From: Ramazzottius varieornatus
Lineage: Eukaryota; Animalia; Tardigrada
Assembly (NCBI GenBank): GCA_001949185.1
Contig: BDGG01000001.1
Location: forward strand, 7,576,149 to 7,640,148
Length of the DNA stretch: 64,000 nt
Direction of reading: 5' to 3'
Shown piece by piece: positions 1 through 64,000 of this stretch. The notes beneath the pieces were generated by a model. It was given only the letters and a program-made list of their open reading frames with translations, was not told the DNA's origin and ran no database searches. Position 1 is the first letter of the stretch; each line of letters begins with the position of its first letter. A program made the translations under genes and the position numbers.

Positions 1-1004
1 AACGATTCCAGGGCTTCTCCAAAAATCGAGTAGCCATGCACAGCAGCTTTGAAGTGTGAGAGTAAAACAGCTGATCAGCTGATGGCCATTGTCCACGACA
101 ATTTTCTGCGGTTGAATTTTACTGCGTTACGACATTAGTCCGATTTCTGTTTCTGGCTTCCATACAAAATCTAAGTTTGCCGTCTTTTCCGTCTGGCCAA
201 ACTATTCACTGGCCCAAACTACCCCACCGTGCGTGTACGAGGTAGAGGACATTATTCGGACACAGCAAATTTCGCGTCAGAATTCGGACACAGTTGCGGA
301 ATAGGGAGGCACCACAGTGCGTTCCATCTTATTCACACTGAAGCTGATACCGAACTGCAATTTCGCTCTGGTGCATCTTCTAATATCTGGGTTTGAGCTC
401 TACATGCCAGATGAGCTTCCCATGAATTTACGTTTTGCCCTGATCGACATCAGCACATCATTAGCACGTCGATAGCTCCTTGAATACCTGAGATGCTGTC
501 TTCAGCTTAGATAGAGAAGACATGGTTGGGAGATGAAAATATCACACAAAGGGAAGGAGAAAGTAATTGGAAAATTAGCAATGTCGTATTGCATCAGACC
601 ATGTCGACCATGCGAAATTACGTCATCAAGTAGGTTTCAAGCTGCCTATCAGTTGTAAAACCGAGACCCATGTTAAAACAAGTTTGTGACGTACAGCAAA
701 TTGTTAATCACGACGACTCAAGCGCCTCTGGTGACCTCACTCACCTCGATTTTGTAGGCTTTTTAACATTAGGAAGACCCTCCCCTTCTTTAGACCGCCT
801 CTAACAAGTTCTGACCATCCGACGTTCTTGAGACTACAAAGTGCGATAGATAAAGGGATCATCAATCTTGAAAACCAAACATGGGTTTAATACTAATGTT
901 TTCCGGTTGAATCTCCGTGAGACAACCACGTTTACGTTGTGTTTGACATGCATTTCCGTTGGGGGCAGAAACTCTTAATTTTTAAATGCAGTGCAGTGCG
1001 GTTG

Positions 1005-2012
1005 CAGTGGGCAAAGTTCCTGAAAAGTCTGGAGTCGTAGCGAAGAGGTACAGCTGATGAGATTTGAGAAGGGCAAGGGAGGGTTTCGGGTTTTTCTTGA
1101 AAATTCTACAGTTGCTGGAAATTGTCAGATTTTGGCGAATTTGGCGAATGAAGGAGCGCATGCCGAGCGCGGTACTAAACTACGACCTGCACCTACCTAC
1201 TGCAGCCCAACGCGCACCAGCGCACATAAATTACGTTATGCGGAGGAAGAAACTGCAACCCTCTTTTCTACGCTAACAAGAAACAACCGTGACAAAACAG
1301 AACGATACACATTAACTTAACTTCCCGAACTAGCTGACTACAGTTCCGCATTGTTACTTGCGCCGTCAGAAAATCACGAAATATGTAATTATGATAGTTT
1401 TACACAAGTAACCGTGTGGAACTGAAGTCTGATAATCGAACGACAACTTGATGGCAATTTCCTTATTTACTGAGCATGATCAAATTTTTTGTATAACTAG
1501 GCAGCATTGTACAATTCCATATGTTGAAGACTATTATCAAACGTGTCAAAGTCTTTCAAGCGTCTCATATTGAAAGCAAAACTCATCAGAACTGCTATAT
1601 TATTTTTCTTCATCTGATATCGCTTTTTCCCAGAGCCCCACGCAACTTACGGGGATGCTTCCGTTGTTGATGTGGTGCCTGTGAGACTAAACAACATCAA
1701 AATTTTTTTGCATCGCGTGCCGGCTTTTATAGGCCAGCTGACACCGTCTATGGGGTATTTTCCCACTTACCCCCTGGCAGCCATCTGGCACGTACGTACA
1801 GCCAGCTGGCTACGAGTGCAGGTTATGTCGTAGCTGCGGCCAATCGCTCCGTTATGCTCCGCCCACACTAGTCAACTGAAAATTTCCAGCAACTCTAGAA
1901 AATTCTCGGCCTTCACATGGCAAGCCCCGACCCCTACCCCTGGGTCACCCTTCCTAGATTTGCTCGACTATGCCTCTACGCCGTGACTCCGAACTTCCCA
2001 GGAACTTTGCCA
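1005..2012. mobile_element. Degenerate non-autonomous DNA element with ~140-bp terminal inverted repeats
   Basis: 1009-1140 (gggcaaagttcctgaaaagtctggagtc...ctacagttgctggaaatt) is an imperfect reverse complement of 1875-2012 (aatttccagcaactctag...gactccgaacttcccaggaactttgcca). Confidence 0.65.
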
Positions 2013-2392
2013 TAGAGCACGGAATCCTGCCGCATGCACTGTACTGTACTGTAGCTGTGCTGTGATACAGCAGAAAGCCATAGACTACCGTGCAGATGCA
2101 CCTACCGAAACCTAACAAAAATTAGTTTTCGGGCATTCGAACGTCAGCCGTCTCAGCTTTGCCGTACTTTAGGGCAACGTTCTCCAGGTTGACTACCGAT
2201 TTCACTGACTGAATTACAAACCACGTCAATACATCGGCGTTCCGCGCAGTTGCACCAGGTCAACGTTCATCTGCAGCGCAGCTGCCTAGCCACTGGGCAT
2301 GAAAGTTGTGCAGCAGAGCGCAGCGTACAGCGCCCTGGTAATGTGCGCAGCACAGTTACAGCGTACTTTTGGACCTGCGGCCCAGTGCTCTA
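2013..2392. mobile_element. hAT-type MITE, copy 1
   Basis: TIR TAGAGCAC...GTGCTCTA; perfect 8-bp TSD CTTTGCCA (2005-2012 and 2393-2400); inverted second copy at 15498-15893. Confidence 0.85.
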
Positions 2393-2954
2393 CTTTGCCA
2401 GACTCCATGTAGTGCCCATCAACTAATCAACCATATGTTCTGGCGGCAATCAAGCAAACCAAATGTGCAACACGATGTTCAGCAGCTCGTAAGTGCTGGC
2501 AGTTTTTATATTGCGAAATCCGGATTTCGAACCGGGATTTTAGTCTGACGTTTTCCTCGTCGGCGAAGTTTCTCAGCTTTCCTGGAAGATCGCTAGACTG
2601 GGTAAGAGATCCTTGTTGCTCCGGATCTGATGTTTAGCCTGAGCTGTTGCCTGTACCGTTACACTGTCACATCTCCCTTTAGGTTCGTATCGAGAGATCG
2701 CACGATGGAAGCCATTGGAACGAGTACCGACGCAGGAGTCATCCGCTGTCCTTCGCCGACGGATGAAAGTATCGGCGCGTCTTCATAGTTCGCACAGATG
2801 AAAGTCTCGCTCCTTGCGACTTCCGAACAATGGATGCTGCCGCGGTAGGTGAGCCAGCTGTCAAAGGAACGGATGTCCTTCGCGTCGATTTCTACCCGTG
2901 GAGGGTGAGTCTCGTTCTACCTGTTCTAGATTGTCAAATGTCAATCGAATGCCT

Positions 2955-3028
2955 TCTCGTGATGATCTGAAAATTTAGACAAGCATATGTCAGATTTATT
3001 GTGATGTCCTATCTCTTCGTCTGATACG
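2955..3028 (+). ncRNA. SNORD27: Box C/D snoRNA, SNORD27 (U27)/snR74-like, guide for 18S Am27/28
   Basis: C GTGATGA 2959; guide AGACAAGCATATG antisense to 18S CAUAUGCUUGUCU; D' CAGA 2991; C' GTGATGT 3001; D CTGA 3021. The D'+5 rule hits CAU[A]UGC. Confidence 0.88.
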
Positions 3029-3193
3029 TTAGCGGTTTCCCGTCACAAGGAAAGTATGGGCCACACTGTATCCAAGCCTTTCTTCTCAGGTTAATCTGAC
3101 GAGTCGGAAAGCTACCGTGGATTTTTGGCAGCTTGGGGCTGATCATGCAAGGTAAGAACCTCTTCCTTTCGTGATAGATGGAGGGGTGGAGGT

Positions 3194-3259
3194 TTGAATG
3201 ATGTTTTAATAGCTACTAGATGGACTGATTTTCTTGATGTTCACTCTAACACTGATGAT
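3194..3259 (+). ncRNA. Box C/D snoRNA with LSU guide (CCAUCUAGUAGCU) and possible 18S guide (UU[A]GAGUG, snR53-like)
   Basis: C ATGATGT 3198; AGCTACTAGATGG then D' CTGA 3225; C' TTGATGT; CACTCTAA then D CTGA 3252. Confidence 0.78.
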
Positions 3260-3425
3260 TATCATCTCGATGTTCGATTGATTATTGATTGGATTAGGTA
3301 TCCCGAGTAACGATTGTATGCTTCACAGAACTGAGTGACTCGGGCCATCCTTTCTGCGGATGTGTCAAAGCAGGAATGCCTGAGGTGAGCTAAAAGACTT
3401 CACAGAGTTTGAACTTTCTTGAGGT

Positions 3426-3487
3426 ATGAAATGACGAAAAACAGTTCTGCTACTGAATTTTCTGTCGATGATGCCAGCCTGACTCAG
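3426..3487 (+). ncRNA. SNORD38: Box C/D snoRNA, SNORD38 (U38)/snR61-like, LSU AGC[A]GAACUG
   Basis: C ATGACGA 3431; CAGTTCTGCTACTGA matches the U38 guide plus D'; C' ATGATGC; D CTGA 3479. Confidence 0.85.
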
Positions 3488-3640
3488 CCATCCTTCTGGT
3501 AAAATGTTGATTTGGACTTAGGACTCCTCGCTGTAAAGTAATCGTCTCGCTTGTTTCAGGAGATGGACGCCTGTGCTTGTAGTGGTAGGGAACGGATGCA
3601 GGACGAGGTGAGCCGCAGTTTGATAGGTTTCTGGTCTAGT

Positions 3641-3735
3641 GTGGCGTGACTGATGAGAAACCAATCTTTTTGTCTTCTTTCCCCGTATGACACAACCGTG
3701 GTTACACAACTTGATGATATTTCTGATGCAGCCAT
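3641..3735 (+). ncRNA. SNORD12: Box C/D snoRNA, SNORD12/snR190-like, LSU CGG[G]GAAAGAAGAC
   Basis: C CTGATGA 3650; 14-nt guide GTCTTCTTTCCCCG; D' ATGA 3687; C' TTGATGA; D CTGA 3723; terminal GGC/GCC stem. Confidence 0.85.
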
Positions 3736-3885
3736 GAGAAGCCAGACAGGCGCTCTGTGAAATGGGAAGATAATGCTATAATTGATTTTCTTGTGATTAT
3801 AGGACGGAGTGAGTCGGCGTTCTTGGTTTCTTTCGCTGACGGTAAGAAGTTTCGATCTCGAGTTCTGACGTTCAGATTTCGAATG

Positions 3886-3964
3886 TTTGAGTGATGAATT
3901 TCCTGCAATACTAAATCTTCCTTGTTGACCAAACATCACACGTTGGTCCGTGTTTCTGACGAGC
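3886..3964 (+). ncRNA. SNORD18: Box C/D snoRNA, SNORD18 (U18)-like, LSU AAACACGGACCAA
   Basis: C GTGATGA 3891; TTGGTCCGTGTTT then CTGA (3956), identical to the U18 guide. Confidence 0.85.
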
Positions 3965-4419
3965 CAGTCTAAAACTAAACATCCAAACTGTTACGTTGAT
4001 CGATAATGTATGAGAGCGTTTTTCCCCTTTCAGATTTCGGTAGAGAACTCTCCAGTCACTGCTTCCTCGGTGAATTGCCGTAAGTTTGGGTATTCCTTAA
4101 AGATAGAATGCTTCCCTTAAGCACTGATGGTTCATTCATGGCCGGAGGTCGTCGCGGGAAGGAGAGTAAAGTCTAGTCAGAACGATCGGGTGTGGCAGAG
4201 TGGATCGTTTCTGATCATATCTGCCTCAATACGTGCTGATACACTTCCGTAAGACCAATCTCGAATAGCTTTACCAAATGCCTTTGTTCCTGCTGCAGGA
4301 AGGAATCGACGGAAGCCTGGATTGGTCATCGAGTTGACGATCAAAAGACGCTGCCGGAAAAGCTATCTCGTAAGTGAGTTGTTTGGATCCTTCGATTGTT
4401 GCAACGTTCTGTGGAAATT

Positions 4420-4498
4420 TAGAAATGATGTTTAACCATCTTTCGGCTGCATGCGTCACGCTTCGACGATGAGGATGCTCTTTTTTCTCCCTGATCGA
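4420..4498 (+). ncRNA. Box C/D snoRNA, SNORD51/SNORD32/snR39-like, LSU CCGA[A]AGAUGGU
   Basis: C ATGATGT 4425; guide ACCATCTTTCGG with degenerate D' CTGC; D CTGA 4491. Confidence 0.75.
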
Positions 4499-4672
4499 CA
4501 GTTCCACAAGCTTTATTAGCGATCATTTCCGGCAGTATTCTGTGATTCATTTCTCTAACTTGCTAAATTTTGTTTCCAGGCGTACGTCGAAGAGAAAAAC
4601 GGGCCGAAGAAACAAGAAAGATCTCTTTCTCCGTAAGAATATCATTTTTCTTTTCAAACATGAACACAGTGT

Positions 4673-4746
4673 AGGATGTGATGCAAGCGTTTTACAACTG
4701 GAGTTGCGACGGTGACGGATATTTTGTCATAGTTACTCTGATCCTC
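4673..4746 (+). ncRNA. SNORD46: Box C/D snoRNA, SNORD46 (U46)/snR63-like, LSU AGUA[A]CUAUGAC
   Basis: C GTGATGC 4678; guide GTCATAGTTACT then D CTGA 4738; terminal stem AGGA/TCCT. Confidence 0.85.
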
Positions 4747-4911
4747 TATCCTTGTTCGGAAGAAACATTACAGCTGTAGCACCCGTCCACCGCGAGAAAG
4801 TGAAGTTGATATCTCTTCCCGCAGGTCGAAACAAGCTTGGACGGATCTCTCGAGTCTGGATATTGAATGGTAAGAGATGACTTTCGACGGCCGAAGGTCC
4901 GTACAGAATAT

Positions 4912-4998
4912 GAGCATTGAATGATGAGTGTCCCGTGTTTATGAGAGTCTCTTCAGGCTCTGCTGATTACGTTATGACGTCGCTAAACTGACTTGCTC
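4912..4998 (+). ncRNA. Box C/D snoRNA, snR38/SNORD1-like, LSU UA[G]CGACGUC
   Basis: C ATGATGA 4921; GACGTCGCTA before D CTGA 4988; stem GAGCA/TGCTC; second antisense TCCCGTGTT (18S AACACGGGA) before an ATGA D'-like box. Confidence 0.8.
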
Positions 4999-5179
4999 TC
5001 ACCGATCACTTCGTAGCATACAGTTCTTCAAATCGTTGACCTAACTTGCGTCTCGTATCTTCGTAGGTCCGCGTTTCGCGTTCGACTAGTCTTGATAGAC
5101 GATTTAACGTCACCGCGGTGGACCTTCCTTTGGCAATAGGTGGGTAAATTGGGGGCGTTGTGAGTCGCTGCTTGTGTTG

Positions 5180-5325
5180 CTGACGAGCTGCGGTTGTGAT
5201 ATTCATGAGGAGTCAGCTGCAGCACTATGCTTCGTTCGAGGCACTTTGTGGCGCTATGGCGTTACCTCTATGGAAAATCAGAATGGCTTTCAAGAGTCGT
5301 TGGGCTTTGGTTTTCTGAAAGCTCG
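5180..5325 (+). ncRNA. Candidate intronic box C/D snoRNA (orphan)
   Basis: C-like ATGAGGA 5205 or CTGACGA 5180; D CTGA 5315 preceded by GGCTTTGGTTTT (pairs with 18S GAAACCAAAGUC using G-U pairs); CGAGCT/AGCTCG stem. Confidence 0.35.
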
Positions 5326-5889
5326 ACGTAGTTGACAGTCAGACAATGAAGTCAACTAATAGCGGTTTCGTTTTTCAGGGCTTGAGGACGATGGTCCGTG
5401 GTTTGCTCACTTACGGTAAGCGGGAGACATCAACAGTCTTGTTGAGTTCTATGGAGAACCGTGCTGAACTTTTGGTGAGAAAACTCTTTCCTGAGGCTCT
5501 CTGATGCCGGGAGTGTGGAGCTCTCGGCCTCTCTGAAGTGCGATAGTATGGGTGAATGGCAGTTAGCGCTGACTGCCATCCACTCATACTGTTGGTACTC
5601 AGTGTGGGATCAGGTCAGGACTTCTGATGTGCATAGACGGAAGTCGTTCCGGGGATGCCAGCTAGAGCTTGAAGAGAATGACATACATCTCTCGTTGCAG
5701 GTAGGGCAAGCCGTTCTTCAATTTGTGGCTGAACATATGCAGTTTGGGGAACTACAGACGAGGCACAGAAGGGCTCCACGAGAAGAGCCACGGTTCTCGT
5801 CTTCACCTCATGGGTCACCAACCCACCGGAAGTTGTGGTAAGCAGTACGCTCCAGATTAACTGTTGAATTTTGTCTGGACTGTAAGTTA

Positions 5890-6002
5890 GAGCCGTTGTG
5901 ATGAGCAACTTCTCTGAGGCTTCTTGACGCCATGCCCAGAAATGGGGGACCCCTTGGCCTCTCAGGAATGTCCACTGTTGTTACAAACTTTTACTGAGGC
6001 TT
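5890..6002 (+). ncRNA. Box C/D snoRNA with bulged complementarity to the 18S 3' region (UAAAAGUCGUAACAA)
   Basis: C GTGATGA 5898; D CTGA 5994; terminal stem AGCC/GGCT; TTGTTACAAACTTTTA upstream of D. Confidence 0.65.
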
Positions 6003-6152
6003 TGAAGAAGGTCGCTGTTGAAAGCAAGAACCGTTGAAGTAATTGAAGTTACCTCTTCTTCTCGATTTCAGATCAGGGAGTGTTGGGTCGAATGGAGCAA
6101 ACAGTAACAAGGCACGTCTCTCTCTCTTGTTAGGAAAGCTGTTGCGGGAATA

Positions 6153-6216
6153 TTGTTTCGATGATGAAAAGACTGCGAAATCAAGCTACAGTTGGGCAGA
6201 CATCGGTCTGAACAAC
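6153..6216 (+). ncRNA. Short candidate box C/D snoRNA
   Basis: C ATGATGA 6161; D CTGA 6208; stem TGTT/AACA; target unclear. Confidence 0.45.
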
Positions 6217-6592
6217 CATGCTGCGGCTGTAGCTGGTGGAAGTTCCGCGACGGCTGTCTGAGAATGCTAGTCTTATTGATGACTTTGAAAGCAGAAATTG
6301 GAAAACGATCAGCGCTTTTTACGAAATCTTTACTTTACAGGAAGTGTGTCGGAGGAGACACTCGAGAAGCCGGAGGGAAAAGTAACGAAGATTAACCAAA
6401 GAATATTACTAATTTTTCCAGTCTTGCACTCACAGTTCGATTTCTATTTGAACTTTGGTGGAGTGTAACGAAATTGATTTATCTTTTTCATGGAAGTTAA
6501 CAGAAAGCAGAAATGAACTTTCAAATCAAAATGGATGAGAGCACGAGTTGTGTATCCTGCATAAAAAGGGAAACTTCAGAATTGACATCTGT

Positions 6593-8636
6593 TCAGAAAT
6601 CTAGGAAAAAACCAGGCTTTTTCGTTTCCTTTTTGTCGTGTTGCTTTCCGAATCCAGGAACGTTTCCTTGGTTCTTCTCTTCCGGCTTGTCAACAGCCTT
6701 CTGTTTTGGCGGTCCGAAGTTCAGGAACCCGAAGCCTTCATCTTCAGAGTCGGCGGTCGAGGTTTCTGAATGCGCAGGACTGGCTGATCCGAAACTGAAT
6801 CCACTGAAACCTTCGAAGGCTTTGTCTTTGTGCTTCTCCTTATCTACTTCCTTCACTGGTTCTTTCTCTCTCGAACGACTAGTCGAAGTCGGCATGTCGA
6901 AGTTCATCTCTTTTAGGACTGCAGGGACAAACGGGCGAGCTACGGGACTTTTCTCGGAAACGGAAGGAAAGTTGCTGACAGCGGGAAGTTTCGCGGGAGG
7001 AAGCTTAACAGAAGGAAGAGCTAGGTTCTGAGAAGAAGGTCGAGCGAAGTTATCGAAATTGTTCTTGTCTGGAAAGTGTTTTTCTTCTCGAGGAACTTCG
7101 GCGGTTTCTTCGATGACTTGCTCCATATTCTCTTGGGCTTGTTCCTTCTTCTCGAGTTCTTCGGCAGCGGGTTCTGCAAGATCCATAACGTCGAAGGGAG
7201 CTCTGTGGACTTCATCGACCTGCATGTCTTGCTCGGCTTCAACAGCTTCGTTCTGGACACGGTTCATGGCTGGCGACTGGTCGCCTTCAATCTCACTAGT
7301 CATTGCCACTTCTTTGTCCAGCTCGGTGACTTCCCTGTTAACGACTGTAGAAGTGGTGGTTTGTGTGGTCTCCTCTCTTAGGTTTTCTGGTTCAGTTTCC
7401 ATGTGTTGTATCGTGGAAGTGCGGTCAACCAAACTCTTCTCGGCACTGAAGAAAAGAAAAGAGTGTAAACATATTTGTGAGCTCGGCAAACCAACTCAAC
7501 CAGATCGTTTTCCCAAGTGACGCACGTCCTAGCTGAAATCGGAGAAAACGTGCGCCACTCGAGAGCGAATTTGTCGAGTTTGTTTGCCGAGTTCGCAGTT
7601 TTTCTAAAAGCGGAAAGACTTCGGGTTCATTCGAGGAGGAACTCCAAAAGCAGGAAAGAACTTACAAACGATTGCAGAAGTCGCGATATGGCTGAGTGCT
7701 AAGTTCCGGCGAGCTCTCTGTAAAGAAAACCAAACTTCAGTTCTTTGGTGATACTTGGAGTTCGAAATACGAGCGATAGGGAAAAAAACGGCTCTGTTTC
7801 CTACCGAAAGCTCCTTGGCCATGTCCGACGCCTTGTTCCAAATTGCTGGCCTTCATCTTGCCAAGCTTGGTCACTTTCTGGAGCAAGTTGCGCTCTAGTT
7901 CCAGGTTGGCCAGCTTCTGGGCTTCAGGAAAGGATTGGTACTTGTCTACATTGGCTTCCAACCTCCTTTCCATCTCGCTCCGTTCGGCCAACTTTCGCTT
8001 TCTGCAAAAACAAAACAGTAACGTATTCGAGCTGACGTTTAGCTAACTTGCCAGGAAGAAGTTCGTTCGTCATCGCTTACTCATCCTTTGCGTTTTGCTC
8101 TTCTTGCAACTGGATCTTGATGTTCAAGGCGTCGATCTGATGGTAATAGTTACGAAGACTTTCCCGACGTCTGTGGAACAAGATAACAGTACGATGGACG
8201 TTGGATGACAATTCAGGAGGCATTCAAGAAAGGCATACCGTTGAACTTCCGTCTCTAACGCTTTGGCCGTTCCAGCCAGCTCCGCACTTCGTATGGCAGC
8301 TACCGCATTTGCTTCTCGTTTCAGAGTGATACGTTTGCCTTGTTCCTGAAGCTGAGCTTTCTTCTCTACAAGTAAAAAGTCATCAGAAACTGAAGGCATG
8401 GGCAGGAGGAAGGTTACAGGCGTTTGACTTGGAGGAAGTTGTACAAACCTTGGATCAGTCGTTCGAGTTGGGCTTCTCGCTGTCCAGCTGCTTTGTAGTC
8501 CCCCTCTGCAAACGAGACAAACTCTTTCAAGCTACAAGTCCGATATACAACACGAAAGGAATTGCAGAGTCGGTTTAAAATCAAGGAAGTTAAAGAGGAA
8601 CTTACCAATTGTTCGGATGAGGTCTCCCAGCGCCAT
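6593..8636 (-). CDS. Multi-exon protein with N-terminal coiled coil, acidic/disordered middle and Phe-rich C-terminal tail (SIX6OS1/SYP-4-like architecture)
   Basis: Spliced reading MALGDLIRTIEGDYKAAGQREAQLERLIQEKKAQLQEQ...RRESLRNYYHQIDALNIKIQLQEEQ...EAQKLANLELERNLL; last exon ~7445-6593 ends FEGFSGFSFG...EGFGFLNF...PGFFLDF*. Exons between ~7870 and 7445 not resolved. Confidence 0.65.
7477..7597. repeat. Intronic GGCGCAC palindrome family copy
   Basis: AAGTGACGCAC-N24-GTGCGCCACT within GAGCTCGGCAAAC...GTTTGCCGAGTTC arms. Confidence 0.8.
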
Positions 8637-9699
8637 TGTTAATGTTAAAACTCTTGAACGACCTTCTGGCAAACTGTTGCTTACGGAAGACGGAAGAGCG
8701 CCTTAAGTAGCCAGTTGACCAGAGGAGAATTAAGGAAAACGAACGAAGGAAAAGGAATTCCAACGGAAGAGCTAGAGAATGTGCAAGAATAAAAGATCTT
8801 TCAAATTTCCGACAGGTTGGCGGGCGACAGCTGCCGTTCGTTCTGGTTTCCGGTTACGTCCTGCGTCAACAAAACAGCGTCAACAGTCATGGGTTCTTGC
8901 GCGTGACGTTAACGAGCCCCACAGCACGGCCTTGATGGAGCCAAGAGCTACTGTACCAGCTAACTCAAATAGTCGCGGTCCGTAACCACCATTGGACAAT
9001 TCGTCCATTGCACGACACCGTAGCCTAACCTATGGGAGCGGTTCACATTCTGACTGGTACCTTAAAACAATATTCGGTGATCCATTCGTATGGAAGTCAC
9101 CGTCACGAGTCAGAGGTCACGGCTCGCGACGAGTTTATCGTCACGCCAAATACCAGGAAAAACTGCTGGGATGCTGGCTCGATGAAGAACTGTACGTGAG
9201 AGGCAAACAGTGAACGCCAATGTAAGGTAAAGGTAAGAATATGGTTTGATCGAACAATGTTTTTTCCTGATGTGACTGCCGATACTGAAACATCGATATC
9301 ACTGAGAACAGATTAGACAGCACCCTCAAAACACCCGAGCAACCCCAGCTCACAAAGCGGATCCTCGCATGGTTCTCCACACCATCTCGGCTTTATCAGT
9401 ATTGTTATGACCACTCTTGTGAGTGGGAGCCGAGACAGCGAGACCAGAATAACAACGATTCATTTCATCTCCGCGAAAAGTAAGCTCGCTCATCCAGCGC
9501 AATGCACAGAGTAATTTTGTAAGTGGGCATTTAACAACGAGAAAAACAACAAGAACAACTGATGAGGAAGCCAGAAAATTTAGGAGACTAATACTGTAAA
9601 TCACACGGCAAATTTTTCATATCCCGACTTTTGAAGATAGCCCAGGTGGATTCCACCTTAGTTTTGAGAAACAAATCATGGATGACAAGCTTATTCATT

Positions 9700-11078
9700 T
9701 TAAAGACTGAACTCTCGGGAAGGTGAGAGAGCTTTAGGAGACGAGTACTTTCGCCACGCTGCGCCACCATTTAGTTTATTCACGAACGCATCACCTGCCG
9801 TCGTGGTCACAGAAAAAGCGATCTCACTGAGCAGGAGAAGCTGCCCGTACTGCCGGCATATACGAGTATACTGCTTCCTGGAACCAGATACACTCAGATG
9901 AACAGAGTTACTAAGTACTAGTAGTTTGTTCGCCGTATCAAACCTTACCGTAGACAGTCGACCAATTTGGTGGCGACTCCACTTCGCCGATGTTCGGCTG
10001 CCACCCACAGAAGATAGACACCACACATGGTCTTGGGAAGACTCGTTGGTGTGTCAGGAATATCCATTGCGCTCCAGGTCGAATGCGAAGAGACTTCCTC
10101 GGCAGCCAGACAGCCAACAACGACGTTCTTCGGACCGGAAGTGTCCAAGTAAAACAACACAACATCTGTCGCGGTCTCTAAATACATCATTTCTACCGAA
10201 CCAAAATCTTTCTCCACGACCCGCAGGATATTCTTCACCTAAAAGACATCAAATCGGGCTCAGTATTCAAAGCTTTAGACATAAGCAGATAGAAGAAAAC
10301 CATTTACTCCGGATATTTCGTTGGTAGGCTTCTTCGGGGTGGCGCAGTGTACGAACGCTATATCTGGGGTAAGGGGTTGCATGCAATTCATCTGCAACGG
10401 AGACTAACATAAGGAGCAGGAAACGGAAGAACCCGCGTTTCTTTGGACGAGAAAAAATACAGGCATTCATCAAATCGGGGCAAACAGACCCGACAGATCA
10501 TTTATCAAGTGGCGTATGCTTTCAGTCAATACGACTAAAATTTGCGCCACTGGGGAAACAATCGTGGAGAGATTGTTTGCCGAGCTTAGAATACTTTGCG
10601 CATCAGCGTCAGTTCCGAAAGTACATTTCCATGCTTCAGGCACTCTCGTTGATGTAGAACGTTGTCCATTTCATCGTCCGGATCGTAACACAGCCCGCAG
10701 TTGCTACACAATCGCGGACCACATTCCTTCTGTCCTGCATCCTGCAACACGATAAAGAGAAGTCAGAAGTGACAGGACGGAAAGCAAACAAGATAACGAC
10801 GACAATGTCGTTGTCCAATATTGACTGCCGTTGGTCACTCATTGGTCAAATGAGATGGGTGAACTTCTCACGATAATGTGCTGATTCTTCCGTTTCTCTG
10901 GTGGAGACGACGCATCTGATGGACGCTTCTTCCAGGCACTACGACCACCGGACGAAGGAGAAAGCGCAGCTTGGGCCAAGGCTTTGATGCTGGACTTCTT
11001 GTTCATGAACTGGGTAAGCTTCGTCTGCTGCTTGGGGCTGATTCGCAGGCCATTCTTCTTTGCCGATACATCGGCCAT
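9700..11078 (-). CDS. ESCO2: ESCO/Eco1-family cohesin N-acetyltransferase (~5 exons)
   Basis: QHII|DAGQKECGPRLCSNCGLCYDPDDEMDNVLHQREC zinc finger; VVGCLAAE; CGVYLLWVAAEHRRSGVATKLVDCLR; IAFS..T.AG; N-terminal PIP-like QTKLTQF. Confidence 0.85.
10474..10588. repeat. Intronic GGCGCAC palindrome family copy (ESCO intron)
   Basis: AAGTGGCGTAT...TGCGCCACT; arm GTTTGCCGAGCT. Confidence 0.75.
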
Positions 11079-11548
11079 TTTCTCCACTTTATCCTATTCC
11101 GAAAGAGAGCACCACATTTAAGAATATTAATTTTGTTTCCACATGGAGAAACTCCAGGTTACCTTCAATAGACGACCGATGAATCCCAGTCTTTTCTCCA
11201 GATATTTTCGAGCAACCAAAGATAGTACAAAGCTTCAGCTTCAGCTTCCGTACGTACTTACCGGATGCCTCTCCAGGATCTGGAAGGTAACGGAGTAAAC
11301 TATAAACTGTGAGGAAGTTGTCAGGAACGATGAAGTCCGCTGTCAAATTTCGAGATAAGACAGACTAAAGTTCAAAGTTGGCTCAGTTCGACTTCGATAT
11401 GTATCGAAACAATCAACACTTTCCCGCGCAATGCCACGTCGTGCTCTGAACCAATTCTAAAGTACCGATCTAGTGGGACAGTTTTGGGTCCGGGTGCGTG
11501 CAAAATGACTGGCCGGTTGATGGGTGAGATATTTGGTAAACGTGTGTA

Positions 11549-13171
11549 CACGCAAGACGAGAAATTATGGTACAGTAAAAATTGTGGGACACGGACGGCT
11601 AGGGTTGTTAACGGATGGATCAGACAGTCATCCGGATGGGATCAGACGCCGATCCGGATCGATCCGGAAAGCAGTCGGATGGATAGAACTCCCATCCGAA
11701 TCAGTTGCCGATGGATGGGTCTCCTATCCGGATGATCCGGATCTTACCCGGTTAAAAACTCGAAGCTTGGCTTAGAGACTTACCGATGACAGTGCTAAGG
11801 TTGTAAATTCCAGGCCCAATACCCTTGGAGCGGAAAATAGGAAAGGCATTCCTAATATTCCTATATTCTTTCTTTCTTCTCCAGAAGGTAAGGTTGTAAA
11901 TTCCAGGCCGAATGCCCTTGGAATGGAAAATAGGAAAGGAATTCCTAATATTCCTGTGTTCCTATTTCCTTCTCCAGAAGGTCCTCGCAAAAATCTGGAA
12001 TTCCGAAGTCCCATTTGCCATTTCAGTTCTTTTTACATACTGCAGATATTCGCTGCGTCCACGCAGTACGTGACGATGCACCCCCGTAGGGGGTTGCGCA
12101 GTCCTTGAAACCGGACCGGGGCTGTACTTCACTTGTACGATAACGTACTCCGCGGAAGCAGGGAATATCTACAATACCCATCTAAAACAATAACAAACAA
12201 TAAACAAGTCATCAAAAACATTGGTTTTGAGACTGAAAGCCAGCTGGAGATTGGCCGATCCGAACTTTCGGTTTTGTCGGACCTGAAAGTCCAAGGGAAA
12301 ATCGAGGACTTAAGTATAGTTGAATGCGCCGCAAACTTTAGTGCGACGGATCGAAAATGCTATTGGCCGTTCAACTGAACGACCAATAGGCTCAGTGGTA
12401 CGCATGTGTGAGCCAGCATCGGGTTCAGGTTTTCGACAGGATCTGCTGGATCTTCGACTGTTTACCTCGTGGAACTCCTGAATTTCCTCCGATTTTGTTT
12501 TCCAAATAGGAATTCCACCGTTCCAAACGGCTACCCCTTGGAACGGAATTCTAGAAATGGAACGGAATGAGAAAAGGAATGGAAATAGGAATTTATAACC
12601 TTAGATGACACAACGAATTATAATTCGTAGGTTTCGACATGCTGTGTTGCCGGACAGCACAGACGATACAATTAAATAATCCTCCGTCAACATTGTGTGG
12701 CTATATTCGAAGATTAAATCCCAAGACTTCAAATAATAAGACAGAGATTGTGTAGACAAAACTAAGCTCAAAAGACAAGCTTGTAGGGAGATTGCGAATT
12801 TCTGTCGGATTACCCGCTGGGGTATTGAACTGCTTGATTGCGCGTTAGTTGTTTTGGTTCTATCCCGATAGATAGCCGGATGGATGAAACTCATCCAGAT
12901 TCCATCCGGATGGATAGGATCTCTATCCGGTTAACAACTGGATGGATAGATTGCCCATCCAGTCCGATTTCTAACCGGATTCATCCGGATCCATCCGATG
13001 TCGGATTGGATATTACCACCCCAAGGACGGCGAAATGCGAAATCGACCGTGGAAAAAGTATCGAAAAATGAATTACTGTGAATCGGTCGCGTATGTACGT
13101 GCTTCCGTACCGCCGTAGCGAAAAGGCCTGTACCATGATTTTTACCAAGCCATAGTTTCTCGTCCTGCGTG
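11549..13171. mobile_element. TA-flanked CACGCA-terminus DNA element with nested insertions
   Basis: TA|CACGCAAGACGAGAAA...TTTCTCGTCCTGCGTG|TA; related termini at 48943-49385 and ~225-238; internal GGAT/ATCC-rich arms at 11600-11760 and 12870-13020. Confidence 0.7.
11796..12603. mobile_element. MITE with TAAGGTT(G/A)TAAATTCC TIRs; left end tandemly duplicated (~93 bp)
   Basis: TIR at 11796 and again at 11889; reverse-complement GGAATTTATAACCTTA ending at 12603. Confidence 0.7.
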
Positions 13172-13187
13172 TACCGATCAGCTGATA

Positions 13188-14212
13188 TAGCGCTAGCAAA
13201 AATACGATAAAATTCGATACGATACTTTCCGATACAATATCGGCGGATATTTTATTGCGGTTTTCGATATTCATTTGATATCGATACAGTCTAGTCGCTC
13301 GAGATGTGTACATCGCTCTTCGATTTTAACTTGCCACCAGCCAAAAATTTACTGTTTAGCTTGCAAAAAACAAACGAAAGTGACGTTAAGAGGCTACGGC
13401 CAATAAATTTAAGCAAAGATCAGCTACCTGCTTTCTACCATATGGAACGCACCAGCTTTGTGGAAGCATTTTTCGTATAGTCGAACTATTAACTTCTGAC
13501 CATGCCTTCACAATCCATTTGACCGAATGCAGAACTGTTAGGGATCTTTCATATTCCTCGAGGTTCTGGAAGTTCTCTCTGTTTTCGCAACAGGATGCCT
13601 TTGTTACGTGAATGAACAAACAATCAATAAGGGCTATGGCGAGCAGTCTTGCGCTCACTATGATTTCGCAGTTTTGAAATCAGAAAGCGATGTACGCATC
13701 TCGAGCGACTGGACTGTATTTCGATACGATATTTTTTCGATACCGTATTTTCGATATATCGTATCATATCGCAGCGATATATCGACATTACTGGAATTTT
13801 AGTTTTTCAGAATTCCACTGGTTCAAGTCCAAAAACTCAAGAAGCCGATTTCCACATAAAGTATTAGTAAGATCGAAAGCGCCGGATGCACCAAAGACAC
13901 GACTATACTCAGAGTTCAAACACATGGAAACGTGGACAGAATTAGTACCAGAACCGAATGGGCGGAGTGTGCTCAGTACACTATGGCCAAAATCAAGTTT
14001 TGGAATCAACCATGGTCTTCTGTAAACGAGATATCACTGGCGAGTTTGTCATTCAGCAAAATATCGATATATCGAAAATATATCGATATGATGCGATACG
14101 ATATCGCCGAATATTTTATTGCATTATTCGATCGCGAAGATTCGCATATTTCATCGCGAAGATTCGATATATTTCGATACGATATCGATGTACCGTATCG
14201 TTGCCAGCACTA
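13188..14212. mobile_element. hAT-like element with CGATA/TATCG-rich subterminal repeats
   Basis: TIR TAGCGCTAGCAA / TTGCCAGCACTA; degenerate 8-bp TSD AGCTGATA / AGCTAATT. Confidence 0.65.
13430..13660 (-). pseudogene. pogo/Tigger (DDE_1) transposase C-terminal fragment
   Basis: LTVLHSVKWIVKAWSEVNSSTIRK, frameshift, then CFHKAG; matches the AWxxVxxxTIxxCFxKAG motif. Confidence 0.7.
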
Positions 14213-14429
14213 AGCTAATTGATAGACATCACACATGAGATCGAATCCTGCAAGTTCCGGCCAGTCTTTTTCCACGCACCCAGATCCAAAACCACCCCAC
14301 TAGATCCGATCGCCTAAGATCGGTACTTTAAACTTTATAGTACGTCACAACTTGTGCACGAGGAAGGACAAAACTTTATTAACCTCGACGATTCAGTCGA
14401 CGACCTCCCTGATGTTAAGAGGATCAAAG

Positions 14430-15370
14430 TCTACTCAGTAACCGAAACAGAGTCACCCGGTTGATCAGGAACGAGTATCGTTATAAAGATCGATCCTTCA
14501 GGTTCGAGACAACAAATAGATCCGTTTGGAGTGGCAGCTGCATATACTAAAGGATAATTTATAACACACAGCGAGAAAATATGGTTAGCCGTTCGGTTCA
14601 CTGTTATAGACCGAACTTCCAAGGACTGATGAGATGTTGGACGACCAGTTCTCGGCTCTCAGGACAAGGTCCACATCAATAGCGAAGACTCCGATGCGAC
14701 CGACCGTGGAAGACTAAGTGTCATCAGGGCCAACGGGAACTATTCGGACAAAGCGAGACTTCACTCCGATGCCTTGCACGAAATCTTTCAGTTGGTCAGC
14801 GGTTACGTGTCTCGGACACCCCGAATGGCGAAATCACGACCCGGCGGTCCCTTGGCTCGCAGCGAGTTGGCTGTTGTACTTTCTTCATCAGCCTTGTTCG
14901 TAGCTCTTACAACAGCGCGGTCTGCTTTTCGCCGGACAGCAGGGTTCTCGGATGGTTGGAATCTCTGCGCAGCAACGGCAGCAAAGGTTGAAGTGGTGAT
15001 AGCTTTGACTGGGGAAACTAAGGACGTTGCGGTGGCGGTAGCCTGGTCACACTGGGGACACTAGCCTTGGTGGCAGGAGGCTCACATGGCAGGACAGGCA
15101 GCCGTTCGGTGATATTTTCCAGCAAGGACAATCTTTCCAAGATGGATTCCTGGCTTACCTGTAGAGCTTTGACGGTCTTCTGAAGCTCCAGCTCGTCTTC
15201 CTGTAGGGTATCCCTCTCGAGATAATCATGCCTCAATACTTCAGCCATCCCTTCCATAGGCGTGTTGTATCTTTTCAGGAGCTCATCCTCGGTCCCGACG
15301 CAAGATAGCTTCATAAATTTTAGATATATTACCAGCTGCTCTTTCGAAGGAGCAGATGATAATAAACAGA
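14430..15370 (-). pseudogene. Degenerate ORF, possibly a retroelement ORF1 remnant
   Basis: Helical SKEQLVIYLKFMKLSCVGTEDELLKR, a coiled coil ELQKTVKALQVSQESILERLSLLE, then a low-complexity region; interrupted by stops. Confidence 0.3.
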
Positions 15371-15497
15371 TGACAAACAAACAGAATAAAAAAGTATAAA
15401 ATAAATAATAGCAAAATAAACAGATGATTATAAGCCGATGATAGCAAAATAATAGAGAGATTAAATTACCACTCCCGTTCACTTTGCAACTGTAGCT

Positions 15498-15893
15498 TAG
15501 AGCACTGGGCAGCAGATCCAAAAGTACGCTGTACGCTGTGCTGTGCTGCATAACTTTCACGCCCAGTGGCTAAGCAGCTGTGCTGGAAATGCACGTTGAC
15601 CTGGTGCAACTGCGCGGAACGCTCATATATTGACGTGGTTTGTAATTCAGTCGGCGAAATCGGTAGTCAACCTGGAGAACGTTACCCTGAAGTGCGGCAA
15701 AGCTGAGACGGGTGACGTTCGAATACCCAAAAACTGTAATTTTTGTTAGGTTTTGGTAGGTACATCTGCGCGGTAGTCTATGGCTTTCTGCTGTGCTGTG
15801 CCACAAATTTCGTCAGTTTACGCGCTACAGCTGTGCTGTGCTGCAGCACAGCTACACTGCAGTACTGTGCATGCGGCCAGATTCCGTGCTCTA
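15498..15893. mobile_element. hAT-type MITE, copy 2 (inverted relative to 2013-2392)
   Basis: Same TAGAGCAC TIRs and colinear internal sequence. Confidence 0.85.
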
Positions 15894-16153
15894 CAGTGTG
15901 GCTACGGCCTTGCTCCGCCCCTTTCATGACGTGTAACTACATTTTGCTTTCCGGTGCTCCCCTTATTTTCGAAAAATAGCGTAATTGGAGTCACGATTGG
16001 CTAGCATTGGGAAGCATGGTGGCTGCCGAACTATTCAAAGTTGTGATCGGCTGCTGCGCTTATGGGTGACGTTGCAACTCATCTTAGGTACAGTGGGACT
16101 TTCATCTGGCGGTGGCAACTTAATGTCTGTAATGTCTAGACAACTGTATGATC

Positions 16154-16324
16154 CGGTCCTGCGGAGGTATTTAGCTCGTTTAGCTCATTTCGCCTTTCTT
16201 TTACGAGGTTTTTACAAAAAGCTGATCCAGGCTCGTGCGCTGCGCAACCCTGTTTTGCGTTTTCGTAGCAAAAAGGCAGATTTGGCTCGCGAGCTAAAGC
16301 GAGCTAAATAGCTCCGCAGCTCTG
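16154..16324. mobile_element. Small hAT-type MITE
   Basis: Inverted arms CTGCGGAGGTATTTAGCTCGTTTAGCTC / GAGCTAAAGCGAGCTAAATAGCTCCGCAG; 8-bp TSD GTATGATC. Confidence 0.8.
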
Positions 16325-16893
16325 GTATGATCCCTTCCGTAGGACCGCCTGGTTCAGGGCGGCATTCCCGCTACGGCGTATCCGATTCGAGGCTTCATTT
16401 TACGTCAATGGCCTTGATTGGAGGGATGCAGTCATGCAGATCTCGGAGATTGCATTCAATTCACTGCCGTTGCCCTCATCCATCATCATAGCAAATTTGA
16501 CTTTGATTTTCATTCCTAACATTTAATGTTTTCTTCCGCCCTTTGGGCTCAGAAGCCTTATCTGAAGCCGATCGCAAGAAATTCACGGACGAGGTTCATC
16601 TGCAGGAAGTTTCGGAGGGAACTTCGTGTTCATTAGTGCTGTAGTTGAGTATCGTCGCCGCAGCGGATGTTATCTAGATTGCCGCTCCACTAGGAATCTT
16701 CCCGCAGAGTGTCTATTTGTGCAGTCACTGGTACACCGGTAAGCTGTGTGCTTGTAGGCTTTGTCTTACGGAGTAAAGATTGTAAGTTCCGTTACCCTGT
16801 GTAGAAGAATGTAGTCGTAGACGATTTTGTATCACGTGTGCTTGTAAGAGGAGTGGATTTGATTATCTACATTTTCTGGTTTAGGTAGGGAGA

Positions 16894-19800
16894 ATGGCAG
16901 AAATCCGGAACGCAACGCAATCTCCGGATCAGATTGTCAAGTATTTAGAGCTGGAGAAAGATGACTTCAAAACGGAGACACTGTATCGACTTCACAAAGG
17001 TAAGTGCCTAAGAATTGTTACTTTCGCACCAGCTGAGGAGTTGGTCATATGACGATGGTGCAGAGGAGGATTAGCCCTTTTTCTACAGGCTTTGCTCTGG
17101 AATTTCGAAGTGGAACCAGCCTCTTCGGAACGAAGTACAAAGTCTTCACAAATCATCCGCTGGAAGGTAGCCGTGGTTTTGTCCGAGGCGACTTCCACGC
17201 ACTGGAATGGCAGAGTACCGTGCAATCAGCCGACGAGACAGCTTTCTTCGCCCGGATTACCATGCGCATCGCAGGATCATTCGAATACTACTACGAGGAC
17301 GAAGAAACGTAAGAATATCATCTACCAAAACCCATATCCATTACACACGTCACATCTTTTCATTCTTGCTTCTTGGGAGCCGGCAAACAAAATCGACAAG
17401 ATTGCTTTCCTCAGTGGCGCAAGTTCTGTCTGTTGATACCTGCAAGCGTGCGCCGCTTGAAATAAACTCAACAAGATTGTCTCAAGTGGCGCACGTTATC
17501 AGGCTACAGTATATATTGTGTAACACCGGCCACGTGCGCCACATGGGAATATATCATCTTGTCGGAACTGCTTGCCAAGCTCATATTGGATTTCGACGGA
17601 ATTATTTTGTGAACATTGTGGATCATAATCACTGACTTGATCTTCTTATTGTCATTCAGAAATCAACGGTTGGGGCACGGCTACTTCGTCGTCAACCCCG
17701 AGCTTAAGCTAGCCAGAGGTGCGTCTGGCGGACCGGAAGTCCTCCCTCTGGACTCCGTGGTCCTCCAGACCGTCATCACGAAGCTGCTTGGCCCGCTGAC
17801 GGAATGGGAATCGCGCCTCAGAGTGGCCTGGGAGACGGGATACAACATGATCCACTTCACTCCGATTCAGGAACTTGGCTCCTCCAACTCGGCTTACGCA
17901 CTGGCCGACCAGCTGAGAGTCTCCTCCAAAATAGCCAAGTACAAACAACCGACATAAGTCTCGAATAAACATTGACTGATGTGTATTTCTTTCGTAGATC
18001 GCTGGACGAAGTTGCAGCGTACATCCAGGGTCTCTACAAGAACCACAACGTTCTTTCGGTGATCGACATAGTCCTGAACCACACATCGACGTCCAGTCCG
18101 TGGTTAAAAGAGCATCCGGAAGTTGGGTACAACATGGAGAACAGTCCCCATCTGAGGTCGGCGTTCCTTCTCGATTATCTCATCAAAGAACTGTCCGGCG
18201 AGATCGCTGCCGGAAAACACGCGTCCGCGGGACTTCCGGCGAACATTACCGCCGGAAGTCAGTTGAACGTACGTAACGGAGAGCCCGGCAAGCAAACTCA
18301 ACCATATCGTTCCTGACATGGCGCACTTTCCCAGCAATATCACTGGAAACGTGCGCCACTTGAAGCAGAAATCTGGCTGGGTCCGTTGCCGAACTTCCCG
18401 TCTTTATCTCGGAGTTTGACTCAGTGTTTTCCCAGCTGATATGTCTTTTTTTCTATGCAGAAAATTAAGCAAATTCTCTGGGAACAAAAGATCGCCCCGG
18501 CTAAGCTGCATGAATATCACTTGGCGGATACCAATAAAATCGTCGCGGAATTCAAGGAGAAAATCAAAGAATACAAACGTAAGCGGGAATCTGATTCGGT
18601 TTGAATGTAGTTCTGTTGGTATGGGTTTTGTTCCAGCGATCGACAAGAAATACCAAGGAATTCGCGAGCTTGACTTACTCCCCGGAACGCACAGTCGATT
18701 CGGCGCTACGGTGGACCTCGATGCAGCTCGAGCATACTTCCATGCACCAACGTAAGTTTTTAGTCTACCGCGACGAACGATTTTCACGAAATGGGAGAAA
18801 CAAACTGAGATGGACAACTTTTGTGTTGTTGGTTTAGGTCGGCCGATCCGAATGATCCGAACAATTGGAAGATCGATGACGCCGCCAACAAGCTGAAAGC
18901 GTGGTTGGATCGTGAGAACGGAAAGAAGTACGAAGCTGTGCAGAGTCACCTCAGCGCTGCCCTGAACTGCATCGCTGCTGGTGTCCACTACGAGCGTCTG
19001 GAACAAGGTGGACCACGCTATGGAGCTGTCACGAACGAACATCCCTTGATCGCCGAGTAAGGTCGAATTCTAATCCCTTCTTTTGTTTCACTCCATGTCT
19101 TTCGCGCACCTGCATATAAGTCATTGCTCAACATCAAGCGACGTGGTATGCAGGGGCGTGAGAGAAAATATGGACGCCCTTCATATACCTGCATACAGAT
19201 GTTATGGCTTGGACAACCGTTGGTGGAGAATGCATGTGCGTGAGATTCGCAGTTGGCGGAGTTGTGTCGGCAGCTTGTTTCTACGAATCCGCGAGGAGCT
19301 TTTTCTACGAATTTTATCACTAAGGATTGTGTCATCGTTTAGGTACTTCCACACGTTTGAAGAGTTTAAGAGTTTTGAAGAAGCGGAAGCAGCCGTGACG
19401 GATCCAGCTCGCGGGCGGATGATCATGGCCCACAACGGGTGGGTCATGAACTTCGACCCACTGAAGAACTTTGCCGCGTCCGACTGCAATGTCTACTTGA
19501 GGAGAGAGCTGATTCCGTGGGTGGACAATGTCAAGCTCCGCTTCGGTGATAGCCACGAAGATTCGCCGTACCTGTGGTCCAGAATGAAGGACTATGTCGT
19601 GCAGATGAGCTCCATCTTCCACGGTGTGAGGCTGGATAACGCGCATTCAACGCCCATCCAAGTTGCTGAGGTATGATGGGATAGTCTGCGGAGCTTGTCT
19701 GGCGTTGTTTGACGGGCTGTTGTTTCGTAGTATATGCTGGATCAAGGACGAGCTGTCAATCCTGATTTGTATGTGATCGCTGAGCTGTTCACCGGAAGTG

Positions 19801-22800
19801 AAGGTCGCGACCATGTCTTCGTGAACCGACTTGGAATTACCTCATTAATACGCGGTACGTTCCACCTGTCCTTTTGTATTTTATTGTTGCTTCTTCCGGT
19901 TTTTGAAATGGCAGAAACTCGCAAGTGCGAAAGGCAGTGCATTGAATCAATAGTTTGTGTGTGGTAAAAAGCCAAGTGATGCTGTCAGAAGGGATTGCAT
20001 TCATTTCTTTAATGATTTTTAGAAGCCCAGAATGCACCTGATTCGCATGATTTGGGTCGACAAGTTTATCGGTTTGGAGGCGAGCCTGTTGGTTCCTTGG
20101 CGCATCTCAAAGTGGATCGCCTTCGTCCATGCATCGCTCACGCTTTGTTCTACGACCAGACGCACGACAACCCCAGCCACATCCAGGTATACTTTCGCAG
20201 TTCACAATCTATGATTTTTTGCGCAATGCAAATATGGTATACTCGCTATCTTTGCCGTCCGTGCAGAAACGCTCACTGGCAGATGTCCTCCCGACTGCCG
20301 CCTGCACCTCAATGGCTTTCGCTGCTTTGGGAAGCACTCGCGGTTACGATGAACTAGTCCCCTACATGGTAAGGCTTTCTTCGTGTTTCCGTAATTCAGT
20401 AGAGTGATTCTGATGGTGTTTCTGTTTGCAGATTGACGTGGTGAAGGAGAAACGGTTGTACCGGAAGTACGCCGAACAGATCGGTAACGGGGACAACAAT
20501 GACAGTGTGGACCTTCGTACGGGTATTCTGTCACCAAGACAGGAACTCAACCGAGTTCACCATCTGCTGGCTTCCAAAGGCTACTCGGAGGTATGAGCAC
20601 CAGCATAAAATTCTCAGGGTGTTTTCTTCTCGTGTTTTCCTCTTGGAAGATATCGACTGCACATATCAGACTTCATCTACCTGCATACTTTATCATAATC
20701 ATCAGTGTACGCACTGGTGTATGCAGGGTGCTTCCGTCATTCCTCATCCACTGTACGTTGTAGCTTATGCTGATGCCGGTGTATGCAGGTTCTTTCTTGT
20801 AGATTTACGTGGATCAAATGGACCCAAACACGATCGCCATCACACGACACAACCCCAGTGACCACTCCTCCTACGTCTGTGTTCTCCGCAACGCCTTCAA
20901 CAAGCCGCCTGTCGAGGCGTTCGAGCATGCGCCGTACTTGCGCCCGTTAGAAGTTGAAGGTGTACTGGAAGAGATCGTTCTGGAAGGCTATTTGGACATC
21001 AAGGGTGAACCACAGTTCCAGGAAAGCCAGGCCAACATCACGGGATACTGTGACCAGTACGAACTGTACTTTGCCAAGGGGATCAAGTTCGAGGAAAGTA
21101 GACTGCTGGAAATTAATGAGGAAACACGGAAAGCGACGCATAAACGCCAAATCGGGTTCAAATACTTCCCACCGGGTGCTGTCCTTCTGTTCCGGTAAAT
21201 GTTCCGTTGGGGTTTTTCCAAGTGGCGCACGTGCGCCACTTAGACAAACTCGACGAGATCATTTCTCCAAGTGGCGTATACTTCCAGCTAAAGATATTGA
21301 CAGCGTGCGCCGCTTGGAAAAGCAATCTTGTCGGGTTTGTCTGCCGAGCTCCGATCTGATACAGAATTTTTTTCTACATTCTGGACTCTGTAGGATAAGT
21401 ATGGGAGACAAGCCGACAGCTTCGCTGAAGAAAATCGTCGAACTGATGGATAAGGCTTCTCGACACAGGTTGGCAGAGATATGCAGAGGTCTGACGCTGG
21501 CTGACTTCAACCGTATTCTGTTCCGAACGGCCGGCGAAGAATACGATGACGGCCTTGGCGGTGGCACGTATAATATTCCAAAGTACGGCGATCTACCGTA
21601 CTGCGGATTACAAGGTAGCACATAGTAAATCTGCTTGACTATTACTTTATTGGAATTCTCTTGTTATTGATTGTAGCTTTCCGAACGATGGTCGAGAAGG
21701 TCCGTAAGACGAATGATCTCGGTCACCCATTCTGCGAGAACCTCCGCGCCGGAAACTGGATGATGGAGTATTTCGCGAACCGACTACGCTATTACGCCAG
21801 CACAGTTCCGGTAAGCGTTTGATATCTTAAAATTTGGGAGCTCGGTAAAGAAAACCGACCGGATAAATATTTCAAGTCGCGCACGTCCCAGTATTATTGA
21901 CGGGAACCGTGCGCCACTTGACGAAACGATCTCGTCGGGTTTATTTGCAGGCTCCCATTTTTCGGCCCGTAATACTTGTCGACTTCACGAACGCTTTTTG
22001 TACAGCTTGCTGACTGGTTTGACGCCGTTTTCAACGAGGTGAAAGCAATGCCTCGGTTCTTGATACCACAATACTTTGCGATGGTGGTTACCAAAGCCTA
22101 CAACGTTATTGTTAAGTCTGCACTGGAACGTTTTGGCCAGTAAGTCTTGCTTCTTTGTAGACTCATGAAATAGTTGAACGAAAATTGAGGTGCAGGGTCG
22201 GCGTTGTAGGAATGTAGCCAATGGCTCAGCGTTCACCATGATGTTGGCCCTTGGCACCTACCAAATGTGCGGTGTGGTACTTTCGAGCAAGATGCCACCG
22301 CTGTCTCCGGCCTTGGCGCCTCCGCTCCCTCCAAAGATCAAGCTAGTAGGAAGGGACGAGGAGATTAACGGAGTAGTCAGTATGGCCGCCGGACTTCCTC
22401 ATTTCACCAAGGGATGGGCACGCAACTGGGGAAGAGATACCTTCATCTCCATGCGCGGGTTACTGTTACTCACTCAACAGTTTCAAGAAGCCAGGTAACT
22501 GACCGTCACTTCCTACCGATTCATCCTGGATATTTTAACGGGATGGTTCGCGCAGGCATATCATCTTGGCTTTCGCTGGTTGTCTTCGTCACGGCTTGGT
22601 TCCCAACCTCTTGATGGAAGGTCCAGGTTCGAGGTTCAACGCGAGAGACGCAGTGTGGTTTTGGCTGTACTCCATTCAGACATACGTGACGATGGCGCCG
22701 GACGGTCATAATATTCTGAAAGATCAGGTTTCGAGGCTATTCGTGAATGATGATGCTCCCCCTGCCGACCCGGGAACCCACGTAAGCTCTTTGGATTGTG

Positions 22801-24656
22801 TTGCGCGACTAAGGAGAAAGTCTGCTAGCGAAATGTGGCGGTCCTCGCCTACATCAATGTATTGAACTGCTTATTTAGCTTGGGAAACCGGTATGCAGGT
22901 GCCTGCGATTTTATGTCGAGATGTTGCGTCAGGTACCTGCATACCGGTACCACACGGTGAATGTAGGGTGAAGTGTACGCAGGATTAAGAATATACATTC
23001 GTCAAGTAAGCAGGTTCTCGATATGCTGAAATTTTTTGACAGAATCAACCACTGCACGATGTGATGCAAGAAGCTTTAACGAAGCACGTTCAAGGTCAAA
23101 AGTTCAGAGAGCGGAATGCCGGGTGGAACCTGGATCAGAACATGGATAACGAGGGCTTCAACAACGGCATCGGCGTCGACCTTAGCACCGGCTTCGTCTT
23201 CGGGGGCAACCCGCACAACTGTGGCACCTGGATGGACAAGATGGGTAGCTCGGAGAGAGCAGGCACCAAAGGCAAGCCCGCCACACCGCGAGATGGCTCA
23301 GCTATCGAACTGGTAGCGCTATGCAAAGCTACCGTAGCATGGCTAGCCGAAATGAGCCAGAAGGGCGTGTATCCTTATGGAAGCGTCACTTATAAGAATG
23401 GGCGTAAGTTCGAAATCGTTTTAGTCCAATAAAACATGTGTCAGATCTAGACAAACAAACTGGACAGGATCGTTTTCCAGGTGGCGCACTGTTTACCCGA
23501 AAATGACAACGTGCGCCACTGGGACAAACTCGACAAGGTTTTCTAAGTGGCGCAGCTGTCAGCTCGTAACAGCGAAAACATGCGCCACTTGGGACGACGT
23601 TCTTTTCATCTCTCGGTTTTGTTGGTTTTCCGTTCATTTGTGTGCTTCAAAGTGGTTGTCCGTTTCAGACGGCGGTGAGAAGTCAATCAGCTTCGCCGAC
23701 TGGGACAAGTTAATACAGAGCAACTTTGAGAAGTGGTTCTTTGTCAGCGAGAAGAGCCCGGCTGAGTTTGTCAGAAGAGACTACGTTCAAGTCCAACCCA
23801 TGTACAAGGATACTTGCGGGTCCTTCCACTTTTGGGCGGACTACCAACTGCGACCGAACATCTGTGTCGCTATGGTCGTTGTAAGTCAGCCTCTTTTACT
23901 GACTCTATTTCGAATGGAAGACGCTGGTACCGGAACACTTTGTTTAGGCTCCGGAAATGTTCGACGCGAAGAACGCGTGGGCCGTTCTCGACATTATCCA
24001 GGCGAGATTGGTCGGTCCGCTCGGAATGAAGACGCTCGACCCTCAGTGAGCTATCTTTGTGAGGTGAGTCTCAAAGCCTTCTCCGAAACCTAACATGTCT
24101 TTTCGTAGTGATTACGCGTATGAAGGAAATTACGACAACAGCAATCGAAGCGACAACCCGAGATTGGCCGATGGTTTCAACTACCACCAAGGACCGGTAA
24201 GATATCTGAGAACTGGGCAAATAAACATACAAGACTGTCATCTGGAGTGGCGCACCCTCCCGTTCAGCAACTATGAACGAGTGCGCCGCTGGAGAATACG
24301 ATCTTATGCGCTTCGTTTCTCCATCCTTCATCTGTCATCCTCGTGCTGCCGAAGGACTCTGTCTTGATTTGTGTTCTATGTAGGAATGGTTGTGGCCCAT
24401 GGGTTACTTCCTTCGAGCCAAGTTGATCTTTGCTCAGAAACAGCACGATCCACAAGTTGTTCGGTCCACCATACGCTATGTACGGTCAGTGCTGGCTCGG
24501 CACTGGGCGTACATCCAAGAGTCCGACTGGAAAGGTCTACCGGAACTGACTAACGCCAACGGCGCCTACTGCCGAGACAGTTGTGAAACACAGGCTTGGA
24601 GTATAGCTTCCATACTGGAAGCTGTACACAGTCTCCAAGAACTCTCCGATCACTAA
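16894..24656 (+). CDS. AGL: Glycogen debranching enzyme (4-alpha-glucanotransferase/amylo-1,6-glucosidase), >20 exons
   Basis: [63 protein letters not shown]...[34 protein letters not shown]...QAWS. Confidence 0.96.
17374..17583. repeat. Intronic GGCGCAC palindrome family, dimer (AGL intron)
   Basis: Two core pairs inside GAGCCGGCAAAC...TTGCCAAGCTC. Confidence 0.8.
18279..18398. repeat. Intronic GGCGCAC palindrome family copy (AGL intron)
   Basis: TGGCGCAC...GTGCGCCACTT with arms. Confidence 0.75.
21210..21352. repeat. Intronic GGCGCAC palindrome family, dimer with one spacer-less unit
   Basis: Perfect AAGTGGCGCACGTGCGCCACTT at 21220, followed by a normal unit. Confidence 0.8.
21836..21956. 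repeat. Intronic GGCGCAC palindrome family copy (AGL intron)
   Basis: GGGAGCTCGG...AAGTCGCGCAC-N24-GTGCGCCACTT...GGCTCCC. Confidence 0.8.
23444..23605. repeat. Intronic GGCGCAC palindrome family, dimer (AGL intron)
   Basis: Two core pairs. Confidence 0.8.
24208..24305. repeat. Intronic GGCGCAC palindrome family copy (AGL intron)
   Basis: AGTGGCGCAC-N25-GTGCGCCGCT. Confidence 0.75.
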
Positions 24657-25593
24657 AGTTCTCTGTTCTAAGACGTCACGAGTTTTGGAACCCCTTTGGA
24701 AATCTCTCACATGCTCGTACTTCTTGAACTGGTGATTAGGAACTTTAGGGTGTACTTTCAGTTTTAAATTCGTATCAATAATTTAGTGCTCTCATACTCT
24801 GGCTATATTTCACGTGGTTGGTTGTTGTGACGTGCGTTTGTTGAGTTTCGTGGCTGTTACGCGTTTGCCCCATTTTTACGCTTGGCATGTTTGCGTGTTG
24901 TGCTTTTATCCCAACCATACTTCGCAAATCTGTAGGTCTGTACTGGTAGAAGGTTTCCGTCTGTCTCCGTAGAAGGTGTCCGCGCTCATGAGTTGCTCAC
25001 AATAAACTTGAGGAAATGTGAAAGGGAATATGTAGTACCACGAACGTCGAACGGCAGTTAATGAATAAACGACAGTTGTTGAAACACAGTAAATTACAAC
25101 GCACGTCCAAATCCGGCCCTTGACCATGGCAGGTTGAATAGCGCTCTGGTTGAAAGACTTTACAAGTCGGAAGGTGAATGGCTGTAGTCCATCGGAGATC
25201 TTCAACCGAACATGAAAGCCCGGTTTCTTTCAGGGCAAAGAGCCGATGAGGTTCGTATCTACAAGGAGCACCGTAAACATCGTTATTGTAGGACGAGCGC
25301 GCCTTGTGCGTCTATACCATTGCGATCAGAAACGTGAGGACAATGCAAATTAACCAATCAAAACGAAGGCGGAGTTTGGGGCGGTATTGCAATCAAAATT
25401 TTTGTTAGGCTTTATTGACAGCACTCTGTGAATCACCACTTGGTTGGCAGATCATTATTGAAAAGAAGATCCTCCAAACGCTTTTCCATCGTTCCGTACA
25501 CTATTTTACAGAGCTGTCGATATCACAGAATAGGTCACAGGAATTTAAAAGTCAGGAAGACTCCTGGTATCACGAAGGAACACCCGTTACGCC

Positions 25594-26128
25594 CAGTGTT
25601 GAACAAGTACTGGCTCTTCGGTACTCGGTAAAGTAAAGTATTTCGGCTCTCCTCGCAGGTAAAGTCTCGTTATTTGGTAAGATTCACAGGTAATACCGTC
25701 GATAAATTACTGTCCAGAAAGAATACCGAAAGTACCGCAAAAAATGATTTCAAAATGGAATGCTGGTTTCCCGCACCCACGTACACCATAACGCTGGCCT
25801 GCAGCAGGTCGCTAGGCTCCATACTTCGCATTGTGAGTGTGCATATGCGCTGGTTGGAATACGGTCGAACGTAGTACAGTGAGCAGCGCCGTGTTCTGGG
25901 CTCGAAAATGCTGTTATTTCTGGCAATTGAACCGAAGCGTCCAGTACTTTCGCGGTACTTTCGGTAATTACCGCCAGCCTTCGGTACCCGGTACTACTGG
26001 GTAAATACCTGAAATACCTTCCTTAAGGTACAGGTATCGACCGCCGGTACCTGGTAAAGTACAAGTGCTGCGAAATCGGTACTTAGTACAGCTATTACCG
26101 TGTAGTTCCGGTACTTTGTTCAACACTG
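25594..26128. mobile_element. hAT-type MITE with GTAC/GGTA-rich arms
   Basis: TIR CAGTGTTGAACAA / TTGTTCAACACTG; perfect 8-bp TSD GTTACGCC. Confidence 0.88.
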
Positions 26129-26349
26129 GTTACGCCTGAAACAGCTGACTGAACCGGAAACGTTGATCAAGGCTTTTGATTACAATGAAGTCACGTCATA
26201 CAGTCAGTTTTGATTGATTGATCGCCCATGTCCTCACGCTCCTGATCGCAATGGTGCTTACTTTTCATCAGATGCTGTTCCGGGGCTTAGAGACTAAGGG
26301 AGGAAACAGTGCAATACGGCCTACTGTCCCTCAAATTTCCACACGGTTA

Positions 26350-29200
26350 GAGTCACCCTCGATACTCCAATGTTGGACGGTGAAGAGATGACCTGAAGAT
26401 GTGCAGAACGATGTCATAGTTCAGCTTATCCCATCTCGCTGTGGCGGTGCTGTAATGTGTTTCGCTTAGCTCGCTCTTGAGTCGCTTTGTTGGTGCATCC
26501 ATCGTGATTCTCTGAGATCCCTTCGTGCTTTCAGACATCCTCTTAGCCAGGTTTCAGCCCTGTACAACGAAGGCTTCTTTCATCCTGATGATCAAGCTGC
26601 TTACTTCAAGAGACGGCGACCCAAAGACCCTGGGCGAAGCTCAAAACACGTAGCAGGAAAGGTCCTCCGGTCCAGGGTGGCAATATCCATGGAAACTGTG
26701 CGTGCGACATGGCCCACGTTGCGGGGACCAATGTATTGATAGCAGCTCCTTCGGCATTCGGGTCCGACAATGTCACAGATGTACCTATACTGTCACAACA
26801 GGGCACAACATTCCAAACAAACCAGGTTGCTACAGTTGTGACAGTATAGTTTCTCTATGACAGTTGTAACAGTTGTGACAGTTGTGACAGTTGTGACAGT
26901 ATATACTGTCGTGGCATTGTCGGAGGCCTCGGGAAGGGCGGTGGTCAGTTTGTGCCGGTTCAGGCTGAAACTCTGGGGCATGGCGGGTTAGCTTTAGGGC
27001 CGCTCTTGCGACAGGCCGGTCCTCGCATAGAGAAGCGCAACTCACCTCAACGGTAGGGCAGGGAAGCCTGTACTGCCGTTAAGGAAGGAAAGAACAGAGG
27101 AAAGTACAACCATCCACCAACAATGAGCCATCTCGTCTGGCGAAAAATACTGACCGGCGCAACCGTTCACCATGTGGTGCAGGTCGTCCACCAATCAGCT
27201 ACGCGCCGACAGAAGCACAACACCAGCCACACTTCCACCGACAACAGGGAAAGGAATAATTCGGCAACGAACCGAGAGACAAGGGAATAAAAGACCAGCG
27301 CGACGGATCAAAATTCGACAGATCGATGGCGCCATAGGCCTGCTGGGCCGTGCTAGCTGACAGCGGCCACCCTAGTGGCACGATAGTCTGGACGATAATC
27401 CATTTCCGTATATCCCATCTGCACCCAGGCTAGTAGAATATGCGGCGACATTTTCAAAAACGCGCTGGGCAGCACCCGCTGCAACAAGGAGACGCTGATG
27501 GTGGCGTCATTCGCCACGGGATCGTCTGCCACAGCGTGCATATACGAGCGGACAAAGTCGACCACAAAGTCCAAGTAGGCCATCTCTGTCCCTGTTGTCC
27601 GGGCGTTTTGTCCTTCGACGGGGCAGAAAGACGATGGGAGTGCCCCCCGCGGCCCGTTCAAAGGCGCGGCGAATCGCTGTGGTGAGAAAAAGGCCACACC
27701 GTCAGCACTGTCATTTGACCTGTGGCAAGAGTGATTTGCTAGTAAAAAACAAATTACACTTGTTGTTCTAAAGCCCTGCACTGTCGGCCGTCACCACCCA
27801 GGTGTTTGGCTCCATCTGAGAAACGGTCAAAGTCCAGCGCACCGTCGGCTTTCAGGCCACGAGCTCACGCATTCTCCACCAGTCAGTTCAGATGGCGCAC
27901 AGTTTCTTGGTTGAGCGGACCGCGACTGTTGGTGCCCAGCACCAAGGTGAGATGGTCCCGCAGTTCGTCGGCCCGCTCAAACCGGTCGTCCACTTCCTAC
28001 ACCGCACCCACCACCGTCCTCACTGAAACACGACCCTCATCAGACCCCGATTCGACACTAGCGGCCGCGGCGACATTGGCGGACCCCTCACAGGGGTTGT
28101 CGCCAGAAATACCGACACTTACTGTCAAACATTATTTTAGCTTCAAGACGCTTCTCTGCATCACGATGCGGCTTCTGGTTCCACACCAGACACTGTTGGT
28201 GTTGGCCACCGGAAAGGGATTGCTGTTAAAGGCAGGGCGTCCTGTTCGCTGGTACACTGGATGATGGTGGCGATAGTGGCTCAACATGCCGTGATAAGAA
28301 GTCAACGCTGTAAAAGGACAGTGTGGCGTTGTGCAGGGGAACATTTGCACCTGCAGGTGCTGAGCCAAGACGTGACGAATGGCCGTGCTGCGCCGTGCAA
28401 AATGGGTGCCGTCCGCTCTGCAGATAAATTTCTTCCCTACAATTCAAACAGTCCATTTACCCCACGACGACACGTTTTCACCCACTATAACAATACCAGA
28501 CCAGTGTGTGCTCCCACTCGCGTCGAACATGGTGCCCATCTTGCGATAGTCCCTCGATGAGGTACCGCGCCGCCCCGGCAAACTCGGGCCTTTTGAAAGA
28601 AAAGATCCTGGTTTGTCACCGGGTCACAAGGAATCTTGTTGGACCTGTCACATGCCAAGATTTGCAAATTTCGGAATGTGCGGCCGCAATGTACACAGTA
28701 CAGCCCTCGGCACTCGTGAAACTCTGGGTGACCTACACACACAATTCACTGCCGAGTGTCCACTGCTGGTCAGTTCAAACTGTCAACGAAAAAAGGACGC
28801 CACCTACCACGTACGGGGATGTTCATCCGATGACCCCGCAAGTTTATCGGCGTGGCCGTCTTGTGGATTCCATTCTACCGTCACGGGCTCGGTACTTCCG
28901 GTTTGGGCTACTTGGAGGGTGCGGCGCATGTGCATACCGCCGTCGACCCAACCTGATACACTCCCCTTTGGATATCACTTGTAAAAGTGAAATCGGCGTG
29001 TTGCTCGGGCTTCGTGAAAGTGGCCTGATGGAAGATGCCTGACGAACCGGGAAGATGCCTGACGAACCTAAGGGAAACAGCAAAAGAATGAGTATGGGCC
29101 GTGGGCAGCAAACAAGAAGCCATGTTGTCCTGTCGATTCAAACAGGCCTGCCGCTGCACAATAGCCAATGTGCCAAAAAGTTGGTTCCCGTATGTAGTGC
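26350..29200 (-). other. Intron-poor cluster of short degenerate ORFs (F-box-like, Cys/His-rich); possible relic of a large mobile or viral element
   Basis: WDKLNYDIVLHIFRS (F-box-like); CTTPHCPF...MLSHYRHHH (C2H2-like); CVHC and CLNC motifs; frameshifts. Confidence 0.3.
26830..26902. repeat. 9-bp tandem repeat (ACAGTTGTG)n
   Basis: About five near-perfect units at 26859-26900 plus one at 26832. Confidence 0.8.
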
Positions 29201-31316
29201 CCGTCATAAGACTAACGAATCAAACTCGGGTCGGTTAATTTATTAGTATTAAATTAGATGAACGCCAGAGCTAGAATTATCATATTTGAATCAAGCCGCA
29301 GGGCTCTCCGTATAAAAATTTTCAAAATGCGGATTTTGGCTTCAGTTGATCAAAGTTATGCTTGATTTGCGTCCGCAACAAGCGTGAAACTGTGCGCCGT
29401 GCGCTATACGCCAGTAGATCTTACGCATCAAGCACCTGCGCGTGTGTTACACTCACGAACGTTCGAATGTGGTGACTTGATTGAAGCAACCTATTTGATT
29501 GGTGAATGCAGGACTGCGATTTCGGCGACTAACTGGCATACCCGCCAATCGCGCTGTAAAAAACGCATTGCAGCGCGATCCCGCAATGCGTTTAGGATGA
29601 CTGTCATCTCAAGGATGCCAGCACGGCTTGAAAGAGGGACTTCCCCGAGCACCAGGCAGAAGAGACAACAGCCGCTAAAACTGCTGTTATTTTTAGACGG
29701 TTCCGTGGTAGTACTTTTAACTGATGATTCATGACCTTTTTATTGCTGGATATGGATAAAACTGTTTTGCTGGTGAAATTGTTAAGGAAGAAAGTTATCT
29801 TTTCCCGTTGACATGTGGATCTAAAATTGACTGAAATATTATGATATATTATAATAAGAACCCAGCGACGCAAGTTAATATATTAACATTAAATTACATG
29901 CCCTGCGGTCGGGGCATATTGAATTAAGATTATATTAGAACTCTGACAGCCCGGGCTTATTAAATTAAGATTATATCAGGTCGCGATACCCTTATGCCAA
30001 CATCACTACTCCAGACCTTCGGAAAGCAGACAGAAACCATCATGAACGGCAGACCATGTTTCGGCAGTGCGCGACTGAAACGGGTCCAGTCCCGATCCTA
30101 CATCACAAACACCGGATAACTACAGCCTGACCCCGGTTTCAGTACGGAAACATGTCTGAATTGCCTTACCTTCGACAGGGAGACTTTCAGGACTCCGCGG
30201 GACTCCTCGTCAGTGAGGCAGTAAATACGCTTGACACAGCCACGACGAGCCAGAAAACGGATGGTAGCCTCGGTGATGCCTAGGAAGTCGCAGGATGAAG
30301 GGAAGAATGACCAGCGCGGCGCCGCTTCCCTGCAACCAGGTATCTCATAAACAAGGGAGTGTAATGCGGCCCGCTAATCCAAAAAGCATTTTCTACCTTA
30401 CTTAGGTAGAAAGATTCACCTTTTTTCCGCAAGACTGAGAAAAGGAAGAGATCGCAGAGTTGCACAGGATGGGGGAGCCGGAAAACCTTGAAGAAAGATC
30501 CAGAAGTTTGAACTTGCGTCTCGGAAATTTACCGCTCTCCCATCGCGTGCAACAGGTGCGAGCCTCGCAAGGCGTGCCGATCCGCCGATCCTTTGACCCC
30601 CAGCTGTAATCTCGGTGCGCGTCCGGCTGAAGTTGTGCACCTCGCGGTTGGCACCGCCAATCCGACAAAAACATCCCCTCAAGTGGCGCACGTTTTAGAT
30701 CTTACTGGATGGTGACGCGCGCAGTGATGGCAAACTTCTTCGCTCAATGGACGAAATTAATATAGGCCGTGAAAACCCCACCGTTGAGCCTTTCGGATGC
30801 CGTTGTCGCGACAGCGGATACCCGCCAGCGAAGTGTAAACGGAAAACACGGTATGGGCGGTCTAGGTTTGGGTGACGGGTCGCTCCGGCACTAGGCCGTT
30901 CGGCGTGTGACGTCACGCAAAGGCTCAAAAGGGAGTCACACAAAAGTCGTCCATTAGTCCTCCTCACGACGAGCTGTTTATGTCGCAAACGGTTGATTTA
31001 AAATTTGAGTTTGCTTGATCAACGGAAATTAGTCGTGAGTGAGGCAAAGTTGCGTTTTCGAAAGTCTCGGAAACGGGAGCGAAAATGCGCGAGTTTTGCG
31101 GGGTAGGTTTGTAGGCAAACTTTGCCTCCTGACTAGGCTGAAATTCCTGGTTATTTCTCTGGCTAGTCTCTGTCTGTCGATATCCCCGACACTAATAGGT
31201 ATCAAGAAGCCCATACGTGAAACGGTATCTAGCAACGCGAAGCACTGTGACAGACAGAGATCAGCTGAGAAATGAAAATTTGAAATTTTGAGTCAAGTGT
31301 GCGGAGAATAATCCGT

Positions 31317-31366
31317 TTTCGCTTTCAAGATAAGCTACTCGAGGGCTGCTTATCTTGAAAGCGAAA
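31317..31366. repeat. Perfect 19-bp inverted repeat
   Basis: TTTCGCTTTCAAGATAAGC-N12-GCTTATCTTGAAAGCGAAA. Confidence 0.85.
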
Positions 31367-32143
31367 CTTCGTAATCCACTTTCAAGATCAACACAATCAA
31401 CGGAGTTTTACGGCCTGTCGTGAGGACTATTGAGCGAAGAAGTTTGATGATGGGGCAATCCACTCGTGTCTGGAGGCCCAGTGGTCTCGTCAGCTCGTTC
31501 CTGCTGTCTTTTGCCAGCTGCCGTTTGCTCGCTGTCGTTTGCTCGTTCTCCTGCTGCCGAGACGGCCAAAGTGTCTACTTTCAAGCTTCTACCATAGCCC
31601 GTCTTACATTCAACGGCAGCCTAGGTCGAAACCCAGTAGTCTACAACTCTGCCGTCGACTCCCGTCAACTTCCGGCCACTGTGATACTGTCGGCCACCGC
31701 GGCATTGGCGGAACCTCCGCCATGCCACGGTGGCCGGATTGGTTCCGGCGGCCTGGTTGGCGCTCACTCCGGAAGATTGGGACTTGCTCTGGTCAACGGA
31801 CTGGTTGGCTTGGTTGACACTAGCGCTCTGGCTGTTTCCTCGCGCTCCGGCGTTACCTAGACGAAATCCAAAACTGATGAGCTCGAAACTGCACGTCGGA
31901 TACCAGCGTCGAAAAAAGCCGATGATAATATCGCCAGTAATGGAGAGCTCGCCGCGGCAACCCTACTTGAACATCGTTTTTTGCAAGTGGCACCTTGTAA
32001 TGTGCCCTTGTCCCACCAATACTTCGTGTGGCAGTATCGCCACCACGGACCGTTCCGCCCGTTCCTTCCTCACGGAAACTCGTACGCAGACATCGTTCCG
32101 ATGGTTGAATGTACCTTCCTGCCAGTATGACATGTTACCTTTG

Positions 32144-32325
32144 GCAAAATGCAGTCTGGTGGAAGCGCTGGAAGTGGCCTCTCTCCATCCAGCTCATTTT
32201 GGGCCTGGACCGACGCAACGGTACTTTAGCCTATGGAGCTGACGCCTACTTCGTGGTTCTCGATCGAGACCTGGAGGTGCTGGCAACTTTCATTGCTGGC
32301 CAGTGTGTCTGGCGCCGCGATGAGG
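32144..32325 (+). pseudogene. AMDHD2: N-acetylglucosamine-6-phosphate deacetylase C-terminal fragment, frameshifted
   Basis: CSLVEALEVASLHPA, frameshift, then ILGLDRRNGTLAYGADAYFVVLDRDLEVLATFIAGQCVW; matches the AMDHD2/NagA C-terminus; no upstream exons seen. Confidence 0.8.
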
Positions 32326-33674
32326 GGAGGACGCGGCACTTCGTCCGTAGTCATAGTTTTCTCGCTTCTCCGCGATTAACTCTTGCAATGAGCGGATGGA
32401 AAACAGAGAAGTATCGAAATGTACCTGCTTTGTCTGCTGACTGATATGTAATGGACGAGAGTCACGAGACTATTGATGAGAAGATTCTGCCTTTATGATT
32501 TACGTACAAGAGTAGCAAGACCAAGGAGATTATGGTCTGGTAGTCTGTCCAGCTTGACCAGACAGCCCAGAGCTACGTATGAATGGCTAAGTGCTCACAC
32601 AAGGGCGTGCCGCTATATGCCACGTGAGGGAGGAGCTGCAGTGACGTTGAAAGGGGGGCGTCTGCTGTTCAGTGGCTAGCACGGCTTTATCGGGGCACGG
32701 CCCTGCAGCGTACCATGGTCCAATGGATCTGTGCAGACTGCGCTGCAGAGTGAGTGCATTCCATCGATTCTTTCTTTTTCTTTCATGGCTGCTGCGGAGT
32801 GATGTGTGTGTATTTTACTCGCTCGAGAGAAACGAAACGAGACGCTCTCATCAGCTCGGATCTCTCCTTTGACTGGCGCAGTCGTGTGCAAGATGTGTGT
32901 AAAATAATACTATATGCGACGGCTTAGGCATTTGGAAATCGGAAAGCGATGCGTGGTGTGGTGGCAGCGGTTACGGATCACGACAAACGCGCTGCATTAT
33001 TTTTAGACTGACGGATTATTTTTGTTGCAGTTGCACCACTCTATGCTCCGGAATCTATGGAATATGGATTGCAAAATTGGTGGGATAATCACACTGTGTG
33101 AATTTATTCATAAATTATTCATGGGTTTTGAAGCAAAAAACGCGGAATTTTAAAGGATCAAACTGACTACCCCCAAGGTAAGCCCCACGTGTTTAAGTTC
33201 TTAATTTTCAATTGGACTAATCGTAGAAAATCGGCAAAATAAGCCGGAATTAAATTTGATATGGCAGGCTGTCAGTTGCATTTGTCCGATTGATGTGCTT
33301 GATTGGTCAGTGCTTTTAGCTTGATTAGATTGTCTGTTTGCACTGGAGCGCTGGCCATAATTTGGCATGGTCAGTGCGTTATCAAATCCATTTTGGAAAA
33401 TTAAACTGGCATGTGGTGCCTCTTTCTTTCTTTTGTCAAAATGAAAGCAGAATCGCCACATCTGGGCAGATGCTTGGTGCTATGTGTCTGTCCGCGATGA
33501 ATGGCCGAATAACACAAGCTAATTGCTCTAACCTCGATACACTTTCCTTTTTGCAGATGTTTATTCGGCGGGCAGTGTAAAGAGGTCCTAGTGAAATCAA
33601 TTGCGCGGAAGTTGGTACTGCTACACGGACTCTGTAATTTGCGTCGGCGTTGATCGCCTCCTCCTCTTCACTCC

Positions 33675-36600
33675 ATGGCGGATCCGACAGCAATCTACGA
33701 GTCGGTCCTAGCGGAACAGGAAAAGTATAGTGAACTGACCAGGCAGATCGATGCGGAAAGAAGGACCGTGGCCAACCAACTGGAGAAGGTAAATAATACT
33801 GAACCTCAGTTCTTTCGTTTAAGATATTCTGATTTTGAAAAGTCTTCCGCAGCAATCCGTAGAAATTTGCAAAACATGCTAGTCTAGACTTTTGCACCGG
33901 AAATGAGCTTGCCTATCTCTATGATCAAAACCGGACAAAATATTCCCCGTTTGAGTCACGCACGTTTATTTTGTCTGCAGGTTCGGTTATCACGGGACAG
34001 TGGAATGTCAGGTTCTGGCTATCTGGATGAGAACACCAATCAACGGATCTGGAATGGCAACCAGACAATACCCGAAGACTATGAAAATGATGCTGCTCTC
34101 GATCCGGTGTAAGTCACGTTCGGGGCTTCCTGTCCCAAGGCTATTCACCAGACTTCACTTCCGCCTCATTTCCCATCTGATAAGTTAACCATATGCTCAT
34201 ATTCTTCTTTCCTCGTAGGCTTGTCAACCGCAAAGTCGACACTAAAGTCGACAAGAAAGTCTACCGTTCCGAGCGAATCCAAAGGTATCGTTTCTCGAAC
34301 CGTACTCGAACTTGCGCAGTCCGCGCTGTAATTTAATAGCGCGACTGCGCAAGCGAAACGGAGTAGTCTGAGTGTTCTGCAAGGTGGCGCACTCGTAGCG
34401 GTTTTTTTGCTGAGAAAGTGCGCGAACAAGCCGGGCGAGTGTCGGGACTTGAGCTACCTCGTTTGACTCGCGCGCTGGCTGGGTAGCAGTTTAACGATTG
34501 TGCGCGATTGAGGTGAAACGTGATCCGTTGGTGTGTGAAACGGTGCTTTGTTCACCTCGAGGTCTCGGCGAGGGGACCGTGACATTGATGCAGGTTTTTG
34601 ACGACCTTCAAGGTTATCAAACAGTGTGTCACTTGTAAAGCAACAAAAATTGTTTGCTCATCAAGTGGCTCAACTGTACTGTGCAGAGTTTATACGAGGG
34701 TAGATCGTATGGTAATAAAGCCTGCGGGAAACATGCTTTCGCTCAAGCCTTATTGCCGGCGTTTATCGCACCAACGTTTACGACAAACAAGGGTCACACG
34801 GTCGTTTTATTGAACCCTGGATCGTGAGGAAACTATCAGCCGTTCCGAAATTGCCACATACGCCAAATTCGAATAAAGAATTCGGTTCTGTGGGTCAAAG
34901 CTTCGAAAGACCACGTGTGAAAAATTGGTAATTTCATTAGGAAAGCTTGAACACTCAGTATGTCATAGCTGTCACATTAGTGGATGGTTTAGGTCCACTT
35001 TTCGAGCTTTCCTGACTGTTTAACGAGGTCTTTTTTCTCTTGTCCACAGGCGCGTAATTGGAGATCCTGGATACGGGTAAGTTGTTGATGGCTAGCTGAA
35101 GGATGTTTGATCAATGGCAATCCTGTGGTCAATTGATAACTGAGTTTGTTTGAATATTCCAAACTTCAAAGTGAAGTACTCTGACTGATCTCTTCTGTCC
35201 ACCGTTCACACGTGCAGTTCGCGTGTGGCCGATGGGTGTCATAGCCTTAACTTAATCGGGGAAGTTTGTCAAAACCGGTAAAATGTCGGCTTGTGCATAG
35301 CAGGCTGAAGCTGTGTAATGTGAAACGTTTTGTTCATCATGCGGGAGAAGTTAGAACGGAAATGATGGGGAGACTTGTCTGAAAGGCTTGAACTGATTTG
35401 TCTAAGCTTGCCGGCGTTTGTCAGGCTCGTGACAGCTGGGCTCTTCCCAAGAGATGCTTTGTAAACGACGTCGTGTTGTGCCTCGTGGTTGAAGTTGAAA
35501 CTGGTCCTCTTGTTGTTAATTTACTTTGTGGATGACTTGTACGGAATGTCAGCCACAAAGCTGGGAACGTTGTGACTTGTCGATCAGACTCAGATCTGAT
35601 GGCGCGTCTTCACTTTCACTTCCTTGTTCAGTCAAAATGTTTCTTAAAAATACCGCAGAAAATTGAACGAGGCAAAACTACACGACGAATTTCAGAAGTT
35701 AACCGACAACTATCAAAACTGGCAGATCGGGAAACAACCTCGCCAAGATCGTTTCTTCAAGCGGCGCGCGCTTCCAGCCAACGACATCGAAGACGTGCGC
35801 CACTTAGGGAGACAAACTCGGTCAGACTGATTTCTTCAGTCCCGCATGTCACCAGCCATGAGTACTGAGAAAGTGCGCCACTTGAGAGAACAATCCTGTC
35901 GAGTTTGTTTACCGAGTTCCGAATTCTTGGTTGAACCGAGAACAGCGTTTTGTTTTGGAGAGTCCCTGTACTTCAATTTTCTCAGTTTCGTGCTGAAAAC
36001 TATATAGTACGAATTCGTTGCCGAGAAAACAAATTGTGAATAATGAGCGTCTCTGGAATTTTGTAGTGCGGATGGGTCCTTCTACCAGCAGCAGCCACAA
36101 GCGGAAGTGCCAATCCACGAGTCCCGTTACACCACCACTCAGAGCAGCAGCCAGCCCGATGCCGACCATCAGGAGAATGACTCGTTAGGCTCCGATCCTA
36201 ACCTCGTTAGTCGCAATACGTCCAGCACCACCACGCAGGAGGTACGTCTGTTATTTCCTCTCATTAAGCAAATTACACCGGCCATGCTGCGCCACAACAG
36301 CTTCACGCCGTCCACTAACACGCCGCATCGGGGGCATGCCGATCTCACAAGAGACTCCGCTGTCCCAACAAATCATCCACATGAAACCACACAAATGCCG
36401 TCATGAGATGAATAAATAATCGATCGTTTATGCGGCAGTTACGATGAGCTAGCACACCAGGAAGAACCCCCAGAAATGTCAGCGCTAACATCAACCGGAA
36501 ACATTTTTGAGAATTCGTCCCAGACTCCGAAACAGAAGCTCAGCAAACAAACTGGACAAGATGCTCTTTCAGTGACGCACTCTTTCAGCCAGTATTACTG

Positions 36601-39600
36601 CAAAGATGCGCCACTTCAGAAAATACAATTTTTTTTGAGTTTTCCAAGTAGCGCACATGTTTGGTCTTGTTGACAGAAAGCGTGCGCCACTTGGAAGAAC
36701 GTTCTTGGGAAGTCTGTTTGTGGAGCTGCTAAATATTTTCCGAGTTTTTTCCTGGCATCTCATCGTGATTTTCCGAATACTTCTTATCTGTGGGCTCAAT
36801 ATTTTTTGACATGACGGACGTAGTTCTGTCATAGTGACAGTGGTGGGTTTTGATTATCTGAGCGTGATGGATGAGGAAGTTTATGTCGTTTGTGCTTACA
36901 GGTGACAACAGTGACCAAAGTGTACCGCACTTACGAGCGAGTGCCCAACGAGAGCTTATCCAGCGCCAGCAATCGCGACTACGATTATCCCGACGAGTAT
37001 ATCGGGGAATACGAGGGAGTTGCCTCGTCGTTGTACGCTAAGCCCTACCGGAAATATGGGTCACCCAAGCGATTTGATTATGTCAATGGCTATGGGACTC
37101 ATACTAACACCGGTCTCGGCCTGGGCTTGGGCGATGTCTACGATGGCCCAGAGGATTTGTATGCCAATGGCCTCTCCCGATTCTCAGCCTCCCCTTCTGC
37201 TCATCCCCATCATCATCCTGCCAAAGGACACAGGAAAGCACCTGCTCATCCACTCCTCGCTGAATATGACGGTAAATAACTCGACATACTTCACTCCCGG
37301 TAAATAAGGCAAATAATGGGGCGGAATTACGGAGCTTGAAGTCACTTCAGAAAACTGATTCTGATCGACACTATCAAGAGCCTAACCGGGGCCCATAGTA
37401 AGTTACCAATACAACTGTGGAGAACAGTGGAGAACACGTACTATGGTATATTAATAGTACTGTAGAATAAGTGCGAAATTCAGGCAATTGCTCCGGTTCA
37501 CCAGAGCACCTGCACTTACCAGTTCACAACACTTACCTGGTATGTGGGCGCACTCCGAAAAACTGACCTACCAAAACTAGCCAATAAGCAACGAAAAGAA
37601 GATGGATCCGTGCGTTTCTAAAGTTTAACCCAGCGAACTCGAAATCAGATACAGTGTGTTACGTGTAACTCGAGACATCGTTGGGAGGATAGCGTCAGAG
37701 TTATAAATATAACTTCTCGTGGTTATTTTATGTGAGCTTTTCAGGAATGGATTTGCTTGAGTTTGAATGATGGTATTCTTTGTGAAGATTTAATTTGGTC
37801 GGGGCGTGGATGTGCTGTTTTCGATAGACGCTGAACATCATTCTGAGGTTTTAAGTCGACAATGCGGATGTTGACGATTTATGGGCATATTTAACGAGGT
37901 TCGAATGCGAGAAGCCTCTTCAGTCTTCTTCGGCATGACATTCGCCGGGCGTTGCGGTACGCCGCGGCAAACGATGATAACTGGCGGCTGAACGCACGCC
38001 GATCCTGACTCGAGTTAGCATCAGATTAGACAGCAGTCAATCTGCCAATATCCGCCGGAAATCAACTTTGAAGCTCGAGACACAAACGACTGAATCGAAG
38101 ACAAATGGGAAGGTCAGCGCTGTCAAGTACAGCTCTAATCTCTTTCCTATTGCATATCGATGATACAATAGAGTAGACCGAAGAACTTCAGGAGGGCTTT
38201 AAATCATATTTCTCTGTAAAGTGAGAAGTGGTGCAAGATGCGCGGCGCTGAACCGAAGATCGATGGGTTTATTACTCTAGTGCTACCAAATTATCGTGTA
38301 CTCAACCACGTGATCAGTAAATGATGCCCGGGTGAGAGTCACAGAGACGACACTGAATCATCTGATCGCACTGGGTAACAATGAATCATCACGTGGTTGA
38401 GTGCGCGATAATTTGGTAGCACTACAGTATATGGCTGTATAGTGTGTAATCTCCGAGTTTGTAACCCGCAGAGAAAAGTCGCTGATTTGACTTGTATCGG
38501 CAATGCGGAGCCTTTTACAACGCTTTGTAATCAATTTCCAACGCATTATGCTACACAGCCAAGAAAACCGAGTTGAGGTCTTCGAGAAGAAAGTCAAGTC
38601 AATACCCTGATCGATAAGTTCCGCAATACACTCGCGACACAAAAAAACAACAGCGAGTGCTTTAGTGTCCCGGCTTCTTGTTCTTGGTACCCGCATGACA
38701 TCTGAGACGGTAACTGCTTGTCGAAAAAAGGATCGCACCACAGAATGGCTATTCTCGCATGCTCCAGAAAGCTGCAACGCTGAGCAAGCTGACCTTTAGA
38801 CAGTGGACGGGTGCAGAAATCGCCATAGGACCAACAATACCTAGCTGGACTGGCGACCAAAGCTGTGTCGGTTTGGGCTGATGAACACTGACAACTGCCA
38901 TCAACGAGCCCTTTTTAGGGTGGGGCACGTGGGCAAAGTTAGTTTGAACGAGATGCGCCGGCATGGCCGCCCTGTTCGAGAATTCGGACTGTCGTTGGGC
39001 GAGACGGTGCGTCACCTCGCATCGAACGTGGTCGACAATGGAGTGATGTTAGGGTTTTCTGACAGGTAGAAAACAACGTAATTAATCGTGTCGCTTACAT
39101 GATTGTTGGGTCTCTCGCTTACTCGTTGGGCCCAACACTCTGAACGGCCACTTGACCTTGGCTCATCGCGCAGCGCATTGTGGCGTTTATACGACCCGCT
39201 TGCGGCTTTTCTTTCCACTTGAACACTATACTCGACATGTCAAGACTGGAGCCAGCCTCGCGCATTGCTCTGAAACTTGTCAAAGAGGCTACGCTGCACT
39301 AATCATGACAGAATTTCACAACTTTTTCGAGACAAACTCGGCAATTTTATTCTTTTTCCTAAGTGGCGCACATTGTCAGTGTTATCGGTTGGAAGCGTGC
39401 GCCGCCTGGGTTAGTGTTAACGGTCTTGGGTTTCCAGCAAAAATGTACGATTGGACCAGTGACGCAGGCAGCACCGAAAATATTGCCACGCGTACGGAAA
39501 ATATTCCATAATAAAAGAGGTAGCGAGAGAAAAGTACAAGTTATGGACGATAAGTTACGTTGATGGTTATGATTACAATGGCAATTTGTTTGTCACATCT

Positions 39601-42600
39601 GGCGTGTTGGAAATTATCATGTACCATCTCCATTGTCCTCCTCACATGCAAATGTGCGACCATCAAACATGTAACATTGGTCACGTACACATCACAATCT
39701 AGACTAGGAAAACATTATAGCGCCCCGACAAAAACAGAAACCTCCGACGGTTATTGTTGGAGTAGTGTAGCGTCTTGAAAAGCATGTTGATCTAGTCTTT
39801 TTTTTCTGCTCCTTGTAGCTGGTTACATGGAAGGCGATTATTCGCGGGGGTCGCCCAGCCTGACAGCCACGGCCACCGTGCCGGAGAGTACGGCCATGAC
39901 CGTTGTGCCTGCCGCCCAGTACCGCGATCCCGAGTTGGCCGAGGTGGTGGAATTCCTGCGGAGTTCCCAGAACGTCATCAGAGCCAATGCGGCGGCCCAT
40001 TTGGCGCATCTGGCCTACATGAATGACCAAGTGAAGAACCTGACCAGACAGCTCAATGGCATCCCTCCACTGGTTGATATGCTGCAAACGAGCATACCGG
40101 AAATACAGAGAAATGCCTGCAGTGCTTTGAGGAATTTGTCTTTCGGTCGCGGAAACGACGAGAATAAGGTGGGCACAAACTTTTTACAGAAAATAATATT
40201 CATCGTTTTGGTTCGTATTTGTTGTCAGAAATTTTCTTGAGTGACCCATAACTTCGTGCGAAGGAGAAATCGGCTTACCCATGGGACAGTGACAATGAAC
40301 TAGAACGCCGGTTTTCTATGGTTTTCTTGTTTTGGTACGGCGCTCGATATGGATATACTTCCAAAATTTCAAATCAAATTCGTTTGAGGAAATTTTCACG
40401 CACTTTCAGTGGAAACTGCTTGAAACACATGGTTTTATTTTGATGCTTCAGAGAGCCATCAGGAGCGCTGGTGGTTTGATGGCGCTCATAAAGTTGCTGA
40501 AGCAATCGCAGGAGAGTGATATTGTCGAGCTGGTGACAGCTATCCTGTGGATTCTGTCCAGTTGTGATGACTTGAAGAAGCCCATCTTGGACGAAGCATG
40601 TCCAATCCTCGTCAAACAAATCATCTTGCCCCAGTCCCGACAGGCCTCTCAGAGCAACGGACGCGTCGTTCATTACAATTCCACCGTCTTCCGGAACGCC
40701 ACTGGCGTACTACGGTACATATATGATTTTCCCAAGTGGCGCACCCTCTCACCCTATGATACCGATAACGTGCGCCACTTGGAAAAGCAATCTTGTCGAA
40801 CTCAGTTGGTTTTTTTCTCGAGTGGCCCATTCTTTAAGTATTATTGGCTACAAGTGTGCGCCACTTGAGGTAACTGTCTTGCCTTGTCTGTCGCGCTCCC
40901 AGTTTTTGGGTGAGATTGTGCTCAGTTTTGGTGCCGTGTCGTAGGAATATCAGCTCTGCCGGATTTTACGCACGGAAGAACCTGCGGGAAAGTGAAGACC
41001 TGATTGACGGTTTGCTGCACTTGCTCAAGTCAGCCGTCAACAGCCAAGATATCGACAACAAGAGCATCGAGAATGTGGTATGCGTGCTGAGAAACCTCTC
41101 GTATCGCTGCCAAGAAGTGGAAGATCCTGATTATGACAAGAAGAAGCCGCCAACGCGCAAAAAGAACGACAAAGGTGGTTATTGAAGCTTGTTGCGCTTC
41201 TTGATGACACAGTGTCAAGTTGTCAAGCAGTAATAAACACCCACACTTGATTTTTAGGGAGTGTCAGCGCACCCGGAAGTTTGAGCGGGTACGTCCATTC
41301 TTCTCCCGCAAACCATCTGTGTTACTTTCGGCGATGGTTCGACCTCGATCTTTCTTTACAGAACTCCCAACAAGAACACAACCTACGCACACCTCAAAGG
41401 CGTGGAATCGTTATGGCATATCGACAATGTGAAATGCTATCTCGGTGTTCTATCCAACTGTGCGAATCCCGACGGTGAGTGAAGACTGTATGGAATGTAG
41501 GTAAACAAACCCAGCACGATCGTGTTCTCAAGTGGCGCACGCTGTGGCCAATAACACCGAGAAAGTGCGTTACTTGGGAAAACAGTGCTGCTGGGTGTTC
41601 TTGCCCGGGTCGCGTATGGGGAAGTGTTACAGTGGAAACCGCAGTATGATGTTCGTTTTTGGCTCTTTTGCAGCATTGGAAGCAGCCGCGGGAATCCTAC
41701 AGAATCTATCAGCATGCTACTGGCAGGTTAGTTCACGTTTAACGATGCGTTGAAACGCTCAAACTAGGCCACACATCAAGCTGTAATAATTATCCATCAT
41801 TATGTTTTTCCAGCCCGCCATCGACATCCGAGCTGCTGTCCGGAAGGAGAAGGGTCTGCCTATCCTGGTGGAGCTCCTCCGAATGGAAGATGACAAAGTG
41901 GTGTGCAGTGTGGCGCGAGCCCTGCGGAACTTGGCTGTGGACCAGAGGAACCGAGAACTGATTGGTAGGCATTTGCCCAAAGATGGCATGTTGGCTTTTT
42001 TTATTAGAGCCGTTTAGTGTCCGACTGTGTCGTCATATTACCCTGTGATATAATAGGAAAGTATGCCATGCGTGACCTGACTGCAAAGATCCCCAGCGGC
42101 TCGCCGGAAAATCACGAGCTGGTGGCCAGCTCCGATGAGACTATGGCTGCTGTGCTGGCTACCATCAACGAAGTCGTCAGAAGGCACCAAGAATTCGCCA
42201 GGTTCGTTTGAAAACTCCAAAATACTCACGGAAGTAAAGGTGAAAAATTAACGAAAACATTTGGAAATCGTGAGACGGTCAAAATACGTACGAGGTCGTT
42301 ATCTTTTGTCGCGCACGCTTCTAGCTATTAACAATCGAAACGTGCGCCACTTGGAATAACAGTCCTGCAAGTTTCGTTTCTTGATCTCCAAATTATTCGG
42401 TCGAAATGTAGGCACATTCATTACTGAGAAGGCGTAAGCTGTGTTGCAGTTTTTGGCTATTAATTTTATCTATAGTATTTTCAGTCTCTCCAGTTTGGTT
42501 CAAAACTGACCCATTTTGACACGTCAAAGACACATTAAAAATAGCAGCCTTTGATTTAAGCCAGTTTTGCGGGTCATAAGTCGCCGACACATTACTTGCA

Positions 42601-43598
42601 ACACCCGTATCGTACTTCGTTAGAAAATGATTGATGTATCAATTAACGTCTGCATATTTTTTGCTGGCCCTTTCCAGGTCGTTCCTCGATGTTTCCGGAG
42701 TGGAACGGCTAGTGCACATTACCACCAACTACAATCAATACTCGAGCAAAGTTGTGCGTTTCGCCTTTCTGGTAAGTATGCAAATACAAAAGGCGTTCTT
42801 GCGTGTTCAAAACATGGCCTGCACCATCGAGATTGCCATTTAATCGACGAGGCCCGCTCTTGATGTGTTAGGTTCTACGATTCAAAGCATGTTGTATTGA
42901 TTTGACCCCTTTTCCTTTCCGTTGCTTGCAGGTCCTACAAACTCTTTGGGCTCACCATGGCTTACACGATGTGTACAAAGCAGCCGGATGGAAATCCGAG
43001 CACTTCCTTTCGAAACCTCCCAACATGACTGTAAAGACATTAGGGGGATCAGATACGCTTGGGAGAACCTTTAGCTCGCAAGGACCAACCAAGTTTGAAG
43101 ATAAGACGCTACCGAGAGGCGCTCTTCCGCCTGGACCTGTCGATGTATGTGGTGCCACCTTCGACACTTGGACGCCTAACCATTGTCTTCCCAAGTGGTG
43201 CATACTTTCAGCCTATAACACTGACAACGTGCGCCACCTGGAACGGAAACTCGACAAGATAGATCTCCCAAGTGGCGCACGCTTCCAGTGTTATTGGCTG
43301 GTAGCGTGCGCCATCTGGGGAAACAATCTCTCGAGTCTGTTTGACGAGTTCTTACCTAAGCCTACCCACCTATTGCCGGAAATGACTTTTATTGCTTCTA
43401 CAGGACCACGGAATACCGATGAACGTTCTCAACACTGTAAGCACCGAGAATGGTACGAGGGGTACAGAGCCGGTCTACGCGCAAGTGAACAGAGCGGAAA
43501 AAGCAAGGCATCGGCAAAGTCAGCGAGAGAATGGCCACGGGACCTCGTCCGCCAACTCGAACCTTGAAGATGACATGGGCGGTGATTCTTGGGTTTAA
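33675..43598 (+). CDS. CTNND2: delta-catenin/p120-family armadillo protein (~15 exons)
   Basis: N-terminal coiled coil [31 protein letters not shown]; ARM repeats ([60 protein letters not shown]); C-terminal DSWV PDZ-binding motif. Confidence 0.9.
35724..35920. repeat. Intronic GGCGCAC palindrome family, dimer (catenin intron)
   Basis: Two GTGCGCCACTT cores; arm GTCGAGTTTGTTTACCGAGTTC. Confidence 0.8.
36535..36728. repeat. Intronic GGCGCAC palindrome family, dimer (catenin intron)
   Basis: Two core pairs inside AGCTCAGCAAAC...GTTTGTGGAGCT. Confidence 0.8.
38278..38424. mobile_element. Small fold-back MITE in the delta-catenin intron
   Basis: TAGTGCTACCAAATTATCG...CTCAACCACGTGAT / ATCACGTGGTTGAG...CGATAATTTGGTAGCACTA. 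Confidence 0.75.
39328..39412. repeat. Intronic GGCGCAC palindrome family copy
   Basis: AAGTGGCGCAC-N25-GTGCGCCGCC. Confidence 0.75.
40724..40895. repeat. Intronic GGCGCAC palindrome family, dimer
   Basis: AAGTGGCGCAC-N25-GTGCGCCACTT plus a second unit. Confidence 0.8.
41498..41612. repeat. Intronic GGCGCAC palindrome family copy
   Basis: AAGTGGCGCAC-N24-GTGCGTTACTT; CCCAGCA/TGCTGGG arms. Confidence 0.8.
42270..42390. repeat. Intronic GGCGCAC palindrome family copy
   Basis: GTCGCGCAC...GTGCGCCACTT. Confidence 0.7.
43180..43352. repeat. Intronic GGCGCAC palindrome family, dimer
   Basis: Two core pairs, 25-nt spacer in the second. Confidence 0.8.
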
Positions 43599-44690
43599 CT
43601 GTTTTCTTTTGAGTTTTACGTTTTAGCTGTCTTCCAGATTTTTTAGCTGTAAATTAAGTTTCTTGTTTGACAATATTCTTTGGACATGAGGAGACTTGTC
43701 GTTGTTTTCGCAAGCCTGTTGCAGTTTTATCTGTTGACCAAGATCTCTGATTTAGTCTACCCAAATGCACAGTTTTAAAGTTTCAAATAACACAATGAAG
43801 TTTTCGCGTCCTCTTCAGATGGTCGTGATGAGAACAGACTTGTTCGAGATCGGTGCGGGATGTCGCAGCTCAGATTCCAATCGTTCAGGACCTGGACTTC
43901 CGGCTGTGAATGGCACAGTTCAGTTTTTGCCCGCTTTTCTGCTGTGTGGAACTTTCTTTGATTTACTAGAACCCCTTTCGGGGAGCCCTCGAAACATCAG
44001 GCTTTTCTGCAGTCGACACTTCGCGTCTTTGTACGCTGACAAAGACGCAGACTGGATAAAGGAACACACTGGAAAACGAATACGCCGAAAAAAATGTTTT
44101 CATTACCGTTACCGTAATGAAGAAGAACTCCTGTGCAGTCACTGGGCACTGGTTGTCTGTATAGCAGCCAACCAGTCCGAATAGCGAGTGACCACTGACC
44201 AGGACAAGATACATATATTGTACGTCTGATGTTTCAATATGTTCCGGAGCCTTGAAGTTGGTGAATGTTTCGGAAGGAAACGGTCTTGGCTTCACCTCAG
44301 CAGGCTCGCCGCAAGTGTGAACTTAGTTCTCTGAGAACTGATGCGGTAATGAAGTCAGAACGTCCACAGATGCAGGAGCGGCAGATTTTTTAGCTTTTGA
44401 ATTTACAAGGAATTCGGCTTGAAAATCACAGAGGATGGCTGACCGAGACCCAGAAATGACCACTGGCCGAACCACTGCGTGTTTTCGTCATTAGCAAGTA
44501 AGGTTTGCTGACTTCCGGTCCCATATTAGCAACAGTGCGATGTCGCACTAGTTGCACAGCGTAAACCGGTGCTTGATTCATTTATGCTTGATTTTTGAAT
44601 TTGATTGGACCTTCCCTCGGTTCATCATGTAATCTTTACTCCACTTTATTGGTTAAACATATTTCCTCGTTAGGTAGATTAACAGCAGTC

Positions 44691-45519
44691 ATGGATGATC
44701 CGGGAGAACCCACAACATCTGGCTTGTCCGTTCGGCAACGAAAGAATGCTCCCCTGGAAATATCTTCGAAGAAACCTCCTGCCTTTGCGCCGGCGCTGCC
44801 GATCGGGGTCAAGCGACGACGGTACAGAGATCCTCGTTTCGATGAGAAGTGTGGAACCATCTCAAAAGCAGCAGAGAGGGATTACAAGTTCGTGGGTGAT
44901 ATCCGTCAAAGAGAACTGGACTCGATCAGGAAAGAGTATAAGAAGGAGCAGGACCCGGATCGGAAAGCACGAATGAACGATCTTCTAACGCGATTGGTAA
45001 CTAAGAGCTCGAGAAACAGATTCGACAAGATTGTTGTCCCAAGTGGCGTGCTTTTCCGGCCAATAACGGTGAAAACGTGCGCCACTGGAGAAAACCGATC
45101 GGATCGAGTTTGTTTGCCCAACTCTCAACTTGTTTTACTGTTCGGTAAAAAGGCTCATGACGAATAATTCTGACATTTTATACCTTTAGGAAAATCAAGA
45201 GAGATCTAGAACTCAGAAGAAAAAGAAAGAAGAAAAGCAAGCAGAACGCAATGTCCTGCAGAAGGAACATGTCGCGAAGGGGAAGAAACCGTTTTATTTG
45301 AAGAAATGTGAGTCATGATTGGTGGCTTGTATCCGTCTTCCTTTCCGAATTTGAAATTAATTCCGTCGACTTACTTTTCGCTTCATTTCAGCGGACCGAA
45401 GCATTCTGGAAATGGTGTCAAAATTTCAAGAACTGAAGAAGACTGGGAAGCTTCAGCAGTACGTGGAAAAGAGGCGGAAAAGAAACGCCCGAGCGGATGC
45501 AAGAAACCTTCCAGAATAA
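44691..45519 (+). CDS. RRP36: Ribosomal RNA processing protein 36 (3 exons; start may lie further upstream)
   Basis: KNAPLEISSKKP, RDPRFDEKCG, GKKPFYLKK, KFQELKKTGKLQQYVEKRRKRNA. Confidence 0.88.
45005..45126. repeat. Intronic GGCGCAC palindrome family copy (RRP36 intron)
   Basis: GAGCTCG...AAGTGGCGTGC...GTGCGCCACT...GTTTGCCCAACTC. Confidence 0.8.
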
Positions 45520-45791
45520 TTTTCAGTGAAATTATTACTCGGCATTCGATTCCGGCTTCCTCTCTAAGCTTCCTTGAGCGCTCTTTTTATGGTCTGGTGC
45601 GGTATTCTTTTAGAGCGTTGGAAAACTGTCAGAAGTCATGTTGAAAACGTTTCCCCGCCATCATGTACAAATTTAGTCCGTTCCTTCGGGACGTCAGAAA
45701 GGCAGACGAGATATTAACTCCGGGGTAAAAATAAAACAAACGTCAGAAACAAAACCAAATCACACTTTCAGAAACATCCAACAGGCAAAAT

Positions 45792-46663
45792 CTAGACTGC
45801 TACTGTCCGAAGCATTTTAGCTTGTTTCTTTTCTTCCAGTTCTCTTATTTGCTGAGCGACGACCAACTTCCGATCTTCGAGAAACCGTCCATACGTTTCC
45901 GGGTCCAGTTCCCTAACGACTTCCACCCCTATCGTCCGGCACTGTTCTATTACCATCTGGCAAATGTACTGTAGGTCTATGTTCTCTTGCGGAGGATCCT
46001 CTGCTTTTATTTTGGCAATTTCATAAACGTGCTTGAAGGTGATTCGTCCTGCTATTTCTCCGGATTCTGCAACAACAACGAATACGTAACAGTATCGGAT
46101 GTTCACTGAACCCTAATCTCCTGTCAAAATCCTTCCCGTTTCTGCTTACTTGAATCCATTGCTCCGCGATTTATTCCCGCCGCTGCTTTTATGAAGTACG
46201 ACTGTGTTGGCCTGTGAATGATCAACTCGTATGTTCTGTCCGGCTGTAAAAAGAACACTCTATCAACTTCCGGTTCGAAGACTCGAGAAGTTACAAAGCT
46301 AAACATTCTGAATGCCGCTTTCTTTCGTCCCATGACTCACGTTTATTCTAACGCGCGTCGGAAGAGGAAGCCCCTCTTTGATATGCTTGGTCTTCTCGTT
46401 GAAATCTTTGCAAAACTGGGCAATGTTCAGACCGCGCTGGAGAGCACAAAGAAAACAGGGATGATAATTAGGTACCGACTGTTATTTCGCCTTGCGATTC
46501 AAAGCACAGATGCGCGATCGACGGGGCTTACCTGTCCAAGCATAGGTCCGAGTGGTGGTCCAGCAGCGGCCATTCCCGCAGGAATGTTCGTTCTCATCAG
46601 CGGGTTATGGACGACTTTTTGAACCAGCTTCTTGTATCCCTTCGCCTTCTTCACCGCCGACAT
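45792..46663 (-). CDS. MRPL11: Mitochondrial ribosomal protein L11 (4 exons)
   Basis: [21 protein letters not shown]|[16 protein letters not shown]...PDRTYEL...[10 protein letters not shown]...KKQAKMLRT. Confidence 0.95.
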
Positions 46664-47266
46664 GGTTGTGTGGTAGATGGACGACGCGAAGCCGAACCAG
46701 AGCCCGAAGGTTTATCCCTACTTTTCGCGGAAGGACTAGTCAGCTACCAAGCGTGGAAGAGTCCCATCTAAGAAAAAAAGTATGCACATTAGGGAATCGG
46801 ACATCGAGATCCGGAATTCGATGGATGCACTCCCGGTACGTCTCTTTCAACACCGAGCTTGCGTAAAATGAAAAGACAACATAACCTTCGAATGATTCCC
46901 GCCGGGGCTTTGATTGGCTGAAAATCATATTGTTCGTATCCCACTGTTGAGTTACATTGATTTTTATTCCTTTTTTTCTCGTTCTACCCTTGATGTTCAA
47001 ACTTGTCCCTACATTCATCTCGTCTTATCCGCTGAAAATCTGTGCTGGTGGATGCTGCAGGAGGTGCAGGAACTCGTGATCCGTCGCTCGTAGAGAAAAG
47101 GTAAACGCGCAGGCTGTTTACTTGTGGAAGGCGAACATGCCAACGCGAACGCACCTGTTCGGCTGTTCCCACCTGGAACTGATTGTCTGATTCTTCCATG
47201 ATTGCAGGATTGAGTTCGAAGATCCAGGAAAAGCTTTCCAGAAATTGCAGGCGGAAGTTCGGAACA

Positions 47267-49972
47267 ATGAAACGCCGAGAACGAGTCAACATCACTCCAG
47301 TTATGCCAGTTATCCTTCCTCGACCAGAGTCGGCCACCACGTCTTCCTCTGCCTCACTCGGGCCTTACTTCACCGATATTGAAGGCAACATTCATTTTGC
47401 CGGATCAAGTAAGACCATGGATGAATCCATACCCACCCACGTTACCGTAGAAGCTTCCGCGAAATCTTCACAAAAGATCATCTTGCCCAAGTTACCCGCT
47501 GGTGTCAAGCCACCTTCCAAGATCATCGTCATCAACAACAGCAACCGCGACGCTGGACCACCCAAAGTCCACGTTATCAACACATCGAAAGCTGGTTCAC
47601 AAGCGTATGATGAAGAGTCGCGGAAACGGAGGGTGATGACGGGAGAGCTGCACATGCCCAAGAATATCCTACCCAAGCCTGAACCGTTGATGCTAAAGAA
47701 GAAGCCTGTTGTGTTCGCTCGACCTGGGGGAACGGTGTCCGTACCCAAAATTGCCATTGCGAAGCTGCCAGTTTCCGGCAATATGCAGCAGAAGCGTGGT
47801 TACATCCATAACGTTGTCGAAGAAACGGCTTCGGATGGATTCGAAATCTACTCGGAAGACAATCTCGGTTCAACGTTCGCCTTCAACCTCCAGATGCAGC
47901 CCCTGTCTATAAGCGACTTTGAGGTACGTTCCTACATATACTCATCAACTTTCTGTGTGCAATTGAGCGAGGAAATCGTGAGATGGTTCCCACATCCGTT
48001 GCGAACAAAAAAGCTCAAGTCAGTTGATTTTGCGTTTAACGCTTCCGCCTGCGCATGACATCATCGTCTCATGTGTTTGATATGGCTAGACTGCAGGTGT
48101 ATTCCCGAAAGACTGTGAAGGCACGCGCAAACCGTTTCGGGCAGGTGTACTTTTCGGATTTTGATTATACCATCGAGCTTGTCACGCGCATCGCTTATTG
48201 TAATGTCTAGCCGTGCGGTACTTTTTCGTGAGCTTTGAAATTTGGATTTTACAGGGTAATCCGGTCACGCTGCCGCGTGCCATTCGACCCAAGCCTCCAC
48301 CACGTATCCAGCTCGCCGACGGTTCCGTTCTCCCCGCTATCTACCCGAAAGAACCGGCCCATGCTCTCTCTGTCTTCCCAGATGACGTTCGTCGAATGTT
48401 CTCCCTCGTTCCGAGCCAACCACCGGACCCTGACGACTTCCGACCGCCGAAACGTAGACGAGGCAAGAAAGGCAGCAAAGCCGAGAAGGCTCTCGTCCCC
48501 AAAGGCCGCACTGGCCGACCTACTCGTTTGAGAAAATCAGCGGCTCAGCTGCTGGAAGAACTCAACTCAGACAGTTTAGCCTTGTCTTCGGACGGGGTGA
48601 ATGTAAAGTGTCGTCCGTGTAATGTCCTCTTAACGAAAGACGGCACAGGATACTCGAGACAGCTCATGAGGCATCTGCAGCAAATCAAGTCACATAGATC
48701 CAATTATGAACAGTGGAAGTTCCGTCAAGAAGTCCACGCGGAACCATCCTTTTCCTCCTCTGAGGAGTCGCTTACAAGAAATCCGCTGACTCCAGAAGGT
48801 CCTCGATCCAGAGGTAAGCTTTGGAGGCGAAAACTGCACTTGAAAACTACAGGGGACGCATATGCTATCGTAGCGTTACAAAGTTGCGCTAGTGTAACGG
48901 GGTATTGTGGTTCTGTTACCTAAATTTACGCGCGTATGAGTACACGCACGATGGGTAAGTATGGGACAGGCGGAAAGGACGGCAAATTTACATCCTGAAT
49001 GGGAGCCAGCAATGAAAATCGAGCCTACGACATAACGCAGTGAAATTTAACCGTAGAAAATTGTCATGGACAGTGCCCATTAGCCGATCAGCTGTTTGAT
49101 TTTTGCGCTTCGAGGCTGAGGATTGTTCATTTGTTTTCCATTCAAAAACGCTCTCGAATTTTTAACCGTTCTTCCGTAATGTCCCAACCTCTTCAAGATC
49201 AATCGACCTCGACAGTACGCCGAAAAAGCCTTGAAGGACGCGCTATCTGCTATTCAGCACGTACGTACAGCAAAGCAGCTTTCAGTGTTGGTTTTTACTT
49301 CTAGCAAGAATCACCTGCCCGTGCCGCCGTAGCGAAAAGACCTGTCCCATACTTTTTACTGTCCCATACTCACCCATCGTGCGTGTACGGTAAAAGAAGC
49401 GTTAGGCTGCGCCACTTAGCTTCGTCATTTATTCGCGCATAGCCGGGCTAAAACAGCGGTTGAAATGCGCCACTTATGTTACCCGGTCTCACTCGCGCAT
49501 GGCTACAGTGAAAGTCGGATCGTTGCGTCAGAGAATGCTCTCTAATCTCGAATGTGGCTACAAATTTTGACGTTTTCCAGGAAGGCACAGAAGGACGCCA
49601 CTGTCTTTCGTGACGGAGTTCAACAGTCCGTGGCTGGAAATTACAGGTGACGGTGAGACGCTCTTCTGTAAAGCGTGCGATCTAGTCTTGGTCGGAGGAG
49701 GCCATAACATGCGCAGATCAGAGATCTACCGACACCTCTCGCGGGACGAGTCGCACCACCAGAAGGTCGGACTGTACGAAATCCTTCACGGAACCGTTGA
49801 AGGGGTTTCGGTGACTGAACAGAATACCGTCGACCTTATGGACGAAGTCATGAAGATGGCACCGGACGGGGCGGGAGACGACCATGAAGCTTTCTTGCAA
49901 GCCGAAGTGTCGCACGACAGTGAGATGGAAGAACCGGCCACCGAGGAAACCGAAGAAGAAGACGACGAGTAG
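47267..49972 (+). CDS. Pro/Lys-rich protein with two Cx2C...Hx6H zinc fingers and an acidic tail (exons ~47267-47923, 48255-48812, 49581-49972)
   Basis: CRPCNVLL...LMRHLQQIKSH and CKACDLVL...IYRHLSRDESH; NLS-like PPKRRRGKK; GT-AG junctions. Confidence 0.65.
48943..49385. mobile_element. Intronic MITE with TA target duplication
   Basis: TA|CACGCACGATGGGTAAGTATGGGACAG...CTGTCCCATACTCACCCATCGTGCGTG|TA. Confidence 0.85.
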
Positions 49973-50410
49973 TTTCCCATGTCGGTTTGTTTACTGTACA
50001 CTCTTGGTAACCAACTTCACGGGTTTTCAGCTTTACTATAGATAGGTCATAACTGTTGCATCAGACTTGGATCACAAAATCAACCCGCATATTTTTTTCG
50101 TCTCGTAAGGAAACTGTTAGTGTTACCGCTGTTTGACTTCTCTGAGGTTCTTCCTTTTGTCGTTTCGCCTAGATCATCTTGAAAAGTGAGAGGCAGTGAG
50201 ATTCAGTAAACCGAACCCAAGATCTAGTAGAGTGATGAAAACTGAACGTAGTACATTCGTGTTGGTTGATGGTCTAATGATGGAAAAAACATGGATTCAC
50301 GCAAGGCATGAAGTACTCTAAAATCTTGTCGGAATTGGAAAAGAAAAGCAGTTTGTTATGCCTCGAGTTTCTGGTAGTTTATTATAACTTCACGCTATGA
50401 GTCTAAATTC

Positions 50411-52023
50411 TCAGCCTTCGGTGGATAGCTGCGTCGCCAGCGAGCTTCGTTCCTCCGTGGTATTCTCCGTGTGATCTTCTACCAGCTTATTATGAACTGC
50501 AAAATCAAAGTTTGTCAAAGAAGCAAATGTTCCAACTACGGTTAGCTGTGTGAAGGTTTACTAAATGGAATTACCATGGACAAGGCCTTTAAAATATTTG
50601 ACAGTCTTGACTTTGAGCTCCAGCGTGGCATCTTCATCACAGACGAACATGGCGCGTGGGTGCATCTGGAATGCTGAGACGGTCCACATGTGGTTGACAC
50701 CCTCTTCGATGGCTTTGTATAGAGCGAAGGCCTTGTGAGATCCCGTTATCACAATCATTACCTGAAAGAATCATCACCTCGTTCATTTCCAAGCAGGAAA
50801 CAATCGGAATCAGATCATCAGCTGACAGGCGAAACAAAAGTAAGTACTATCGGCTAATGTTCTCACCTCTCGAGCATCCATTACGGTACCTAAGAGCAAT
50901 TAAAAAACAGTAAATTAATCTTTACTCATACTTTGTATATTAGTAATACAGTGGCGGAAGAAATCAACGTACCAACGCCAACGGTCAAGGCCATGTGAGG
51001 TACTTGAGAGACGTCATTGTTGAAAAACCTGGCGTTCGCGTCGATGGTTTCTTTCGCCAACGTCTTCACGCGCGTCCTTGAAACCAGGCTTGATCCAGGC
51101 TCGTTGAACGCTACAACAGCAAACCATAACCGAAAGGCTACCCAAAACTACCATGGGCGATCTTGTACGGACTATTATAATTAGGAAAACAATACAATGC
51201 ACGCGGTAAATCGGATCACTCACGATATGCAAGGCTAATAATTCTATTACACAAACAGGCTTGATGCAGCAACGTGGCAATCTATTCGATTTTCTCACGC
51301 ACAGACAAACTACCCTGGAGAGAATCCAACCTCTCGCAGAGCAGGACAAGCAACCTGAGAATTAAGGCTCACCAATATGGCCATCAGGACCTATTCCTCC
51401 AATGAAGAGCTCGATTCCTCCAGCCGCCTTTATCGCGTTCTCAAACTGGTCACACTCCTTCACCAAATCTTTTGCGTTACCTAAGAACAGACCCTTCGAT
51501 CATATTTTCCTTTCCCACATAATCTAGCAAGCTCAGGCAAGGAAATCAGCAACCTACCGTCTAGCAAGTGAGCGTTCTTAGGGTCGATATCGATGTGCTT
51601 GAAGAAGTTATTCCACATGAAGGAATGGTATGATTCAGGGTGATTCCTGGCCAAGCCTGCAAGCGATCACAAATAATATCACGAACAACCTCTCATCTGA
51701 GATGCTTGATGGAATAGGAACGAGGAGAATCTCACCTACATACTCATCCATGTTGAACGTCTTCACGTATTTGAAGGACAACGTTCCTGCTCGATGGAAT
51801 TCCACCAGCTTCTTGTACATGCCCAGTGGAGTGCTACCTGCAAAAGAGCATCGCGACATCAAGGATCATCGTGCAAAGCCATAGCAGTAGCAGACATACC
51901 TGTAGGTAATCCTAGCGTAAAGACCCTTTCCGCGCTGGTTTTGTAGTCTAGGATGCGCCGTCTGACATATCTGGCTGCCCATTCCGACACTGCATCGTAA
52001 TCATCTACAATAACCAAACGCAT
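50411..52023 (-). CDS. GNPDA1: Glucosamine-6-phosphate deaminase (8 exons, one of 23 nt)
   Basis: [66 protein letters not shown]. Confidence 0.96.
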
Positions 52024-52749
52024 CGTTATACTCAACCTTGAGCAGTGATTCCAACCTGTCCAGTCAGAAGTCAGAACTGGAAGAAATGTCACGAAATTGT
52101 CGTTGAGCTATCCACGTCAATCATGGGATCGAGCTGCTGAATATGGCCCTGCTTGTGCTTGGCGTTGACGGGAAATTGGGAATTGGACATACATGATGAG
52201 CTGCTAAAGGGGGCCTTGCCGGAACGTCAAACACACTGATCGAGAGATTGATTGATTACGTTCCGCTAACAAATACGTAGGACCGATATGGTGTACGTCA
52301 TACGTTGATGATATGCAGTACATAATGCGATGTAATCTACTAACGAAACTCAAGATGAGCTCTTCATTCAATCAAGGAATCCGAGCAACAGAAGAAAACA
52401 GTCTCGCCAAACACAAGCAACTCGAGCAACTTCGAACCCGAAGAACCTCCAACCCGAAGACCTCTTTCCCCGAAGAACGCTTTCCACGACAGAAATCTTG
52501 TGAGAAGCCCCTAATTAATGCACCGCCAGAACCCTCCACCGATTGCTTTATCAAACCCCTAACAAAAATGCCCAGCAGATACTTTGGCAAAGAAAACCGT
52601 GACAAACTAATGAACCAAAGGCCGAGAACTAATCGGCTAAAGCGAAAAATTAATTATTTGGAAGAAAAGCCGGCGAAGAGCGAACAAAGGCGATCAGATA
52701 AAGATGCAGAGAAGCGAATCATATCAAAATCATTCAGTTATCAACCCGA

Positions 52750-54030
52750 TATTTCTTTACCGCTGTCATGATGTCGATGTTTCGAGCGACCAGCTTCAGA
52801 TAGTCTTCGGTCAGGCGGGGGCACGGACACACGACTCACAAAATGTCGACCAATTTCTCTGAGTACTTCACATGGTCTTGTCCCTCGGCGGTAAGGAACT
52901 CCCAACACGAGGTGCCTCCACACGAGCCTTGATGAACTTCAGTGCCTTTGAAAGTTCATCAAGAAACTTGTAGATTCCCGGGTGTGCGCAGTCCACCCGA
53001 TTTCCGAAAGCACCACGCCAGGCTTCAGCGTTGTTAGAGGTTCTCCACACCCCTTCCAGCGTACGTCCGTACACTCCCCACAAGTCAGGAGGATACATTG
53101 CTGGAACTTCGCTCCCGTTTGGGTCTATGTAGCCGATCCAAGTCTCGCTGAAGTACTTCACAAATCAAAAGCACACGATAATTACTCTGACTTATTCGGA
53201 TCAAAAGTAATCCCAAACAAAGCAGATTTCCCACTTTTCCAAAATCAGATTCTGGTGTGGCAGCGAAACTTCCCATATGCAATGACGTTTGCCAGGCATC
53301 TCGGATGCTCTTCCTTGGACAGTAAGCCAAACTCAGCACCAAGTTCATGGTCGTTCAGGTACCGTTCAGTCAGGTCATGTCCCTGGACATGTCTCCAGAC
53401 TGCTTACCAGAATTGAAAGCAACAGCCTGAAAGATTACGGGCACCAAACTAGCGGAAGCGGCAAATGTTTTAAATAATATACCTATTTTCCTCTAGCGGT
53501 TGCAAAATCTGACGAAACTTTTACCCTGAATACGGGCGTGCGGAAAAATCTTGCCGGTGGTGTTGATGACCGCTCGCTCATAATCGACCACAATGTTTTC
53601 CGGCTTTGGTCCTTCGTCCAAGTCAAGTTGGAATGGCATGGCCTCCAGGTTCGTCGCGAATCCCTCGCAAAGCCTCTCTTAGGTGGCGCTGCTCTTGTTT
53701 GGCAACAGGGCAAACAACACCGGAAATACACCGTCGAAGTGGTCCACATGGATAGTATACAATTGATGGAATAATTTGGGAATGATCTGGAATGTCCCGT
53801 CCATAATCAACGTGTCAGCCGACCGCAGGTACTAAAAATCCTCCTCCTTCAATACGATAATGCGTTGTGGATCAACCCTTCCGGTATCCACCAAAGGCTT
53901 TCCCTCCCAAGGTCGTATTTTCGAGATACGTCTTCAGATCAGTATATTCTGCCTTCTCCAGCACTGGCATCTGCACCTGTCGTTGGCGACATGCCATTCG
54001 CGTTAGGTTATGGGCGGACGGAAGATGACC
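52750..54030 (-). pseudogene. MULE/Mutator transposase relic
   Basis: LIMDGTFQIIP..FHQLYTIH, FPVLFALLPNKS, IVVDYERAVIN, YFSETWIG, RTSNNAEAW, HPGIYKFLDEL; in-frame stops. Confidence 0.88.
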
Positions 54031-54129
54031 AGCTACTTTGATCGGGATGTTCTGAATGAGATCACCGGGGAGCCGAACGGCAGCTTTCGCATCCTCTGCT
54101 TCTTTGAAGAGCGTCTTTGATTTTTCCCC

Positions 54130-54375
54130 AGTGTTACCACTGGGGAAAAATCAAAGACGCTCTTCACGAAAACTTCAAAGAACCTCCATTCACGCCAACA
54201 GCCGACCAGGTCAAGAAGAGTTGGGAAAATGAGATGGCAAGTCACCGGAAGGAGAAACGAGGGAAAACTCTGTCTGGTGCCACCCCGCCGAAACAGAAAT
54301 TCTTCAACGATTTCGAGCGCGTCTACCACCAACGCAAGGACCTGAACCTAGACAACACCTTCAGTACCCAAGGTA
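54130..54375 (+). pseudogene. Myb/SANT-like (trihelix) DNA-binding ORF of a Harbinger element
   Basis: WGKIKDALHE...TADQVKKSWEN...KFFNDFERV; converges on the Harbinger transposase relic. Confidence 0.6.
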
Positions 54376-54445
54376 ATTTATTGTACCGACGCTTGTCCTT
54401 ACATAGCGATCCCGATGACAACATCAACATCATCAGAGAATAGTT

Positions 54446-54546
54446 GGGCTTTCGCAACTGACTTGACAATGATTGTTTTCCCAAGTGGCGCATACCTTCA
54501 GCCATCAACAGCGAACATGTGCGCCACTTCTAATGACCGCCTTGTT
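54446..54546. repeat. GGCGCAC palindrome family copy within the Harbinger relic
   Basis: AAGTGGCGCAT...GTGCGCCACTT. Confidence 0.75.
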
Positions 54547-54904
54547 CAATTTATTTCACGGCATCTCTTTTGAAAGAGAAAAACACGCATATAAATTAAT
54601 GATAAGTATTTTGAAAGGTCCAGCAATGGAAGCAATTATTCCGTCCACGATGAAACGAGTTCAAGAACTGCACTGTCATGAAATCTGCCGGGAACCCCTA
54701 TACAGACGTCCAATATTTCGCGATGCGGCGAGCAGAGAGCCTGCAGAAAATATTTCACCATAACGTTTTCTGAAAAAGCTCGAACAACCGTACAAATTTG
54801 AAAACTCGATAAAACTGAAAAACTTTCATGTTTAGAAATTTTTAGTCCATGGTATTCTGATTTTTTTCTGTCGTATTATGAGGAATTATTAATCATTGTA
54901 AAAT

Positions 54905-55608
54905 CACAGGTACCTGCAAGTGCACGCTGTAATCCCCGTAGTGATCGTAGAAAGGCAGGGATGATTTTTACGGAGGTTCCACTTCGATATGCGAGCCATC
55001 AAGTGCGCCAAGAATGTAAGGAACCCATCTGGCACCTTTGCTTCTGAACTTCCGGTCGAAGTGATCCGCGTACCCATTCGCTTGCTCCACGCCTGGCATT
55101 TTGATGTAGTCGCTGTACTGAATATTCACTGCATTCAAGAACACAAGGAAATACTGGAGTACCGCTGATCGTCCCAAGCCAAATAAATTCGACATAGTAG
55201 TCAGACTGCATGACCGTTGTGACCCACTAGCTAAGTTTTATTAGGCGTGAAAATTTCCATGCCAGTTGGTAAGTGTTCTTCGGATGCATTGGGAAGCACA
55301 AGAGGTACCAGGTCCGTCACAAGCTTGGCGAACAGCTCGCGACCCACTCGAAAGCTTTCTTTGAACTGGGTGTTCGGGTATTCCAGTACTTCGGTCAGCG
55401 AAGACAGACGCAGCTGGCGACAGATTTCTGTTCTGTTTGTTCTGGATATAAACTCCATAACAAGATTTCCTGTTTCGTTTTCCGCCTCCATTTCCTCATA
55501 CAACAACATCGCGACTTGATGTGGGGCTTTGGATGCGGTGGATGCCACGAACTGCATTTGTTGTTGATGGAAATTCTTCAGCAGTAATTTCAGTTTTTCT
55601 GAATCCAT
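54905..55608 (-). pseudogene. PIF/Harbinger (HARBI1-like) transposase relic
   Basis: FKESFRVGRELFAKLV, SNLFGLGRS, ILGALDGSHIEV, FYDHYGDYSVHLQ; stops and truncation. Confidence 0.82.
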
Positions 55609-58600
55609 CTCCGAAGCAAACAGTTCGACAAAAGCTTGAAAATTGTAGTTACAAGAAGCAAAACGTTAACACTCGAAAGATTGATTTCAGTTTGTATGGA
55701 AGATTCAATGGGCAAAGTAGGGTGCATGCCCACCTTTGGTCGTTGAGCATTGCAAGGATACTTCGAAAGAAAGTAAAGAGAAGTGCGCATGTTTAGCTGT
55801 CTCTCTACCCTTTGTCAAAGTTTACTTTCAATAAAAGGATGGCACGTAAAGAGTCGCCCTTACACTTTGTCTCACTCCGGTTTTATGACCCAAAGTGTGT
55901 CACCTAAACAATACTTTCACTGGGCCAGTGAAGTAAAGGGTGGCAGCTAAAAGACTAGCGTGAGACTAGTGTAAAGTATTATTAGGACCACAATGCGATG
56001 GGAAAGCTCGAATGGAAACTGTACTGCGAGACTCACAACTTGTGTGTTGGCACCGCACGCCCCGATTCGAACGGTACAACGGTCTGCTGTACAAAATTAC
56101 CCAGCAGGCGGCGCATCGCTTCACTTCCGCGGTCGATTTATTCAGGAAAAGTAATCGTGAATACAATAACGGCAAATTCCGATTGTAATTGACCATTTCA
56201 TACGTTTTAGGGAAGATTGGTCATCGGAGGCGAGGTTATTAGGGTTCGTGATTGTACTGTAAGAAGCGGAAGTTCTTCGGGGCCAAATTTCTTCGCGAAA
56301 AAGGACATATTTTAGGGGCACGTGTTGTTCGGGTTCGAAGTAGTTAGGAGAAAGAGTTCTTCGGTCCGAGGCTCTTCGGAGCAACGTTTAGGATGAGTTG
56401 GAGTTAAGCTATGACGTACCCCGCCGATACAGGGATAGTAGACGGAATAACCCAAGGGACTCTGAATCGCATACTCATAAGGAGATGCTCGAGCGGCTAA
56501 CAGCAAGATCCTGTTCTTAGTAACATTGCCTGACTTTCTCTGACGTTCTTGGGTATTTTTCTTAGGCTAATTTCCTCTACTGGTAAGCTCCCTAAGCCTA
56601 CGGAAACGTAGGGTGTAGTGATGTCGTAATTCGACCCAGCTTAACTCGACTCTACTTGACACGGCTAGTCCTTATCCATAAGTTCGATCATTATCTGGGA
56701 CAACATATCTCCAATTTCTTATGGCTACATGAAGCTCACGTAGCAAAGTATGAAGTCATAATCCGTCATTCGTAATCCAAAAGCCACAGAATTTCACACC
56801 TGCAGCCAGTGTAAGAACGGGTCGGCGGTCTACCGCAGCAATACGTTTTTGTGGCCTCTTCTGGGTCACACTTTTCCTTTGTAGTACAACATGCTTGCAT
56901 CTGGTATACCACAGGAGTCATGCTCGATTTCTTCCAGAAAAAGCAATTTCCAGAGAAAGAATTTTTCTCCAGAGAAATTTGATGGTCAATAAATAATCAA
57001 AGCCGTTTGATTAGTGCGGTTAGTCGTTTACAAAACGACTAGTCGTTTTGCACAAGTACAACGACAAACCGAGTCGCTTTCTTGTCGACTAAAGTCGCGA
57101 CTAGTGATTTAAGTTAACAACTCGAACTCTGACACAGTGCTGTTCCGATTATTGTAATTCGTAATTGAAAATGGCCAAATTTGACGGTCTTGGAATTCCA
57201 ATATAACAATTCAAATTGCAAATTCTGGGCTGGTCATTTCGATTTTAATCGGAATTGAATCGGAATTCCAAGAACGAGAAGATATTTTAATGTACAAATG
57301 AAATCCAAGATGTTGGTAATTCGAATAATAACTGACACCAAAGAAGCACGCGAAATGCACGTGGATATATCACTTTCTCGCCTTGTGAAGCACAGTCAGT
57401 GCTTGATTGAGTGACTAACGGTGCGCTGGTGCACGTACACAGCAGAATCAAAAATTCAGAATGCGTAAAAAGTGATTCGCGAAGCTGCAATTTCGTTTGT
57501 ATGACGTATACGACGGGCCTTGTTAGGGTTCTGTTTCTCCAGTGGGGTTCAAGTTTACGCCTATGCGACGCACCTTGGCTCCTTCATGGAGCATAACAGT
57601 CCGTATTGACGACAGCCATCCGTACTGGATACCTTGGGAACGACGTATTCTCTGCGAAATACCAAAAGGTCAGTCTAAACGTTTACCCATCCGACGCGTG
57701 GTACCGAACAAAATGCAAATGTTTTATGAAAACCCAAATTACGAAACACCATCCCAATAATTCGAATAATTTCAATTGTTATCGGAACTTGAACTTGAAT
57801 TTGAATTAATCGTAATTGATGATATAGGCAGGACGAGGTACCTGCATCGAATCTTACAAAATCCAATTCGGATTACATTCAGCTTTACATTCTGATGTTG
57901 AGAATACATCGCTTAATGTGAAAGTACAATTGTGGTAGAATTTCGAATGCGGGCAGTTGGTCTGAAAGACTGCAGCGGTTATCCTGCGCCTTCGTTCAAA
58001 CAACGAACTGCTTCGTGCATGGCATGTGGAAATAGCACGAGTCAGCGACCTCCATGCGTGCACGCCTTCTCAAACCGACCTTCGTCTTCTAGTCAACGGA
58101 GAAAATGATGTCCGCTGCGTTTGTACAGCCAATATTCTGTCAAAAGAACCAGAAGAGTACCTGGATAAAAGCCACCGGCTGCCAGCAAAATAAGAGATCC
58201 AACGGCTAATTGAAAGAAACCTGTGAAGCGCAGGTCAGCGATAAGTAAACCACGAAGCTCTTCGGGAACCTCGATCCCTCAACGGAAAACCGTTCACTTG
58301 ACTTCCCCTTGAGCGAGCTGGAATCACCAGCGCGATACCGCGAAGGAAGAAAAGGAATTCAACACAGGTAGCCTATATTGCATAAATAAAATAAGTAAAA
58401 CCAGGCCAGCTGGCGCGGGACCATGGGACGCCACGACAAAGCCTACCCGGACGTGTTCATTGACAAGAAAAGTTTTCCTACAACGTCTGGATGGTAAAGC
58501 TGAAACTCCAACTGAACTGCAACATCGTGGAAGTAAACGAGCCGTTGGAATAAGAGCAAAGAGATAATGAGGTAGTGGTACTGGCGCAACGTATTTCATA

Positions 58601-59193
58601 TGGCTCTCCGCTGGATTGACGGCCCTGAGAAGCCATTACGAGGGTATACTTCAACGAACAACGAGCTGTACTTTAACGAACAACGGAACAGGGACATGTT
58701 TATCCAATATCCATTTTAGACAGCTCGTGCAGCCTCGTTACCCAACTACTCTCAAGTACCGGTAGACTTGTAAGATCTTCACGTAATTTTAACAGCAAGA
58801 CCTTCCGGCGCTAAAGTCACGAGCTGGTCAAGTGTTAAGAAAATTATACAGGGATGTAACAACAGGCTAGCGGAATCTGGTAGTGTCAGTTTTGTTACCC
58901 GTGATACTTCCAGCTTTAGGGCCAAAATGCCCGCGGAAGAACGAACTGTCGTTGAACCCAGCTGGAAGCCTTTCCAACATCGGACTAGATTAGCGAAGGT
59001 ACCAGCGCAAATAAACAATGGACGTCAAACGGTCACGTTTCCTCGTTCGAATTTTCATCCTTGCTTTTTATTTCAGTAAAGCGTCCGCAGGAAACAACTC
59101 GCAGATCCAACCTCGGATTCTCATCTTTCCGTACGTCTAGCCTTGCTTCGCTGTGAACTGTTCATCGACGGCAATAAGAACTTTTTCTTACAG

Positions 59194-61413
59194 GGAAAAC
59201 TTATCTGGGCGAAATGGAAATGAGGTGGGATCCAATGACCGTCAACCAGTTTTCAGCAAGGAAGTCCCTGGGGTCGACACATCGTCTACAGCTTTGCCGG
59301 TTGAAAATACTACCAGTGGGTTCTCGATAGTTGAGCCAGATCACCCTACGCTGAATCTCTCACTGTCTGCCTTAATGAATGCTTCGGAGAAGGCCGAATT
59401 TAGAAATCTGACTACCTCCACTCAAGAAGAGGAATTGAGCCTGCCATGGTCGCCTTTCACATCCATTGCGAACAACGCTCGCCTTTCCAAAGGTACTACG
59501 ACGAAACCTTGGTATGCCCGTGTTGGTTGCAATTTGAGCTTCCAAGTGAAGGTTTGTCCTGTCATAGTATGTGGGACGACACCTTTATTATGGGAAAGAA
59601 TCGTAGGAGGGAGCGAAGCTCAAACTGGAGAGTTCCCTTGGATGGCGTCACTGCGGAAGCTCGAACAACCTAAGTCCGTTCACAAGTGCGGAGCCACATT
59701 GTTACATTCTCAATGGGTGATCACCGCGGCGCACTGCGCTTTCAGGTACAAGTTCATATTACACACCTTCTGTTTTTGCGTTCACGATTTCACGCACTGG
59801 TCGACCACGGCTTATAATTACGTAACGCGCTTGTTGACTTCACGCTCGACCTCGAGCTTAAAGAATTTACAGTAAATGTCTACTTAACGAATAATGAAGT
59901 TTTTGGGGAGGCCGGTAAACGAAAAGTACATTTTTATCTGAAGTGGCGCACTCTTCCAGTCACGAACACCGCAGCCGTGCGCCACTTGGAAAAACATCCT
60001 GCCTATTTTATTTGCGGCCTCCCTGAATGATAAGAATGGTCTTACCTCGTGAATGCGAGCACTTGACTCGTTGCAGGATACGGAAGCGCTTGATGGTCGT
60101 CCGTCTCGGTGGCTTCGATCTCGATAATCCAGATGCGTCCTTTCCGTCGGTGGATTCGCGGGTGGCCAAGATCTACATTCACCCGGAATTCAACGGTGTA
60201 ACGTTCGAGGGCGATCTGGCCTTGCTAAAGTTGGCTGATCCCGTGCCGCTGGCTCCACATATACTGCCGATCTGCTTGGCGCCGGTCCAGAACTACTACG
60301 GGACGTTCGCGACTGTGGCTGGCTGGGGAGTGACACAGACAGGTTAGAGAATGATGACTGAAAAGCTGCAAAGTTGGAAAGTCAAACTGCGAGTAAAATG
60401 CCGGCACATTTGAGCCTTTTGTACCGGCGGTAGAAGGACAAGTAGGCGACCAAGTTGTAGCTTTCGATCTACACTCTACAGCTGATACGCCCTGTGCGAG
60501 AGTTGCCTTGGTCCTTCTGACTTCTTCCACTGCCCGGCGATCAGTCTGAACCTAGCCAGCGGCAGAGCCGCAGCGGAAGCTCAGAACAGAACTCCGCCTG
60601 GTTTCAGATCAGATTAGGCTGATCGATTACGGAAATTTTACAGCGAAGGCTGAAAACCCACACAAATTTCCGGGGTCCACTGAGGAACTCGCGAGTGTAC
60701 TTCAGCGGTGCTGACAGGGTGCGGTCTGTGGTCGACCGAAAGCTGGAAAAGTGCCTGTTCAGTCGGTACATTCCTTTGCTAAAACGACCGATACATTCCG
60801 AAGTGTAGCAGATCATGTCATGATCAAACAAGAATGTGACTGTTTTTAATGTTTTTTGTGGCAGGCGGCAATGCCAGCTCCATTTTACGCAAAGTCCATC
60901 TGCCCCTTATCAACACGACGGAATGCGAGCACTGGCTAGACGTGGCTGGCCGTCATCAGGACGTCGAGCCAGACTTCATCTGTGCCGGCTATAAGCAAGG
61001 AGGACGGGACACATGCCAAGTATGAGTGTTCTCGAGACAAAATGCTCATTAATCATTCCCGTAATGTGGCACAATGATATAGAGCAGATCATCCTACAGC
61101 CGCTAAATCATCATTTAGAGATTAGCCGATGTCTTTAGCGGGTGAAATGATATCAGCCGTGGTCTTATCTTTTCAGGGTGATTCTGGTGGACCTATGATA
61201 CAGGAAATTGAAGGTCGGTGGAGCTTGATTGGAGTGGTCAGTTGGGGCATGGGATGCGCGAAGCCTAATTTACCAGGCTTCAGCGTCTTCGTACCAAAGT
61301 ACGCCGAGTGGATAAAAACGGCCACCAACGGCGACGTTTATCTTCCTGAATTTTATCAAAAGTCTTCCACCTCTTCGCACCGAGTTTCATCAAGACTCCC
61401 CTTTGCAAGATGA
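59194..61413 (+). CDS. Trypsin-like (S1A) serine protease with Ser/Thr-rich stem; 5' exons not resolved
   Basis: R|IVGG activation site; TAAHC, DLALL and GDSGGP catalytic triad; DTCQ (S1 Asp); VVSWGMGC. Confidence 0.92.
59905..60024. repeat. Intronic GGCGCAC palindrome family copy (protease intron)
   Basis: GGGAGGCCG...AAGTGGCGCAC-N25-GTGCGCCACTT...CGGCCTCCC. Confidence 0.8.
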
Positions 61414-61673
61414 AGTAAATGATTTAATTTCCCCAAAAATGCGCGAGAAAACAAGGAAGTTGCTGTGGATATTCTTTATGAAAACGATAGCTTTGTTCGC
61501 CAAAAAAACACATTTCGGCACGCCTGTTTGCCTCGACGGGCTCTAGGATTTTTCGCTCGGCGCCAAATAATGCCGAAAACGATTTTTTGCCCAGTTTGAA
61601 ACGAAAGCTTTGTCCGTGATGAAACATAAGATTGTGGGATAGATAGTATACGTTAAAAGCCAGTGCCAACCTT

Positions 61674-63628
61674 TCAGAACTTGAACTGGCCTTTCTTCTT
61701 CTTAGAGGCGTCCGAAGCTGCTTCTTTCTCCTTCATCTTCCTCTTATGACTCTGTGAACCAAATAAGGGTTCAATGGCAGCATGGACAAATACGTGAAGC
61801 GTCAGCTAACACTGAGCAGCGAGGCCTTCCTGCTTTTCGAGACTCTATGCGTTTCACCGTCGAGTCTTTCTCCAGGATTCGCGTGCCGACAGTTATCAGT
61901 CAGTTCAGACAACTGTCGTTCCGACTAGAGTGCTTTTTCATGTACTACCGGCAAGCGATGACAGCCTTCAAGAGCTTTTGTCGAGGTTCTGCGCATTTCA
62001 TCCTCTGGCTAACATCAAGCATCCTTACCTGTCTTGCAGTATGCTCGGCCACCATGTCACTAAAGTCTTCGGGTTTAGAGATGTTGGACTCTTCGCGCAT
62101 CCTCTGCTCTAGACGAGCTTGCATCGTCTTCTCATCCAGCCCTTGTTCCAAATCCAAAGGGTCCAAAGCAATGGCCACTCCTTCTGTACCCTTGCGTGTT
62201 TTTGCCCCAGCCTACAAGAACAAACTACTTGAAAAAGCACATCGCGGAATATAATTATGGAATATAATAATATTTGGGAGATCCGTAACAGACTCGACAA
62301 GATCGTGTTCGCAAGTCGCGCACGCTTTCAGTGTAATTAACTCAGGACGTGCGCCACTTGGATAGACGATTTTTTCCATGGGTTTGCCGAGCCTTCCTTC
62401 CGACACTGCATTGAATATGGCGCATTGACCGGTTCATATTCAAGTTCTGTGCCCAATGGCTATCGAAAGACAACTGGCTCACAGAAGGACAATGACCAGT
62501 GAAGTTATCAGTCTGAACGGGAGGATCAGTGTCCTATTGTTATCCACTTTGGATCTCCCAGTAAGAATCCCACGTGTCCCCACGCGAAATTAACTGGGCC
62601 ACAGTAATTGTTAAAGAACGTATGCGCAGCCAAGAAGTGCGCGAGAAATATTCATCGCAATATTACTGAATGGTCACTTCGGAAAGGGATAAGAAAGACT
62701 TACACCCGGAATATCGTAGACGTGAGTCGAGCCCATAACGGCATTGGCCACCTTGTCCACCTTCTTTTCCGGCAGAATAGTGTACAACTGCGGCGTCGCA
62801 TCCCTACAAAAAAAACCCGAAAACAATGTAAAGCACGGTAAATGACCTTCATCTGTGTCGAAAAATGGGACGGTCGCAATGATTTCACCAGATTGTTTTC
62901 CAAAAGGCGCACGCTCTCGGCCAACAATGAAAACGTGCGCCACTTGAAATAAAAACCTGGGGGAAATCCTTTACCGAGGTGCTAGATTACTTCGAAATGG
63001 GCAAGAGAAAATTCATACCCCGATTCCATTTCGTATTCGATCTTTCTCTTTCGCAGTTCGATAGAGTCAGGAGTTTCCAGACCAGCAGGCACGGATGAAG
63101 CTCCTCCGCTGGGTGTAATCAACCTGCCCAAAACAAGATACTTCAGACTTACCATTCCTTCAAACCTCTTCAAACTTACCCTTCAGCGGGAGTAGCTGTT
63201 CCTGTTGGGTCCACTTCCGCTCCTTCCTCGACAGCAGCACCTTCCGGTTCGGCTTCCTCTTCATACTCGGGTTCTTCCTCCGCTTCCAGTTCACCCCATG
63301 GTTCCTTCTCCACATCGGCTTCTGACAGAACAGGCTAAGGATGCAGACAACGTTTAGCAGCCAGTATACTTCATTCCAGTTTGATCGGTACGAGTACAGA
63401 AACCTACCACTTACCACGTTAGCGCCCATTGTCCCGAAGACGTCGCCATAGAGCGGTCGGCCGGTCTCATCAACAGGTGGCTTTCCCCAACCGCCAGCAT
63501 GATAGCCGAACGTGCAGCCTTCGGGTATGGGTCCGTTCAAGCCAGGGATTTTGAGGTTGGGGTAGGATGGCGGTGGACCATAACGCTGCATGGCAATCAG
63601 CCATGGCGGTGGGTACTTCAGCGCATTC
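61674..63628 (-). CDS. SF3B2: Splicing factor 3B subunit 2 (3' part; gene continues past the window end)
   Basis: PPPWLIAMQRYGPPPSYPNLKIPGLN, FGYHAGGWGKPPVDE, GLETPDSIELRK, MGSTHVYD, EDFSDMVAEH, ends KKGQFKF*. Confidence 0.96.
62275..62395. repeat. Intronic GGCGCAC palindrome family copy (SF3B2 intron)
   Basis: AAGTCGCGCAC-N25-GTGCGCCACTT. Confidence 0.8.
62885..62962. repeat. Intronic GGCGCAC palindrome family copy (SF3B2 intron)
   Basis: GGCGCAC-N22-GTGCGCCACTT. Confidence 0.75.
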
Positions 63629-63804
63629 TGTAAAAGTAAATGCACCGTTGTGTCAAACGATGCGGAAATCCCCTACCTCTACTGATACCATATCGATTGA
63701 CAAAGTAAGATTGACGTTATCAGATGTCTCACTATGTAACCTGAACCTGCTTGAGAATTTTCGAGCTATATGAATATGGAGGCTGGCAAATCCCGAGTAC
63801 AGTA

Positions 63805-63910
63805 ACCCTGCAGAAACATTAATCCAAGTGGCGCACGTTTCCAGCCAATGACAATAAACATGTGCGCCACTTGAGGTAACAATCCCGAACGTTTCGTTTG
63901 CCGACCTCTC
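63805..63910. repeat. Intronic GGCGCAC palindrome family copy (SF3B2 intron)
   Basis: AAGTGGCGCAC-N25-GTGCGCCACTT. Confidence 0.8.
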
Positions 63911-64000
63911 ATATTTCATAGCTTCACAACAAGTTTACTTTCGAAAATACGTTAACGAGGGACAGGTTTTTACCGGTCCGATTGGCATGCCTAATGCAAT

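Follow-up and report, generated by a model that had tools for sequence, protein, structure and literature searches.

A putative non-coding host gene with snoRNAs in most of its short introns in the tardigrade Ramazzottius varieornatus

Non-coding host genes that carry one snoRNA per intron are a well-known design, seen in the human GAS5 and UHG genes and in the Uhg genes of flies. In mammalian hosts the spacing between the C/D snoRNAs and the 3' splice site downstream is fixed (PMC8162545). In the fly, lncRNAs, of which seven Uhg genes are the representatives, house 42% of the expressed C/D snoRNAs (PMC11014333), and Drosophila Uhg4 is the host for seven snoRNAs (PMC9710044). Examination of a 64,000-nucleotide stretch of tardigrade DNA (hereafter the window) revealed a plus-strand region that shares this fixed spacing and resembles mammalian UHG/SNHG1, GAS5 and U17HG/SNHG3 in its numerous short exons, which lack conserved coding capacity, in having a single snoRNA per intron, and in the conservation of the snoRNAs but not of the exons. 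It differs from the mammalian hosts in its combination of snoRNAs, its near-minimal introns (175-285 nt), the presence of one H/ACA snoRNA among the C/D snoRNAs and the recurrence of part of the array in another host gene of this genome. The Drosophila Uhg lncRNA hosts are of like design to this putative tardigrade gene and likewise panarthropod.

We propose, with a probability of about 0.85, that this stretch is a spliced, non-protein-coding multi-snoRNA host gene with a snoRNA in 12 of its 14 short introns. The boxes, the complementarity of guides and targets, the geometry of the splice sites and a conservation confined to the snoRNA blocks are directly observed, and support an "inside-out" host, the function of which would be carried by its introns rather than its exons. 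Its features are as follows (introns run from donor to acceptor end; + denotes the plus strand):

2505-2512 (+): TATA-like TTTATATT, a possible promoter judging by sequence only
2551 to ~6440 (+): putative host transcription unit of 15 exons and 14 introns, with a GT..AG chain read in the sequence and approximate, putative ends
2602-2682 (+): intron 1, 81 nt, no snoRNA
2905-3089 (+): intron 2; C/D snoRNA 2954-3029, C GTGATGA 2959, D' CAGA 2991, D CTGA 3021
3152-3328 (+): intron 3; C/D snoRNA 3193-3260, C ATGATGT 3198, D' CTGA 3225, D 3252
3385-3559 (+): intron 4; C/D snoRNA 3426-3487, C ATGACGA 3431, D' CTGA 3453, D 3479
3608-3802 (+): intron 5; C/D snoRNA 3645-3731, C CTGATGA 3650, D' ATGA 3687, D 3723
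3842-4033 (+): intron 6; C/D snoRNA 3886-3964, C GTGATGA 3891, D 3956
4080-4298 (+): intron 7; H/ACA snoRNA 4106-4246, with 5' hairpin, H box AGAGTA, 3' hairpin and ACA 4241-4243
4370-4579 (+): intron 8; C/D snoRNA 4420-4499, C ATGATGT 4425, D' CTGC 4447, D 4491
4633-4824 (+): intron 9; C/D snoRNA 4673-4746, C GTGATGC 4678, D 4738
4870-5066 (+): intron 10; C/D snoRNA 4916-4996, C ATGATGA 4921, D 4988
5140-5378 (+): intron 11, 239 nt, with a GTGGGT donor; no snoRNA recognised
5416-5700 (+): intron 12; long C/D-like RNA 5470-5632, degenerate C GTGAGAA 5475, D CTGA 5624, 48-nt near-perfect palindrome 5544-5591
5838-6071 (+): intron 13; C/D snoRNA 5891-6004, C GTGATGA 5898, D 5994, C to D 100 nt
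6104-6340 (+): intron 14; C/D snoRNA 6156-6266, C ATGATGA 6161, D' CTGA 6208, D 6258, 5-bp terminal stem
3145-5136 (+): 145-codon ATG ORF in exons 3-11 of the splice model, judged non-coding

The regular chain of plus-strand donors and acceptors with short exons that an earlier note on this DNA had described thus resolves into 14 located GT..AG introns of 81-285 nt, with Y-rich acceptors ending in YAG throughout and GTRAG donors in 12 of them. The TATA-like element lies 39-46 nt upstream of a pyrimidine run, TTTTCCTC (2551-2558). As the downstream neighbour (ORF 6593-7489) is encoded on the minus strand, the host unit must end at about 6400-6560, and the array does not belong to a coding gene's UTR. 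Canonical box C/D snoRNAs occupy ten introns (2-6, 8-10, 13 and 14), each combining a RUGAUGA-type C box (0-1 mismatch) with a CUGA D box 52-101 nt away. Intron 12 holds a degenerate C/D-like RNA, and intron 7 departs from the C/D array described earlier in carrying an H/ACA snoRNA. The end of box D is 65-85 nt from the 3' splice site (mean 75.9, sd 5.2, n=11), and the start of box C is 42-60 nt from the 5' splice site (mean 51.3±5.8), with a GTRAG motif at this upstream spacing in 10 of 11 cases against a chance of about 0.04 per case. The terminal stems of the C/D snoRNAs are short (1-5 bp), which counts against the reading, as do the seemingly empty introns 1 and 11, the degenerate look of the intron 12 RNA, the long open frame of the splice model and Rfam scores that stay below gathering level.

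The strongest evidence for a host gene comes from a further array at another place in the genome, colinear with this one: one contig (C12) carries the blocks of introns 2-7 in unchanged order, and another (C109) carries the blocks of introns 8 and 9. What this array retains of introns 2-9 is the snoRNA blocks alone, at 78-97% identity: 85% in intron 2 (with a canonical CTGA at D'), 78% in intron 4, 87% in intron 5, 93% in intron 6, 97% in intron 8 and 88% in intron 9, while in intron 3 the guide is kept at 100% and the remainder at 79%. In intron 7 a 136-nt block is 89% identical, with ATA in place of ACA, and all four stem substitutions between the paralogues preserve pairing in the consensus fold (hairpin-H-hairpin-ACA). 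The alignments end within a few nucleotides of the boxes, the intron flanks being unalignable, and no exon scored above shuffles in comparison with the paralogous array. Boxes and guides are identical at 176 of 190 positions (92.6%), as against 256 of 330 (77.6%) at other snoRNA positions (Fisher p = 5e-6). Introns 2-9 are an ancient segmental duplication shared with a portion of another host-gene array, and the grouping is not a one-off, independently assembled set as the earlier note had supposed. Its further statement that these snoRNAs sit in different hosts in vertebrates is only mostly true, because human SNORD38 and SNORD46 share a common host, RPS8.

The region had been described as lacking a coherent ORF, which does not hold: in the splice model a frame stays open for 160 codons, 145 of them from an ATG onwards, a length that about 1% of shuffled versions of the spliced sequence reach. 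The gene could alternatively be bifunctional in the manner of ribosomal-protein hosts, the spliced RNA being an mRNA for a 145-aa protein and the snoRNAs incidental. We nevertheless give this little credence, given that about 10% of genomic 983-nt windows are open for as long, that the ATG at 3145 is the seventh of the model and follows six short upstream ORFs, and that four exon junctions separate the stop in exon 11 from the last exon downstream, an NMD configuration. Pfam scans exon by exon yielded no match, and the in-frame codon score (0.107) is below that of one off-frame (0.162) and inside the range of introns, though this codon-usage evidence is weak because the training set is poor. 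A long conserved ORF had been named as an argument against a host gene; the 145-codon ORF is present, but its exons have nothing in common with the paralogous array, and we judge it to be non-coding.

Clustered snoRNAs are cut out by endonucleases without splicing in plants and yeast, and the GT..AG dinucleotides here might similarly be incidental to a polycistronic precursor or to separate genes processed by endonucleases. Yet every snoRNA is flanked by a consensus donor and acceptor at near-constant distances (51±6 and 76±5 nt), which would be extremely improbable without selection for splicing, and the C12 paralogue likewise shows, as read by eye, acceptor-like sites about 70-77 nt past box D in 4 of 6 copies; such a cluster is therefore highly improbable. 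Least of all do we favor a decaying redundant duplicate, with the C12/C109 array doing the work and the copy in the window drifting to loss. Several features point that way, namely the off-consensus D' box of intron 2 and C box of intron 4, the degenerate C box and palindrome insertion of intron 12, and the empty intron 11. However, flanks and exons have diverged past alignment while the snoRNA blocks persist with boxes and guides best kept, a pattern that requires both copies to have been under purifying selection ever since they duplicated, and a genome search of the sensitivity used turned up no further copy of the snoRNAs in introns 10, 13 and 14.

If the region is indeed a non-coding host gene, an RNA polymerase II transcript of about 3.9 kb would be made from the plus strand and the spliceosome would excise the 14 short introns, with snoRNP core proteins loading onto the embedded snoRNA of 12 of them during splicing. 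The debranched introns would then be trimmed by exonucleases back to the protected snoRNAs, and the joined exons would form a by-product RNA that NMD would probably destroy. The predicted products are ten canonical box C/D guides directing fibrillarin-dependent 2'-O-methylation, one degenerate C/D-like RNA (intron 12) and one H/ACA pseudouridylation guide (intron 7). Transcription, splicing, snoRNA accumulation and the rRNA modifications are all predictions. The UHG/GAS5-type "inside-out" gene suggested earlier accords with the regular geometry, the guides against the genome's own rRNA and the paralogue that keeps only snoRNA blocks.

Guides were compared with the 18S and 28S rRNA of the same genome (exact matches; targets are numbered on this rRNA), and targets were carried onto conserved positions via the Rfam rRNA models. 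Between 2900 and 6300 there are six exact antisense matches of at least 12 nt on the plus strand and none on the minus strand, where window-wide density predicts about 1.2 per strand; of the 12 exact matches of 13 nt or more in the whole window, 5 fall here. The antisense segments of 10-14 nt reported earlier are thus borne out by six exact guides of 12-14 nt, each immediately 5' of a D or D' box, where chance alone would give about 0.02. For 10-bp duplexes the chance expectation is about 0.36, and the targets of introns 10, 13 and 14 are 10-bp or imperfect duplexes only.

Six targets coincide with nucleotides known as conserved modification sites, in keeping with the family calls made previously (SNORD27, SNORD38, SNORD12, SNORD18, SNORD51/32 and SNORD46). 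Intron 2 (13-nt guide) addresses 18S A28, the SNORD27/snR74 site; intron 4 (10 nt) 28S A1383, that of snR61/SNORD38; intron 5 (14 nt) 28S G2774, which corresponds to yeast G2395 (snR190/SNORD12); intron 6 (13-14 nt) 28S A839, corresponding to yeast A649, the U18 (SNORD18) site; intron 8 (12 nt) 28S A1043, corresponding to yeast A817 (snR60/SNORD51-32); and intron 9 (12-13 nt) 28S A2635, corresponding to yeast A2256 (snR63/SNORD46). The 13-nt guide of intron 3 pairs at 28S U1166 (in CCAU*CUAGUAGC), for which we know of no yeast or human counterpart. Methylation at these seven positions is a well supported prediction. In intron 7 the 3' pocket pairs with 4+6 bp around 28S U3324, the counterpart of yeast Psi2923 in the A loop, where a pseudouridine is predicted.

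Less certain are the predicted methylations at 28S G3249, C3303 and A1513. The 10-nt guide of intron 10 addresses G3249 (in UAG*CGACGUC), roughly yeast G2848 and to our knowledge not among the yeast or human sites; the earlier snR38/SNORD1 call is wrong, as nothing antisense to the snR38 site, which lies within GGGAUAAC, occurs anywhere in the region. C3303, matched by 10 nt in intron 14, lies within a variable hairpin loop and is a doubtful target. The intron 13 snoRNA has an internal hairpin, and its terminal stem, counted by hand, is 5 bp long (7 bp in the predicted fold), its only target found being an imperfect duplex at A1513 with two G-U pairs and one mismatch. The intron 12 RNA aligns as a degenerate relative of that of intron 13, with a fold z-score of -5.4 and 73 nt from the end of box D to the 3' splice site; no target was found for it in the genome's own rRNA.

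The Rfam scan proposed in the earlier note gave no match at gathering score in the region, but with E-value thresholds the ten best snoRNA-family matches there are all on the plus strand. The best are SNORD27 in intron 2 (35.2 bits, E 0.0017), snR61 in intron 4 (27.4 bits), snoR442 in intron 9 (26 bits) and ceN109 in intron 8 (22 bits), and the guide is common to these alignments and to that of SNORD18, which includes the intron 6 guide GGUCCGUGUUUCUGA; intron 7 matches snoR74 (21.9 bits), and intron 5 has weak DdR2 and snR107 matches across its guide. Relative to Rfam SNORD27 (RF00086), the snR61/SNORD38 clan (CL00051) and SNORD18 (RF00093), the guides are identical or near-identical and the box order alike, with scores of 35, 27 and 15 bits against gathering scores of 52, 45 and 41. 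The U18-type guide lies at box D in the tardigrade intron 6, but at D' in the Rfam SNORD18 model.

Examination of the + strand between 2551 and ~6440 supports the interpretation of this region as a non-coding multi-snoRNA host gene, as the earlier note had observed: a chain of 14 introns can be read there, with regularly spaced snoRNAs in 12 of them. The introns of this sequence-read splice model separate 15 short exons, which with the exception of the last are 32-222 nt in length. GTRAG donors are seen in 12 of the 14 introns, the others being GTGGGT (intron 11) and GTAACA (intron 14), and all 14 acceptors are pyrimidine-rich and end in YAG. Each of the 12 snoRNA-bearing introns holds a single snoRNA in sense orientation, the pattern of a multi-snoRNA host gene.

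Introns of the host-gene splice model, with the rRNA targets predicted for their box C/D guides by complementarity to the organism's own rRNA (18S and 28S numbered accordingly)
2602-2682, + strand, intron 1
2905-3089, + strand, intron 2; guide to 18S A28, presumably the snR74 / SNORD27 site
3152-3328, + strand, intron 3; 13-bp guide to 28S U1166
3385-3559, + strand, intron 4; guide to 28S A1383, which we take to be the snR61 / SNORD38 site
3608-3802, + strand, intron 5; guide to 28S G2774, presumably yeast G2395, the snR190 / SNORD12 site
3842-4033, + strand, intron 6; guide to 28S A839, taken to be yeast A649, the U18 site
4080-4298, + strand, intron 7
4370-4579, + strand, intron 8; guide to 28S A1043, presumably yeast A817, the snR60 / SNORD51-32 site
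4633-4824, + strand, intron 9; guide to 28S A2635, which we take to be yeast A2256, the snR63 / SNORD46 site
4870-5066, + strand, intron 10; 10-bp guide to 28S G3249, a doubtful target
5140-5378, + strand, intron 11
5416-5700, + strand, intron 12
5838-6071, + strand, intron 13; guide to 28S A1513, a doubtful target (2 G-U pairs, 1 mismatch)
6104-6340, + strand, intron 14; 10-bp guide to 28S C3303 in a variable loop, a doubtful target

The position of the snoRNAs within their introns is nearly constant, with 51.3±5.8 nt from the 5' splice site to the start of box C and 75.9±5.2 nt from the end of box D to the 3' splice site (n=11, intron 12 included). Ten of 11 cases have a GTRAG donor within a 19-nt slot ahead of box C, against a chance of ~0.04 per case; therefore, the chain of splice sites is not a chance pattern. 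The mammalian figure for the C/D snoRNA distance is 70-80 nt, and the constant spacing of ~51 nt, snoRNA and ~76 nt suggests that the position rule coupled to splicing, known from mammals, also holds in tardigrades. This box C/D spacing is the arrangement described for the splicing-dependent assembly of intronic C/D snoRNPs (PMC8162545). We infer that the host gene is transcribed and spliced, with accumulation of its snoRNAs and NMD. Within the window, the + strand excess of T over A and of G over C is most pronounced at 2001-8000 (AT skew -0.09 to -0.11, GC skew +0.05 to +0.10), which is compatible with + strand transcription.

Canonical box C/D RNAs are present in ten of the introns (2, 3, 4, 5, 6, 8, 9, 10, 13 and 14): their C boxes depart from RUGAUGA at no more than one position, an intact CUGA D box follows 52-101 nt downstream, and their terminal stems are short (1-5 bp). 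A search for guides against the organism's own rDNA (contig C17) recovered six segments of 12 nt or more in 2900-6300 that are exactly antisense to 18S, 5.8S or 28S rRNA, all on the + strand and none on the - strand; ~1.2 per strand would be expected from the window-wide density. A D or D' box lies 0-2 nt downstream of all six, compared with a chance expectation of 0.02 such matches of at least 12 nt over ~22 guide slots, and the earlier reading of these segments as guides antisense to rRNA is thereby borne out. Seven snoRNAs show 10-14 Watson-Crick pairs to conserved rRNA, six of these guides being 12-14 nt long, and two further ones show a 10-bp pairing to doubtful rRNA sites.

Target positions were mapped via the Rfam rRNA models; the LSU model was calibrated against the known yeast sites A2220, A2256, A2280/81, G2288, U2417 and U2421 (offset 6), the A loop U2921-G2922-Psi2923 (offset 9) and G2815 in GGGAUAAC. 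On this basis, the targets map to the sites of SNORD27, SNORD38, SNORD12, SNORD18, SNORD51/32 and SNORD46, in agreement with the families that had been named from the sequence. The additional assignment to snR38/SNORD1 is wrong: no sequence in the region is antisense to the snR38 site, which is found in GGGAUAAC, 33 nt upstream of G3249. The U1166, G3249, C3303 and A1513 targets are not known to have yeast or human equivalents. By chance, ~0.36 duplexes of ten base pairs would be expected, which makes the intron-10 and intron-14 targets uncertain; a literature search by sequence string for the intron-3 and intron-10 guide targets turned up primers and unrelated papers only. The search for rRNA complements gave no convincing result for the second guide slot of any of the snoRNAs, nor for the intron-12 RNA and intron 11. 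In the intron-8 snoRNA, the D guide (4474-4490, + strand) can form 10 Watson-Crick and 2 G-U pairs with 28S 2772-2783, overlapping the target of the intron-5 snoRNA; the paralogous copy on contig C109 does not keep this D guide, which is therefore either new or a chance match.

Comparison with Rfam had been proposed as a check in the earlier note. At gathering scores there were no matches in the whole window, and the top ten snoRNA-family matches in the region at E-value thresholds, all sub-threshold, lie without exception on the + strand. The best of these is SNORD27 (35.2 bits, E 0.0017, against a gathering threshold of 52), followed by snR61 (27.4 bits), snoR442 (26.1) and ceN109 (22.2), with weaker matches to DdR2 (19.5), snR107 (17.8) and SNORD18 (15.1). 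In the alignment to each of these seven families, the guide sequence is shared.

When the organism's own genome (55.84 Mb in 200 contigs) was searched at the DNA level, a second, paralogous array came to light. Copies of the intron 2-7 snoRNAs are colinear on the reverse strand of contig C12 (G000:C12:150000-159999; ~1400-7200 of L005rc, the reverse complement of the C12 stretch L005), and copies of the intron 8 and 9 snoRNAs are found on the unplaced 1.9-kb contig C109 (stretch L006). The snoRNA blocks are 78-97% identical in this within-genome comparison, and the alignable part runs from a few nt before box C to a few nt past box D or, for intron 7, past the ACA; the intron flanks are unalignable, and the exons score no better against the paralogous array than shuffled exons do. 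Within the snoRNAs, boxes and guides are identical at 176 of 190 positions (92.6%), as opposed to 256 of 330 (77.6%) in the remainder (Fisher p = 5e-6). Since the neutral sequence can no longer be aligned, purifying selection must have acted on both copies of each snoRNA. As judged from these alignments within one genome, conservation of the snoRNAs and not of the exons is the signature of an 'inside-out' gene of the UHG/GAS5 type, in keeping with the earlier reading, and two arrays that have only intronic snoRNAs in common constitute a clean within-genome case of such selection. The proposal that this grouping was independently assembled needs correcting, in that the snoRNAs of introns 2-9 have copies in the C12/C109 array and part of the array is a segmental duplicate. 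In the C12 locus itself, antisense matches to rRNA that span 11 nt or more number 28 on one strand and 7 on the opposite one, and additional + strand guides flank the shared block, among them two that are not in the window, TGTTTCGCTCTCTCT followed by CTGA (to 28S 390-404) and CTCCTACTCGTT followed by CTGA (to 28S 1620-1631); therefore, it would be a larger host gene in its own right.

The exons are not devoid of a coherent reading frame, as had been supposed: the splice model holds an open frame of 160 codons, within which a 145-aa ORF starts from an ATG at 3145, persists across nine snoRNA-bearing introns and stops in exon 11. The same host RNA might accordingly also be translated, and the length of the frame, matched by just ~1% of shuffles, is in favor of this. 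However, ~10% of genomic 983-nt windows attain this length. The ATG is the seventh, behind six short upstream ORFs, and four junctions separate the stop from the last exon, which would render the ORF NMD-prone. Codon scores likewise do not favor the frame, albeit in a weak test with a contaminated model for which the window's long open frames were the training set, and Pfam, queried with single exons (ORFs in the joined model were found by a local script), returned no match exon by exon. The exons are not kept in the paralogous array, and the confinement of conservation to the snoRNAs speaks against a conserved protein in them. Together these points make translation of the host RNA improbable, and a bifunctional host that, besides its 12 snoRNAs, encodes a lineage-specific protein of 145 aa in the ORF of exons 3-11 is, if anything, a slightly longer shot. 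Nor is the array the UTR of a + strand coding gene, given that its downstream neighbor is a convergent multi-exon gene on the minus strand (ORF 6593-7489, more exons to ~8640), the 298-aa terminal ORF of which has no Pfam match. As the 3' end of this gene must lie within ~150 nt of that of the host gene, the transcripts may overlap.

As a probable non-coding snoRNA host, the locus has the same design as mammalian UHG/GAS5, a design known since UHG and GAS5, and is of no conceptual novelty. Fly Uhg genes share this design, and hosts of this kind are common in flies (PMC11014333, PMC9710044). Among non-coding RNAs, tRNAs and rRNAs were the only classes predicted in the published annotation of Ramazzottius varieornatus (PMC5034306), and a literature search for tardigrade snoRNAs found no paper; the locus therefore adds 11-12 predicted snoRNA genes. 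Its value resides in annotation and in a list of about ten testable rRNA modification sites for an organism studied for its stress tolerance.

At the 5' end, a TATA-like TTTATATT (2505-2512) precedes the pyrimidine run TTTTCCTC (2551-2558) by ~40 nt; this run, which the earlier note had put forward as a possible 5'TOP start, begins with T, not C. At the 3' end, no AATAAA was seen in 6341-6560. Directly upstream of the putative promoter is one copy (2190-2392, - strand) of a dispersed repeat of ~200 nt, another copy of which occurs in the opposite orientation at 15499-15680 (+ strand). This repeat carries a 12-14-nt antisense match to 28S 2571-2584 that is guide-like and without boxes. The antisense matches at 2380-2391 (- strand) and 15499-15512 (+ strand), both in copies of the repeat, were rejected as snoRNAs, as were those at 1187-1197 and 2097-2110 (- strand), which lack boxes.

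The array had been described as one of box C/D snoRNAs, which holds for the ten canonical introns and not for intron 7. The block at 4106-4246 in the latter is predicted to fold into two hairpins with an H box (AGAGTA) between them, followed by ACA at 4241-4243. Its 3' pocket, 14 nt from the ACA, can pair over 4+6 bp around 28S U3324, which by the Rfam rRNA model maps to the A-loop pseudouridine (yeast Psi2923). By this fold it is an H/ACA snoRNA, and its Rfam H/ACA match is weak (snoR74, 21.9 bits against a threshold of 44). No snoRNA was recognized in intron 11. Alignment shows a relationship between the intron-12 and intron-13 RNAs: the latter, 100 nt long, is a well-formed C/D RNA that includes an internal hairpin, and the former has a degenerate C box (GTGAGAA) and retains CUGA at a distance of 73 nt from the 3' splice site. 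Inserted in this C/D-like intron-12 RNA is a near-perfect 48-nt palindrome (5544-5591, + strand; stem ~22 bp, 4-nt loop), with a weak Rfam match to mir-4859 (21.6 bits against a threshold of 100) and no further copies in the genome at BLAST sensitivity. This palindrome may represent either a small insertion or a hairpin RNA.
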